A stretch of 64,000 bases of DNA from a virus, in IMG/VR virus record IMGVR_UViG_3300041409_000348, positions 1 to 64,000 of that record; one strand, written 5' to 3'. The notes beneath the pieces were generated by a model. It had not been told where the DNA came from. It saw only the letters and a list, made by a program, of their open reading frames with translations, and did not search any database. This document shows positions 1-64,000 of this stretch, in pieces. The translations under genes and the position numbers were made by a program. Positions within the stretch are counted from its first letter, which is position 1. The number at the start of each line of letters is the position of its first letter.

Positions 1-338
1 CTCAGGCCGAGGATGCTGTTGATGATCCGGGAGAACACCAGATGCTCGTCCCGGTTCAGGCAGTCACTCGCCGGCATCGTCCGGGCCATGGCCAGGAACT
101 CGCGCCGGACGCGCATCCGGTCGCTGCGGTTCACCCGCCAGTACAGGAAGGCACCCGTGGCCGCGAACACGACAGTGACGGCGGCCAGGATGATGCTGAC
201 GGGCCGGTGCGCGGGCCACCAGAACCCGGCGATCGAGGCGGTCACGGCGGCTTCGATCCACCAGATCGCCGGCCAGTACAGCGGGGCCAGGTCGAACCGG
301 GGGAACCGTGCCGTTTTCGGTCACCAACCGGGGGCGCC

Positions 339-500
339 TCATGACGGGCCGCCCGCCGCGGCCCGCTCGGCTTGCTGTGCCTCGTCCTCACGCCGGAGGG
401 CACGCAGGAGCAGTTCCCCCAGCGACAGCCCCGCCGACTCGGCCAGCAGTTCGACCGCCTCTGCGGTGGCCCCTTCCAAGACGATCCGTTTACGAGCCAT
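339..500 (-). CDS. small ribbon-helix-helix-like protein (MARKRIVLEGATAEAVELLAESAGLSLGELLLRALRRE...)
   Basis: 53-aa ORF read by hand, below the track cutoff; overlaps its neighbours; RHH-like pattern. Confidence 0.5.
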   Translation of the reverse strand: MARKRIVLEGATAEAVELLAESAGLSLGELLLRALRREDEAQQAERAAAGGPS

Positions 501-669
501 TACTGTCCTCCAGCACTGCCCGCACTTCGCCGGCTACGGCATTCGCGGTCGCTTCCCAGACCTCACGCTCCGGATCCCGGACATCCCTCCACGGCCGAAC
601 GCCGTCGAGCTGGTCGCGGTATGCCTCGAACGCGACTTGGCCGAGAGTCTTCTCCGTGGCCTCACGCAT
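490..669 (-). CDS. hypothetical phage protein (MREATEKTLGQVAFEAY...)
   Basis: 3' part of ORF 490..870; ATG overlaps the end of the upstream gene. Confidence 0.55.
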   Translation of the reverse strand: MREATEKTLGQVAFEAYRDQLDGVRPWRDVRDPEREVWEATANAVAGEVRAVLEDSNGS

Positions 670-898
670 CACTGCCGCCCTCTGTCGCTGCCCGCACTTC
701 GTCTTTATGGCCCCGGTGCCACACGCGGCGCGCGTAGTCGGAGTCGAGCACACCCGACCGTTCACCGCAGGCACAGAGACCGAAGCCGACAGGCCCGCCG
801 TAAAGTTCCGTCCGGCGTGTACCGCCGCGGCCGTCGTCCTCGAAGGGCTTGCCTTCAGACTGCAGGCCATGACCCCGGAGGCGGGTGCTGGTGTCCAT
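662..898 (-). CDS. hypothetical protein with CxC...HxxH motif
   Basis: ORF track; tight coupling to neighbours. Confidence 0.6.
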   Translation of the reverse strand: MDTSTRLRGHGLQSEGKPFEDDGRGGTRRTELYGGPVGFGLCACGERSGVLDSDYARRVWHRGHKDEVRAATEGGSDA

Positions 899-1182
899 CA
901 GGAGCCGTCCCCTCTAGGCGACAGGATTTGCAGCGACGCGCCCGCAGCAAAGCCCGCGTTGTCGGGAAGCCGCTGATCGCCGGTCGACAGCAGGCGCACG
1001 ACAACCCCCGGTGCGACTTCCACGTCCTGGCGGTAGGGGACGACGAACACATTGGCGGCTTTCATGCACTCGCCGCAGGACAGTTCGTCGGGATACTCGC
1101 TCACCATGCCGTAGGTATCGTGCGTGGCTCCGGGTGAGTGAATGACCCACGGCCGGGGCTTCGTCGGATTGTCGTCACCCAT
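898..1182 (-). CDS. hypothetical protein
   Basis: ORF track; operon packing. Confidence 0.55.
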   Translation of the reverse strand: MGDDNPTKPRPWVIHSPGATHDTYGMVSEYPDELSCGECMKAANVFVVPYRQDVEVAPGVVVRLLSTGDQRLPDNAGFAAGASLQILSPRGDGS

Positions 1183-1423
1183 CGCCGTGCTCCGTTTCCC
1201 TCAGCCGTGGACGCCCGCCCGGTGCTGTCCCGCCCGCTGCGGCCCTCACGGTAGCGATGGCCTCTTCCGCCTCGGCGTGCCACTGGGGGGACACTAAAAC
1301 ACCCGCCGGGCGGCGCCACCGCGTGATCACGAACTGCCGGTCCGCGTGCAGCACGAGAACGTCGTCGAGGATGCGGGACAGATCCCGCGCCAGGTCGGTG
1401 CTCCTGATCGTCTCAATGGTCAT
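1175..1423 (-). CDS. Phd/YefM-family antitoxin-like DNA-binding protein, contains an in-frame TTA
   Basis: IRSTDLARDLSRILDDV...FVITRWRRPAGVLVS fits the Phd pattern. Confidence 0.7.
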   Translation of the reverse strand: MTIETIRSTDLARDLSRILDDVLVLHADRQFVITRWRRPAGVLVSPQWHAEAEEAIATVRAAAGGTAPGGRPRLRETEHGDG

Positions 1424-1426
1424 GGC

Positions 1427-1771
1427 TCAGTCGTCCCCCTCCGCGGCGGCCATCGCGTCGCCTTGCCCGGGAGGCGATATCCGGGTGACGCCCAGTAGGA
1501 ACCGGGCCATCCTCCCTGCTGCGGTTGCCATGGCGTGCTGGGCCCAGAATCCCGCGCAGACAGCCGGCCCGAAATCCGGGTGCTCCCCGTACGGGAGTGT
1601 GGCGTGGCACGTCAGGAGCGCTCCGCGGGCGACGTTCGTCTCGATAACCTCGGCGGCACGTTCCTCGCCGAACGGGTGGTCCCGGCGGAACAGGCACGTG
1701 CCGCAGCGACGGGAGAGGACCCGGACGCGGCCGTCGTCGCCGATCACGTCCGGGGCGCGGCGCCCGCTCAC
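1427..1771 (-). CDS. Cys/His-containing hypothetical protein
   Basis: RCGTCLF...CHATL...CAGF. Confidence 0.6.
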   Translation of the reverse strand: MSGRRAPDVIGDDGRVRVLSRRCGTCLFRRDHPFGEERAAEVIETNVARGALLTCHATLPYGEHPDFGPAVCAGFWAQHAMATAAGRMARFLLGVTRISPPGQGDAMAAAEGDD

Positions 1772-2148
1772 GTCGCCACCCCCGGCCGGTACTGCTGCTC
1801 ATAGGACGCCTCAGCCGCAGCGTCCAGGCACTCCCCCGAGCACCACTGGCGCCCGAGCGGGTCATCCCCTGCGGTGACGGGGATACCGGTGATGGGCTTC
1901 TCACAGCGATGACACACGGGGACGAGACGCCAGCGGCGCATGCCGTCCCATGTCCGCCAGCCGGACTCCAGCCAGAAGGTGTCACGGCGGCCAGTGAATG
2001 CGCCCGGGTCGTCGTAGCGGACCTGGCAGTACAGGCCGGCGATGCCGGTGATGGTGGCGTAGTGGACCTTGCCGCCCTCGCGGGGCTTGCGGGTGGCGGG
2101 GTTGTGCTCGACCACGGCCACGTCATCGTCCAGGCTGAAGCGGGTCAC
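1768..2148 (-). CDS. hypothetical protein with C-terminal Zn-finger (CHRC...WCSGEC)
   Basis: 3' part of ORF 1768..2622; GTG start overlapping the upstream stop. Confidence 0.55.
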   Translation of the reverse strand: MTRFSLDDDVAVVEHNPATRKPREGGKVHYATITGIAGLYCQVRYDDPGAFTGRRDTFWLESGWRTWDGMRRWRLVPVCHRCEKPITGIPVTAGDDPLGRQWCSGECLDAAAEASYEQQYRPGVAT

Positions 2149-2651
2149 TGGGACGCCTCCTTGGCGTTTCCCGTGGTCACGTACAAACCTTCGGCGCGTG
2201 GCTCGGCAATGAGGCCGTTGCGCTCTAGCGCGCCCGCCACCTTGCCGAGCATGCGCAGCACGTCGGGGTCGTTCTTGACGGGCTCCACAATCGCACCGGC
2301 CGCGCCGCCCCGGCCTCCAGTGACTGCCAGTCCGTGGAAGCCGTTGGCGGTAAGGGTCGCTTCGATGTGGTCCTTGAGGGAAATCCGGGCGGCGCTCATC
2401 TCTCGCGCCTCCTTGGCGGTGACGGGTTCGGCGACATGCCAGATCGTGTCGGCAGGTACCTTCTCGAACAGCTGCCACCGGCCGCCCTCGAAGTGGTAGA
2501 CCCACGCCTCGTGGCCCTTGCCGTTGATGGCCCGGGCCACGTCCTGGAACGCCGCCTTCTCCGAGCCAACGGTGACCGGGTTGTCCGGGCCGCCGTTCTC
2601 GTCGCGGTCGTGGACGCGCCACTTTTTGCGAGGCGGGGTGTCAGTGCTCAT
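2145..2651 (-). CDS. hypothetical protein
   Basis: ORF 2145..2738; likely start MSTDTPP. Confidence 0.55.
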   Translation of the reverse strand: MSTDTPPRKKWRVHDRDENGGPDNPVTVGSEKAAFQDVARAINGKGHEAWVYHFEGGRWQLFEKVPADTIWHVAEPVTAKEAREMSAARISLKDHIEATLTANGFHGLAVTGGRGGAAGAIVEPVKNDPDVLRMLGKVAGALERNGLIAEPRAEGLYVTTGNAKEASQ

Positions 2652-2862
2652 CGCCCGATCCCGTGGTGTCGTTGGCTGCGCGCAGTTCCCGCTCAAGCTC
2701 ACGGACCTCGTCGGCCTTCCAGGTCTGCCGCTGGTCAAGCTCGGCCCAGCGGCGGTGCGCTTCCCGGGCCTGCCCGGACAGCATGTTCAGGTCGGCCTTA
2801 GCCGCCTCAAGGGCGGCGTACAGCTCCGGGATCTGCATCTCCGAAGGTGGCTTGGTGCTCAT
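2641..2862 (-). CDS. small coiled-coil protein
   Basis: ORF track. Confidence 0.5.
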   Translation of the reverse strand: MSTKPPSEMQIPELYAALEAAKADLNMLSGQAREAHRRWAELDQRQTWKADEVRELERELRAANDTTGSGDEH

Positions 2863-2865
2863 CGG

Positions 2866-3048
2866 TCACGCCTCACTCTCGCCGTACTTGGCCATCAGGG
2901 CTTCAGCGCGGTCGTACCAGTCGGAGCTGACGAGGACGGCCACCCGCTTACCCTGCCGGGTGATCGTCGCTGGCTCGCCGGTGAAGCGGGCCCGGTCGAC
3001 GAGCTCGCCGAGGCTGGTCCGCGCCTTCTCGATTCCTACCTGATCCAT
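2866..3048 (-). CDS. Phd/YefM-family antitoxin-like protein, probably leaderless
   Basis: MDQVGIEKARTSLGELVDRARFTGEPATITRQGKRVAVLVS; -10-like TAGGAT 7 nt upstream of ATG. Confidence 0.8.
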   Translation of the reverse strand: MDQVGIEKARTSLGELVDRARFTGEPATITRQGKRVAVLVSSDWYDRAEALMAKYGESEA

Positions 3049-3094
3049 GCCACTAATCCTACAGGAGCATATGGACCTTGCCAAGCTGTATGCA

Positions 3095-3688
3095 TCACGC
3101 CGCCCGCCCAACTTCGCCCCGCCGGTAGCAGGACCGGTCCATCCCCTGCTTCCCCGGCGCCGTCTCCCCCTCATGCCACAGGATCCGGAACGCTTCCCGG
3201 GCCCGCCGCAACCGCGACCGGTACGTCGCATACGTGGTTCCCAGGGCCTTCGCCGCGCCTTCCTGATCCCCCGCCTCCGCGAGAGCCGCCAGGACCCTGC
3301 GGTGCGCCGGGGAGATCGCCTCCCACACCTGCCCTAGCGCGATCCGGTCCACGATCGCGTCCTCCCACCCGGTCAGCGGAGGCTGATGCCAGTAGCCGGC
3401 GAACCCCGGGCCGGGACGGGTGAAGCCGGACGCCCGTGACAGGCCGTGGAACTGGCGGTCGGCCTGGTTCAGGTACGCCACGGCGAGACGCGCCGCCCGC
3501 AGCAGCTCGTCACGCGGCGGCGGCTCGGTGGCCAGCAGGAGGGTTTCGGCTGCCGCTGACCAGGCCGCTGCGTACCGGTCCGGGAACGGGGTCGCGTAGG
3601 TCCATGAACGGTGCGCAGCGAACTCGGCCACCCCGGCGAGGTCCCCGGCCGTCCAGCCGTGAGCCACGAGGTGATCAGCGGGCATCAT
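3095..3688 (-). CDS. sigma-70 region 4-like HTH protein
   Basis: ISPAHRRVLAALA...AAKALGTTYATYRSRLRRARE. Confidence 0.65.
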   Translation of the reverse strand: MMPADHLVAHGWTAGDLAGVAEFAAHRSWTYATPFPDRYAAAWSAAAETLLLATEPPPRDELLRAARLAVAYLNQADRQFHGLSRASGFTRPGPGFAGYWHQPPLTGWEDAIVDRIALGQVWEAISPAHRRVLAALAEAGDQEGAAKALGTTYATYRSRLRRAREAFRILWHEGETAPGKQGMDRSCYRRGEVGRAA

Positions 3689-4020
3689 GCGGCGAGCCTT
3701 TCCGTGTCACGGTCACGCAGTTCGGCCTCGTAACGCTGGGCGGTACGGAGCGAGACACGGAGACGTTCCGCGGCCCGCTCAGGCGGCTCACCCCAGGACC
3801 GGAGCTCGGCGTAGTCCTCTATCCGCCCGGTCCGGGTGCGGCTGCGGCCCCGTACGCGGGGTGGCGGCGGCCCGTCAGGCGGGTAACCGTTGCGGCGCCA
3901 GCGGCTTCGGCAGCGCCCGCAGTACGGGCCCTGCCATCCCCTGCGCCAGGCGTCTTCCGGGCGCGGCTCGGGGCAGCTGAGGCATGCCGGCTCGCTGGCC
4001 CACTGACTGACGTGTCTCAT
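3685..4020 (-). CDS. Zn-finger plus HTH protein
   Basis: CxxC...CxxC, then AAERLRVSLRTAQRY. Confidence 0.6.
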   Translation of the reverse strand: MRHVSQWASEPACLSCPEPRPEDAWRRGWQGPYCGRCRSRWRRNGYPPDGPPPPRVRGRSRTRTGRIEDYAELRSWGEPPERAAERLRVSLRTAQRYEAELRDRDTERLAA

Positions 4021-4319
4021 GCGACGTCGCCCTTCGGCGGGTTCGCGGCCAGGGTCCGCCGCCGGATCGACGCCTCAGCCAGCAGCCGGCGGGTCTCCGC
4101 GACCTGCAGCCGGGTTTCCTCCGACGTCGGCAGGCCCTCCCCGTGCGGCTGATTCCGGTAGTCCCATGGGGTCCGGGCCTCCGTCGGCCTCCACCCACGC
4201 GCCCTGAGCTCGGTCATGAACGAGCGGGCGATGACCTCAACGTCGGCGTCGCCGCGGTCGTTCAGGCGGTAGACGAGGGCACGGATGGCCTGCTCGGTTT
4301 CCCCATCCAGCCCGGTCAT
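4017..4319 (-). CDS. hypothetical protein
   Basis: ORF track; 4-bp overlaps. Confidence 0.55.
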   Translation of the reverse strand: MTGLDGETEQAIRALVYRLNDRGDADVEVIARSFMTELRARGWRPTEARTPWDYRNQPHGEGLPTSEETRLQVAETRRLLAEASIRRRTLAANPPKGDVA

Positions 4320-4984
4320 GACGCCGCTGCTTCCTCACCGAGCTCGTTGTCGATCCACGCGGCGAACGCCTCCCAGCGCTCCTCGGGCGTCTTCTTCCCA
4401 AACGTCTCGTCGTTGCGGTAAGCCAGCTCCCACGCCAGCGTGTACGCCAGCCCGGCATCCTCCCCGTGCTTGGCCGTCTCCTGGAGCGGGTCACTGTCGC
4501 GGCCAGTCACGGCCGGCAGCGCAGCGAAGGCCCCGGCCGGGGCCATGCCGCCCTTGACCTTCTGGTGCCACAGGTACGCGCCGATCAGGCAGACACCCTC
4601 ACCCTGCGACGCCGACCCGATGGCCGAGGCGACACTTGCGCGCTCCTCCTCGACGTCCTCCCGCATCCACCGGGCGGTGTTCGCTGCATCCTGCTCGGTC
4701 CAGTCGAGATCACACCGGGCGTAGTCGGCGGCCTTTTTGGCGATCTTCGCGGCGATAGCCTCCTCGTCCACATCGGGCACCCGGGCCGGGCCACCGACGG
4801 TGCACAGCGCACCCTCAATCAGCCGGTGATCGGGCAGCGCCAGCAGCGCCTCGCGGATGTCACGGAGCGCCTTCCGGCCGCGCTTGCTTTTGAGGGTCGC
4901 GCGAGCATTCCGCTGCCAGCGGCCCATCGCGAGGATCTGCTCAGGCTCACCCTCGTAATCGTCGTAGTCCCCGAATCGGCTCAT
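4316..4984 (-). CDS. phage hypothetical protein (MSRFGDYDDY...)
   Basis: 3' part of ORF 4316..5209; RBS AGGAG upstream. Confidence 0.65.
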   Translation of the reverse strand: MSRFGDYDDYEGEPEQILAMGRWQRNARATLKSKRGRKALRDIREALLALPDHRLIEGALCTVGGPARVPDVDEEAIAAKIAKKAADYARCDLDWTEQDAANTARWMREDVEEERASVASAIGSASQGEGVCLIGAYLWHQKVKGGMAPAGAFAALPAVTGRDSDPLQETAKHGEDAGLAYTLAWELAYRNDETFGKKTPEERWEAFAAWIDNELGEEAAAS

Positions 4985-5045
4985 TGGGTCACTTCTCCTG
5001 TCGCTGCTGAACTTGGGGCTGACGTAGGCGGTAAGTACGGCTCGG

Positions 5046-5309
5046 TCATGACGGCTCCTGGTGCGGTTCCGGGATGGGCCAGACGGGCATTCCCCAGCCG
5101 GCGTCGAGCAGGGCGGCGAGGATGCGGCGGGCGAGAACATCACGGCGCGGGGCCGGGTACCCGGCGAACCGTTCCGGGTCCGTGACACGGGCCGCGGCGA
5201 GCGCGTCACTGGCGGCGATGTGCAGCACGATCTCGTCTTCGGCGTAGTCGAGGGGGGCGATCCCGGCCTCGTAGGCGATGCGGGCCAGGGTGCCGATGTC
5301 AGCGGTCAT
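5046..5309 (-). CDS. hypothetical protein (MTADIGTLARIAY...)
   Basis: 3' part of ORF 5046..5921. Confidence 0.5.
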   Translation of the reverse strand: MTADIGTLARIAYEAGIAPLDYAEDEIVLHIAASDALAAARVTDPERFAGYPAPRRDVLARRILAALLDAGWGMPVWPIPEPHQEPS

Positions 5310-5809
5310 GCGGACTCCTTCGCCAGAGGGGTGAAGTCTTCGGACCTGCACCGGCTGAACTGACCCATGCCGGACCAGAGCAGCCACATCGGCTGCGCGT
5401 CGAATTCCGCGTACCACGCATCGCCGCCGCGGCGACTGTGAAGCGTCAGGTATGCACCGTCGCCGTAATTCCAGAAGACCAGGCAGAGGTAGGCGTCGGG
5501 CCGGCTCGCCCGGGCGATCATCATGCGGCGCAAGATGGCGTCCACGTGCTCCACGAACCCGATGGAGCCGGGAATCCACTCCATGAGCGGACCTGCGGGC
5601 TTGACTTCGATGAATACCGCGAGCGGCTCGTTGTAGCCGTGGCTGCGACCGAAATCGGGGAGCCACTGCCCGTCGCTGCTGGCGAAGCATTCCGGCTCGT
5701 ACTCCCAGCGGTACCCCCACCGGTCCAGTTCGGCCGCGTAGTCGGCTTCGAGGCGGGACCGCATCTGGATGCCCTTGTACAGGGTCGGCCGGGCCTTGAT
5801 GATCGTCAT
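5306..5809 (-). CDS. PD-(D/E)XK nuclease-family protein
   Basis: YKGIQMRSRLEA...WEYEP...WLPDF...FIEVKP. Confidence 0.75.
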   Translation of the reverse strand: MTIIKARPTLYKGIQMRSRLEADYAAELDRWGYRWEYEPECFASSDGQWLPDFGRSHGYNEPLAVFIEVKPAGPLMEWIPGSIGFVEHVDAILRRMMIARASRPDAYLCLVFWNYGDGAYLTLHSRRGGDAWYAEFDAQPMWLLWSGMGQFSRCRSEDFTPLAKESA

Positions 5810-6582
5810 GCGGATCGCGCGCCCTTCGTGGTCCGGGAGTGGCATCGGCCCTCGCACCATGAGGAGGTGCATTTATCGCAGTCCCGATTGCGGCAGCGGT
5901 CGGAATGTTTCCGTTCGCCATATCCGCAAGGGAAGAGGCCGATTAGGTCGTCGCGCTCTATCAGCGTCTCGACGTACCTTGGCAGGTTCTTCGGGCTGAA
6001 CTTGGTTTTGATAACCCGGATTGTTTCGTCCATCTCATCGGGCGTGGCGTCAGGGACGGCGGTGAGCATCGCCTCGCGTACGCGCGCGAGAGTCGTTCTT
6101 TTCTCATCAGAGTCTCTATCGTCTCCTATGGGGTCCGGGTTTCCGGGACCCTTCAGTCCGGGTTTCCGGGACCCTTCAGCCGTAGAACCCGGACCCTTCA
6201 GGTGGTGGACGTTGCTTGAAGGGTCCGTAGAACCCGGACGCTTCCCGGAGTTATCCACAGGTGAAGCGTCCGGGTTTCCGGGACCCTTCAAGTGGGCCAG
6301 CGTGGCAAACGGCGCGATGGCATAAACGGCGCGGACGCCATTCCGCCCGCGCTCAACCTGAATAAGCGCGCCCTTGTCGCGCAGGGCAGCGATAACCTCA
6401 TAGCGAGCGGTCCGGTTCAGCCGGAGCCGGCGAACAATGTCAGGGTTGTCCTCAATGCCATGCGGGCATTCCCTCGTTGAATCCATGGCAGCGTTCGCAA
6501 GCACGGACAGCGCGAAGCGCTCACGCCACGTGAGGCTTTCCGGGGCGCGATCCTCGGCCTCCCGGACAAGCTGCCAGCCCAT
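5806..6582 (-). CDS. replication initiator-like winged-HTH protein no. 1 with internal iterons
   Basis: N-terminal wHTH-like region; KGPGNPD peptide repeats produced by DNA repeats. Confidence 0.65.
   Translation of the reverse strand: MGWQLVREAEDRAPESLTWRERFALSVLANAAMDSTRECPHGIEDNPDIVRRLRLNRTARYEVIAALRDKGALIQVERGRNGVRAVYAIAPFATLAHLKGPGNPDASPVDNSGKRPGSTDPSSNVHHLKGPGSTAEGSRKPGLKGPGNPDPIGDDRDSDEKRTTLARVREAMLTAVPDATPDEMDETIRVIKTKFSPKNLPRYVETLIERDDLIGLFPCGYGERKHSDRCRNRDCDKCTSSWCEGRCHSRTTKGARSA
6132..6296. repeat. iteron-like direct repeats (CCGGGTTTCCGGGACCCTTCA x3, GTAGAACCCGGAC x2) plus DnaA box TTATCCACA at 6251-6259; probable origin
   Basis: repeats read directly; lambda-O-like position inside the initiator gene. 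Confidence 0.7.
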
Positions 6583-6787
6583 CAGGCCACCTGGCCTGTA
6601 CAGCGCGCGCCACGGCGGGGCCTGGAGTGATTCCAGGCCCAGGTCATGACGCCGATAGCCACCTGCGGCTGTCCTTCCGCTCATATGAACCGGTCCCTGC
6701 CTCACGTCGCGCTCATCTCTCCACTATGTTATACCCTAACGGAGAACGTAGCGTAAGATCACACCGGAGACCGGAGGGAAGGGCGCG

Positions 6788-7054
6788 ATGGATATGCCGG
6801 AGGGCTGTGTCATCATGGATCTCATGAGCGAGGCAGCGAAGGCACGGACGGCGAAGGCATCGCGCAACTACACGCGGCTCAAGTCGCAGTTCGCGGACGC
6901 CCGGAAGGAACTGGCCGCCGCCATCGTCGCCGAGCGCATCGACGGCGAGAAGATCGAGGACATCACAGCCCGGGTGCCTGTCCGTCAGACGCAGGTGAAC
7001 CGCATCCTTGAGGCGGCCGGGCTGACGGAGAAGCGCAAGCGCGAGGCCGCCTGA
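6788..7054 (+). CDS. small HTH-like protein, opposite to the early arm
   Basis: ORF track; IEDITARVPVRQTQVNRIL. Confidence 0.55.
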   Translation: MDMPEGCVIMDLMSEAAKARTAKASRNYTRLKSQFADARKELAAAIVAERIDGEKIEDITARVPVRQTQVNRILEAAGLTEKRKREAA

Positions 7055-7062
7055 CCGCGCGC

Positions 7063-7371
7063 TCACGCGGCCCGCTGCCTGAGCGCGCTGATAGCCGTCA
7101 GTTCCCGCGCGATCCGGCCTGAGATCAGGTCCGACGGCCGCCACACAGCCCAGTCGCCCCCGGCCCCGGTGAGCAGTTCACCCACCGTCCGCTGCGCCGG
7201 TGAGACCCTGCCCCGCTCGGCCTTCAGCTCGCGGTAGATGATGCGGCTCCCGACGATCGCCCAATCGGGCCAGCCCTCTTTGCTGCGCCGGGAGTCGAAC
7301 GGGTGGAATCCCCACAGCCCCAGGTCTTTGATGAACCGGCGGACGTGGCTCTCAAGCCCGGCCTCGCTCAT
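7063..7371 (-). CDS. VRR-NUC family nuclease (start may be further upstream)
   Basis: SEAGLE...DSRRSKEGWPD...RELKAERGRVSPAQ. Confidence 0.8.
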   Translation of the reverse strand: MSEAGLESHVRRFIKDLGLWGFHPFDSRRSKEGWPDWAIVGSRIIYRELKAERGRVSPAQRTVGELLTGAGGDWAVWRPSDLISGRIARELTAISALRQRAA

Positions 7372-7679
7372 CGCCGCGGCGAGCGCCCCCCGGGCTCCTG
7401 GCTGGCCCGCTCCGCCGCGTTGGTCACGTCCACGACTGGCGGTGCTGTCCGCCGGCTGGGTGGCTTCCTGCTGCGCTTCACGGGCTTCACGGCCGGTTCC
7501 CGTTCCCCGTGCAGTTCCTGCTCGAGGTCCCGCCACTTGTTCCCGCTCCCCGGCATTGGTCTCCCTGGTGGATGGGCCGATGGCCGCACGCGCTTCCCAC
7601 GCGGCGGCCACCGGGGCTGGTTCCGCATCCACGCCCCCGGGGACAGTGGATGACGTGGATGCGGAAGTCTTGGGGCTGG

Positions 7680-7862
7680 TCACGACGCCCGCCCGAAGGT
7701 CTGGACGTTCGCGGCCTGCCCGGTTTCCTGCGGTGCCTGTTTCTGCACCGGGGGGGCCTTCACCTGCACACCGCCGCCCTGGCGCAGCAGATGCCACCCG
7801 GCGCCGATTCCGGCGAGCAGGACAATGTTCTCCGCGATGATCGCGGCTACAGCGACACTCAT
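7680..7862 (-). CDS. small membrane protein
   Basis: hydrophobic N-terminus. Confidence 0.45.
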   Translation of the reverse strand: MSVAVAAIIAENIVLLAGIGAGWHLLRQGGGVQVKAPPVQKQAPQETGQAANVQTFGRAS

Positions 7863-8386
7863 GATCCTGGCCTTCTGTATGCGTTGAAGGGGGCGCCATG
7901 CTCGGCGCGGTACGGGCCGGGTGCGGTCTCCGAGGGCAGGAACCCGAGCTGTTCCATGCGCTCCCGCAGTTCGGTGGCGTCCGCGACGATCCCGCCGAGG
8001 AACACTGATGCTTCCCGGGCCTGGTGGAGGGTGACGTCGATCGGTGCGGTGAGCGCGTCCGGGTGCCTGGCCCAGAACTTCACCCAGCGGTCCTTGCGCT
8101 TGCTGCGGGCGGTCACACCGGCCCCCCCTCGAGGCTGTCCCGCGGGCTGTGCAGGGGGCAGAACGGGTGCGGGACGCTCAGTTCCCACCGCCACGGGTCC
8201 ATGGATGTCCGCCACGCCCAGGTGCAGCAGCAGCCGTCCGGGATGATCTGGTAACTGGCCGCGGTGCGGATGGGCGGCAGGATCGGGCTCACGCGGCCAC
8301 CGCCGGTTCCGTGCGGGCCAGCAGCGACCGCATAGCCTCGGGCGCCCGCAGCAGCAGCCGGATAGCCGCGGCACCCTGCTGCGGCA

Positions 8387-8983
8387 TCATGCGGCATTCC
8401 TAAGCTCGCGGGCCCGCTTGGTCTGACGGTTCCGCTCAGCCCGGCAGATGTCGGAGCACGACTTCTGCTGCAGGAGGCCCCGGAAGACTGTCCCGCACAC
8501 GATGCATTCCTTTGATTCCGTGTGCTCCGCGTTGCGCCGGCTGATCAGCTCGCCCCTGCATGCCGGGCTGCATGTCTGCTGACGCAGACGCTTCGTCTTA
8601 TGGGGCGTGAACTGCGTCCCGCAGACGACGCAAACCTTGACTGTCGCGTGCCGGGTGTGCCTATGGCCGTGCTGTTCGGATGTGACCAGTTCGAGATTCT
8701 CGGGGCGATTGTCCAGCCGGTTGCGGTTCTTGTGGTGAACCTGCTCCCAGCGCTTGAGCCGGCGGCCTAGCGCCTGTTCCATGACGTAGCGATGCTCAAG
8801 GATCTTCCTGCCGTCAGGGGTTTTGATCTGGCGGTACCGGCCGACAAACTGCCCATCCGGCAGACGCCGGTTCAGGAGCAGCCCGCTGCATCGTTTGCTG
8901 CAGCAGCGTCGCGCCTCGTACTGCCAGTAAGCCTCAGTTGGGCGCTTCCCGTACTCGCCGCCGCACTGTTCGCAGATCTTCAT
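8387..8983 (-). CDS. HNH homing endonuclease with Zn-ribbon repeats
   Basis: EHRYVMEQALGR...VHHKNRNRLDNRPENL; several CxxC pairs. Confidence 0.85.
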   Translation of the reverse strand: MKICEQCGGEYGKRPTEAYWQYEARRCCSKRCSGLLLNRRLPDGQFVGRYRQIKTPDGRKILEHRYVMEQALGRRLKRWEQVHHKNRNRLDNRPENLELVTSEQHGHRHTRHATVKVCVVCGTQFTPHKTKRLRQQTCSPACRGELISRRNAEHTESKECIVCGTVFRGLLQQKSCSDICRAERNRQTKRARELRNAA

Positions 8984-18626: not shown

Positions 18627-18889
18627 CGCGCCTTCCCCCTATGGGGGCGGGCGGGGGGAGCCAAGCGCTTGTGTAGGCGACCCCCCGCGCGCCATCCGGC
18701 GAGAATAACCGCCGCAACATCTGGTGATCAAGCGATCCGGGAAAGTAACCGGCCGCCGGCGGAGTTGTCCGTCAGATACCCGTGGGGAGATAGGGATCGG
18801 ATAGGTCACCGCCAGCGGCCAGGCTTTACCCGCACGGCCGGGTGGCCGCCCCCTAGGTCGCCAGTGCCCCGGCCGTGCGGAAGATAGTT

Positions 18890-19930
18890 CTACCCCACCC
18901 GGCGGCCGACACCACCGAGAATCACCGAATCCTTCACCGACGCCACCGGCCCGCCCGGTCGGGGCCACGCCTGCGCGTCCACCAGGCCCGGCGGCACCAT
19001 CTCCAGGCCGTCGAACATACCGCCGATCTGCGCCCGGGTATGGTTCCACACCCTCGGGCCGCGTTCGCTGCACACCGCCGCGAACTTATCCCCCGCTTCC
19101 CCGTCCTGATGCCACACCGCGACGATGATGCAGGAGCCGGGGACCAGCGCCGAGGCGAACCCGGCCACCACGTCACGGGCGCAGGCGGCGTCCAGGTGGT
19201 GCAGAACGTTGCCGAGGACCACGCACACCGGCTCGGCCATGCGGAACAGGCCCCGGACCTCGCCCCTGGCCAGCAGGGCGTGCGGGTCGCGGACGTCGGC
19301 GCCGGTGACGTCCACGTCCGGGCCGTCGGCGAGGATCGCGCGGGCGTGGGCCAGGACCATCGGGTCATAGTCGGCGTACACGGTCCGGGCGTCCGGGTTC
19401 ACGGCCCTGGCCGCCTCATGGACCGGCAGCCACTCCGGGCCCCCGCCCCACCGCCGCGGCACAGTCGGCAGGCCCGTCCCCGCATCAATGAACTGCCCGA
19501 TCCCCTCCCCCGCCGCCCACCGGACAGCCCGGGTCACGAAACTCTTGCTGCCCGCGGCGAGAGCCCCGGCGCGGGGCTGGCGGTCCAGGATCATGGCGGC
19601 GTGTGCCCGGTCGGCGGCGAAGTTGTCTTTCCCGCCGAGGAGGCAGTCGTGGACGCGGGCGATGTTCGGGACGGTCGCGTCGAACGGCATCAGGGTCTGC
19701 TCGAGTTTCGCGCGGAGCCCGCCGAGGGTCGCCGACTGGGCCCAGTCGGGCCACATGCGGTCGTGGCGGGCGGTGGCGAAGTAGCAGGTTTCCCCGTGGA
19801 CGGTGACGGGGGCGATGTTGTAGGCGGGGAAGTCGCCTTGCAGGGCCAGCAGCCGGGAGTGGGCGCGTACGGGGTCGGGGATGCGCTGCCCGATCTGGCC
19901 GGGTGTATGCGGAAGCTGATCGACGCCCAC
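18890..19930 (-). CDS. actinomycete SAM-dependent methyltransferase (DUF574-like)
   Basis: PNIARVHDCLLGGKDNFAADR, GIGQFIDAGTGLPT, YADYDPMVLAHARA. Confidence 0.85.
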   Translation of the reverse strand: MGVDQLPHTPGQIGQRIPDPVRAHSRLLALQGDFPAYNIAPVTVHGETCYFATARHDRMWPDWAQSATLGGLRAKLEQTLMPFDATVPNIARVHDCLLGGKDNFAADRAHAAMILDRQPRAGALAAGSKSFVTRAVRWAAGEGIGQFIDAGTGLPTVPRRWGGGPEWLPVHEAARAVNPDARTVYADYDPMVLAHARAILADGPDVDVTGADVRDPHALLARGEVRGLFRMAEPVCVVLGNVLHHLDAACARDVVAGFASALVPGSCIIVAVWHQDGEAGDKFAAVCSERGPRVWNHTRAQIGGMFDGLEMVPPGLVDAQAWPRPGGPVASVKDSVILGGVGRRVG

Positions 19931-20304
19931 CAGGGTTCCCCCCCTGTACCGAGTTACGCAATTGCGTACCATGCCAGCCTAGTCATGCCAGCCACGTCCT
20001 GTCACGGACTCCGGCCTCTCTGTGACACGGAAACCCCTGGTGTATCGGTCAACCAAGCCCAGGTGAGAGGCGTACGGCACGAGAGAGGCCCCGGCCGGCT
20101 GCCAGCCCGGCGGGGCCTCGTCGTTGATGGAACGGTCAATCCCAGTCGATGCTCATCAGGGTTCCCCTTCCCTGTCCGGCGGGATTCGCGGAGGTCATCC
20201 CCACTCGATGCGCATACCCGCCACCTCCGCCCGCTAAAGCCGTATCTGACCGGACTCTTTTAGCAGACCATGCTACGTGTGCCACGTCTACCAACCAGGG
20301 CATG

Positions 20305-20357
20305 AAAAAACCCGGCCAGCGAGGGGATCCGGGTGGGCGGACCCCTCGCTGGCCGGG
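20305..20357 (-). terminator. long hairpin terminator
   Basis: CCGGCCAGCGAGGGG...CCCCTCGCTGGCCGG with T6 on the minus strand. Confidence 0.7.
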
Positions 20358-20665
20358 CGTTACGGCCTGCCCGCGCGGACTGCAGGTCTCCGGGGGAAGG
20401 AGGTGCCTGGGCAATCAGGGATGGTCGGGCCGCTATCTTTCCGCTACATAGCGTAAGCGAATGGTGCGGCCCCGTGTCAAGCGGGACGGCGGGATCTCCT
20501 GTGCCAGTTCCTCGCTGATCTCAGGGTCCATCAGCCGCGCCTCCTTCCGCTTCGCAGCCCGTGCGCCCATCGACCCGCCACCCGAGCAGTCCGGGCCGGG
20601 GTCGCGGCCAGCGCGCGTGCCGGGGCAGCAGCCGGGCGCCTGATAGCGGCCGAGCATCCGCGGCA

Positions 20666-21466
20666 TTACGCCTCCCAGATCATGGTCTTGACGTCGAGCA
20701 CCGCCCAGTTAGCACCGTCACCCTCATCGCAGTCCAGCCCAGTCACCTCGACCGGGCCATAGCCGAAGTCACATACACGCTGGTATGAGCGGTGCAGGTG
20801 CCCGTGCATCAGGTGGGACGGCTGTACGGCGCCCACCACCCGCTGCAGGCGCTCCTGATGCGCGTCGCTGCGTGCGAGATCCCGCACATCCCAGAACGCA
20901 GGCGGGGGCGGGAACGTGTGCTTCACGCCGGATGGGCAGTCGTGGGTGACCATCACATCAGCCGGCCCGTCCGCGATGACAGCCCGCTCCTGCTCGGCGG
21001 TGATCTCTTCCTCGGGCCACCAGTTCCTGCCCTCGGTGCGGATGGCCTTGTCCAGGCTCACCCCGCCACCGAGCGCCAGCCAGGTCCGGCCGTGCCACAT
21101 CCACCGGGTTCCGCGCGGCTGCCAGTAGATGCCCGGCGAGATCTCGGTTACCCCGATGCCGCCGCCGAACATGCGCTTGTTCTGCTCGACCGCCTCATGC
21201 ATCTGCGGGAAGTCCTCGTGGTTGCCGTCCACGAACCACAGCACCATGTCGGCGGCTTCCAGCGCTTCGCTCACCTGCCGCAGGTACTTCCGCCCCGCGT
21301 CGCCCGGCCAGACGCCGAAGTCGCCAAGGTGCAGGATGATCCGCGAGGCCAGCGGGTTCTTGTCGTCCAGCCGTTCGGCGGCCATCCCGATAACGTGCAG
21401 TGCCCAGTCGGTGTTGCCGTGCCAGTCCCCGGCGACGACGATGCGTCGTGTGTCGCGGTAGCCCAT
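20666..21466 (-). CDS. calcineurin-like metallophosphoesterase
   Basis: GDWHG, HLGDFG, DGNHED, THD, HGHLH. Confidence 0.9.
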   Translation of the reverse strand: MGYRDTRRIVVAGDWHGNTDWALHVIGMAAERLDDKNPLASRIILHLGDFGVWPGDAGRKYLRQVSEALEAADMVLWFVDGNHEDFPQMHEAVEQNKRMFGGGIGVTEISPGIYWQPRGTRWMWHGRTWLALGGGVSLDKAIRTEGRNWWPEEEITAEQERAVIADGPADVMVTHDCPSGVKHTFPPPPAFWDVRDLARSDAHQERLQRVVGAVQPSHLMHGHLHRSYQRVCDFGYGPVEVTGLDCDEGDGANWAVLDVKTMIWEA

Positions 21467-21604
21467 GGCTCCATGATGCGCTACGGCGAGCGGGGCACGG
21501 CCAGGACCAGCCCGGCCATGCTCCCCGCCAGCGGTGGCCGCCCATCCGGGCGCCGTGTACCCGGCGTTTCCCCGGCGGGCGGCCAAGGGAACGGTAACGC
21601 GGGC

Positions 21605-21895
21605 CTACGACAATCCAGGCGCGGTGCCAGGTGTGTGCCGATTACGGATGTAGTTGCTCACGTTCTCCGCAGTCAGCGGCGGCAGGACCGGCCGCCCGCT
21701 TGGAGCGCCCTCCCGGCGCTCCGCCACGGTGTCACGGCCAGTGCAGCGCTCATGGCCAGACTCTGTGTGCACCAGCACCGTCACCGGGCGGCTGCCCAAA
21801 CCGGACTCGCCCGCGACGAACTCAGTCAGGTGCTGCTCGTTGATGGCGTCGCCGCAATGGGTGCAGTCCCCGGCCGGATAGAGCGTGAAGGTCAT
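21605..21895 (-). CDS. hypothetical protein
   Basis: ORF track. Confidence 0.5.
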   Translation of the reverse strand: MTFTLYPAGDCTHCGDAINEQHLTEFVAGESGLGSRPVTVLVHTESGHERCTGRDTVAERREGAPSGRPVLPPLTAENVSNYIRNRHTPGTAPGLS

Positions 21896-21899
21896 GTCC

Positions 21900-22292
21900 T
21901 CAGTCTCCCCCGCCGGTCACAGATTCCCGCCCCAGCCGCTCGTTGTGCACCGCGCAGATGTGCGCGGCCAGATCCGCTGTCTCCACCGTCCCGACGTACG
22001 GGTCCTGGCGGTCCGGCCCGTCACCCAACTGGGCGTACATGTGCCGGTTGACCTGCCGGCCGGGACGCCACGGCAGCGTCAGCGGGCATGCACCAGCGGC
22101 CCGCGGATCCCCCGCTTCCTCAAGCCTGTCGAGCAGCTCGGGGAGGTCCAGCGTGCGGATTGGCAGCAGTGTGCCGTCGTAGACGGCCCGCCACCGGCGG
22201 TCGCCCGGATCGGGCGGCAGGATGGTCACCCCCGGGTGGGCCTGCTCGTAGGCGAGCTTGCGCGGCACCTGATCCTCTGGTTCACCTGTCAT
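21900..22292 (-). CDS. hypothetical protein
   Basis: RBS before MTGEPED. Confidence 0.5.
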   Translation of the reverse strand: MTGEPEDQVPRKLAYEQAHPGVTILPPDPGDRRWRAVYDGTLLPIRTLDLPELLDRLEEAGDPRAAGACPLTLPWRPGRQVNRHMYAQLGDGPDRQDPYVGTVETADLAAHICAVHNERLGRESVTGGGD

Positions 22293-22348
22293 TTCTTTCC
22301 CCTCCCCTTTGAGGCCCGGTAACCCGGGATTTCCTGATTCTGGCCCGG

Positions 22349-23179
22349 CTAAATCGCAGTTGGGGCGCAATTCCCCGTCATCCTTTCGCGGGTGATTGCC
22401 GACAGCAGGACCCCGAGCGGAGGCGGATCATCGCTCCGGGCCGGTGGTGGCGTCGCCCACGGGTCGGCGTCGGCGGGCGGCTTGGCAGGCGCTGGCGCGG
22501 CCCGGTACGGCGGGGGCGTGTTCGTGGGCACGAAGTTCTGCGGGTCTTCTTCCCGCCGGATCGCGGTGCGCACGAACACCAGCGGCTTGCGGGGCGGCGA
22601 CGAGGCGCGGCCGAGGATCTGGCGTGCGACCTGCGCGGCGTGGTCCCGGCTGACCCTGACCTGGGTTCGTTCTTCAATCTCAGAAATGATCATGTCGGTC
22701 ATGGAGCCTGAGTTATCCACAGGCGGGTCAGCCTCGCGCGCCCGCGCGGATCGATCTTTCGTTTTTGGGTCTTCCGTCTTTAGTTCTTTATCTGACGGGT
22801 TCCCGTCTGACGGCTTCCCGACCGACGGGAAGCCGTATGTCGTGGTGACCAGCGGCGATGCGCCATCCTCGCCGCTGGTCACGATCGCCTCATCGCTGAG
22901 AACCTGATCCCACACCCAGATCCCCCGCGGGCCCTTCCGCCGGTCGCGCCGGTAATAGCCACATTGCCCGAGCTCGCGCAGTGCGCCCCGGACCGCCTCG
23001 CGGCCGTCAGGCGCCTGGGACTCCAGCCACTTGGCCGTGAGGACGTGATCCGGCGGCAGGGAAAGGACGAACGCGAGGACGCCGCGGGCACGCCAGCTGA
23101 GGCGCTCATCCTGAAGCGCGGCGTTGGAGATTTGGACGAACTTGCCTTCGGCAGCGCGAACGCTGCGTATCGCGGTCAC
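22349..23179 (-). CDS. replication initiator-like HTH protein no. 2 with internal repeats and DnaA box (22713-22721)
   Basis: FVQISNAALQDERLSWRARGVLAFVLS...GREAVRGALRELGQCGY; GFPS/GKPS/GNPS repeats. Confidence 0.75.
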   Translation of the reverse strand: MTAIRSVRAAEGKFVQISNAALQDERLSWRARGVLAFVLSLPPDHVLTAKWLESQAPDGREAVRGALRELGQCGYYRRDRRKGPRGIWVWDQVLSDEAIVTSGEDGASPLVTTTYGFPSVGKPSDGNPSDKELKTEDPKTKDRSARAREADPPVDNSGSMTDMIISEIEERTQVRVSRDHAAQVARQILGRASSPPRKPLVFVRTAIRREEDPQNFVPTNTPPPYRAAPAPAKPPADADPWATPPPARSDDPPPLGVLLSAITRERMTGNCAPTAI

Positions 23180-23510
23180 GATGCCTCCCGCGACGGGGGC
23201 TGGCCCGACACGCCGGGGCCGTCGTCTGCGGGAGTTGCGCGCCCGCTTGCGTCCCGTGTTATGTTGATTCAACTCCCTTGGAGTACAGCAAAGGCCCGGT
23301 TCGCCGGGTGCTGTGGATCGGATCAGGAATCGCCAGCTACATCGGGCGCCAACCTTCAGGGGCTGGGATTCCAGGTGGATTCTGTTGTGCGATGCTCCCC
23401 ATTACGGGGGGCTTTTTTTACGTTCCGGGGGGCAGTATCTCCTGGCGAGTCGTGCCCCCTATCATGCCGCGCCGACAGTCCGGGCGTCCCCTTCTCGCGT
23501 AGCCGGCGTG

Positions 23511-24155
23511 TCATGCGGCCGGCTTGAGTTGAGCCGAGAGCACTGCGTAAGCTTCGCGAGCTTCCGGTGAGTCAGCCTCGCCTAGTGCGGCGAGGATGGT
23601 CTCCCAGTACCGTTCGCTAAGCCATGCCGCCTGGCGCCTGTTGGCTATCTGTTCGGCGGAGGTTGCCCACCGCAGGTTCCCGGGCTCGTAATTGCCGTCA
23701 CCTTCGATCCGATCAAGCGATCCGCCGATCGGCTTCGGCCCGAGGGTTGCTTCGATCCAAGCAATGAACGCGGTCGGGTCATCGCGCCACTCGACGTAGA
23801 CCGTGATGCCCCGGCCACCGTAGAGGTGCCATCCCTTGTCGCGCGGGCTCCCGCAGCGTCGGCGCATAGCCCGCCACGTGCAGTAGAGCGGATGCTTCGA
23901 CAAGCCGTGCGTACGATTCGGCGCTCGCATCTTGCGCAGCCGCTTGCCGGTTGTGATCCGGAGGCATCCGCAGGATTGCGAGTGCCCGCTGGTAAGGGCG
24001 CACAGTCTCACCAGCTTGACGATGCCGCAATCACACCGGCAGTCGCGGCCATGCTCGCGCGCCCGCCAGCCTTCCGTTCCGAGGCGGCGTTCCGGGCCAA
24101 CCACAGTCCACCGGCCGAACCGCTGGCCAAGCGAGACGGGATGTGTGCGAGGCAT
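23511..24155 (-). CDS. HNH-type homing endonuclease
   Basis: GQRFGRWTV, CRCDCG, YGGRGITV, SLDRIEGDGNYEPGNLRWAT. Confidence 0.85.
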   Translation of the reverse strand: MPRTHPVSLGQRFGRWTVVGPERRLGTEGWRAREHGRDCRCDCGIVKLVRLCALTSGHSQSCGCLRITTGKRLRKMRAPNRTHGLSKHPLYCTWRAMRRRCGSPRDKGWHLYGGRGITVYVEWRDDPTAFIAWIEATLGPKPIGGSLDRIEGDGNYEPGNLRWATSAEQIANRRQAAWLSERYWETILAALGEADSPEAREAYAVLSAQLKPAA

Positions 24156-24267
24156 CAGGCTCGGTCGCTAACTTCCCACGGCAGGCGTTGCGTGCAGTCG
24201 ATCAGCACGTGCGATTCACCGCAGGTGGAGCACGGTGGCAGTGTGAGCCACCATCTCGTGTGATCGT

Positions 24268-24501
24268 TCATCGTTGCTCCTTATCGAGGATCTCTTCGGC
24301 CTCATCGAGGCTCAGCCCGTACTGATGGCCGAACGCCTCATGGTTCCCTGCGGCGTAGACGGAACCGTCCGGCCGCGTGAGCTGATATGTGCCGTACAGC
24401 ACGTGGCGGCGGTCGCGGGCGCGGTACCGCTGGAGTTCCAGCCCCCGTCGCTGCGCGACCCGCCGCACCCGGTTCTCGCGGGTCTTCTCCGCCATGTCCA
24501 T
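24268..24501 (-). CDS. hypothetical protein
   Basis: ORF track. Confidence 0.55.
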   Translation of the reverse strand: MDMAEKTRENRVRRVAQRRGLELQRYRARDRRHVLYGTYQLTRPDGSVYAAGNHEAFGHQYGLSLDEAEEILDKEQR

Positions 24502-24568
24502 ACCAGTAGCTATATCACAAAGCGTGCCGCGAGTAGTGCTGTAAGGTGGCCCGGCGTGTCGCCGCTGG

Positions 24569-24772
24569 TCACAGGTGCAGCACCACGACGACCGCGACGA
24601 TCACCGCGGCACCCCACAGCAGGCTCAGGAGCGCGTGCCGCCGGAACAGCCTCCGCAGGACGGGGACCGCTGCCGCTGCCGACTTCCAGTCCCGCCAGGC
24701 CCGGTGTGCGTGTTTCCACCGCCAGCCTGCCAGGACACCGATCATGATGCCGGGGATCAGCGCTGCGTGCAC
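24569..24772 (-). CDS. small membrane protein
   Basis: two hydrophobic segments. Confidence 0.5.
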   Translation of the reverse strand: MHAALIPGIMIGVLAGWRWKHAHRAWRDWKSAAAAVPVLRRLFRRHALLSLLWGAAVIVAVVVVLHL

Positions 24773-24793
24773 TCACGGAGCGTCCCACGGCGT

Positions 24794-25258
24794 TCACGTT
24801 CCGTCCAGAGCGTTCGGGATCGTCCGCGAATCCCCGTAGCCGATGCCGTCACTTCCCTGACTCCACGAGGCCGCAGCGTGCAACTCGGCCGACTTGGCGT
24901 TGAACGCCAACTTGGAGGATCCGGGTATCGTCCAGCCAATTCCGTCAGGTCCCTCGACGTGGCGAAACTTCGGCTTCGGTTTTGGCTTGCTCGTGCGCTT
25001 CCGGTAGGGGCGCGGGCTGTCCGTCACGGCGTGCTTCTTGTTGTACTTCGGCCGCTCGGCCTTGATGGCTGCGATCTCAGCCCTCGCCGCTTCTGGCCGC
25101 GAGTCGTACCAGTAGACCGTCATCCGGCGATGCTCGTCCCACCACGGCTGCTTCCTTGCGTGCTGCTTCCAGCGACCGCCGAAGTCATAGCTGATGCCGA
25201 TGTAGAGCAGCCGGTCAGCGTCGCCGAACACGTGGTAGAGCGCCGTTCGTTGTTTCAC
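24794..25258 (-). CDS. GIY-YIG nuclease-family protein
   Basis: TALY...LLYIGIS...RWKQH...E..AIKAERPKYN. Confidence 0.8.
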   Translation of the reverse strand: MKQRTALYHVFGDADRLLYIGISYDFGGRWKQHARKQPWWDEHRRMTVYWYDSRPEAARAEIAAIKAERPKYNKKHAVTDSPRPYRKRTSKPKPKPKFRHVEGPDGIGWTIPGSSKLAFNAKSAELHAAASWSQGSDGIGYGDSRTIPNALDGT

Positions 25259-25659
25259 TGGCCATCGACCGCCGCCAGTGAGCCCACCGGTTCCGAACTC
25301 CAGAATTCCCGCAAAGACCGGATGAGCCGCCCGTCGAACTCAAGGATGGCCACCTCCCGCATCCGCTTCCGCACGCCCTGGGCCACATCGTCGAACTCGG
25401 CCAGCCATTCCGCCGTGGCCGTGTCGCCGTCCAGGTACACGGCCAGCAGCTCGCACGTGATGTTGGCCTGAGCCCCGACTACCTTGTCTTTCCAGTAGGC
25501 GCGGATGGCCTCACGGTCGCCGATGGTGACGGGCTTCATGACCCGCTCCCAGTAGGTTGCGTCTTCGGTGAAGATCGTGCAGATCAAATCCGGGTCCTGC
25601 TCCTGCCACGCCTTGATGTAGACGGCGATGACCTCGCGCACGTCGTCCTTGGTCAGCAT
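25255..25659 (-). CDS. NTF2/SnoaL-like protein
   Basis: YIKAW..QD...IFTEDATY...GDTATAEW...IRSLREFW. Confidence 0.8.
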   Translation of the reverse strand: MLTKDDVREVIAVYIKAWQEQDPDLICTIFTEDATYWERVMKPVTIGDREAIRAYWKDKVVGAQANITCELLAVYLDGDTATAEWLAEFDDVAQGVRKRMREVAILEFDGRLIRSLREFWSSEPVGSLAAVDGQ

Positions 25660-26438
25660 CAGCGTTCCTCTCCAATGTCGGCCAGCATCAGCGGCGCGTC
25701 GTTGCGGTCACGGGACATCACCAGCTCGTAAAGCTCCACCGGGTCACGCAGGACGATCCCAGTCACCTCGGCCGGGCCGGCGTCGAGCCGGACCCACTTC
25801 CACCGGCCATCCGACACCTCGACGTCACTGCCGACGCCGCCGTAGATGCCTTCCATGACGGTCTCGCCCGAGTGGACGGCCAGTTGCACGACGCCGTGGT
25901 ATCTCCGGTCGGACGTGTTCATGTAGCAGCCCAGCAGGTGCCGGCCGTGCAGGTCCGCGACGATCTCGTTGCGAAAGCCGACGGACCGGCCCTCGCTGCG
26001 TGGCTCGGGTGGGTGATTGGCGGCCCGGATGCGGCCGGTGCCGACGGCGGTGATGGTGGCTATGTCGGCGTGGCGGCGGGCGACGCCCATTGACGGGAAC
26101 TCATAGACCGTCACCCACGGGCCGGCCAGCAATCCGGCAGGGAACTGGGGCGGAACGTCAGCCAGCAGCGGCACGTCCAGCGCGGGCAGGCCTTGCGTAA
26201 CCGCGAAGCACGCCATGACCACATCGCTGGGCGGACGGCTGCCGCCCTCCCATGCCTCGATGGTCTCGGGCAGCATGTCCCGCTTGGTTTCCCGCAGGAT
26301 GAAGCCGGAGAACTCTTCGTAGTCCATTCCGAGCTTGAGCCGCGCCGCGGTGACCTGAACACACGCCTGCCGGCTGTAGTCGATATGACGCGTGCCACCG
26401 ACTCCGATGCTGACGACCTCGGCGCTACCGTCGCCCAC
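25659..26438 (-). CDS. XRE-like HTH plus beta-rich C-terminal domain
   Basis: ARLKLGMDYEEFS...TIEAWEGG. Confidence 0.55.
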   Translation of the reverse strand: MGDGSAEVVSIGVGGTRHIDYSRQACVQVTAARLKLGMDYEEFSGFILRETKRDMLPETIEAWEGGSRPPSDVVMACFAVTQGLPALDVPLLADVPPQFPAGLLAGPWVTVYEFPSMGVARRHADIATITAVGTGRIRAANHPPEPRSEGRSVGFRNEIVADLHGRHLLGCYMNTSDRRYHGVVQLAVHSGETVMEGIYGGVGSDVEVSDGRWKWVRLDAGPAEVTGIVLRDPVELYELVMSRDRNDAPLMLADIGEER

Positions 26439-26853
26439 CGTCGGCCGCCGTCGTTGCGCGCTCACGCTTGCCACCGTGCGGCTCTTCGGCTGCGCTGGCA
26501 AGGTCGGCTTCCATCTGGCCCATGCGCCTGCGAAGGATGCCAACTTCCTCTTGAAGCCCGGCGACCTGTGAACGCAGCCCCGCGATCTGTTCCTCGATCG
26601 GGCGTACATCCAAGCGGCGCTCGCGGGCATCCTCGGCGCTGAGCAGGACTTGATACGGGCGCCCCTGGCGCCCCTGCAAGACCCGCTGATGCTTGAGCCA
26701 GTCGACAGCGGCCCGCGATGTCCCGCGCCCGGCTCCCGTGGCCGCCTCGATCCCCGTCAGGGTGATGCCGTCGGCTCCAATGGCCCCAGACGCGATCCCG
26801 TCGAGAACCCAGTCCGCCACGCGGAGGTATTCCGGCGGTTCCTGATCGGTCAC
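26425..26853 (-). CDS. GntR-like (KorSA/ImpA-type) wHTH regulator with coiled coil
   Basis: PEYLRVADWVLDGIASG...GRGTSRAAVDWL...GRQGR. Confidence 0.7.
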   Translation of the reverse strand: MTDQEPPEYLRVADWVLDGIASGAIGADGITLTGIEAATGAGRGTSRAAVDWLKHQRVLQGRQGRPYQVLLSAEDARERRLDVRPIEEQIAGLRSQVAGLQEEVGILRRRMGQMEADLASAAEEPHGGKRERATTAADGGRR

Positions 26854-26893
26854 CCGGTGGCCCCTTCGGCGCTATGTACGGCCTTGCAAGCTT

Positions 26894-26954
26894 TGTGATC
26901 ACAGTACAACAAGCCTCCCTCGTGGTCTCCTCTTGACACTATGCATGCATAGTG
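26894..26954. promoter_or_regulatory. divergent promoter/operator: TTGACA (26933) overlapped by the perfect palindrome CACTATGCATGCATAGTG (26937-26954); second palindrome TGTGATCACA (26894-26903)
   Basis: read directly. Confidence 0.65.
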
Positions 26955-27242
26955 ATTCCATGTCTACAGACGGAACACACGGAAGAACCGCCACGAGTGG
27001 CCGAATCGGCTGAATGGGACGGAAGAACCTTGGACGAGAACGCAGACCGCGCCAGCGGCCCCGGGAAGTGGCTGATGCCCGCCGAGGCCGCAGCGCTGTT
27101 CCCCGCCTCGACGCGAGCCCTGCGGAAGTGGGCCAAGGCCGGGCTGCTCCACGCGAACCGCACCCCGGGCGGCCACCGCCGCTACCGCGAGGCGGAAGTC
27201 CGGGCCCTCGTCGCCGAACTGGCCGAGGGAGTGGCGGCGTGA
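26952..27242 (+). CDS. second BldC/MerR-like DNA-binding protein (true start probably 26997 or 27030)
   Basis: LMPAEAAALF...KWAKAGLL...RTPGGHRRYREAEVRAL. Confidence 0.75.
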   Translation: MIPCLQTEHTEEPPRVAESAEWDGRTLDENADRASGPGKWLMPAEAAALFPASTRALRKWAKAGLLHANRTPGGHRRYREAEVRALVAELAEGVAA

Positions 27243-27335
27243 TGACTTCCGTATACGCAAAAGGCGGCCCTAGCGCTGAAGACGCTAAGACCGCCGTGAC
27301 TGCAACTGAGCAACGCCTCGCTGAAGGAGCACTCA

Positions 27336-27557
27336 ATGGCCACCCTAACAGCACCCCCCGTCCAAACCCCGGCACACCCGGCGCGTGTCCGTCTCGCCGG
27401 CACGGAGGAACGCCAGGAAGCCGCGCTGCTGAACTTCGCGGGCCAGCTGGAGGAAGCGTTCCAGCGCGGCTACGCCGAATGTGCCCGGCGCCACGGCCTC
27501 CCGCAGGCCGCGGACCGTCCCCGGCACCTGTCTGCTGTCCCCGGCGGTGCCGCATGA
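27336..27557 (+). CDS. small protein paralogous to the N-terminus of 17321..18223
   Basis: NFAGQLEEAFQRGYAECARRHGLP...RHLSAVPG. Confidence 0.65.
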   Translation: MATLTAPPVQTPAHPARVRLAGTEERQEAALLNFAGQLEEAFQRGYAECARRHGLPQAADRPRHLSAVPGGAA

Positions 27558-27775
27558 GCGTCAACCTGACCGCCCTGCATGAAGCGGCCGAAGCGCTCGG
27601 CACCGCGGCCCGTGCCGCGGACGAGGGCCGCATCGACGACGCCCGGTTCGCTATCGCTCGGGCCCGCCTCACCGCTGTCCCCGCGCTCGGCCCCGGCAGT
27701 GAGGCATCCGGCCACTTCGATGCCGTCCTGCATGTTGTCGCTGCCGAACTGACCATTGACGGGGTGCGGCTGTGA
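27554..27775 (+). CDS. hypothetical protein
   Basis: ATGA overlap. Confidence 0.5.
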   Translation: MSVNLTALHEAAEALGTAARAADEGRIDDARFAIARARLTAVPALGPGSEASGHFDAVLHVVAAELTIDGVRL

Positions 27776-28089
27776 ACGAGGACCAGGGCTACACCGGCCG
27801 CCACCGCAACGGGGACGACAGCCCCGCCTGTTTCCCGGGCCAGCCCGGCGACCCGCACGGTGACCCGCAGGCCGACACCGCCGTCAGGGCGCTGCGCAAG
27901 GCCCTCGGGCACCTGACTTCCGCCGCCACCGTCGCCGAGTGCACGCTGCCCGAGGCTGGCCGGTTCGTAGACGGTCACCTCGCCGAGGCCGCGCTGCTCG
28001 CGTTCGGGTTCCCGCCGGACAGCGACGAGGCGAAGGGCCTGCACCTGCTGGTCGGCGCGGTCCAGCGCGCGAAGGAGGATGTGTCATGA
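27772..28089 (+). CDS. hypothetical protein
   Basis: ORF track. Confidence 0.5.
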   Translation: MNEDQGYTGRHRNGDDSPACFPGQPGDPHGDPQADTAVRALRKALGHLTSAATVAECTLPEAGRFVDGHLAEAALLAFGFPPDSDEAKGLHLLVGAVQRAKEDVS

Positions 28090-28451
28090 CCCTCCCCCTG
28101 ACCGCGCTCGCCCTCCCGGTCCCCCTCTGCCCGATGCACAGCCTGCCCCTGTCGCTCGGCCCGGTCGTCTACCACTGCGACGCCGGGCAGCACGGTCACC
28201 GCGTCCAGGCCGCTGATCTTGAGGTGGCCGCTGAGAGCCGCTGGCAGGACCGGGCCCGGTGCGCCGAGGTCGATACGGAAATTTTCTTCCCGGAGAACGG
28301 TGGCCTGGATCGCCCGGCCAAGAAGATCTGCGCTGGCTGTGAGGTCCGGGCGGAATGCCTGGAGTTCGCGGTGGACAACGACGAGATCTGGGGCATCTGG
28401 GGTGGCTTCTCCGAGCGGGAGCGCCGGAACATGAAGCGGGAGGCGGCATGA
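28086..28451 (+). CDS. whiB: WhiB-family Fe-S transcription factor
   Basis: WQDRARC...FFP...AKKICAGCEVRAECL...GIWGG.SERER. Confidence 0.9.
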   Translation: MTLPLTALALPVPLCPMHSLPLSLGPVVYHCDAGQHGHRVQAADLEVAAESRWQDRARCAEVDTEIFFPENGGLDRPAKKICAGCEVRAECLEFAVDNDEIWGIWGGFSERERRNMKREAA

Positions 28452-28632
28452 CCACCATGGCCGACCTGACCGACCGCACCCGTATCCGCCACATCAAGTG
28501 GGACATGACCGGGACCATCCGGGTCGTGGGCGACTCGGCCGAGATCCGCTGGGACGACACGTTCGGCGAGATCGAGATCAGCGACGAGGGCGTGGTCTTC
28601 CCGGCCGACGTCGAGATCATCGGGGAGGCGTC

Positions 28633-29902
28633 ATGATCCGCGCTCGCCTTCTCGGCTGGGCCATCGGCCTCGCCGTCTTCCTCATCGGCTACTGGCTGTT
28701 CGTAGTGCACGGCGTGCACATGGAGGTGCGGCCGTGAACTTCGACGGCATCCTCCCCTGGCTGCAGGCGCAGCTGAGCGCCGTGGTCGCCAACTTCGGTG
28801 CCGTGGCGGCCAACCATTCCGAGCCGGCGCGTTCCACGGTCATCTACACGCTGGTGACGGTCGCGCTGGGCATGGCCGTCCTCAAGATCGTCAAGGGGGT
28901 CAGCAAGTGATACCCGCCATCACCGTCGCGGCGGCGATCTTCCTGTTCTGGATCTACAGCCACAGCCACAGTGAGGCCATCCTCACCGGGGTCATCATCT
29001 GCGCGGCGATCCTCGCCGAAGGCAACTGGCACTTCGCCCGCGTCCGTAAGCGTGCCCGCGCGCAGCGCGCACGCGGCTAACCGAAGACCGAAGACTCCCG
29101 GCCCGAACGGTGCCGGGTTAACCAAAGGAGAAAAAGTCCATGCACCCCACCCACGTCCTCGCCTACGCCCCCGTCGACAACTACGCCAACCAGCACCAGA
29201 GCATGGCCATGTACGTCGCGCTCGGGTTCATCGCGCTGGTCATCTTCGGGCTCCTCCGGCTCGCCGGCGGCGGTCGCCGCGCCTAACCCAAGACCCCCCG
29301 GCGTCACCTGGCACCGGGCCGGACCTCCCGAAGGAGACAGCACGTGAGCATCGAACCCGTCGCCGCCGCCGCTCAGGCGTGCAGCACCCGGACCAGCAAC
29401 CTGCTGGCGAACTGGAAGTGCAGTTTCACCGTCGCCCATCCGTCCACCGTCCAGGCCGGCGGTGGCCCGTCGCTGCACTCCACCAGCCCCGTCGTCATCT
29501 TCATCATCGGCGCGCTGATCGGCCTGGTCCTCATCACCATGCGCAAGAGCCGCGGCCGGTCCGCACCCGCCAGCCGTTAAAGCGAGAGCCCGGCAACGCG
29601 GCCAAGCAACCGCCGGGCCCCCGCAGACCCCATCCCCTGAAGGAGAGATCGTGCCCGTATCCAACCAGACCCGTCACCGGCTCACCAGGGCCGCACTGAT
29701 CGCGGCCCCGTTCGCGTCGATCACGCTGCTCGGCGAGCTCGCGTCGCTGGCGTCCCGGTTCCGCCCCGTCGCTGGCGTCCTGGTGGTCGTGCTCGTGTTC
29801 GGCTGCGGCCTGATCGTCAAGCGGCGGCAGCGCACCGCGGCCCTGCCCCGCCCGGCCGCCGCACCGCTCCCGGTGCGTGAGCCGGCGCAACTCGCCGCCT
29901 GA
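28633..29902 (+). other. array of six small membrane-protein ORFs (28633-28737, 28734-28910, 28907-29080, 29140-29286, 29344-29580, 29651-29902)
   Basis: translated by hand; each has 1-2 hydrophobic helices and an RBS or coupled start. Confidence 0.6.
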
Positions 29903-29949
29903 CCCCGGATTACCCGCAACCACACGGCAACAGGGAGAGGATTCCGGGC

Positions 29950-31008
29950 ATGGGAAAGCATTCAGACCTCAGTAACTGGCAGGTGAAGGCGGTCGTCACC
30001 GTCGTCGCCATTGTCGCGGCCGGTCTCGCCGTCTACTCCGCCGCGGCCTCCTACGAAACCGTGTCCCACCTGGCGGCCACCTACGGCGTGCCGCTGGCCC
30101 GCTGGACGCCGATCGGCCTCGACGGCGGGCTCTTCGGCGCGATCATCATCAACATCGGGCTCATCTGGCTGAAGAAGCCGGTGTGGTGGTTCGGGATGGT
30201 GGCGCGGTTCTTCGCCATCGCGGTGATCGCCGCGAACGGTGCCGCCGGCTGGCCCCGCCCCATCGGCGTCGGCCTCCGCGTCGCCGCCCCGGTGCTGTTC
30301 GTCATCATCATGGAAGCCGCGCAATACGTCCTGCTGTACCGGACGGATGCGGCCGAGGCGGAAAGGCAGCGGAAGCGGGACGAGCGCATTCCATTCGCCC
30401 GCTGGACTCTCGCGCCAATTCAGACGTTCGCTATCTGGCGGCGGAAAAAGCTCTGGACGGACAGTAATCTCCCGCAGTCCGTAATTGACGTTGAGCTTTC
30501 CTTTATCCGCCTCGCCGATTTCTACGGCACCGATTGGCGCGACCAGGCCGACCCCGACTTGGTGTGGATGGTGGAGTCCGGCGTGAACATGGACGAGGTG
30601 CTGGACCGGGTGCGGAAGCTCACCACCGTCAAGGCGGTAACGCGGCGGCAGGGGAGCGGCGGTAACACTCAGGTCGCGGCGGCAGTAACGCCAGAGCCCG
30701 CGCTCCCCGTAACGGCCCCGGCTGCCGGGGGAGCGGTGCCAGTAACGCCGCCGCCCGTTACGCCGGAAACGGACGCCGTGGGGGAGGGGCTCCGGAAGCG
30801 CACAGAGGGGGAGTGGCTCACGGAGGTCCGCAACCTGTACGCCGACCAGGGCGACGCCCTGAGTGTCCGCAAGCTCATGCCGCAGCTGAAGCTCCTCGGC
30901 GGCGGCAGCGGGATCGCCATCGCCACGGCGACGGCGATGCTGCGTCAGGTCAAGGCGGAAGCCAGGGCCGCGGCGGGGGTCAGTGACGACGCCGGGGCGG
31001 TGGGCTGA
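29950..31008 (+). CDS. DUF2637/Spd-like multi-pass membrane protein with C-terminal HTH-like region
   Basis: four TM segments (SYETVSHLA...PIGLDG); LSVRKLMPQLK. Confidence 0.65.
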   Translation: MGKHSDLSNWQVKAVVTVVAIVAAGLAVYSAAASYETVSHLAATYGVPLARWTPIGLDGGLFGAIIINIGLIWLKKPVWWFGMVARFFAIAVIAANGAAGWPRPIGVGLRVAAPVLFVIIMEAAQYVLLYRTDAAEAERQRKRDERIPFARWTLAPIQTFAIWRRKKLWTDSNLPQSVIDVELSFIRLADFYGTDWRDQADPDLVWMVESGVNMDEVLDRVRKLTTVKAVTRRQGSGGNTQVAAAVTPEPALPVTAPAAGGAVPVTPPPVTPETDAVGEGLRKRTEGEWLTEVRNLYADQGDALSVRKLMPQLKLLGGGSGIAIATATAMLRQVKAEARAAAGVSDDAGAVG

Positions 31009-31260
31009 GATGGCCTTCCCGTCCCGGTGCCTAACCGGCCGTCCGTGGGGGTGCCTGCACGGCATCCACGGCACCCCCCGCACGGCCCGGAATTGGGGGG
31101 AAATTCCCGCGATTCCCCGCCGGCCCCGTGCGGCGGCCCGCCAGATGGCCCCTCCCCCGGGGAGCGGTGCCCCTTCCGGAAGAGGGGTCCGGCCTCGCCC
31201 GACGGGCGCGGACCCGACGGGCGCGCGTGATTTTACTCCTTCCCGCATACGGAGCGTGCC

Positions 31261-31566
31261 GTGCTGACCACCCCGCAGTCCGTGTCGAACGGCCGCAAGT
31301 GGCACATCGACCACATCAACAACGCCCCCACGGCGGAGATCGCGCTGCAGCGGGCCTTCGAGTGGGCCAGGGCGGAACTGCGGGACTGCCAGCTCCGCCG
31401 CCCCCAGGACGCCGAGGGGTTCCGGTGGCAGATCATCCACGAACTCGCGGACCGCACCCACCAGATCCACGGCAACCACCCGGGCGACGAGTACCGGTAC
31501 AACCCGCCGAAGCTGCCCGGCGGCGGCTGGGTGGCCAAGCCCGGTAGCAACGTACGGCACCCCTGA
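31261..31566 (+). CDS. hypothetical protein
   Basis: ORF track; RBS GGAG. Confidence 0.5.
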   Translation: MLTTPQSVSNGRKWHIDHINNAPTAEIALQRAFEWARAELRDCQLRRPQDAEGFRWQIIHELADRTHQIHGNHPGDEYRYNPPKLPGGGWVAKPGSNVRHP

Positions 31567-31592
31567 GACGACCAACCCGAGACGAGAGAGTC

Positions 31593-32168
31593 ATGGCCCA
31601 CAGCAACGGCAACCGCGTTACGCGCACCCTGTTCGCGCTGCCCGCCGTTACGGACACCGTTCCCCGTAACGCTGGCCAGGAGCCCGTTACGCAGCCCGTT
31701 ACTGGCCCCGTAACGCTTCCCCTGACGCCGCTCAGCGTTACGGGTAACACCGGGGAGCCCGTTACGGGCCCTGCCGCCAGTAACGCTGTCGTCGTCCCGC
31801 TGTCGCCCGCCGAGCACGCCCATCTCGCCATCCGGCACTGGGCGGAACTCGCCGCGAACGGGGCCGGGCAGTTGTGGCTTCACCCGGACCGGCTCGGTCA
31901 TTCCCTCTACCACGGAAAGCCGGGATCACTGGCCGAGCATCGCGCCTACATCAAGTCGCGGGGATGGGTGCCGCCGGACCTGGACGGCAAAGCCGCCAAG
32001 TTCATCGCGGGTACCGGGGTCGTCTTTTACGCGATTACGGGGATTCTCCAGATCCCGCTTCTGATTCTTTATGCGGCCCTGGATAGGGCGCTCCGTGTCG
32101 CGGGGCTTATCGCGGCCGTCCTCGTTTTCGTGTTCGCTGTCGTCCCGCACATTCACATTCACCCCTGA
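31593..32168 (+). CDS. membrane protein with PVT-repeat N-terminus
   Basis: two C-terminal TM segments. Confidence 0.6.
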   Translation: MAHSNGNRVTRTLFALPAVTDTVPRNAGQEPVTQPVTGPVTLPLTPLSVTGNTGEPVTGPAASNAVVVPLSPAEHAHLAIRHWAELAANGAGQLWLHPDRLGHSLYHGKPGSLAEHRAYIKSRGWVPPDLDGKAAKFIAGTGVVFYAITGILQIPLLILYAALDRALRVAGLIAAVLVFVFAVVPHIHIHP

Positions 32169-32179
32169 AAGGAAATCCA

Positions 32180-32632
32180 GTGAACTACGACCCGCTTTTC
32201 CTCGGCGCCGTGTTCGGCACGCTCGCCGTGGTCGGGCTCGTGCGCCACAAGGCCCCCCGCGCCACCGCGATCCTCGCCGCGCTCGCCGTCCTGTGCCTCC
32301 TCGCCGGCGTCCCCTCGATGCTGGCCGCGCTCGGGCATCCGATCGGCAGCGGCCCGATCCTGCTGGGCATCATCATCGGCGCGGTCGGCTTCACGGCGTT
32401 CTTCTACTTCGACGTGATCCGCGGTGAGCACAAGACCCCGCTGGGCCTGAAGGCCATCGGCGGCGGTGGCCAGGGTGGCGGCAAGTCCAACCATCACGTC
32501 CGCCCGCTGGTGGTCACCGTGGGCCTGACCGTGTTCGGCCTGCTGATCGCGATGAACTGGAGCGCGGTCGTCTCGGGTACCGGCGGCGGTTTCACGCAGA
32601 CCCCCGCGATCATCGCCCACTCGGGGGCCTGA
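32180..32632 (+). CDS. multi-pass membrane protein
   Basis: four hydrophobic segments. Confidence 0.65.
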   Translation: MNYDPLFLGAVFGTLAVVGLVRHKAPRATAILAALAVLCLLAGVPSMLAALGHPIGSGPILLGIIIGAVGFTAFFYFDVIRGEHKTPLGLKAIGGGGQGGGKSNHHVRPLVVTVGLTVFGLLIAMNWSAVVSGTGGGFTQTPAIIAHSGA

Positions 32633-32635
32633 CCG

Positions 32636-34726
32636 ATGGGCCGCGTCGAACGCAGCTGGAGCGGGGACGGCCTCGTCCAGGGAGAGGTCGTCCCCGACGG
32701 CCTGTTCCCCGGCGAGGCCCCCGCCGAACCGGCGCGGCCTGAGCCCCTGTCCCGCAAGCCGGGCATGGTCCGCCTGATGTGGCGGCACCACGGCCCGTTC
32801 ATCCGCCCGTTCCTCCTGCTCGGCGTGCTCTGGCTGTACGCCGCCGTCGTGCACCGCGCCCCGGCGCTCGAGGTGCGGCTGCTGCTGACCGCGGTCCCGG
32901 GTGCCGTGGCTACGTGGCGGGTGTTCCGCCGCACCCGTAAGGGCACCCCGGCCCGGCTGCGTGCCATCGTGTCCCTGGCCGGCGGGGTGCTGTGGCTGCT
33001 GCTCGCGGGTATCGTCACCGGGCCCGCCGCGTGGATGATCGTGCTGCTGCTCGCGGGTGGCCTGCTGGCTGGCGGGCACGCCCACGAAGCCCGCCGCGAC
33101 GCCCCCGTCCCGCCCCCGGCCGACGAGGCGGACGAGACGGGCTGGGAGCCGGTGACGGAACCCGAACCCGTCCACGTCCCGCAGGCCGCGCCTCAGGGCG
33201 GCCCGGTGCGGCAGGGAGCCCTCGGTGAAGACGACTACACCCCGCCCGGCCTCGCCGACTTCACCCCCGCACCCCCGGTCGCCCCGGAACGGCTCGCCGC
33301 CGCCAGCAAAACCATCACCGCCGCACTGTCGGACGTGCTCGAGCAGTTCAACGTGGACGCCCAGGTGACTGGCTCCATGCGCGGCCCGCAGGTCACCCGG
33401 TATGAGATCGAGCTGGGCCCGGCGGTGAAGGTGGAGCGGGTCACGGCGCTGTCGAAGAACATCGCCTACGCGGCGAAGACCCCGGACGTGCGGATCATTT
33501 CCCCGATCCCCGGGAAGTCCGCGATCGGCGTGGAGATCCCGAACGCGGTCAAGGAGATCGTGTCCCTCGGCGATGTCCTGAAGTCACCGGCGGCCATGGC
33601 CGACCAGCATCCGATGATCGTGGGCCTGGGGAAGGACGTTGAGGGCCGGACGGTGCTGGCGAACCTGACGAAAATGCCGCACCTGCTGATCGCGGGGGCG
33701 ACCGGCTCGGGTAAGAGCGTCTGCATCAACGGCCTGATCACGTCGGTCCTGACCCGGGCGACTCCTGAGGACGTCCGCATGATCCTCATCGACCCGAAGC
33801 GGGTCGAGCTGTCGATCTATGAGGGCATCCCGCATCTGCTGTCCCCGATCATCACCGAGCCGAAGAAGGCAGCCGAAGCCCTGGAATGGGTGGTGGCCGA
33901 GATGGAACGCCGTTACGAAGACCTCGCCGCGTCCGGGTTCCGGCACGTCGACGACTTCAACCGGGCGGTGAGGGCCGGGAAGCTGACCGCCCCGCCCGGC
34001 AGCGAGCGGGTCTACCGGCCGTACCCGTACCTGCTGATCATCGTGGACGAGCTCGCCGACCTGATGATGGTCGCCCCCCGGGACGTGGAAGATTCCGTGG
34101 TCCGCATCACCCAGCTCGCCCGTGCCGCCGGCGTCCACCTGGCCCTCGCCACCCAGCGGCCCAGCGTGGATGTGGTGACGGGCCTGATCAAGGCCAACGT
34201 CCCGTCCCGGCTCGCGTTCGCCACCTCCAGCCTCACCGATTCCCGCGTGATCCTCGACCAGCCCGGCGCCGAGAAGCTCATCGGCGAGGGTGACGCCCTG
34301 TTTTCCCCGATGGGCTCGAAGACCCCGATGCGGCTCCAGAACGCTTTCGTGACGGAGAAGGAAATCCGGGCCATCGTGGCGCACTGCAAGAAGCAGAAGC
34401 GCCCCGAGTACCGCGACGACCTGCTGACTGCTGTCGCACCGGACCGGAACCGGGACACCGACACCGAGATCGGCGACGACCTCGACCTGCTCGTCCAGGC
34501 GACGGAACTGGTGGTGTCCACGCAGTTCGGGTCCACGTCGATGCTGCAGCGCAAACTCCGCGTCGGGTTCGCGAAGGCCGGCCGGCTGATGGACCTGATG
34601 GAGAGCCGGAACATCGTCGGCCCGTCGGAGGGGTCAAAGGCCCGTGACGTGCTCGTCAAGACGGACGAGCTCACCGAAACCCTGGCCAGCCTCAAGGCGG
34701 CCAGCAGCACCGAGGAGAACCGATGA
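32636..34726 (+). CDS. ftsK: FtsK/SpoIIIE DNA translocase with N-terminal TMs and gamma domain
   Basis: [57 protein letters not shown]. Confidence 0.95.
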
Positions 34727-35139
34727 CCGTTCTGGATCACCGGCGCAGCGCAGCCGACGAGTTTGAGGGGGCACCTATGCCGATCCCGCAGCAGGGACTG
34801 CCGACCGTGCCGGGCACCTCAGCGATCCCGTGGTGGACCGGTGTCCCCGGCCTCGACCCGGACTGCCGCTACGCCGAATGGGTGTACGCCGCCGAGTGCG
34901 CCGCTATCGCCTGCGGGATCCACGTCCTCGGCGCCGACGCGGGCCGCGCGGACTGGCTGCGCGGGCAGATCAAGGGGCCGGTCAGGAAATGGGCGCAGTG
35001 GCTCACCGAGGGCGGCCAGGCGCAGGCACCGAAGCGGACGCTGGTCCTGCGGATGCTGTGCGAGCGCTCCACCGTGATCGGCCCCGACCACATCCTGACC
35101 GTCGCGCAGAGCATCTGCGCCGCCGGGACACTGAGGTGA
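34723..35139 (+). CDS. hypothetical protein
   Basis: ATGA overlap with ftsK. Confidence 0.55.
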
Positions 35140-35146
35140 AACCGCC

Positions 35147-35665
35147 GTGGGGCTGAAGAAGGTGCTCGCGCTCGCCGGGGCCGGTGCCGTGTTCTACGTG
35201 GGCACCCACCACTCGGCCGCCGCTGTCCCCGCGTTCACGGGGCATCTGGCCAGCGGTGCGCTCACCAGCGGCCAGCAGACCTTCGGTTCCCGATTGGCCG
35301 CCGACACGGGCCTGAACCCGGGTGTGGTCACCGCGTGGATGCTGGCCGAGGAATCCAGCAGCTACGCCGCCCAGCGGCAGGCGGACGGCAACAACGACTG
35401 GCTGAACATCGGCTACACCGACTCCAGCACGTACGGCGCCAGTGACGGCATCTGGTCAAGCCCCGTGTCGGCGGCGGACGCGACCGCCGGGTGGATGAAA
35501 GGCGGCGACACGATCCCCGGGTACGGCACCGCCAGCGCCGGTATCCGCGGCATCGTCAGTGCGGCAGGTGAGAGCCCGTCCGCGCAGATCGCCGCGATCC
35601 GCGGGTCCGGGTGGGCGTCGAGCGGCTACCCGGACCTGGGCGACCTGTACGCGCAGGCAGCATGA
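35147..35665 (+). CDS. secreted protein, possible lysozyme-like cell-wall hydrolase
   Basis: signal peptide; WMLAEE...NNDWLNIG...WASSGY; the function is inferred. Confidence 0.5.
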   Translation: MGLKKVLALAGAGAVFYVGTHHSAAAVPAFTGHLASGALTSGQQTFGSRLAADTGLNPGVVTAWMLAEESSSYAAQRQADGNNDWLNIGYTDSSTYGASDGIWSSPVSAADATAGWMKGGDTIPGYGTASAGIRGIVSAAGESPSAQIAAIRGSGWASSGYPDLGDLYAQAA

Positions 35666-36700
35666 TGAGCCAGCATCCAGAACGCCCGCGCCGAGCTCAG
35701 GAGAGCCGGCCTGACCGAGGGAACATCATGACCCCGATCACCGACACCGAGCGCCTGGGGTGGCAGTTCCGTGCCCTGGCCCTGCTCAGCGAACTGGTCG
35801 ACCGTGCTATCGCCGAGCATCTGCCGCCGCTGCAGTGGAGCATCGGCACCACCGGCGAACTGCGCGGCCAGGTGGGCGGCTATGGGGACCGGCGTGAGGC
35901 TTTCACCCGCTGGCGTGACGCCATCGGCAACCCGGACCGGGAATGGGAGGTGTTCGAGGGGAAGCGGCTGCGGGCCGCATGGGATCGCCTCGAGCACGTT
36001 GAGTTCATCCTGGCCGCCGACCTGCCGGACGACGATGACGGGCTGGGGGCACCATGAACCTCAACGATGATCAAACCCGGATTATCGACCGCGCCCGCAA
36101 CCTGGCCGCGCCTCAGTACCCGGATGTTGCAGCGATCCTGAGTTCGTCCGAGATGAAGCCGGACGCCGAGTACGCGATGAACGTCGGCTACGCGCTCGGG
36201 ATCGTGTACGCGAACCTGCAGCAGGTATTGCGGGTCGTCGGCCAGCTGACCGGCAAGTAAAGCGACTACTGGGGGACTGTAATGACGGAGCTAACGGGGC
36301 CTCAATTGGCCGCCTTGCGCAGCGCCTCCCGGCGTCGGCACCTGTACCGAGGCGAGGATGGCGTGGCGACCATCACCATCCGCCGCTTGCAGGCGATGGG
36401 CTTGGTCCTGGTTACCCCGCACTCTCCACGACCTGGCGGCTGGACAGCCCAGATCACCGAGAACGGCCGGCATGCGCTACGAGAAGGTGAGCGATCCGAT
36501 GGCTAGCATCCTGACGCCGCGCTGCCCGCTGTGCTGCGGCCTGCCGATGCTGGTGCTCGGTGGCGGCACGCAAGCGTTCTGCGGTAACGACGACTGCACG
36601 CTGATCTGCTGGAACCCGGCGCTCAGCGTGGACGACAACCTGCTGGACTCCAAGGTCATCCACCTGCCGCCGATGACCGACGGCAAGAAGCCACCGGACA

Positions 36701-37282
36701 GTGAGTGAGAGGATGCACGCCGTGACACCGCCGAAGGGAACGCTCGCCGCCGCGACCCGCCAAGCCATCGAGACCCACACCGAATGGGATTCTCTGCACT
36801 GCTTCGTCACCCTGCACTGGGACGGGGAACGGCTGCACACCGGCACGTATGCAGCGATTGACCCGGCGATCGACCCGCCGGACTACCCGGCGCTGATGGC
36901 GGGGATCGCCGCGAAGGAGCTGGAGAAGCACCCCCACGATCCGCCGTACGCTTACCTGCTGCAGATCGAGGGGTTCGGTGTCACCGCACCTCGGCCGGAT
37001 GCCAGCGAGGCGGAACGGGAGCAGTTTGACCGGGACCGGCTCGGCCGCACCTTCCACCAGCGTGCCGACGCCGTTGAGTCCGTGATCGCCTACTGCGCCG
37101 ACATCCACGGGCGCCTCTGGACCGCCGCCGAGGTCCGCACCCGGCCCGGCGAAATCTCGGAGAATTTCTACCCGCCGGGCAAGGCGCTGGGCGGGCAGAT
37201 GATCCGGGGGCTGCTCGCGGTCGCCTACACGACCGGCATGAAAGCGCACGGTCTGCCCGGCCCGCAGAACGCCTGGAACTGA
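36701..37282 (+). CDS. hypothetical protein
   Basis: ORF track; one of several small coupled ORFs in 35.7-37.7 kb. Confidence 0.6.
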   Translation: MSERMHAVTPPKGTLAAATRQAIETHTEWDSLHCFVTLHWDGERLHTGTYAAIDPAIDPPDYPALMAGIAAKELEKHPHDPPYAYLLQIEGFGVTAPRPDASEAEREQFDRDRLGRTFHQRADAVESVIAYCADIHGRLWTAAEVRTRPGEISENFYPPGKALGGQMIRGLLAVAYTTGMKAHGLPGPQNAWN

Positions 37283-37807
37283 GCCGGACGTGCCCATCAC
37301 CGGCCGCACCTACCTTGAGCGAGGCAAGCCCGTCACGGTCATCACCCAGTGGAAGGGCAAAGGCCCCCGCAACGTGGCGATCAGGCGGCAGGACGGGAGT
37401 ATCGTCGTCCGGCCGTTCCGGGGCCTGCGAAAGCCGACGAAGTGACTGATTGCATGGCCAGTCGCTACGGCCACCATGACTACTCGCAGCCGCCGCACAG
37501 CACGCCCGATGACCCTCGTGACGCCGAGGGCGCGACGGCCTGTCAGCTGCAGATCGCGGCGGGGCTTGGCCCTTGCGAGCACGAGCGACGGTACGAGATG
37601 ATCATCTACCAGCCGGGCACGCATGACTGGATTCGCGTGTTCGCGTGCATCCCGTGCACGGCGACACTGAGGAGCCGGCCGACATTCGGGCCGGGCGGCA
37701 GTGGTTCGCCCAGCATCGCGAGAATCCGGGACGCCGCTGACCTGCCGTAACCGCTTGACAGCACGCCGTGTTGGCACTGGCCGTGACGTTCCGCAATCAT
37801 CACCCCC

Positions 37808-38770
37808 ATGCCCAAGCGCCGGGACGGCTACATCACCCCCCCACCACCCGCACCGGACGGCGAAGGCCAGCGGCCATGCGCCCGTGTCCCGCGCGAATGG
37901 TGTTCCGGGGCGAGACTCGTTGAGCAGCCCGACGGGACGATGCGCCGCGAAGCCGGCCTCACCTATCAGGCGTTCTGCGACCCGTGCCGCACCCGCATCG
38001 GTGCCTGCCTGGATGAACTCCCCTCCGCGTACGCGCGTCTCGCCGCCGCGATCGGTGACCCGCCCCGCCGCGGCCAGGTGGTCCGTATCCCGTTCGGCCC
38101 CCGCATGCCGCTGCAGCCCGCCGTCGACGAGCTCATGCGCTACATGGCCGCCGTCCTCGGCTCCTGGCATGAGCGGGTCGCAGCGGTCGCCCGCCTCACA
38201 CCACCAGACACCGGCGCGTCCCGCACCGACCCGGCCCGCACCGTCGACCGCGCGGTCACCGTCCTGTCCGTTCACCTGACCGTGATGCTGGCCCTCATGC
38301 CCGAGCAGATGGCCCGCGTGATGACCCCCGCCGACGCCGAAGCGTGGGCCGATGACCCTGATGCGGTCACCGTCGTCCGCCCCAGCGGCGAGGCGCACGT
38401 CCTGCGGCCCATGTCCGGCGCCGACGCCGGCAACGAAATCTTCGACCTGCACTATCAGGCCCGCCGGATCCTGTTCGAGACGAAAACCCAGCCGGAATCG
38501 TTCGACGGCATCCCTTGCCGCGGCTGCGAGGACATGGCCCTCGAACGCGCCGAACCGCCATCGGACCCGAACCTGCCCGCGATGAAATCCCGGTGCGCCT
38601 CCTGCGGCGACACGATGGACGACGCCGAGTTCGCGGCATGGGCCAGGCTGTACGCGAAATGGGCGGACTCGGCGGGCCTGCCGGCATGCAAACGGTGCCA
38701 GGACGACAGGCACGAGCAGTGCGCCTGGCCGGTATGCCCGTGCCGCCACGCCGGCCATGCCGCAGCGTAA
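37808..38770 (+). CDS. Cys-rich phage protein, possible late-gene regulator
   Basis: several CxxC pairs; located just before the late region. Confidence 0.55.
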   Translation: MPKRRDGYITPPPPAPDGEGQRPCARVPREWCSGARLVEQPDGTMRREAGLTYQAFCDPCRTRIGACLDELPSAYARLAAAIGDPPRRGQVVRIPFGPRMPLQPAVDELMRYMAAVLGSWHERVAAVARLTPPDTGASRTDPARTVDRAVTVLSVHLTVMLALMPEQMARVMTPADAEAWADDPDAVTVVRPSGEAHVLRPMSGADAGNEIFDLHYQARRILFETKTQPESFDGIPCRGCEDMALERAEPPSDPNLPAMKSRCASCGDTMDDAEFAAWARLYAKWADSAGLPACKRCQDDRHEQCAWPVCPCRHAGHAAA

Positions 38771-38821
38771 CGACACACTCACCTGCCGGGGTATATCATC
38801 AGTCGCAGTTGTAACAACTAT

Positions 38822-38852
38822 GCCCCGAGCCCATTTGCGGCCGGGGCGTTTT
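38822..38852 (+). terminator. intrinsic terminator just after a -10-like TATCAT
   Basis: GCCCCG...CGGGGC stem plus T run. Confidence 0.55.
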
Positions 38853-38876
38853 TGCTGTAGCGGGACGGGTGATGAC

Positions 38877-39134
38877 ATGCGCCCCACCCGTGGAGATGGC
38901 CTGCTCAGCACGCCTGCCGCTGCCCGTCTCGTCGGCGTCAAGCCCGTGACGATCCGCAGCTGGCGGCGGAAAGGCTGGCTTGTCCCGCAGGGCCTGGACG
39001 AGCGCGGCTACCCGCTGCACACCCGCGAGGCGGTCCGGGCAGCCGAACGGCTCGTCCACGAGAACGGCCTCCGCGCCTCGGGCATAGACCCGCGGCAACT
39101 GCGGCAGCGTCCGCCACTCTCCGAAGCCGCCTGA
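38877..39134 (+). CDS. MerR-like HTH protein
   Basis: LSTPAAARLVGVKPVTIRSWRRKGWL. Confidence 0.7.
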   Translation: MRPTRGDGLLSTPAAARLVGVKPVTIRSWRRKGWLVPQGLDERGYPLHTREAVRAAERLVHENGLRASGIDPRQLRQRPPLSEAA

Positions 39135-39613
39135 CCACTAAGATCAGGGCCAGATCACGCCCAGTCCCCGCCTCTGATCGGTCACCTTGTGCTGCTCGCA
39201 CCGCTTGCACTCCTCGCCTGGCTTGCCCTGGCCTTCGCCGTACCCAACCCGGAACGCCGCAGCGACAGGGAGTGGCATGGCCGGAACGCAATCGCTGTCC
39301 CGCCGCCTGTTCCTGACCTGGGCACCCACCCGGATACTGCCGATGCTCCGGTCCGCTGAACTCCCGCAGCCGTGGCCCGGCCGCCTGTGGTGCGCGGTCT
39401 GCGCCGGCCACTACAAAGCAGCCCTCGACGACCCCGGCATGATCCGGCAGCACCTCGAGCACGCCGTGACCCGCAGCATCTACCTGCCGCTTCAGCACCT
39501 CGGCCCCCTCGACGTGTGCTGGGCCCACGCGATGCCGATCACCATGACCGCACCCGAGCTGGCCCAGGACGGGAGCGTCCCCGCGTGAGCGACGACTACC
39601 GGTACGAGCGGCG

Positions 39614-40135
39614 ATGACCTGGCGCAACCGGAAACCTGCTGCCGACCCCGAGATGACGGAACTCGCAGACAGCAGCAGCGGAGAAACGGTGCTCGTGCCC
39701 GCAGATGCCCTGCGTACCGTCGCGGACCGCTTCCTGCCGCTGCTGCTCAAATACGGCTCCGTGAATCTCACTCTCGGCACCCCGCGCGAACAGCCGGAAC
39801 GGCCGAAGGGCCTTATCAAGGGGAGCGGGCGCATGGGTGAGCCGCGCAAGCTCGAGCACATAGTCTCCATCCGCGCCGACGCGCCTCTCCTGGACGCCGT
39901 TTGCCGCCTCGCGGCAGGTGAAGGCATATCCGTCAGCGAGTGGATGCGCCGTGCTGCTGCGCGGGAAGTAGCTGAGCAGGAGAAGTCACCGGCTCCATCG
40001 GTTCCGTCCGGCTATCGCGTCGTCGGCTGGCAGTGCACCCACATGACCATGACTTCCGGCGGCATCCACTGGGGCAAGGTCACCGCCATGTGCGGCTGTG
40101 AGATGCAGCCTTTGTATGAGCCGGTAGCGGCGTGA
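39614..40135 (+). CDS. RHH-containing protein
   Basis: VSIRADAPLLDAVCRLAAGEGISVSEWMRRA. Confidence 0.55.
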   Translation: MTWRNRKPAADPEMTELADSSSGETVLVPADALRTVADRFLPLLLKYGSVNLTLGTPREQPERPKGLIKGSGRMGEPRKLEHIVSIRADAPLLDAVCRLAAGEGISVSEWMRRAAAREVAEQEKSPAPSVPSGYRVVGWQCTHMTMTSGGIHWGKVTAMCGCEMQPLYEPVAA

Positions 40136-40353
40136 TGACGACCGTGACTGATCCCGTCACCGGCGCTGCCTACGCAACCCTTAGCAAGGCCAAGGTCGCC
40201 CGCACGGTTGAGGTCAACGTCAGCGTCATGATCGACGTGGACGCGGATGACCTCATCATCGGCGTTGAGACGCTAGACGGCAGCGACTGGCGGGACGCAC
40301 TGGCCACTCTCGCGATACAGGGACGGCTCGCGATCCCACGGGAGGCGAGATGA
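40132..40353 (+). CDS. DUF2283-like small protein
   Basis: DP..GAAY..L....VARTVEV...MIDVDAD..IIGVE. Confidence 0.6.
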   Translation: MMTTVTDPVTGAAYATLSKAKVARTVEVNVSVMIDVDADDLIIGVETLDGSDWRDALATLAIQGRLAIPREAR

Positions 40354-40942
40354 GCCGCGCAGAGTTCTGGCGCAGCGTGCGCCGCGGGTTCGATTCCCTC
40401 ACGCTCGGCCCCACGTCGCCGGTTCTTGAGGAACTGCGCCGCGACGCTGAGCTGCGGCAACGGCAGGCACGGGAGCGTCTTCTGAACTCGTGGAAGCCGC
40501 TTCCGCCGCTGCCCGGCAGCGCCGAACCGGACGGGCAGGTGCCCGCGTAATGGAACTCGACTGGGAACGCCGGCACTGCGACCACTCAGGGGAACTCCAG
40601 GCGATCCGCCAGTTCCTCGAAACATCCACCAGACACCAGGAGGCCATCATGGCTGCACTCGACAACCTCACCGCCGCGGACAACGCCCTGAAGGCCGAGG
40701 TCACCTCGGCGATCAGCGACTGGGCTGCGGCCCTGGCCAGCGCGAACTCCGCGAACGACCCGGCGATCCAGGCCGTCGCGGATGACATGAATTCGCAGGT
40801 CGCTGCTCTGCAGGCCGCCGACCCGGCGAACGTCCCGGCCTCCACGCCGCCGGCTGCCCCGGCCGCGCCTGACGCCGGCACCGCAGCGCCGGTCAGCCCC
40901 GCCGGCACCTCCAACTAGCCGCCAGCGTCCGCCGGGGCAAGC

Positions 40943-42211
40943 GTGGCCATCACACCATCTGGGGTTCGCGAGATCCCCATAGCCACCCTGACCCGCTTCC
41001 CCGGCAACGCCCGGCGCGGCAACGTCGCCGAGATCCGTGCGAGTGTCCGCCGTCTCGGCCAGTACCGCACCATCGTGGTCCGCGACACCGGTTCGGATCT
41101 GGTGATCCTCGCGGGCAACCACACCGCTGACGCGCTGGCCGCTGAAGGGCATGAGAACGCCCGGTGTGAGGTCATCACCTGCACCGACGACGAAGCCCGC
41201 CGCGTCAACCTGACGGACAACCGGCTCGCGGAGCTGCCGGGACCGGACGGGGAACGGTACGACGACGAGGCCCTCGTGGAGCTGCTGTCGTACCTGGACG
41301 GCGACTATGAGGGCACCGGGTGGACCGAAGAGGACGTGTCCGCGCTCATCGAGCCACCCGAGGACACGCCGGGCGGCAACGGCGACCCGGACGACGCACC
41401 GGAACCACCAGCCGAGCCGGTCAGCGCGTTCGGTGACCTCTGGCTGCTCGGGCCGCACCGGCTGCTCATAGGCGACGCGACCAACCCGGATCACCTGGCG
41501 CTGGCAACCGAAGGACTCGGCACGCCGGGCATCGTCTACACCGACCCGCCGTACGGCATAGACATCGTGAGCAGCGCCGGAAAGGTGGGCGCATCCATCG
41601 GCTACCCCGTCGGCGGTGCCAAGAACGGCGGTCAAGGCAGCAAGGGCACCGTCCGCACGACCAGTTATCTGCCCGTCGCTGGGGACGACAGCACCGACGC
41701 TGCGGTGGACGCCTTCCGGCTGCTGTATGCGGAGTACCCGGACGCCATGCATATCTGGTGGGGCGGCAACCACTATGCGGCCTCGGCCGGCCTGCCGGAC
41801 TCGTCGTGCTGGCTTGTCTGGGACAAGGACACTAACGGCAACTTCGCGGACGCTGAGCTTGCCTGGACGAGCCATCCCGGCGCGGTACGGCTGCTGCGGC
41901 ACATGTGGAACGGGATGCTCCGCGCCTCCGAACGCGGCAAGCGTGTCCACCCGACCCAGAAGCCGGTAGCACTCGCCGAGTGGGCGTTCGGTGTCATCGA
42001 CCCCAAGGATGAGCGGAGCGTCGTCCTCGACGTGTTCGCGGGCTCAGGATCAACGCTCCTCGCCGCTCACCGGACCAAACGCACGGCGGCGCTGATCGAG
42101 ATGGAACCCGCATACGGGGACGTCATCGCCGGACGCTGGGAAGCCTTCACCGGCATCAAACCGGAGCGTGTCCTGCCCGACGGCACCACCGAACCTGTCT
42201 CCTTCACCTGA
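40943..42211 (+). CDS. ParB-like domain fused to N6A/N4C DNA methyltransferase
   Basis: ILAGNH; TDPPYG; HPTQKP; LDVFAGSGST. Confidence 0.9.
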   Translation: MAITPSGVREIPIATLTRFPGNARRGNVAEIRASVRRLGQYRTIVVRDTGSDLVILAGNHTADALAAEGHENARCEVITCTDDEARRVNLTDNRLAELPGPDGERYDDEALVELLSYLDGDYEGTGWTEEDVSALIEPPEDTPGGNGDPDDAPEPPAEPVSAFGDLWLLGPHRLLIGDATNPDHLALATEGLGTPGIVYTDPPYGIDIVSSAGKVGASIGYPVGGAKNGGQGSKGTVRTTSYLPVAGDDSTDAAVDAFRLLYAEYPDAMHIWWGGNHYAASAGLPDSSCWLVWDKDTNGNFADAELAWTSHPGAVRLLRHMWNGMLRASERGKRVHPTQKPVALAEWAFGVIDPKDERSVVLDVFAGSGSTLLAAHRTKRTAALIEMEPAYGDVIAGRWEAFTGIKPERVLPDGTTEPVSFT

Positions 42212-42261
42212 CCGGCATTCGCCGAACGCTAGTTAACCGAATCTCCGGGAGGTGGTGAGAG

Positions 42262-42768
42262 ATGCCACGCCGCCGCTCCGTCGTCACCCGCGAGAACGAC
42301 ATCCGCGCCATTGACCTGCGCCGGCGCGGCCTCACGTATGAGCAGATCGCCACCCAGATGGGCTTCCGCGCCACCTCCAGCGCTTATGAAGCCGTCCAGC
42401 GGGGCTTGGCCGAGGCGTTCCGTGAGGAAGCCGGCGCGCTCACCCAGATGGAAGCGGAACGCCTGGACGCCCTGCGGCGCCTGTTCGAGCGGATCGCCGC
42501 GACCAAGCATTACGCGGTGTCTCTCGGGTCGGGGAAAGTCATCATGGACCCCGCGAACCCCGGCCAGCCCCTCACCGACGACGGCCCCGCCATGGCCGCC
42601 GGTTTGGCGTTGCTGCGGGTCAGTGAGTCGTGGCGGAAACTCAAGGGCCTCGACGCACCCGCGAAGTCCCGCGTCGAAGTGGTCACCGCCGACGTGATCG
42701 AGTCCGAGATCACGCGCCTGGAGGCAGACCTTGCCGCCAACGACCCCGTACATCCAGGCACCGGCTGA
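42262..42768 (+). CDS. terS: terminase small subunit
   Basis: HTH LRRRGLTYEQIA, KLKGLDAP; directly upstream of TerL. Confidence 0.75.
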   Translation: MPRRRSVVTRENDIRAIDLRRRGLTYEQIATQMGFRATSSAYEAVQRGLAEAFREEAGALTQMEAERLDALRRLFERIAATKHYAVSLGSGKVIMDPANPGQPLTDDGPAMAAGLALLRVSESWRKLKGLDAPAKSRVEVVTADVIESEITRLEADLAANDPVHPGTG

Positions 42769-44440
42769 CCGGCTCCGCTACCTGCGTGAGCTTCAGCGGC
42801 AGGCGGCGGAGACCAAGAAGGCCGCATCCCAGCGGTACTACAACGACCCGGTAGCGTTCGCCGCCGACTGCATCGACTGGCGTGACGGCGCTGGCCTGAC
42901 CGCCTACCAGCAGGAGATCGTCGGGGACCTGCCGGCCCGTAAGCGCATCAGTGTCCGCAGTCCCCACGGCACCGGGAAATCGACCACGGCTGCCGTGACC
43001 ATCTTGTGGTTCGCGCTGACCCGCGAAACGGCGGGTGTGGACTGGAAGGTCGCGACGACCGCCGGGTCCTGGCATCAGCTGTCCAGATTTTTGTGGCCGG
43101 AGATTCACCGCTGGGCGGGCCGGATCCGCTGGGACAAGATACGCGGCAACCAGCCGCTGACCGCCCATGAGGAACTGAACCTCCGCCTGCGCGGTCACCC
43201 GTTCAGCGCCGCTGAGCTGATGAACCTGAACCTGCGCCTCAACCACGGTGCGGCCTTCGCGTCCGCGTCCGCGAACTCGGCCCTCATCGAAGGCGCCCAC
43301 GCCGACAGTCTGCTGTTCGTGTTCGACGAGTCCAAGGCGATCCCCGCCGCCACGTTCGACGCCTGTGAAGGTGCCCTGAACGGCACCGGGGAAGCGTTCG
43401 CCCTCGCGCTCTCGACGCCGGGTGCGCCCGCCGGCCGGTTCTACGACATTCAGTCCCGCAAACCGGGCTATGAGGACTGGCACGCCGTCCACGTCACCCT
43501 TGACCAGGCGATAGCGGCCGGGCAGATCGACCCGGACTGGGCAGCGAACCGGGCCCGCCAGTGGGGCACCGAATCCAGCATCTACGTCAACCGGGTCCTC
43601 GGCGAGTTCCACGCCGGCGATGAGGACAGTGTGATCCCGCTGGCGTGGGCTGAGGCCGCGGTCGAACGCTGGCTCGAATGGGACCTCGCCGGCCGCCCCG
43701 GCACCGAGATGGACTATCCCCGCACCGTCGGTGTGGACGTGGCCCGTGAAGGCATGGACAAGACGGTCCTCGCGGTCCGCAACGGCCACGTGCTGACCGA
43801 ACTGCGCCGGTCGGTGAAGGAAACCACCATGCAGACCACTGGCCGTGTCGCCGGTGTCCTCGACGCCGACGCGGCCAGGACCGCGGTCGTGGACGTCATC
43901 GGTATCGGCGCGGGTGTCGTGGACCGGCTGCGGGAGATGGGCCACAAGGTGCAGGCGTTCAACGCCGCCGCCGGAACCGACCGCCGCGACGTCACCGGCG
44001 AACTGGGCTTCCCGAACTCCCGCAGCGCCGCATGGTGGTCGATGCGTGAGCAGCTCGACCCGTCCGCCGGCTCCACCGTGTGCCTGCCTGATGATGAGAT
44101 GCTGCTCGGTGACCTGGCCGCGCCGCAGTGGAAAGTCCTGTCCGGCGGCAAAATCCAGGTCGAGCCGAAAGACGAGATCCGCAAACGCCTCGGCCGGTCC
44201 ACCGACGACGGCGACGCTGTGGTTCAGGCGTTCTTCTCCCGGTCGATGCCGCATTCGCCGTCGGCGCGGCAGTGGGCTGTCCACGACGAACTTGAGCGGA
44301 TGGGCCAGGACCCGTCCGCGCGGATGCGTGCCCGTCCCGGCCAGGACTATGACCGGGACGACAACTGGTCCGCGGACTCGTTCGCCCCGCAGGCCGACGA
44401 CGGCAGACCGGAACGGCCCAACGTGAGGGCATGGCGGTAA
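42731..44440 (+). CDS. terL: terminase large subunit
   Basis: SPHGTGKS, VFDES, STP, GVDVAREGMD, RSTDDGDA. Confidence 0.9.
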   Translation: MPPTTPYIQAPADRLRYLRELQRQAAETKKAASQRYYNDPVAFAADCIDWRDGAGLTAYQQEIVGDLPARKRISVRSPHGTGKSTTAAVTILWFALTRETAGVDWKVATTAGSWHQLSRFLWPEIHRWAGRIRWDKIRGNQPLTAHEELNLRLRGHPFSAAELMNLNLRLNHGAAFASASANSALIEGAHADSLLFVFDESKAIPAATFDACEGALNGTGEAFALALSTPGAPAGRFYDIQSRKPGYEDWHAVHVTLDQAIAAGQIDPDWAANRARQWGTESSIYVNRVLGEFHAGDEDSVIPLAWAEAAVERWLEWDLAGRPGTEMDYPRTVGVDVAREGMDKTVLAVRNGHVLTELRRSVKETTMQTTGRVAGVLDADAARTAVVDVIGIGAGVVDRLREMGHKVQAFNAAAGTDRRDVTGELGFPNSRSAAWWSMREQLDPSAGSTVCLPDDEMLLGDLAAPQWKVLSGGKIQVEPKDEIRKRLGRSTDDGDAVVQAFFSRSMPHSPSARQWAVHDELERMGQDPSARMRARPGQDYDRDDNWSADSFAPQADDGRPERPNVRAWR

Positions 44441-44776
44441 GTTACCGGCGAGTACGGGTGCCACGTTTCCGCAGGTCGCAACCGGAGGTGCCGTGACTGT
44501 CCCCGTGAAAGTCACGGTCCCCGAAACGGTCCTCGCCGCCGTCGATGAGATCCGCGGCGACGAGTCACGGTCCGCGTGGATCCTCGGCGCGATCGGCCTG
44601 CGCCTGTCCCCGCTCGCCGAAGCGGTCGCCGCCGTCATCGAACCCGCCGTCGACCCCGGCAACATCATCCCCACCGCGGTCCTCACCGACCGCCCGTCCG
44701 TCCAGGTGTGCAAGCACCCGAAAGCACGGGTACTGCGAGGCTTCTGCGGCGCCTGCGGCACGGGCGGGCTGGCCTG

Positions 44777-45007
44777 ATGGCCACCGTCCTGTACACCGCA
44801 CTGGCCCCGCTGACCGTGTACTCGGTGATCAGCACATGGGACTGCGCCGCCGGGGACGTTCTGCCGCTCGACCCCAGCAAGCAGTCCACCGCCAGCCTCC
44901 TGGCCGCCGGGAAGATCGAACCTGCCGCGCCCGGCGCGACCGACACTTGCACCCCGGCAAATGTGCAAAGGGGCGTTCCCGGGCTTCACGTGGGCGTCTC
45001 AAACTAG
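44777..45007 (+). CDS. small, probably virion-associated protein ending GVSN
   Basis: 3' part of ORF 44576..45007. Confidence 0.5.
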   Translation: MATVLYTALAPLTVYSVISTWDCAAGDVLPLDPSKQSTASLLAAGKIEPAAPGATDTCTPANVQRGVPGLHVGVSN

Positions 45008-45108
45008 CCCTGACCTGCTAGAATGGCCATGTTAAACCCCGGCGAGCGAGGGTGCGCAAACACCTGACTCACTCCCGGGGGCGTTCGATCTGGTGAAAGC
45101 AGACCGAC

Positions 45109-45984
45109 ATGACCAAGCGTACAGGCGAGGCGTTTGTCTACTACATACGCCGCGGTGACCTGATTAAGATCGGGGCGTCGGCCAACATCCGGGTGCGGCT
45201 CAGCGCGCAGGCTTATGACGAACTCCTCGCGGTTGAGCCCGGGTACTTCAGCCTTGAGAAGCGCCGGCACAGGCAGTTCGCCGAACACAAGGAACCCCTG
45301 GGTCGCGGCCAGCACGAGTGGTTCAAGCCGGGAGAGACCCTGCTCGGGCACATCGCTGCGATGCGGGCACTCCACGAGCTGCCTGATCTGTCCACGCGCT
45401 ACTGCCCGCGTTTGGGCACGACCGCACAGGCCATACTGGCGCTGCTGCCGCCGCTACTGATGCAAGTTCCGGCCGGCACGATGGAGCGGCTCATAGCCAA
45501 GATCGTCATCGACGGCGAGTCGGGATGCTGGAGACGCCCCGTCGGGATCAGCGCCAAGGGCTACAGCCAGTTCTGGTTCGGCGGCAAACTGCAAGCAGCG
45601 CACCGCGTCTCGCACATCCTGTTCGTCGGCCCCATTCCGGACGGCCACGAGGTCGATCACGTTAAGGCGCGCGGATGCCGGTTCAAGGACTGCATCCGGC
45701 CATCTCACCTTGAAGCCGTGACCGGGCGCGAGAACACACTGCGCGGCGGCAACATGGCCGCCATTCACGCCCGCACGACACACTGCCCGCAGGACCACGA
45801 GTACACGCCCGAGAACACGTACTTGATCAAGTCCCCAAACGGCAGGGATCGACGCCAGTGCAAGATCTGCACCAGGGAAAAGGCGCACGAGCGGCATCAT
45901 CGGCTCAAGACCGACCCGGCATTCCGCGAGACGCGCCGCCTGGGACAACTCAACCGACGGACGCGCGAGCGCGCCACTAGCTAG
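45109..45984 (+). CDS. HNH homing endonuclease with N-terminal GIY-YIG/T5orf172-like domain
   Basis: FVYYIR..IKIG...EWF; AHRVS...VDH...CIRPSHLEAVT.REN; THCPQDHEY. Confidence 0.85.
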   Translation: MTKRTGEAFVYYIRRGDLIKIGASANIRVRLSAQAYDELLAVEPGYFSLEKRRHRQFAEHKEPLGRGQHEWFKPGETLLGHIAAMRALHELPDLSTRYCPRLGTTAQAILALLPPLLMQVPAGTMERLIAKIVIDGESGCWRRPVGISAKGYSQFWFGGKLQAAHRVSHILFVGPIPDGHEVDHVKARGCRFKDCIRPSHLEAVTGRENTLRGGNMAAIHARTTHCPQDHEYTPENTYLIKSPNGRDRRQCKICTREKAHERHHRLKTDPAFRETRRLGQLNRRTRERATS

Positions 45985-46005
45985 CGGCGGGGGGTGAGAT
46001 TGAAG

Positions 46006-47548
46006 ATGTCACCCCAAGACCCCCAGAAGGCGCGGATCGTGGCGTTCCCCGACTTGAAGCCGGCGACACGCCATGACCTTATGCGCGGGGAGCTCGGCAC
46101 CGAGTTCGACCGCAACCAGATGTTCGGCCTGTACTCGGGTGGTGATGTCTTCTTAGTCCGACTACGGCACCGCCACTGCCCGGGACTTCCAGACCATGCT
46201 CAGCCGCGACGGCCAGGCCGCGGCGCTCGAGGCGGTCCTGACGCTGCCGATCCGGCAGGCGTCCCGCGCGATCGAGCCCGGCAAGAACGACAGCGGCGAG
46301 GCCGATTTCTGCCACTCGGTGCTGTTCGCGCCGCACACCTCGGGCGGCATGAGCACCCCGATGCAGGACGTGATCGGGCAGGTCACCTCGGCGCAGATTT
46401 TCAAGCTCGCCTTCTTTGAGCTCTGCTGGAAGATCCGGGAGCGGGACGGCGGGGTCGCCATCGACAAGATGGCCTACCGGCCGCCGGCGACCTGTGAGCT
46501 GAAGCGGGACGCCCGCACGGGCGCGATGGACGGGTTCCGGCAGCAGGTGTGGCAGTTCGGCGGCAACCTCAAGCAGGACAAGGCATCCAAACTGCCCGGC
46601 TACGTCGAGATCCCCAAGATCAAGTCGTATGTCCACGTCAACGGCCGGCACCGGCAGCCCCTCACCGGCACCAGTGAGCTTGAGCTGACGCACTGGGTCC
46701 ACCAGACCAAGCTCAAATTGCTGTACCTCTGGTTCCAGTTCCTGGAGCAGCAGAGCCTGCCGAAGGTCATCGTGTACGGCCAGGACCAGCGGGAAGCCAA
46801 CGCGAAGGCCGACGACATCGCCTCGATGCGATCGTCCGGTGTCGTGGGGTTCGCCCGCGACCCGCAGGGCGCCAAGTCGTTTGAGATCCTGGAGTCCTCG
46901 GGCTCGAAGGGTGCCACTCAGTTCGCTGACGCCCTGTCGTTCCTTGAAACGTGGCAGACCGCGAGCGTCCTGGCCGGGTTCACGGGCCTGTCCTCGCTCG
47001 CGGCGATGGGCCGCGGTTCCCTCGCGTTGTCGCAGGACCAGTCGGCGTTCTTCCTGAAGTCCCGGCAGGCCATCAGCCTGGAGATCGCCGAGTCCATCAC
47101 CCACGAGGTCATCGCCCCGCTGGTGACCCTGAACTTCGGGCCGGGCGCGAGCTATCCGCGGTTCACGTTCGGGGCCCTGTCGGATGAGTCCGGCTCCCAG
47201 CTGGTCACCTTGTTCCAGGCTCTCGCGGTCGCACCCGCGTTGCAGGTGCCGGCGGGGATCCTGGACATCATCACGGAACGTCTGGCGACGTTCCTGAACC
47301 TGGACGTGGATGCGGTGACGCAGATCGTGCAGCAGGGTGCGAAGGACCGTGAGGCGCAGGCGGTCGCGCAGGCCCCGGCGGGGATGCCGCAGCAGTCGGC
47401 GGCGGCGCTGGGGCATCTGGCGGGGGGAACAGCGGCGGCGGCGGCGATAGCGAAGAAGGCTTTGGCGCATGCCGGTAACCAGCCACTGCCGGAGGACATC
47501 ATGCAGCCGTTCGACGTGCCGAACATGAGCGTGAACCCGAAGGCGTGA
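46006..47548 (+). CDS. portal protein; +1 frame break at TTA 46153-46155
   Basis: frame 1 ...GELGT...GGDVF joins frame 2 DYGTATARDFQTMLSRDG...; lies between TerL and MuF. Confidence 0.8.
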
Positions 47549-47552
47549 GGCT

Positions 47553-48236
47553 GTGACCACGCCCGCCGCGCAAACCCAGCCACCGCAGCAGCAGGCCCCG
47601 CAGCAGCAGCAGGACGACACCGCCGCTGACGCTGCCCTGATCGCCCTCATCGTCGCTGCCCTCGCCGCCTACGGCACCGCACAGGCCCTCACAGGCGCGC
47701 TGAAGGCCCCGTTCAAGGCTGCGGGCATCTCCGGTGCGGCGTTGTCCGCGATCGCCGCCCTAGCCGTCTCCGCCCCGCAGGACGCCGTCAAGGGCACCGG
47801 CCCGGCGTCCCGGTGGGCGCTGCGGAACAACCTGCTGCGGCGCGCTCAGTTCGTTCTGGCGGCGTCGCGGCGTGTCCAGCAGGCGGTGAAGGCGGCACGG
47901 TCCCAGAACGAGCCGGCGATGACCGCGATCCGGGACGCGCTGGCCACGGAGAAGCAGTATCTCGGGCAGCACATCGCGGCCAGCGAGGGCCGTGTGGACG
48001 CAGCCTCATCCGTGGACAGCGCGGCGGCGAAGCACGGGAAGCTGCTCGGCTGGCAAGCGACCAAAGACAAAAGGTGCACGCCGGGCTGTGCTGCCGCGTC
48101 AGGCTCCAACTTCAAGGCGGACCGGCCTCCGATCGTGGAAGGTCACCCGGCGTTCCCCGGCATGGTCCACGGGGCGACGTGCCGGTGTATCCCGGTCGCG
48201 CCGTTCAAGGGCGCTAAGGTGCTGCCGTCATCCTGA
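47553..48236 (+). CDS. MuF/gp7-like minor head protein
   Basis: GWQATKDKRCTPGC...HGATCRC. Confidence 0.75.
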   Translation: MTTPAAQTQPPQQQAPQQQQDDTAADAALIALIVAALAAYGTAQALTGALKAPFKAAGISGAALSAIAALAVSAPQDAVKGTGPASRWALRNNLLRRAQFVLAASRRVQQAVKAARSQNEPAMTAIRDALATEKQYLGQHIAASEGRVDAASSVDSAAAKHGKLLGWQATKDKRCTPGCAAASGSNFKADRPPIVEGHPAFPGMVHGATCRCIPVAPFKGAKVLPSS

Positions 48237-48255
48237 GGTGGAGGCATACACCCAG

Positions 48256-48561
48256 CTAGTCGGGCCAGGCGCACTCGTAGGCCATCCTCGCGAAGTCGGA
48301 ACGGACGATCCGGTACACCAGCCGCCCGCCGTCAGCCAAGGCGAACCGGAGCACCGCGCCGACCGCACCGTCTCCCGGCTCGTAATGACCTTCCGGGCAC
48401 GCAGTGAAGTCGGTGGAGACCAGTGCGACCGGGAACAGCGGCATGCAGTGGATCAGGTCGTCGAGCATCCGCCAGCTGAGCCACATTCGCGGGCCGGCGG
48501 CGGTGAGCAGCAACCCGGAACCATCGGCGCGGGTCGCCCATACCGGCGCGCTTTCCGTCAC
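48256..48561 (-). CDS. antisense moron, hypothetical, leaderless
   Basis: TACGAT-6 nt-GTG. Confidence 0.55.
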   Translation of the reverse strand: MTESAPVWATRADGSGLLLTAAGPRMWLSWRMLDDLIHCMPLFPVALVSTDFTACPEGHYEPGDGAVGAVLRFALADGGRLVYRIVRSDFARMAYECAWPD

Positions 48562-48596
48562 CCGCTCATCGTAGACGGGGCGGTGAACCTGCTGCC

Positions 48597-48776
48597 GTGA
48601 CCTGCCGCCTATGCCTTGAGCGTGTCCCGTTCGAGCGGATCGCCGATCACATGCGCCTGCTGCACCCGGACCTCGTATGGCATGGCGACGACCCTCATGA
48701 CGCGCGGGCGGATGCGTGGCCGGATGGGAAGCCCGTCGTGCACGAGGACGCGGAAACGCTAGCGGACGTGGCCTGA
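48597..48776 (+). CDS. small C2H2-like Zn-finger protein
   Basis: MTCRLC...DHMRLLH, translated by hand. Confidence 0.45.
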   Translation: MTCRLCLERVPFERIADHMRLLHPDLVWHGDDPHDARADAWPDGKPVVHEDAETLADVA

Positions 48777-48818
48777 GGCCGGACGGCAGCGACGACTGAG
48801 CTAGCCGCGCGGTGCCGT

Positions 48819-49301
48819 TCAGGGACGCTGCGGTGCTTCCGTAGCCAGCCAGTCCACGGCAGAGCGATGGATTGCCGCTGCCTGCTCGGCTGACAACCGG
48901 CGTTCGGCGCACTCGCGCTCGAAGCGGGCCGGGTCGGTCAGATGCTCCAGATAGTCGCGGTACTCGCGCCTTCCGCGCCGCCACCTTGACAGGTAGAGCT
49001 TGGTGAACCAGTGATCGGCGTGAGTTTCCAGGCCACGGTCAGTAGGGGCGTCAATCGAGTCGCCGACCGCCTCGAAGGCGTTCCGCATCATCACGCCGAC
49101 GCTGACGCTGGAGTCCTCTGAGTCGATAATCGCGCCGTACCAGGGCGCCCGGCGGGGGACGTCGGTCACGAGCCGGATCACCGACACGGCATCACGCAAC
49201 TCTTGCGGCGCACCGGCCAGCTCGCGGTCCACGCGGTCAATGGCCTGCTGGAGCGCGTAGCGGCTCAGTTCGCCAATGTGCTCGGGTACGTCACGGCTCA
49301 T
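48819..49301 (-). CDS. antisense moron, hypothetical, leaderless
   Basis: TACGAT-6 nt-ATG. Confidence 0.6.
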   Translation of the reverse strand: MSRDVPEHIGELSRYALQQAIDRVDRELAGAPQELRDAVSVIRLVTDVPRRAPWYGAIIDSEDSSVSVGVMMRNAFEAVGDSIDAPTDRGLETHADHWFTKLYLSRWRRGRREYRDYLEHLTDPARFERECAERRLSAEQAAAIHRSAVDWLATEAPQRP

Positions 49302-49332
49302 CCGCTCATCGTAGAACCGGGGCGGTGACCTC

Positions 49333-49779
49333 GTGGCCGCTCCGTCCGTGCAGCCCGTGTCCGACGCCCACGCACCCCTCGCCACCCCGCAGAAGCTCAC
49401 CACGGCGCAAGAGGTCAAGCTGCAGCTGGCCCGCGACTACCCGGCCGGTGCGCTCGCCTGGGTTGATGACATCACGTGGACGCCGCAGCCGCAGATGGTG
49501 CCGCTCCGCCAGGTCGACATGACCGGCGGGGACACGAACTGGGCGCTGGCCCGTAAAGACAAGGCGAAGATCGCCGCGTTCATCGCCCGTATCCGCTCGG
49601 GCACCCGGAAGCCGGTGGTGCTGATCCGTACTCCCGGGCCGGGGAAACTCCGCGCGGTCGACGGTCACACGAGGTGCCTGGCCAGTGCGGCGCTCGGCCA
49701 GCCGGTCACGGCATGGGTCGGGACCGCGAAGACGGCGACCGGCCCGTGGGATGACGTGCACTCCAGGAAGACGAACTAG
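49333..49779 (+). CDS. ParB/Srx-like domain protein
   Basis: KPVVL...AVDGHTR. Confidence 0.7.
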   Translation: MAAPSVQPVSDAHAPLATPQKLTTAQEVKLQLARDYPAGALAWVDDITWTPQPQMVPLRQVDMTGGDTNWALARKDKAKIAAFIARIRSGTRKPVVLIRTPGPGKLRAVDGHTRCLASAALGQPVTAWVGTAKTATGPWDDVHSRKTN

Positions 49780-50354
49780 TGAGCGCGCAGACTGCACGGC
49801 TCGCCGAGACGCCCAGCCCGTGGGGCAGCCCCGCCGGCCCTGGCCTCTGGCACCACAAGGGCTGGAAACTCCCAAATTACGTGGAGCAGGTCAGCAAGGG
49901 CATCATGAAGTCCGGCCGCGCCGCCACTGAGTCTGAGGCCATCCACATGGCGCTCGGAGTGCTGGCCCGGTGGGCGCGTGGCGGCGGGAAAGTAAGCCCC
50001 GAAGTCCAGGCCGCCGCCGCTAAGGCCATCGCCGAGTTCGCCGCCCTGCGAGCCAAGGCCGCCGCCCACAGTCACGCGAACGAGGACGGTGCCGCCATGT
50101 CCCTCTCCTGGAACGGCGTAGAGGGCATCGAGCTCGGTGCCCCTGCTGTCGCTGAGCGTGTCCCGCCCGGGCGCCGTGAGGGTGGCCAGTTCGCTGGGAA
50201 GGCTACGGTGCTGGGCCGTTACGACACCCCAGAACGTGCCGCGCTGGTGATCAACGGGATGGACGCGGCGGAACGTGCCGTGGCCCGCGCGTCTACCTTG
50301 CCGCCGCCCGGGTTCGCGTGGACGGACGCTGACCGGCTGGCAGTGGCGGAGTGA
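49779..50354 (+). CDS. head-region hypothetical protein (GGQF motif)
   Basis: ORF track. Confidence 0.65.
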   Translation: MSAQTARLAETPSPWGSPAGPGLWHHKGWKLPNYVEQVSKGIMKSGRAATESEAIHMALGVLARWARGGGKVSPEVQAAAAKAIAEFAALRAKAAAHSHANEDGAAMSLSWNGVEGIELGAPAVAERVPPGRREGGQFAGKATVLGRYDTPERAALVINGMDAAERAVARASTLPPPGFAWTDADRLAVAE

Positions 50355-50490
50355 GAGGCGGGAGAGCGCGCCGGTCCCGGTTCTCACGCTCCTGCCCGGG
50401 ATAACACTGACCGGTGTGGCTCTCCGGGCGGCGGTGACTAGTACGTCCCGCCCCTCTTGATCAGCGTAGCGCCCGACGGAAGGCCCGCAG

Positions 50491-51789
50491 TTGAAGACTC
50501 CCGCACCGCAGCGCGCCGCTGGCCGTAAGAAGCTCGCCGCGATGGGCCAGGCCCTAAGCGACGGCACGGCACCGATCCCGGACGTCGCCTACCTGAAGAA
50601 GGCGATCCGGGCGAAGGGCCGCGTTGACCCGTCCAAGTGGCCGGCGCTGAAGGCCCTGATCGTGAAGCGGGCGAAGGCTCTCGGTGCCACGAACGCACCC
50701 GGCGTCAAGGGCACGTGGGCGTTCCAGGCCGCGAACGACGGTGAGGCGCTTGAGATGAGCAGTTACATCGCCCCGCACATGCCGGCCGGTTCCCCGCAAG
50801 GCGGCCAGTTCGGCACCACCTCAGGCGGCGGCGGAAAGCCGACTCCCGCGCAGCAGCACGCCGCCCATGACGCCCACCTCGCGCATCTGCAGCATCTGGT
50901 GGACACCGGCAAGGCGACCCCGGCGCAGAAAGCGGAACTGGCCGCGGCGAAGAAGGCCGCGGCTCCGGGGTCGGCGCAGGTGCAGAAGGCGCTGGCGGCG
51001 GTGAAGGCGGGGGCGGCAGCCACCCCGGCACCCAAGGCGAAGAAGGCCAAGGCCCCCGCGAAGCCGAAAGCCCCCGCGAAGCCGAAGGTCAACAAGACGA
51101 AGGGCACCGTCACCGCCACGATCGGCGGCAAAAAAGTGACGATGACCCTGCACCAGTGGCATCAGCTGCACGTCGCGCACGAGAAGGCCATCAAGGCAGC
51201 GAATGACACGGAGGCGATTGAGATGGCCACGGCCACCCCCCGGAAGATGCCGATGGTGCGTGGTGCCGCTGACGTCCAGTTGCGCCGCACCGGGCCCGGC
51301 ATGATCACCGTGCAGCACAAGTCGACGGGCATGAAGGTCGGGACGATCACCCCGAAGGGCAACGGCTGGCAGGGCATGCACGCCACCGGCACGATGACCG
51401 GCGCCTCGGGCAGCCAGCAGGGTGCCCTGACGGGCCTGATCGCGTTCCACAACAAGCAGGCGGCGAAAGCGAAAGCGTCCGGGTTCCCGCCCGCCCAGCA
51501 GGACGGCACAGCGGTCATGCCCGGCTCCAAGACGTACACGGCCGGGCAGGACGCCGTGGACCTCGCCGGCGCGCTCCCCGTATCCACCCCGGCGTCGTCG
51601 TCCTCGGATGGGCCGCGGGTCACGTCGATGGGCTCCGGCAAGCCGGCGGCGGCGCCGAGCGGCGACCCGTCTGGCCTGTCCCCGTACGCGCTGGCGATCT
51701 ACCGGAAGTTCCTGGCGAAGAAGATGAAGCCGGCGGTGGCGCTGGCGTTCGCGAAGCGCGCCGACGCGATGCACGCGAAAGCGGCCTAG
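50491..51789 (+). CDS. basic Ala/Lys-rich head-associated protein
   Basis: PIPDVAYLKKAI, PAGSPQGGQF, PAKPK repeats. Confidence 0.7.
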   Translation: MKTPAPQRAAGRKKLAAMGQALSDGTAPIPDVAYLKKAIRAKGRVDPSKWPALKALIVKRAKALGATNAPGVKGTWAFQAANDGEALEMSSYIAPHMPAGSPQGGQFGTTSGGGGKPTPAQQHAAHDAHLAHLQHLVDTGKATPAQKAELAAAKKAAAPGSAQVQKALAAVKAGAAATPAPKAKKAKAPAKPKAPAKPKVNKTKGTVTATIGGKKVTMTLHQWHQLHVAHEKAIKAANDTEAIEMATATPRKMPMVRGAADVQLRRTGPGMITVQHKSTGMKVGTITPKGNGWQGMHATGTMTGASGSQQGALTGLIAFHNKQAAKAKASGFPPAQQDGTAVMPGSKTYTAGQDAVDLAGALPVSTPASSSSDGPRVTSMGSGKPAAAPSGDPSGLSPYALAIYRKFLAKKMKPAVALAFAKRADAMHAKAA

Positions 51790-52128
51790 CTAGGCGTAGC
51801 GCTCGAGCAGCGGCGTCAGCTTCGCCTGCAACTCCTCCCGCCCGGCCTCGGTGTCCATGTCGGCGATCTCAATCACCGCGTCGGCGACCTCACGGAGCCT
51901 GCCCGGCACGGGACGGCCCGCCACGGCGATAGCGACGATCGGCTTCCCGAGCATGATCGCCAAGCCCAGTTCGACCGCGAACTTGATGTCTACCTCGCCG
52001 TCGTCGGGGACGAGGCTGGCGACGAACGCCGAGTCCGTCATCTGCCTGACGGTCCCTTCGCGGACATTGGCGACCCAGCGGTCCCAGTCGCGGCGATCCT
52101 GCGGGCTCAGGTTCTCATCCCAGGTCAC
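51790..52128 (-). CDS. antisense moron, hypothetical
   Basis: ORF track; AVELGLAIMLGKPI. Confidence 0.55.
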   Translation of the reverse strand: MTWDENLSPQDRRDWDRWVANVREGTVRQMTDSAFVASLVPDDGEVDIKFAVELGLAIMLGKPIVAIAVAGRPVPGRLREVADAVIEIADMDTEAGREELQAKLTPLLERYA

Positions 52129-52344
52129 GTACGGCCTCCATTCGGGGCTTCTCCCGTGACGTTTCCCGCGCTTCCCGCATCACCTTCCGGAACTCGGGGT
52201 CCTTCGCCATCCGCAGCGCCTCCGCCAGCGAGTAGCCGGCCAGCGTCACCGACCCGTCCGGGCCGATCGTCATTGTCCGCTCGGCGCGTGCCCGCCGCCC
52301 CCTGAACATTCTCATGCGCAAACGGTAACGGAGGCGAGCCGAAC

Positions 52345-53676
52345 GTGACCACCACTGTCCTCACCCCGATGGACCGCGGGAAAGCCCGCCCGTCCGGCGC
52401 GTCCCTGTGGCGCAAGCAAGTCCTGCCGCTCGGCACCATCGACTACAAAGGCCGCAAGATCACGTTCAGCCGCGAATACCTCGCCGGCCTGGTCCGGGCG
52501 TTCGGTGACAAGGCGTATGACGTGGTGCCGTTCCAGTTCGCCGACGGCGCCAACAGCCACACCAACGCCCCCGAGCAGCGCCGCGGCACCGTCCGGGACC
52601 TGGAACTCACCGACGACGGCCTCGACATCATCGTCGAAGCCGGCCAGGACGCCGCGAAACACCTCGCCGAATACCCCGACCTGGGTGTGTCCGCCCGGAT
52701 CGTGGAGGCCTACGACCGGGCCGACGGGAAGTTTTTCCCCGCCGCCATCCAGCACGTCCTCGGCACCCTGGACCCGCGGATCACGGGCCTGCGGCCGTGG
52801 CAGGCGATCGACGCCGCCAACGACGGGGACGGTGACCTGATCGACCTCACCGACGCCCACTACACGGCGCCGTCTACGACGGCCGCCGCGTTCCCGCCCG
52901 GCGTGAACGTGGCTGGCCTGGGTGGGGGCGGCGGCGGAGCCACCACCGTCACCTTCACCGCGGACGGCGGCAAGCCCGAGCAAGAGCAGCCCAACCCAAC
53001 CGGCACTCCCACGGAGGAACACACGATGGCTTTCACCGCTGACCAGGAGGCCCGGCTGGCTAAGCTGCTCGACCTCCCCGACGACAAGTTCGACGCGATG
53101 CTCGCCGTCGCCGAGGCCGAGCCGCCCGCCGAGGGCGAGGAACTGCAGATGACCGACGAGGAGCTGCAGAAGCTCATCGCGTCGCTGGACGAGGATGAGG
53201 TAGCCGCTACCGAGCCGGAGACCGAGCCCGCCGCGCAGGACGACCGTGAGCTCGTGGGCGCGTCCCTGTCCAACGAGGCGCAGGCGCAGATCGACCTCGC
53301 CAACTCCCGCGCCGAGGAAACGTCCATCGAGCTGGCCCGGGTCACGTCGGCGCTGAACAAGGCCGCCTACGAGAAGGAACGCGACCACTACAGCCGCGAG
53401 TACGGCATCCCCCCGCGGATCACCGACCTCGCCCGCCCCGTCCTCGAAGGCGAAGGCCACGTCGTGGACCTCGCCAACGGCAGCACCGCCGACGCCGGCC
53501 AGATCGTCCGCAAGGTCCTGTCCGAAGTCGGCAAGACCGTCAAGATGCTGGACCTGTCCGGCGAGATGGGCTCCCCCCTCGACGGCGGCCGGGACGCTGA
53601 ACGCGCCGAGCAGGAGCAGACCGCGAAGGACCGCGCCGACATGGTGGGCCGCGTCCGCCAGATGACCGGCATCTAG
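52345..53676 (+). CDS. prohead protease/scaffold protein (Mu gpI-like)
   Basis: N-terminal protease-like region (GVSARI...HVLGTLDP); acidic scaffold C-terminus; precedes the capsid genes. Confidence 0.7.
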   Translation: MTTTVLTPMDRGKARPSGASLWRKQVLPLGTIDYKGRKITFSREYLAGLVRAFGDKAYDVVPFQFADGANSHTNAPEQRRGTVRDLELTDDGLDIIVEAGQDAAKHLAEYPDLGVSARIVEAYDRADGKFFPAAIQHVLGTLDPRITGLRPWQAIDAANDGDGDLIDLTDAHYTAPSTTAAAFPPGVNVAGLGGGGGGATTVTFTADGGKPEQEQPNPTGTPTEEHTMAFTADQEARLAKLLDLPDDKFDAMLAVAEAEPPAEGEELQMTDEELQKLIASLDEDEVAATEPETEPAAQDDRELVGASLSNEAQAQIDLANSRAEETSIELARVTSALNKAAYEKERDHYSREYGIPPRITDLARPVLEGEGHVVDLANGSTADAGQIVRKVLSEVGKTVKMLDLSGEMGSPLDGGRDAERAEQEQTAKDRADMVGRVRQMTGI

Positions 53677-53679
53677 GTC

Positions 53680-53850
53680 ATGGCCCGGCATGTCGTCACC
53701 GTGACCACCGCGGCGACCTCCACCACCCCGGCACTGGTCAAAGGCCAGGTCATCGAACTGACCACCGGGCAGGAAACCACCCTGTCCACCGCGATCCGCG
53801 CCACCACGTTCCGGGACACCACCGGCGAGAACGTCGGCGTCTCCAACTAG
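53680..53850 (+). CDS. small Thr-rich virion protein ending GVSN
   Basis: 56 aa, translated by hand. Confidence 0.55.
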   Translation: MARHVVTVTTAATSTTPALVKGQVIELTTGQETTLSTAIRATTFRDTTGENVGVSN

Positions 53851-53881
53851 CACCACCCCGCACGGCCCCGAACCGCTTCCA

Positions 53882-53905
53882 CCCGCCCTCAGTGCGGGTT
53901 TTTTT
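53882..53905 (+). terminator. intrinsic terminator inside the late operon
   Basis: CCCGC...GCGGG plus T7. Confidence 0.6.
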
Positions 53906-53935
53906 GTGCCCCACGACAGGACGGTGTGACTCGCA

Positions 53936-54397
53936 ATGAGCGGAAGTCTCCCGCATTACAAGCTCGGCCCAGCCTCCTACCAGGTGTCCGCACTCGTAAC
54001 CGGCGGCCAGCTCGTCACCGCCGACGCGAGCCCCGCGACCACGGTCTCCGTGGCCGGCGCCGGCGCCATTCTCGTCGTCGGCGTCGCCGGCAACGACGCG
54101 GCCCCGATCCCGAACCAGGCCGGCTCTACGGACACCGCCGCCGGGGGTGCGCCGCTGGTCGACATCTCCGTCCTGTCGGACTACACGTCCGTGTACTCCA
54201 GCGGCTACGACATGCACGTCACCTACGCCGCGAACTGCACCTTCGGGACGCTCCTGAAGGCCGCCGCGAACGGCACCGTCACCCCGTGGGTGTCCGGCAC
54301 CGACACCAACGCCGCCCTCATCGTCGGCCGCTGCACCCAGCCCGGCGGCGTCACCACCTCCACCAACGCCGTCGGCCGCGCCCGAATCGGCCTCTAA
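53936..54397 (+). CDS. capsid decoration/cement protein
   Basis: Gly/Ala/Thr-rich; directly upstream of the MCP. Confidence 0.7.
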   Translation: MSGSLPHYKLGPASYQVSALVTGGQLVTADASPATTVSVAGAGAILVVGVAGNDAAPIPNQAGSTDTAAGGAPLVDISVLSDYTSVYSSGYDMHVTYAANCTFGTLLKAAANGTVTPWVSGTDTNAALIVGRCTQPGGVTTSTNAVGRARIGL

Positions 54398-54436
54398 ACG
54401 CCGGACGAAGCACTTCAAGAAAACTAGGAGACCAAA

Positions 54437-55351
54437 GTGCCCACTCCGGCATATTCCAGCCTTGACGGCCCCCGGGTCACAGTCGACGCCCTGCTCAAGG
54501 ACCCGCTGGTCATTCCCGCGCTGATCCTCGACATGACCCAGAACGAGTTCATCGTCGACGCCGTGCTCCGGCAGGGTGGCCTCGCCACCTCCGGCGCCGT
54601 CCGCTACTCCGAGTCGACGCCGCTGTACGCCGACGACACCCCGGAGATCCGCGCCGAGTTCGCTGAGGTGCCGGTCGTGCCGACCAGCGTCGGCGTCCCG
54701 CGCGTGGTGTTCACCCACGAGCGCGCCATGGCGATCATGGTGTCCGACGAGATGCGGCGCCGCCAGGCCATCGACCCGGTGACGCGGCAGCTCACCCAGG
54801 TCAAGAACACGATGGTGTACTCCTGGAACCAGGCTTTCTTCTCGGCCGTGGTCGCCAACGCCGGCATCCAGACGCTGGCCGTGTCGAACCCGTGGGCCTC
54901 GAGCAACGCCACCATCCGCGGGGACATCGCCAACGCGGTGTATCTGGTCGAGAACGCTTCGATCAGCAGCTCGATCAGCGGCCTGTCTCAGTTCCTCGGC
55001 TTCGAGGCAGACACCATGATCATCAACCACGGGACGAAGAACAGCCTGCTCCAGTCGTCCTCGTTCGCCGCGCCCTACATCGGGGATATTGCGTCGGAGT
55101 CGCTCCAGTACACGGGCGTGCTGCCTAATCGCATTTTTAATCTTGATGTAATGGTGAGCCGACAGATCCCGGCCGGAAATGCCATTGTCATGCAGCGCAA
55201 TAGGTGCGGCTTTATCGCCGATGAATTGCCCATGCAGGCTTCCCCGCTCTACAGGGATGAGCCGCGTAAGACACAGAGGTCGGACGTACAAAGGGCCAGC
55301 GCCATTGGGCTTGACCAACCTTTGAGTATCGTGCTGCTCAGCGGGGTATAA
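54437..55351 (+). CDS. major capsid protein
   Basis: VTVDALLKDP, AEFAEVP; size and position; RBS AGGAG. Confidence 0.8.
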   Translation: MPTPAYSSLDGPRVTVDALLKDPLVIPALILDMTQNEFIVDAVLRQGGLATSGAVRYSESTPLYADDTPEIRAEFAEVPVVPTSVGVPRVVFTHERAMAIMVSDEMRRRQAIDPVTRQLTQVKNTMVYSWNQAFFSAVVANAGIQTLAVSNPWASSNATIRGDIANAVYLVENASISSSISGLSQFLGFEADTMIINHGTKNSLLQSSSFAAPYIGDIASESLQYTGVLPNRIFNLDVMVSRQIPAGNAIVMQRNRCGFIADELPMQASPLYRDEPRKTQRSDVQRASAIGLDQPLSIVLLSGV

Positions 55352-55476
55352 TCGAACACTTGATCTAGGGTCAAGCGCGTTCGTTTCATACGATAGAATG
55401 GAGGAAAAGTAAAGGTCCCGGCACCTGCTCCACAGGTACCGGGACGTGTCCACACCGATTCAGGCGGTGCAACACC

Positions 55477-56712
55477 ATGCAGAATACCCCTGCCCGCAGG
55501 GTCTTCCTGGCGCGCAAGTGCCTAGATTGCCCGGTCCGGTTCACGCCCACAGGTGCCAAGCAGGTCCGCTGCCCGGACTGCCAGGCCGTGGAGAGCGCGA
55601 AGGTGGTTCGCGAGGCCCGCGCCCGGGAGATGATCCGCCGGAAGGCGGTCCGTGCGGAGGCCCGCCTCGCCGGTCCTCGCTGTTCCGTTTGCAGGGCACC
55701 TCTCCGCAAGAACAACACCATCGGCCGATGCCAGGAACACCGCTACATCGGTGAAGGCATGGGTGCCTGCACCCACTGCGGGAAGCCGGTCCGGCGCGAC
55801 AACCAGAGCGGGTACTGCGAGGAGCACAAGTACGCCACCTCGCGCGCGCCGGTACGGTTCTGCGCCAGCAGTGAGGGCTGCGGCAGGCAGCTCCGGATAG
55901 ACAACGAATCCGGCTACTGTGCGCGTCACTTCTCAGAGTCCCCTCTGTGGCGTGAATGCAGGGACCGGTTCAACGCCAAACTGCGGGAGCAAAACCGCCT
56001 GCGCCCCGACGAGCGCCGGTTCTGCTCGGAGCCAAGATGCCCTAACCGGCTCCGCTCCGACAACACCACCGGCCGCTGCGCGGGGCACGTCTATATCCCC
56101 GTGGACATGCCGGAATGCACTGTCGAGAGATGCACCAACCGCCTGACTGTGCGCAACACGACCGGCCGCTGCTGGGAGGAGCATCACGCGAAGTACTGGG
56201 TGGCTGAGCAGTGCGGCCACGTCGGCTGCGAGCAAATCCTGCACGAGGACAACAGCCTCGGATACTGCCACGAGCACCGCAGCGAGGCCGAGCAGCACCA
56301 GGAATACATGCGCGCCTACTACCAGAGCCGGAAGGCCGAGTTCCAGGCGTACGCGAAGGCGTGGCGGCTGGCCAACGGCGATGACCACCGCGCGGCTGTG
56401 CGCGCATGGAGCACTGCCAACAGGGAAGCCCGGCAAGCCATGCACGCCCGCCGGCGCACGCGCATCAAAGTGGCCATGACTGATCTCGACCGGCAGCAGT
56501 CAGTCGCCCGCCGCAGGGACATCAAGAACAACCCCTGCTTCTACTGCGGGACCGCCGAGACTTCCGACACGGACCACTTCTTTCCGCTCGCCAAGGGCGG
56601 CACGGACCACTGGTGGAACCTCGTCCGCGCCTGCGACCCGTGCAATTCCCGTAAAAACGCCACCTGCGGCACTGCGTTCCTGCTCCGCGCCGGTGGCCTG
56701 ACCCTCACCTAA
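55477..56712 (+). CDS. HNH endonuclease with tandem Cys/His repeats
   Basis: CFYCG...DHFFPLAKGG...NLVRACDPCNSRK. Confidence 0.9.
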   Translation: MQNTPARRVFLARKCLDCPVRFTPTGAKQVRCPDCQAVESAKVVREARAREMIRRKAVRAEARLAGPRCSVCRAPLRKNNTIGRCQEHRYIGEGMGACTHCGKPVRRDNQSGYCEEHKYATSRAPVRFCASSEGCGRQLRIDNESGYCARHFSESPLWRECRDRFNAKLREQNRLRPDERRFCSEPRCPNRLRSDNTTGRCAGHVYIPVDMPECTVERCTNRLTVRNTTGRCWEEHHAKYWVAEQCGHVGCEQILHEDNSLGYCHEHRSEAEQHQEYMRAYYQSRKAEFQAYAKAWRLANGDDHRAAVRAWSTANREARQAMHARRRTRIKVAMTDLDRQQSVARRRDIKNNPCFYCGTAETSDTDHFFPLAKGGTDHWWNLVRACDPCNSRKNATCGTAFLLRAGGLTLT

Positions 56713-56762
56713 CCCCGCCCTCCCGTGGCGGGCTTTCCCTACCGCCACGGAGGCGATCACTC

Positions 56763-57221
56763 ATGTCCGAAGCACAGCCGGAATCCAAGCCCGCGCCCCG
56801 GTCCCGGAACCGCGTCTGGGAAGCTCTCACGAACCTCTCGATTGGCCGCGGCGAGGACAAGGACAAGGCCGCGGACATCGTGCACAAGGGTGAGACCGTG
56901 ACCCTGACCGACGACCAGGCGCAGGGGTTCCTCAACCGGCATCGCCGCCCGGTGATCCGCCCCGCGGCCAACCAGAACGACGCCAGCCCCAGCATTCAGG
57001 CGAAGGATCTGTTCGGGCAGCGTCCCCCCGCGGAGGCGTTCGGTGCCCGCCCCGACCCGCCCGGCTCGTCCAAGGTGACCGTGAACGATGAGGTCGCCGA
57101 CCCCGCCGACCCGCGGAACGCCCCGGAAGCCAAGGACCCGAAGACGGACTTCTCCGTTGACCCGGCCGCGGCGAAGGACAAAGGCACCGGGGCCACCAGC
57201 ACCAAGGGCAGCAGCAAGTAA
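56763..57221 (+). CDS. hypothetical virion protein
   Basis: ORF track; RBS GGAGG. Confidence 0.65.
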   Translation: MSEAQPESKPAPRSRNRVWEALTNLSIGRGEDKDKAADIVHKGETVTLTDDQAQGFLNRHRRPVIRPAANQNDASPSIQAKDLFGQRPPAEAFGARPDPPGSSKVTVNDEVADPADPRNAPEAKDPKTDFSVDPAAAKDKGTGATSTKGSSK

Positions 57222-57558
57222 CCCATGGCCCAGTACGCCACGCTTGAGGTCACCATCGCCGATGTGGAACCTGTCGCGTCGTTTATCGCCCGGGTGTGCA
57301 AAGCGGACGCGATGATCCGGGGGATGACGCCGCAGGACGCGGCGGATCTGCCTGGTGCGGTGGTTGAGGGGATCGCGGAGCTCCAGTCGGCGGTGCGGGA
57401 TCTCGGGGCCGTGCCACCGCGCGGGGATGTCCTGTGAGCGCCCTCGTGCGTGAGGATGACGCCGACTACGTGTGCCCGTGGTGTGAGCGGAACCAGTGCT
57501 ATCGCTGTACCGAACGGGCGTGCACGTGCTGTTCCGGTGTCCCCGACGACGACGCGGC

Positions 57559-57927
57559 CTAGAGGGGCGCAGGGGAGCCGGTAGGCCGCTGCTGGCCAGT
57601 CCACGGGAGCGACAAGCCATCACCCTCGCGGCGCGGCACCAAGTGGATGTGCAGATGCCGGACGGTCTGGGTCGCTGCCGACCCGGCCGAAGTGATCAGG
57701 TTGTAGTGCCAGTCGGAAAACTCCAGCGGCCCCGCAATCATCGCGGCGAACTCCATCGCTTGGCCGGCGGTGACCGGATCGGCACCCGCGTCCGAGACGT
57801 GCTTGCGAGGGACCACAAGCAGATGCCCCTCGGTGACGGGGTTCAGCGGCTCGAAGGCGACAGCGGTCCGATCCGAGTAATCGAACTCGCCCGCCGCGAT
57901 GCGGGCACAGAACGGGCAGTCGTCCAC
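57559..57927 (-). CDS. HIT-family nucleotide hydrolase (antisense moron)
   Basis: DCPFC...GHLLVVP...QTVRHLHIHLVPR. Confidence 0.9.
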   Translation of the reverse strand: MDDCPFCARIAAGEFDYSDRTAVAFEPLNPVTEGHLLVVPRKHVSDAGADPVTAGQAMEFAAMIAGPLEFSDWHYNLITSAGSAATQTVRHLHIHLVPRREGDGLSLPWTGQQRPTGSPAPL

Positions 57928-57987
57928 CGCGCGATCCTCTCCACTGAAATAATGATCGCCGCTTACCGTAGCCCGATGAGGTGAGCC

Positions 57988-58995
57988 GTGAGCGCCCCGT
58001 ACTGGACCGATGGGCGCGTCTCGCTTCACCTTGGGGACTGTCGCGAGGTTATGGCGGCGATGGAAGCGGCCTCTGTGGATGCCGTGGTCACTGACCCGCC
58101 GTACGAATTGGCGTTTATGGGCCGTCAGTGGGATGCGAGCGGCATCGCTTACGACGTGGGCGTGTGGCGGGAATGCCTGCGCCTGCTCAAACCGGGTGGG
58201 TATCTGCTGGCGTTCGGCGGGACGCGGACCTATCACCGGCTGGCCTGCGCGGTTGAGGATGCCGGGTTCGAGATCCGCGACAGCATCGACTGGATCTACG
58301 GGTCCGGATTCCCGAAGGGCAAGGCGTGCCTGAAGCCGTCACACGAGCCGATCGTGATGGCGCGCAAGCCTGACCGCAAGAGCACGCCACTGCCGGGGCT
58401 GGATGATTGCCGGATCGGCAACGACACCAGCCGGGGCGATCGTTACCACGGCAAGGCTCCCGGTGGATCGCACGGTGACGGATTGACCGGCGGCCCTCGT
58501 GCCGAGCCATGGACGGTTCCGGCTGGCCGCTGGCCGCCGAACGTCCTGCTGTCCGATGAGGCTGCGGCCGAGCTGGACCGGCAGAGCGGGAATCTCGCCG
58601 GATGCGGTGGCCCCAAGAAGGTCGATAGCGGCGCTACGAGCATGTTCGGCATAGGCGCTGTGGCCCGGACCTACGAACGTGAGGGTGGCGGCGCGTCCCG
58701 CTTCTTCCCCGTCTTCCGCTACGAGGCCAAGGCGTCCAGCAAGGAACGCCCGCGCCTGCCGGACGGCACCACACATCCGACCGTCAAGCCGCTCAGCCTG
58801 ATGCGGTGGCTCGTCCGCCTCGTAACACCGGCCGGCGGCGTGGTGCTCGACCCGTTCGCGGGGAGTGGCACCACTGCCGAGGCCGCCCGGCTTGAGGACT
58901 TCCGCGCCATCTGCGCCGAGGCAGACGAGCGCTACTGCGAGCTCGCCGCCCGCCGGCTCTCGCAGGGCGTACTGATCCCGGAAGACGCGGCCTAA
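57988..58995 (+). CDS. N6A/N4C DNA methyltransferase
   Basis: TDPPY, HPTVKP, LDPFAGSGTT. Confidence 0.9.
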   Translation: MSAPYWTDGRVSLHLGDCREVMAAMEAASVDAVVTDPPYELAFMGRQWDASGIAYDVGVWRECLRLLKPGGYLLAFGGTRTYHRLACAVEDAGFEIRDSIDWIYGSGFPKGKACLKPSHEPIVMARKPDRKSTPLPGLDDCRIGNDTSRGDRYHGKAPGGSHGDGLTGGPRAEPWTVPAGRWPPNVLLSDEAAAELDRQSGNLAGCGGPKKVDSGATSMFGIGAVARTYEREGGGASRFFPVFRYEAKASSKERPRLPDGTTHPTVKPLSLMRWLVRLVTPAGGVVLDPFAGSGTTAEAARLEDFRAICAEADERYCELAARRLSQGVLIPEDAA

Positions 58996-59012
58996 GCCAG
59001 GGGGAGGCGTCG

Positions 59013-59522
59013 ATGGGTGCCATGTACTGCCTGCCGTCCGACATCCGCTCCAACGTCGCCGGCACGGACGCGGGCACGGGAACCTGCGCCATGCTCGAGG
59101 ACGCCCAATTGAACGCGGCCATCGGGCAGGCCAGCGCGAAGGTCGGTGCCTACGTGGGCACCGCGTACGTGGTCGACGCCGCTGACCCGGTGATTGTGGT
59201 GCCGGATCTGGTGAAGACGGTCACGGTGCAGCTGGCCACGTTCTACGCGACTTTGACGTACCGCAAGGGCAAAGACCTCTCGGCCATGGACCCCGTTTAC
59301 CTCGGGATGGTGGACGCCAACAAGGTCCTCGCGGACATCGCGGCGGGCCTGATCGAGGTGGCACCGACCGCACCCGCCGACCCGACCGATAAGCCCGGGA
59401 CGGTCATACAGACCATTCCGTCGATCTTCACCTACTCCGATAGCGGCGTCGTGCCGAACCGGCGTGGGGGCATCGAGGCGGCGGGCGCACCTGGTGCGCG
59501 GTTTGGCGAGGGCTGGTATTAG
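59013..59522 (+). CDS. head-to-tail adaptor (Mu gp36-like)
   Basis: MYC...DI...AI.QASA.V.AY; position. Confidence 0.65.
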   Translation: MGAMYCLPSDIRSNVAGTDAGTGTCAMLEDAQLNAAIGQASAKVGAYVGTAYVVDAADPVIVVPDLVKTVTVQLATFYATLTYRKGKDLSAMDPVYLGMVDANKVLADIAAGLIEVAPTAPADPTDKPGTVIQTIPSIFTYSDSGVVPNRRGGIEAAGAPGARFGEGWY

Positions 59523-60082
59523 GCGACACGCCTCCAGTTGACTCCCCTTATTGCGCGGCTCATGCACGTCGTGGAGATGCCGAACTCGTGGGCCAGTGAC
59601 CGCTGTGATTCCCCCGCCGCGTTCCTGCACCTGCACTCCCTGACGATCGCCTCCGTCAGCTTTGCCCAGGAAGCATCATCACCGTGTATGAGCGTGCCGT
59701 CCCGGTCGCGGTCGGCACCCTGATTCTCGCCGTGCGTGCCGTACTGGAGATTGATCAGCCGGTTGTCCTGCTTGCCGCCGGGGCCGTGCAGGACCTCCAT
59801 TCCCGGCGGACATGGCCCGACGAACGCGGCGAGCACCAGCCGGTGCACTGCCCACCCTTCCCATTCGTTGCCCCGGTACAGATGAACGGCCACGTAACCG
59901 CCATTCCCTGACGGTCCTAGCTTGAGTATCCGGCCACCCCGAACGCCGCTCACTGTCGGGCGCGGCAGACTGCGGACGCGCCCGAGGTCGCTGACGTCGT
60001 ACAAGCTTTCCCAGCCAGGAACAGGCAGCCACCGCTCGGCTTCGCCGTGATGCGGGAAGGGCAGTGTGGCAGGCTCGGTCAC
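59519..60082 (-). CDS. NUMOD4-HNH homing endonuclease
   Basis: ERWLPVPGWESLYDVSDLGRVRS; VHRLVLAAF; DNRLINL. Confidence 0.9.
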   Translation of the reverse strand: MTEPATLPFPHHGEAERWLPVPGWESLYDVSDLGRVRSLPRPTVSGVRGGRILKLGPSGNGGYVAVHLYRGNEWEGWAVHRLVLAAFVGPCPPGMEVLHGPGGKQDNRLINLQYGTHGENQGADRDRDGTLIHGDDASWAKLTEAIVRECRCRNAAGESQRSLAHEFGISTTCMSRAIRGVNWRRVA

Positions 60083-60202
60083 AGCGCAGGCTCCTTCTGC
60101 GTCAGGGGCCGGGGTAACGGTGCTGAGAACACCGCCTGGCCCCGCTCATAAGCTAGTTCGATTCTACCGCCCCGAGCTTCGCTGAAGGGGGGTGGCGAGG
60201 GC

Positions 60203-64000: not shown

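Follow-up and report, generated by a model that had tools for sequence, protein, structure and literature searches.

The stretch of DNA analyzed here (the window; 64,000 nucleotides) comprises positions 1 to 64,000 of a virus record of 103,563 bp, IMGVR_UViG_3300041409_000348, which has a G+C content of 68.8% and a terminal repeat of 69 bp. The record is an uncultured actinophage of 103.5 kb, and genes neighboring the locus described below match phage families, including a metallophosphoesterase (phrog_1649), an HNH endonuclease, a replication-initiator HTH protein and an excisionase-like HTH protein. On the minus strand, the metallophosphoesterase gene is followed by a leader region and then by a gene for a SAM methyltransferase of the Methyltransf_19 (DUF574) family (18890 to 19930, minus strand). 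A small open reading frame (ORF) of up to 77 amino acids (20433 to 20666, minus strand) lies between the metallophosphoesterase gene and the terminator T1; its GC3 profile is coding-like, and it gave no family match. Apart from two six-codon ORFs, positions 20300 to 19950 are non-coding according to a GC3 frame plot. Two longer ORFs over the leader, a 92-amino-acid frame on the minus strand and a 100-amino-acid frame on the plus strand, were rejected because they lack GC3 periodicity.

Both six-codon ORFs are read from the minus strand and are preceded by a Shine-Dalgarno (SD) sequence, as a sequence-only reading of the window had described. Mini-gene 1 (20195 to 20215; ATG CGC ATC GAG TGG GGA TGA) encodes MRIEWG, a peptide of the form M-R-x-[E/D]-W-G (type 1), and its SD sequence GGAGGTG (20222 to 20228, minus strand) ends 6 to 7 nt before the ATG. 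Mini-gene 2 (20136 to 20156; ATG AGC ATC GAC TGG GAT TGA) encodes MSIDWD, of the form M-[S/T]-I-D-W-D (type 2), 7 nt behind the SD-like sequence AAGGGGA (20163 to 20169, minus strand). The common pattern M-x-I-[DE]-W-x-stop, which was defined post hoc, occurs twice in the whole 103.5-kb genome, where about 0.0008 occurrences are expected, and ATG mini-ORFs of 3 to 10 codons with an SD sequence are rare in this phage in general (0.2 per kb per strand). The proposed paralogy of the two frames was borne out by their alignment as a 23-nt direct repeat (19/23 positions identical; copies 59 nt apart), whose score was reached by 1 of 2,000 shuffles. The first base of this repeat is that of the ATG and the last lies 2 nt beyond the stop codon. 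Both ORFs share the features by which we delimit the family proposed below, namely, an SD sequence 5 to 8 nt before the ATG and six to seven codons with an acidic residue, Trp, a small residue and the stop. We do not assign MTRLAWYAIA-stop (19954 to 19986, minus strand), a third short ORF with one Trp codon and only a weak SD sequence, to the family; this ORF overlaps two elements described below, a candidate promoter of the methyltransferase gene and a palindrome.

The mini-genes are flanked by two hairpins, both noted earlier from the sequence and both confirmed by folding. T1 (20305 to 20357, minus strand) is an intrinsic terminator with a 16-bp perfect stem (hairpin, 20357 to 20311) followed by a run of six T residues (20310 to 20305); it folds at −47.8 kcal/mol (z −7.5) and ends the upstream transcription unit, which comprises the metallophosphoesterase gene and the small ORF. 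T2 (20085 to 20119, minus strand) is a GC-rich hairpin of 17 bp located 16 nt past the stop codon of mini-gene 2 (−31.1 kcal/mol; z −3.5), and it is the probable terminator or attenuator that closes a mini-gene transcript of roughly 150 to 190 nt. Since T2 lacks a U-tract, its terminator role is putative. Elsewhere in the leader, folding does not exceed that of shuffled sequence (z −0.83 and −0.24), and neither an attenuator structure nor an antiterminator alternative was revealed. The sequence TAGCAT (20270 to 20275, minus strand), which had been proposed as a −10 element for the mini-gene transcript, is present, but a consensus promoter scan found no match there or at the candidate methyltransferase promoter, and its role is that of a candidate. 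The 16-mer CGTGGCACAC[G/C]TAGCA, found at 20271 to 20286 (minus strand), recurs in the phage at 102878 to 102863 (minus strand) and may be a phage promoter element common to both sites. A candidate methyltransferase promoter (GTGACA, 18 nt, TAGGCT; 19976 to 20005, minus strand) was read by eye. A perfect 12-nt palindrome, ACGCAATTGCGT (19956 to 19967, minus strand), which has no second copy in the 103.5-kb phage and is located about 25 nt upstream of the methyltransferase start codon, is a possible operator, and a tandem pair of GGCTGGCATG (19993 to 19970) precedes it.

The GTG start codon of the methyltransferase gene at 19930 agrees with that of a 90%-identical homologue starting MNVDQL. The surrounding translation-initiation region (19920 to 19951, minus strand) duplicates that of mini-gene 2 (20178 to 20146), the similarity extending through the SD sequence, spacer, start and first four codons over 34 columns, with a score that none of 2,000 shuffles reached. 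In agreement with the earlier remark that a start context is repeated at the methyltransferase gene, the window contains exactly two occurrences of GGGGAACCCTG-RTG (20167 to 20154 and 19941 to 19928), against 0.07 expected. A large duplication of the methyltransferase 5′ end was considered and rejected, the significance being limited to this 34-nt patch. The simplest account suggested by the shared region is that, through a local duplication, the enzyme gene acquired the start of what had been a third mini-gene unit; the shared region could instead be a pointer to coupled regulation.

Orthologues of the methyltransferase at 75 to 90% identity were found (P0003 cluster, 90%; P0004 cluster, 75%); the two clusters have 14 members, on contigs of up to 17.6 kb. 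Protein-guided scans detected no close relatives in viral or metagenome contigs, and in genome contigs they detected relatives at 36 to 48% identity only. The N-terminal extension of the enzyme, about 80 amino acids (residues 15 to 95 of P0001), is conserved in a subset of homologues (P0035, P0045, P0046, P0053 and L032). Methyltransf_19 genes are present in 23 other large IMG/VR contigs, and the closest solved structures, 2qe6 and 3giw, are both of uncharacterized proteins.

Among the phages in IMG/VR, the closest relative (L012) encodes a metallophosphoesterase 84% identical to that of our phage but shares nothing downstream of it; the entire cassette is absent, indicating that the mini-genes sit in a mosaic region. 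BLASTN of the leader against plasmid and phage collections found no relatives, and Rfam gave no credible match on the leader or on three of the bacterial loci described below.

A scan of metagenomes with the query ATGNNNATCGANTGGGNNTGACC returned 119 stretches, which is about the chance expectation. Most of these matches are chance ones, including approximately 20 copies of a gut-metagenome segment encoding MLIDWA, which we rejected because it has neither an SD site nor a second mini-ORF. Four metagenome contigs (L074, L080, L092 and L097) share the context ATCCCTGG(A/C)TCG-ATG-xxx-ATCGAGTGGG..TGACC, which probably belongs to a conserved coding stretch in some unrelated gene. In two soil contigs (L065 and L104), MRIEWG stands behind an SD sequence and is followed, at a distance of 52 to 68 nt, by a second SD sequence and MSIDWD, in the same order as in the phage. 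The second peptide was absent from the query pattern and was found nevertheless, which lends independent support to the family. The same two peptides in the same order are encoded by the genomes G1048, G1077 and G1084, while G1092 has MRIDWG instead, and contig L100 carries MRIEWG followed by MSIDGD, showing that the Trp residue is not absolutely fixed. The FolC gene beside the L065 locus is closest to metagenome-assembled genomes labeled Streptosporangiaceae by NCBI. Judged by the names of close homologues, the chromosomes that encode the two peptides would belong to an uncultured lineage of Streptosporangiales.

Alignment of the phage with the bacterial loci (alignments A3 and A4) showed that the two SD-ORF blocks are all that they share. 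The flanks do not align, the spacer between the mini-genes measures 38 nt in the phage versus 51 to 68 nt in bacteria, and in all bacterial homologues mini-gene 1 retains an SD site at the same distance from the start codon, though with a different sequence. Within the ORFs, the window and L065 differ at six nucleotides, all of them synonymous third positions (CGC/CGG, GAG/GAA and GGA/GGC in mini-gene 1; ATC/ATA, GAC/GAT and GAT/GAC in mini-gene 2), and the 20 first and second codon positions are all identical. By a simple combinatorial estimate, the chance that six random changes on 30 sites all fall on third positions is 210/593,775, or about 3.5 × 10−4. The SD-ORF blocks and the peptides are kept in bacteria, and the recurrence of the same two peptides with synonymous differences only upholds the earlier suggestion of a micro-peptide.

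To follow the family further, we used patterns and a profile. The degenerate pair pattern matched 1 of 401 genomes of the order (G1048) and 4 of 21 genomes in the genus of G1048. Profile R1, a sequence-only covariance model built from eight loci and giving rough E-values, matched 16 of 151 genomes of the bacterial family at an E-value of ≤0.01, and mini-ORFs with the consensus M-R-x-[E/D]-W-G-stop could be read in 14 of these 16 (at least 14 of 151). The window itself scores 75.7 bits with R1, a match by construction, as it was one of the training sequences. Elsewhere, the single-ORF motif was found in none of 401 Streptomycetaceae genomes and in no viral contigs, the pair pattern in none of 301 and the tandem pattern in none of 251 sampled Actinomycetes, and R1 in no genome beyond G1048 in an order-level sample of 151; these are samples and do not imply absence elsewhere. 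When viral sequences were scanned twice for tandem or pair forms, the single match lay inside a coding region and is attributed to chance. A literature search for the peptide strings and related concepts, with coverage short of all journals, returned no description of such a mini-gene family.

Many of the bacterial copies are arranged in tandem. The arrays include MRVEWG in five copies (units of 65 to 70 nt), MRTEWA in four copies (80 to 85 nt), MRGEWG in eight copies both in G1102 (74 nt) and in G1126 (66 nt, with single units of 71 and 90 nt), MRSDAWG in eight copies (63 nt) and MRRNDWG in about ten copies (72 to 78 nt), and shorter sets are also present. Every unit has a strong SD sequence, such as GGAAGGAG, AAGGAG or GAAAGGA, and its spacer is rich in C and A and poor in G. 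As most unit lengths (65, 70, 74, 76, 80 and 85 nt) are not multiples of three, no long ORF explains the arrays. In the largest array (L209; G1109:C19, 7031 to 7793), two types of spacer, and likewise the stop codons TGA and TAA, alternate along the MRRNDWG units, one copy has decayed by a frameshift, and MRDDLGL is encoded in the 5′ flank. These comparisons point to a previously undescribed family that appears to be carried by soil actinobacteria, often as tandem arrays of up to ten copies.

We then surveyed codon usage in 31 distinct copies. Arg codons vary among CGC, CGG and CGT, Glu codons between GAA and GAG and Gly codons between GGC and GGA, the stop codons TGA, TAA and TAG interchange, and the C-terminal residue is G, D, A or L, while Trp is kept in 30 of the 31 copies. 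Such synonymous codon and stop variation around a retained Trp is a signature of selection on the translated product, and the synonymous variation among the relatives agrees with the micro-peptide suggestion. Codons ending in A or T, which are normally rare in high-GC actinobacteria, are common in the family mini-ORFs (GAA, 11, versus GAG, 7; GAT, 9, versus GAC, 3; ATA in three copies).

The genomic context of the bacterial mini-genes is conserved. In 12 of 13 distinct loci, the exception being G1109, the mini-genes are divergent from a gene for a GGDEF protein of 435 to 470 amino acids, whose N-terminal part of roughly 255 residues has no Pfam match and contains four to six hydrophobic, transmembrane-like segments. 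In 8 of the 13 loci, the mini-genes converge with a gene for an EntS-like MFS_1/MFS_3 exporter. A trypsin-like peptidase is encoded downstream in the same direction in two loci, including the G1109 array (L209), and valS is a far neighbor in two. G1056 carries two modules about 69 kb apart, MRSDAWG in eight copies at L210 (G1056:C15, 7404 to 7874) and MRTDWG with MSIDWD at L179 (G1056:C15:116167-119349). Each is beside its own GGDEF paralogue, and the pairing of different peptides with separate paralogues is a hint of cognate peptide-cyclase pairs. Across the immediate neighbors scanned with Pfam in the window and the 13 bacterial loci, the matches were GGDEF, MFS, trypsin-like, valS, folC, aldo-keto reductase and Methyltransf_19. 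The phage differs from the bacterial loci in having no GGDEF domain, and no exporter was seen among its scanned neighbors; it is bacterial synteny that provides the link to c-di-GMP.

The methyltransferase gene is not part of this context. None of the 13 bacterial loci has a Methyltransf_19 gene in the searched stretches (15-kb contexts plus L065, L100 and L104). Conversely, family ORFs were absent upstream of all 40 other Methyltransf_19 genes inspected, of which 9 are bacterial, 23 are viral and 8 belong to the candidate host genus. The eight paralogues of the candidate host genus, some of which have the N-terminal extension, have no family mini-ORF nearby, and the 32 others (9 bacterial and 23 from IMG/VR contigs) have no Trp-containing mini-ORF of any kind upstream, with only six ATG mini-ORFs with an SD sequence in about 23 kb. 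The specific tie to a DUF574-type gene that the sequence-only reading had proposed was thus not recovered from either direction. The methyltransferase beside the mini-genes is peculiar to this phage, and the conserved link is to the cyclase.

We consider it about an even bet (a probability of roughly 0.5) that the two frames are real, separately translated six-codon genes of a conserved actinobacterial family, in which it is the peptide that matters and not regulation of the methyltransferase. The phage-only methyltransferase link, the conserved cyclase link and the array layout make it most likely, in our reading, that the phage captured its pair from the host and that both genes serve to produce peptides. 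Each type is present once in the phage, which matches the pair found in one host-like genus. We would argue that arrays of identical SD-ORF units with unstructured C/A-rich spacers suit the mass production of one short peptide. In the phage, a short transcript would start after T1 and mostly end at T2, supplying the host's own peptides during infection, and these would act on their host pathway, probably c-di-GMP signaling. The ORFs, SD sites, hairpins, arrays, synteny and conservation of the peptides are observed, whereas translation, the transcript ends, export, sensing by the cyclase and a benefit to the phage are inferred.

A more tentative extension, somewhat speculative in our judgment, is that the bacterial loci constitute an undescribed signaling system in which arrays produce a hexapeptide that is exported by the MFS protein and sensed by the diguanylate cyclase, with the phage forging the signal. 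The product might be trimmed after Met-Arg by the linked trypsin-like peptidase. A point against such a role is that the hexapeptides have no signal sequence and could reach the outside of the cell only through an exporter. This would amount to cell-cell or autocrine peptide signaling coupled to c-di-GMP, and a phage with the two peptides of the host genus would steer c-di-GMP-dependent host physiology during infection. The putative roles as exported signal, cyclase ligand and Met-Arg trimming substrate are suggested by synteny. A peptide signal encoded by a phage has a precedent in AimP of the arbitrium system, a secreted pre-pro-peptide that is processed to a hexapeptide and paired with the phage receptor AimR. 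The mini-genes resemble AimP in being phage encoded and in having a six-residue end product that could carry a signal. Unlike AimP, however, their six codons are the whole gene and their homologues are host chromosomal genes, and no TPR-type, AimR-like receptor was found among the scanned phage neighbors (the metallophosphoesterase, Methyltransf_19 and proteins without family matches).

If the family is as we propose, its members, at 21 nt including the stop codon, would be among the smallest genes with comparative evidence of selection at the peptide level, and gene callers miss such mini-genes. We found no description of a layout in which polycistronic arrays of identical mini-cistrons are linked with a membrane-bound cyclase for c-di-GMP. 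The presence of the exact host peptide pair in a phage would represent a new kind of host mimicry in actinophages and a testable link between ribosomal micro-peptides and second-messenger signaling.

A possible, if doubtful, alternative is that the mini-genes act in cis, in the manner of microcin C, with ribosomes on the mini-ORFs controlling termination at T2, stabilizing the RNA and setting read-through into the methyltransferase gene; the peptides would then be secondary, and such an action could coexist with peptide production. In the microcin C operon, the short mccA transcript is abundant and ribosome bound, and ribosome binding induces termination between mccA and mccB and stabilizes the message (PMC4231749). 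The order of promoter region, mini-ORFs, strong hairpin and enzyme gene in the phage parallels that of mccA, terminator and mccB, the stop codon of mini-gene 2 lies only 16 nt before T2, and the initiation region of mini-gene 2 is shared by the methyltransferase. The likeness to mccA (MRTGNAN, in mccABCDE) is thus one of architecture, a tiny ORF followed by a hairpin (20119 to 20085; z −3.5) and then an enzyme gene, to which the bacterial mini-genes add an MFS exporter in the locus and a peptide starting with Met-Arg. However, the product is not a heptapeptide ending in Asn, since mini-gene peptides end in G, D, A or L, and no MccB (ThiF/E1-like) adenylyltransferase was found among the immediate neighbors scanned. 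MccA-like sequences are not conserved (PMC6495379), whereas the mini-gene peptide sequence is. Against an action in cis also stand the convergent orientation that the next gene has in most of the bacterial loci, the existence of arrays with up to ten identical units, which are hard to explain as attenuators, the leader folding, which equals that of shuffles (z −0.83 and −0.24) with no antiterminator found, and the location of the candidate methyltransferase promoter downstream of T2.

The same evidence bears on Trp sensing, which the sequence-only reading had offered as a possible function. Like the amino-acid-sensing leaders trpL and TnaC and the drug-sensing leaders ermCL and cat86, the mini-genes are short upstream ORFs with an SD sequence and a Trp codon before a hairpin and a gene. 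A Trp-sensing attenuator leader is defined by tandem or multiple Trp codons, mutually exclusive terminator and antiterminator pairings and a regulated gene that is conserved downstream. Each mini-ORF, in contrast, has a single Trp codon, the leader showed no alternative pairing, conservation does not extend to the downstream gene, and the units form tandem arrays, most bacterial copies having no co-directional gene downstream. In homologues the downstream gene differs or is convergent, and where the next gene is on the opposite strand, the usual case in bacteria, attenuation would have no target downstream. The mini-genes are probably not Trp attenuators or methyltransferase-specific leaders.

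That the hexapeptides are instead substrates of the adjacent methyltransferase, forming a minimal RiPP-like pair in which the N-terminal extension binds the peptide, appears improbable. Ribosomal precursors of five to seven residues are known, the enzyme has an extra 80-amino-acid domain, and its family has no known substrate. In biarylitide clusters, the precursor gene bytA (18 bp, encoding, e.g., MRYYH; mccA has 21 bp) is partnered with the P450 gene bytO, some clusters have up to six precursor copies and some add a SAM methyltransferase (PMC12002111, PMC13417212). Biarylitides and the mini-gene products are alike as actinobacterial ribosomal peptides of five or six residues, often starting with Met-Arg, each with its own SD sequence, missed by gene callers and existing in multicopy precursor variants. 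The mini-gene motif, however, is [E/D]-W-G rather than aromatic-x-aromatic, every array unit has its own SD sequence, and the partner is a GGDEF cyclase. Instead of the biarylitide pentapeptide M-x-[Y/W]-x-[H/Y/W], the mini-genes encode six to seven residues with I, V, T, G, D or N at position 3 and an [E/D]-W-G end, and no cytochrome P450 was detected in Pfam scans of the neighbors in the window and the 13 bacterial loci. A modification substrate is further hard to reconcile with the occurrence of the peptides in 13 bacterial loci whose searched stretches contain no Methyltransf_19 gene and with the lack of such ORFs near the eight host-genus paralogues, some bearing the extension, and the 32 other Methyltransf_19 genes. 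By these comparisons, the mini-genes fall outside the definitions of biarylitides, microcin C, arbitrium and Trp leaders.

We regard it as very unlikely that the mini-genes act on the translation apparatus, whether by evicting a tunnel-binding antibiotic or by sequestering tRNA or peptidyl-tRNA hydrolase. Both modes of action have precedents: in E-peptide minigenes, a short nascent peptide evicts a tunnel-binding antibiotic, and the lambda bar minigenes sequester tRNA or peptidyl-tRNA hydrolase. The strong SD sequences, unstructured spacers and high copy number would maximize ribosome throughput, and an efflux-type MFS gene is a frequent neighbor, but the conserved partner is a diguanylate cyclase and not a resistance gene, and the motif of acidic residue, Trp and Gly is unlike the known E-peptides, which are hydrophobic, while bar minigenes have two codons. 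The least likely account, a non-coding repeat (an RNA motif or a DNA site bound by a protein) or a duplication in decay whose frames are open by chance, could draw on the purely non-synonymous differences between the phage's two copies, the near constancy of the motif TGGGGCTGA at the nucleotide level in bacteria and the third partial copy at the methyltransferase start, but is contradicted by similarity running from exactly the ATG to 2 nt past the stop, SD sequences at the right distance despite different sequence, purely synonymous phage-bacteria differences and interchanging stop codons.

Some of the bacterial loci also share a feature outside the mini-genes. In L065, L100, L104 and L174 to L177, a conserved non-coding block, CCCATG(T/C)CCGG(G)ATCAT...AGAT, follows the second mini-gene. 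This block, almost a palindrome centered on TCCGGA, separates MSIDWD from the end of the convergent MFS gene and may be an operator or a shared terminator region.

Follow-up and report, generated by a model that had tools for sequence, protein, structure and literature searches.

A UUA-led gap in the portal gene of an uncultured soil phage: a candidate site of translational bypassing

Known bypassing systems and the portal locus

The large terminase genes for which UUA-mediated bypassing was described are those of Streptomyces phage phiHau3 and of two prophages, StrepC.1 and S. catenulae (Smith et al. 2013, J Bacteriol 195:4924; PMC10732093); their UUA-led blocks are 7-10 nt long (PMC10732093). 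The terminase gene of phiHau3 carries two such blocks of 10 nt each, and it was for these that bypassing was proposed by Smith et al. (2013). Mass spectrometry later detected the junction peptide in E. coli (Antonov et al. 2023, RNA Biol, PMC10732093), and a +1-frame stop placed in the phiHau3 gap increased recoding 2.25-fold instead of reducing it (PMC10732093). Three terminase genes and partial experiments have been the basis for this kind of bypassing, which according to its proposers has been largely unnoticed (PMC10732093). Our search of the published literature found TTA- or UUA-led bypass for the terminase cases only.

The window, i.e. the whole stretch of DNA analysed here, is the first 64 kb of the 103,563-bp record of a phage from soil with a GC content of 68.8% over the whole genome. 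The first-pass annotation spoke of a prophage; the record is instead a complete viral contig with terminal repeats (CheckV: complete). The direct repeat at its ends (G000) is exactly 69 bp long and could be either an assembler overlap, the genome being circular or circularly permuted, or a physical repeat. The features of the window and the inserts of its relatives are collected in Table 1. The gene at issue is the essential portal gene. Its downstream frame stays open between 46157 and 47548, and the portal body, matching Portal_Mu (PF06074) at 1.4e-29 over profile positions 4-321 of 336 (significant over the domain) and the portal family PHROG 113 at 7e-31, encodes by these matches a Mu-type portal protein. 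The sequence reads GGT GAT GTC TTC TTA GTC C GAC TAC GGC at 46141-46168, as the first-pass annotation had given it. Judged by its sequence, the gap in this gene is best read as one of the phiHau3-terminase kind, which it extends to another gene family and to uncultured phages.

The locus resembles the phiHau3 type in several ways. An in-frame UUA stands right after the last conserved codon, in the window and at seven related loci, and opens a short frame-breaking block that is missing from homologues and lies at a conserved junction of a low-copy phage gene. The setting is a high-GC actinophage, the in-gap +1-frame stop that is tolerated in phiHau3 is present in the window, and a near-cognate landing triplet (UUC to UCC in the window) lies beside the resume codon. 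Unlike the phiHau3 case, the window gene is a Mu-type portal and not a terminase, and its gap is near the 5' end, at codon 49. Gaps in the portal family are 4-14 nt long and occupy three positions, and three genes are gapped in one genome. Before the gap, the window has the nascent peptide GGDVF and phiHau3 has KGWG, and no stimulatory stem-loop was detected in the window.

In T4 gene 60 (50-nt bypass, mobA cassette; Bonocora 2011; Manning and Atkins, bioRxiv 10.1101/2022.08.31.505936), as in the window, the gap is early (codon 46 in T4, codon 49 here) and a homing-endonuclease-like gene adjoins the gapped gene; take-off from one codon, landing on a matching one and a slow A site would also be shared. 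The window differs from it in having a gap of 7 nt rather than 50, a landing triplet that is near-cognate rather than identical, and no take-off hairpin that we could find; the T4 take-off codon is followed by a stop, whereas that of the window is followed by the rare sense codon UUA, with UAG only in the +1 frame. Moreover, the presence of an endonuclease does not track the gap among the relatives of the window. The endonuclease-like gene of the window (Pfam: HNH_3 1.8e-9, T5orf172 weak) has a 42% identical homologue in the same place at the interrupted locus L044, no endonuclease gene precedes the portal at the interrupted loci L005, L010 and L060, and relatives of HNH_3 or NUMOD3 type precede seven intact portals. 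With an endonuclease upstream at 2/5 interrupted and 7/~24 intact loci, we rejected a link between the gap and the adjacent endonuclease as unsupported, and the analogy with gene 60 and mobA is therefore unsupported at the portal site. The terminase-portal interval is a hot spot for free-standing homing-endonuclease-like genes (44441-46005 in the window; L002, L003, L008, L013, L044, L054, L056, L057), which come in two architectures, a T5orf172/GIY-YIG-like N-domain being followed by a C-terminal part of either HNH_3 or NUMOD3 type.

Two further systems can be compared. The Byp elements of Magnusiomyces capitatus mitochondria, so far as they are described by Lang et al. (2014, PNAS 111:5926, via PMC10732093), share with the window genome the presence of many gaps per genome, take-off and landing triplets that match fully or at two out of three positions, and a poorly decoded codon after take-off; they differ in being 27-55 nt long, mobile, structured, and mitochondrial rather than phage-borne. 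Hungry-codon hops and +1 frameshifts in E. coli (Weiss 1987; Gallant and Lindsley 1998; prfB, Ty1 type) share a starved A-site codon and re-pairing of the peptidyl-tRNA downstream. They are, unlike what is seen here, low-level errors or overlapping +1 slips on slippery codons. A programmed +1 frameshift of the prfB/Ty1 type was considered for the window and rejected, since UUC to UCU is non-cognate, the next +1 codon met by a slip from UUC is UAG, and the relatives need a +2 shift.

Table 1. Features of the window and TTA-led inserts (in square brackets) of related loci
Feature	Position	Strand	Remarks
Phd/YefM antitoxin-like ORF	1178-1426	minus	TTA 1297-1295, Leu in AGVLVSP; weak Pfam match, E = 0.002
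C5 cytosine methyltransferase gene	about 9156-10522	minus	TTA at 10483-10481, TTAC at about 10481-10484, after codon 13: GGC TAC [TTAC] GAG GGC
Homing-endonuclease-like gene, 291 aa	45109-45984	+	T5orf172/GIY-YIG-like N-domain and HNH_3; directly 5' of the portal gene
Shine-Dalgarno-like GGGGGGTGAG	45989-45998	+	7 nt 5' of ATG 46006
Portal 5' coding segment, 49 codons	46006-46152	+	M-S-P-Q-D to G-G-D-V-F; proposed take-off codon TTC 46150-46152
Coding gap, TTC[TTAGTCC]GAC, 7 nt	46153-46159	+	in-frame TTA 46153-46155, landing-frame (+1) TAG 46154-46156, proposed landing TCC 46157-46159; missing from uninterrupted homologues
Portal body, 462 codons and stop	46160-47548	+	resumes at GAC (Asp) 46160-46162, +1 frame; Portal_Mu domain
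ATG, Met64 of the joined protein	46196-46198	+	gene-caller start of a 450-aa ORF (P0004); no Shine-Dalgarno sequence
Zero-frame stop TGA	46417-46419	+	UUA read as Leu would give a 138-aa product, 88 codons out of frame
Neck-type gene	about 60209-60692	+	TTAC 60311-60314: CAG CAT [TTAC] GAG GGC
L044, portal			TTC[TTACCTCC]GAC, 8 nt
L045, L060, portal			TTC[TTACCCGGTTC]GAC / GAT, 11 nt
L046, portal			TTC[TTACATAGCGCCTC]GAC, 14 nt
L010, L058, portal			TAT / TAC[TTAA]GGC, 4 nt, two codons beyond the F-D junction
L005, portal			ACT[TTAGGCT]GAG, 7 nt, at codon 32
L068, neck gene			ATT[TTAGGGCATT]TAC and CTT[TTAGCGGCTA]GAT
L066, neck gene			CAC[TTACCC]GAG, in-frame
L067, neck gene			CAA[TTATCCGA]CAT

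Portal genes with and without the gap

A search with the joined portal sequence returned 413 relatives, most of them 507-512 aa long with 97-100% query coverage, including the 49 N-terminal residues. Throughout 22 full-length homologues (protein alignment A1, 65-87% identity, the portal body being 65-87% identical to its homologues), the motif G-D/S-V-F/L-D-Y-G has no residue between F/L and D; the intact homologue P0007, for example, reads GGDVF-DYGTYTARDF. A DNA alignment (A3) agrees with the protein alignment in that the insert is absent from intact homologues. Since no residue stands between F and D in more than 20 intact homologues, exactly 7 nt, TTAGTCC, are extra in the window. This is the comparison with uninterrupted portals that the first-pass annotation had proposed as a check, and it also bears out the suggestion that the 49 upstream codons are the portal N-terminus: the homologues cover them and start upstream of the MLSRDG at which portals might otherwise have begun. 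The 5' segment is 84% identical to the N-terminus of the intact relative L002. The nearest cultured portals are those of Streptomyces phages (38-40% identity), whose annotated proteins align from residue 1, so that the N-terminus belongs to the annotated portal there. A scan of isolate-genome contigs showed no relative.

These observations bear on the view that no recoding takes place, the gene giving a truncated 450-aa portal from ATG 46196, with or without a separate 49-residue N-terminal peptide that bears an out-of-frame tail. Gene callers do give portal ORFs of 447-462 aa, Met64 is invariant, and the Portal_Mu domain begins near residue 61; the AlphaFold2 model of an intact homologue is of low confidence over the first 50 residues (N-terminal pLDDT below 50, model mean 56). 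In those homologues, Met64 is an internal residue. ATG 46196 lacks a clear ribosome-binding site, as the first-pass annotation had remarked, with no GGAGG-like motif in the preceding 20 nt, while ATG 46006 has the strong motif GGGGGGTGAG. The G-rich Shine-Dalgarno motif and the ATG are retained in every interrupted relative with upstream sequence, and the N-terminal segment is under purifying selection in all interrupted lineages (pairwise dN/dS of 0.09-0.33 among interrupted loci). The zero-frame tails, by comparison, vary from 2 to 94 codons and are not conserved. Together with the presence of the N-terminus in portals of cultured Streptomyces phages, and with a TTA start and a take-off-like end of every break that would be left without explanation, this makes a truncated portal quite unlikely. 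Gene callers cut these portals at Met64, and such genes are mis-annotated in metagenome catalogues. The 450-aa P0004 was called on two contigs, and further N-truncated calls are P0036 (41 contigs), P0048, P0020, P0092 and P0115. Some portal homologues are about 350 aa longer (P0024, P0028 and P0061, ~857-866 aa; also L031, L035 and L060), the extra length being an insertion near residue 230 with intein/LAGLIDADG domains (PF14528, PF05203); in L060 an intein-sized insertion occurs together with the 11-nt TTA gap.

Inserts of this kind are found in other copies of the gene too. When both halves of the portal were searched by tblastn in IMG/VR and metagenome assemblies and read codon by codon, the halves were in different frames at seven further loci among ~45 distinct related portal loci, each with a TTA-led insert. 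In every portal insert the in-frame TTA comes straight after the last conserved codon. The inserts are 4, 7, 8, 11 or 14 nt long, giving both +1 and +2 shifts, and fall at three positions, all within the first 52 of ~510 codons (L001, L005, L010, L044-L046, L058, L060). Because the lengths differ by non-multiples of three between conserved genes, the insert block appears not to be translated.

The sources of the interrupted loci are IMG/VR records of two samples and ENA assemblies with four accession prefixes. It could be argued that a record from a metagenome assembly holds an assembly error, or that the allele is dead through a frameshift mutation in a defective genome. We regard this as very unlikely. 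With this spread of sources an assembly artefact is not credible, the matched pairs differ synonymously elsewhere, and one complete genome holds three such sites. Random inserts in 69% GC DNA that all open with an in-frame TTA would have a negligible chance. Pairs sharing the same gap differ mostly at synonymous sites (dN/dS 0.29 for L045/L060 and 0.13 for L010/L058), and both flanks of the gap are under protein-coding selection, the 5' segment by its dN/dS and the body by its 65-87% identity to homologues. In a separate observation, L045 is a short ENA contig whose 5' end may be chimeric: its positions 154-165, just 5' of the portal ATG, read CTCTTCCGATCT and resemble an Illumina adapter remnant. 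Its 11-nt gap is confirmed by L060.

The portal-body tree requires a minimum of 4-5 gains or losses to account for the interrupted genes, and the window is sister to the intact L002 with support of 100/99. The interrupted alleles are scattered, and so do not form one decaying lineage. Gaps at the identical F-D junction occur in three separate portions of the tree, which could reflect either repeated origin of the gap at this junction, or its movement by recombination, or multiple losses of an old gap. Repeats of the TTC..TTC type would make loss of a gap easy by precise deletion.

How the ribosome may cross the gap

We consider it probable that the portal is one gene in two frames, and that a UUA-stalled bypass from UUC to the near-cognate UCC joins them into a 511-aa product. 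Translation would initiate at ATG 46006 and proceed until peptidyl-tRNA-Phe sits on UUC 46150-46152 with UUA in the A site. This codon, near-unused at 68.8% GC, is presumably read slowly or conditionally in an actinomycete-like host. The stalled ribosome would drop its codon-anticodon pairing and slide 7 nt, tRNA-Phe would re-pair with UCC 46157-46159, and decoding would resume at GAC 46160, giving a portal of the predicted hop length that reads ...GGDVF-DYGT..., as in the uninterrupted homologues. The landing-frame UAG within the gap would terminate premature +1 slips; a landing-frame stop lies inside the gap in the window, L005, L010/L058 and L046. The stall, the slide, the landing triplet and a regulatory use are inferred. 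On the Smith/Atkins model, one such use might be to confine bypass to times when charged tRNA-Leu(UAA), the bldA-type tRNA of Streptomyces, is scarce. The portal, neck and methyltransferase proteins, like the terminase in phiHau3, are needed in few copies, so that a low bypass efficiency would be tolerable.

The proposed landing is consistent with the pattern of the family. The final three insert bases of the portal inserts resemble the take-off codon (TTC to TCC, TCC, TTC or CTC; TAY to TAA; ACT to GCT) and equal it at two or three positions in every locus, with a perfect TTC..TTC repeat in L045 and L060. When the portal, neck and methyltransferase gaps of this phage group are taken together, landing equals take-off at two or more of the three positions in 13/14 gaps, three of which are perfect. 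By chance, 0.2 would be expected per gap; the binomial tail, 8e-9, is inflated by alignment choice and shared ancestry, but the trend itself is clear. The 7-nt hop from UUC to UCC that the first-pass annotation had predicted would thus fit: its landing matches at two of three positions, with a mismatch of UCC to the Phe anticodon at the middle position, and adjoins the resume codon GAC.

The strongest competing account is a +1 frameshift after UUA has been decoded, in which tRNA-Leu reads UUA, the ribosome passes over G46156 and TCC is decoded as Ser, giving GDVF-L-S-DYG with two extra residues. The first-pass annotation had argued that a simple +1 slip would run into the TAG. This holds for a slip with UUC in the P site, but fails if TTA is read and G46156 skipped thereafter: taking TTAG as one step leaves a 513-aa frame open and avoids the in-gap TAG. 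At the window site taken alone, 7 is simply 6+1, and an ordinary in-frame TTA elsewhere in the genome shows that UUA is decodable. The relatives tell against it, since those with 8, 11 and 14 nt would need a +2 or -1 shift at unrelated sequences and would add 3-5 residues at a junction motif that is indel-free in more than 20 homologues. Slippery re-pairing is not available either, as UUA to UAG is not cognate; an extra Leu at the methyltransferase site would enter the SAM-binding motif I; and mass spectrometry of phiHau3 gave the bypass junction and not an insertion. As both +1 and +2 shifts are present, the inserts cannot all be covered by one frameshift rule or by reading TTAN as a quadruplet, and the +2-shift inserts favour the hop over the +1 slip. 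We therefore hold frameshifting after UUA to be unlikely. With a mean pLDDT of 56, the AlphaFold2 model is useless for judging the fit of two additional residues. A PDB profile search gave weak portal matches only, from residue 61 onward.

It may also be asked whether the gap is removed before translation, by some unspecified editing or excision of TTA-led blocks in RNA or DNA. To our knowledge, no mechanism exists for the exact removal of 4-14 nt. The likeness of take-off and landing triplets is a ribosomal signature, and E. coli given the phiHau3 gap on a plasmid bypassed it. We find removal before translation barely plausible.

RNA folding in 90-nt windows at 8 gapped and 3 intact junctions gave no excess stability and no common fold; z-scores ranged from -1.2 to +0.9 in gapped loci, like the intact ones, and the MFE of the window had z = +0.37 against shuffles. 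The G-rich, Shine-Dalgarno-like stretch 5' of the take-off codon codes for the conserved Gly-Gly-Asp, and so cannot count as a signal. The frequency of the motif TTCTTAGTCC in the window was not above chance.

TTA-led gaps beyond the portal gene

A codon-usage scan found only four in-frame TTA codons in the 103-kb genome, three of which sit at gene breaks. The fourth is an ordinary Leu codon in the Phd/YefM-like ORF. With one ordinary in-frame TTA and three others at breaks, it would seem that the host can decode UUA and that the codon is hardly ever used. A search for tRNA genes with ARAGORN was negative for both the window and the whole genome, and a phage-borne tRNA for UUA or one reading quadruplets was therefore rejected as unsupported.

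The other two breaks are in the methyltransferase and neck-type genes, whose gap sites have the 12-mer TTACGAGGGCCT in common and, like those of the portals, are near the 5' end. When TTAC is skipped in the methyltransferase, motif I aligns gaplessly with M.HhaI, and the take-off TAC equals the landing TAC; skipping TTAC in the neck gene gives YARYQH-EGLDLHHP. Neck homologues in three relatives with intact portals have TTA-led gaps of their own, 6-10 nt long and at other positions (two in L066, two in L068 and one in L067). Scanning the whole genome for more TTA-led gaps gave nothing beyond the three known sites; eleven other high-scoring candidates were discarded as out-of-frame artefacts by their flanking translations.

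Natural variation in these phages acts as a mutagenesis series. At one junction there are gaps of 7, 8, 11 and 14 nt with landings UCC, UCC, UUC and CUC, and to these are added two other positions in the portal and two other genes in the same genome. This variation is comparative evidence against simple frameshifting, and it yields testable rules, namely that UUA occupies the A site and that the landing triplet matches the take-off codon at 2/3 or 3/3 positions.

More tentatively, it is conceivable that TTA-led gaps are a widespread and evolving layer of gene control in soil actinophages, in which several low-copy virion and DNA-modification genes per genome would be gated by the charged tRNA-Leu(UAA) of the host. 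Gaps might arise, change in length (4-14 nt) and be lost by exact deletion between take-off and landing repeats, with a strong preference for the first ~50 codons and for the same F-D junction in distant lineages. If such gating is true, the phage would build particles only when the physiological state of the host is suitable.
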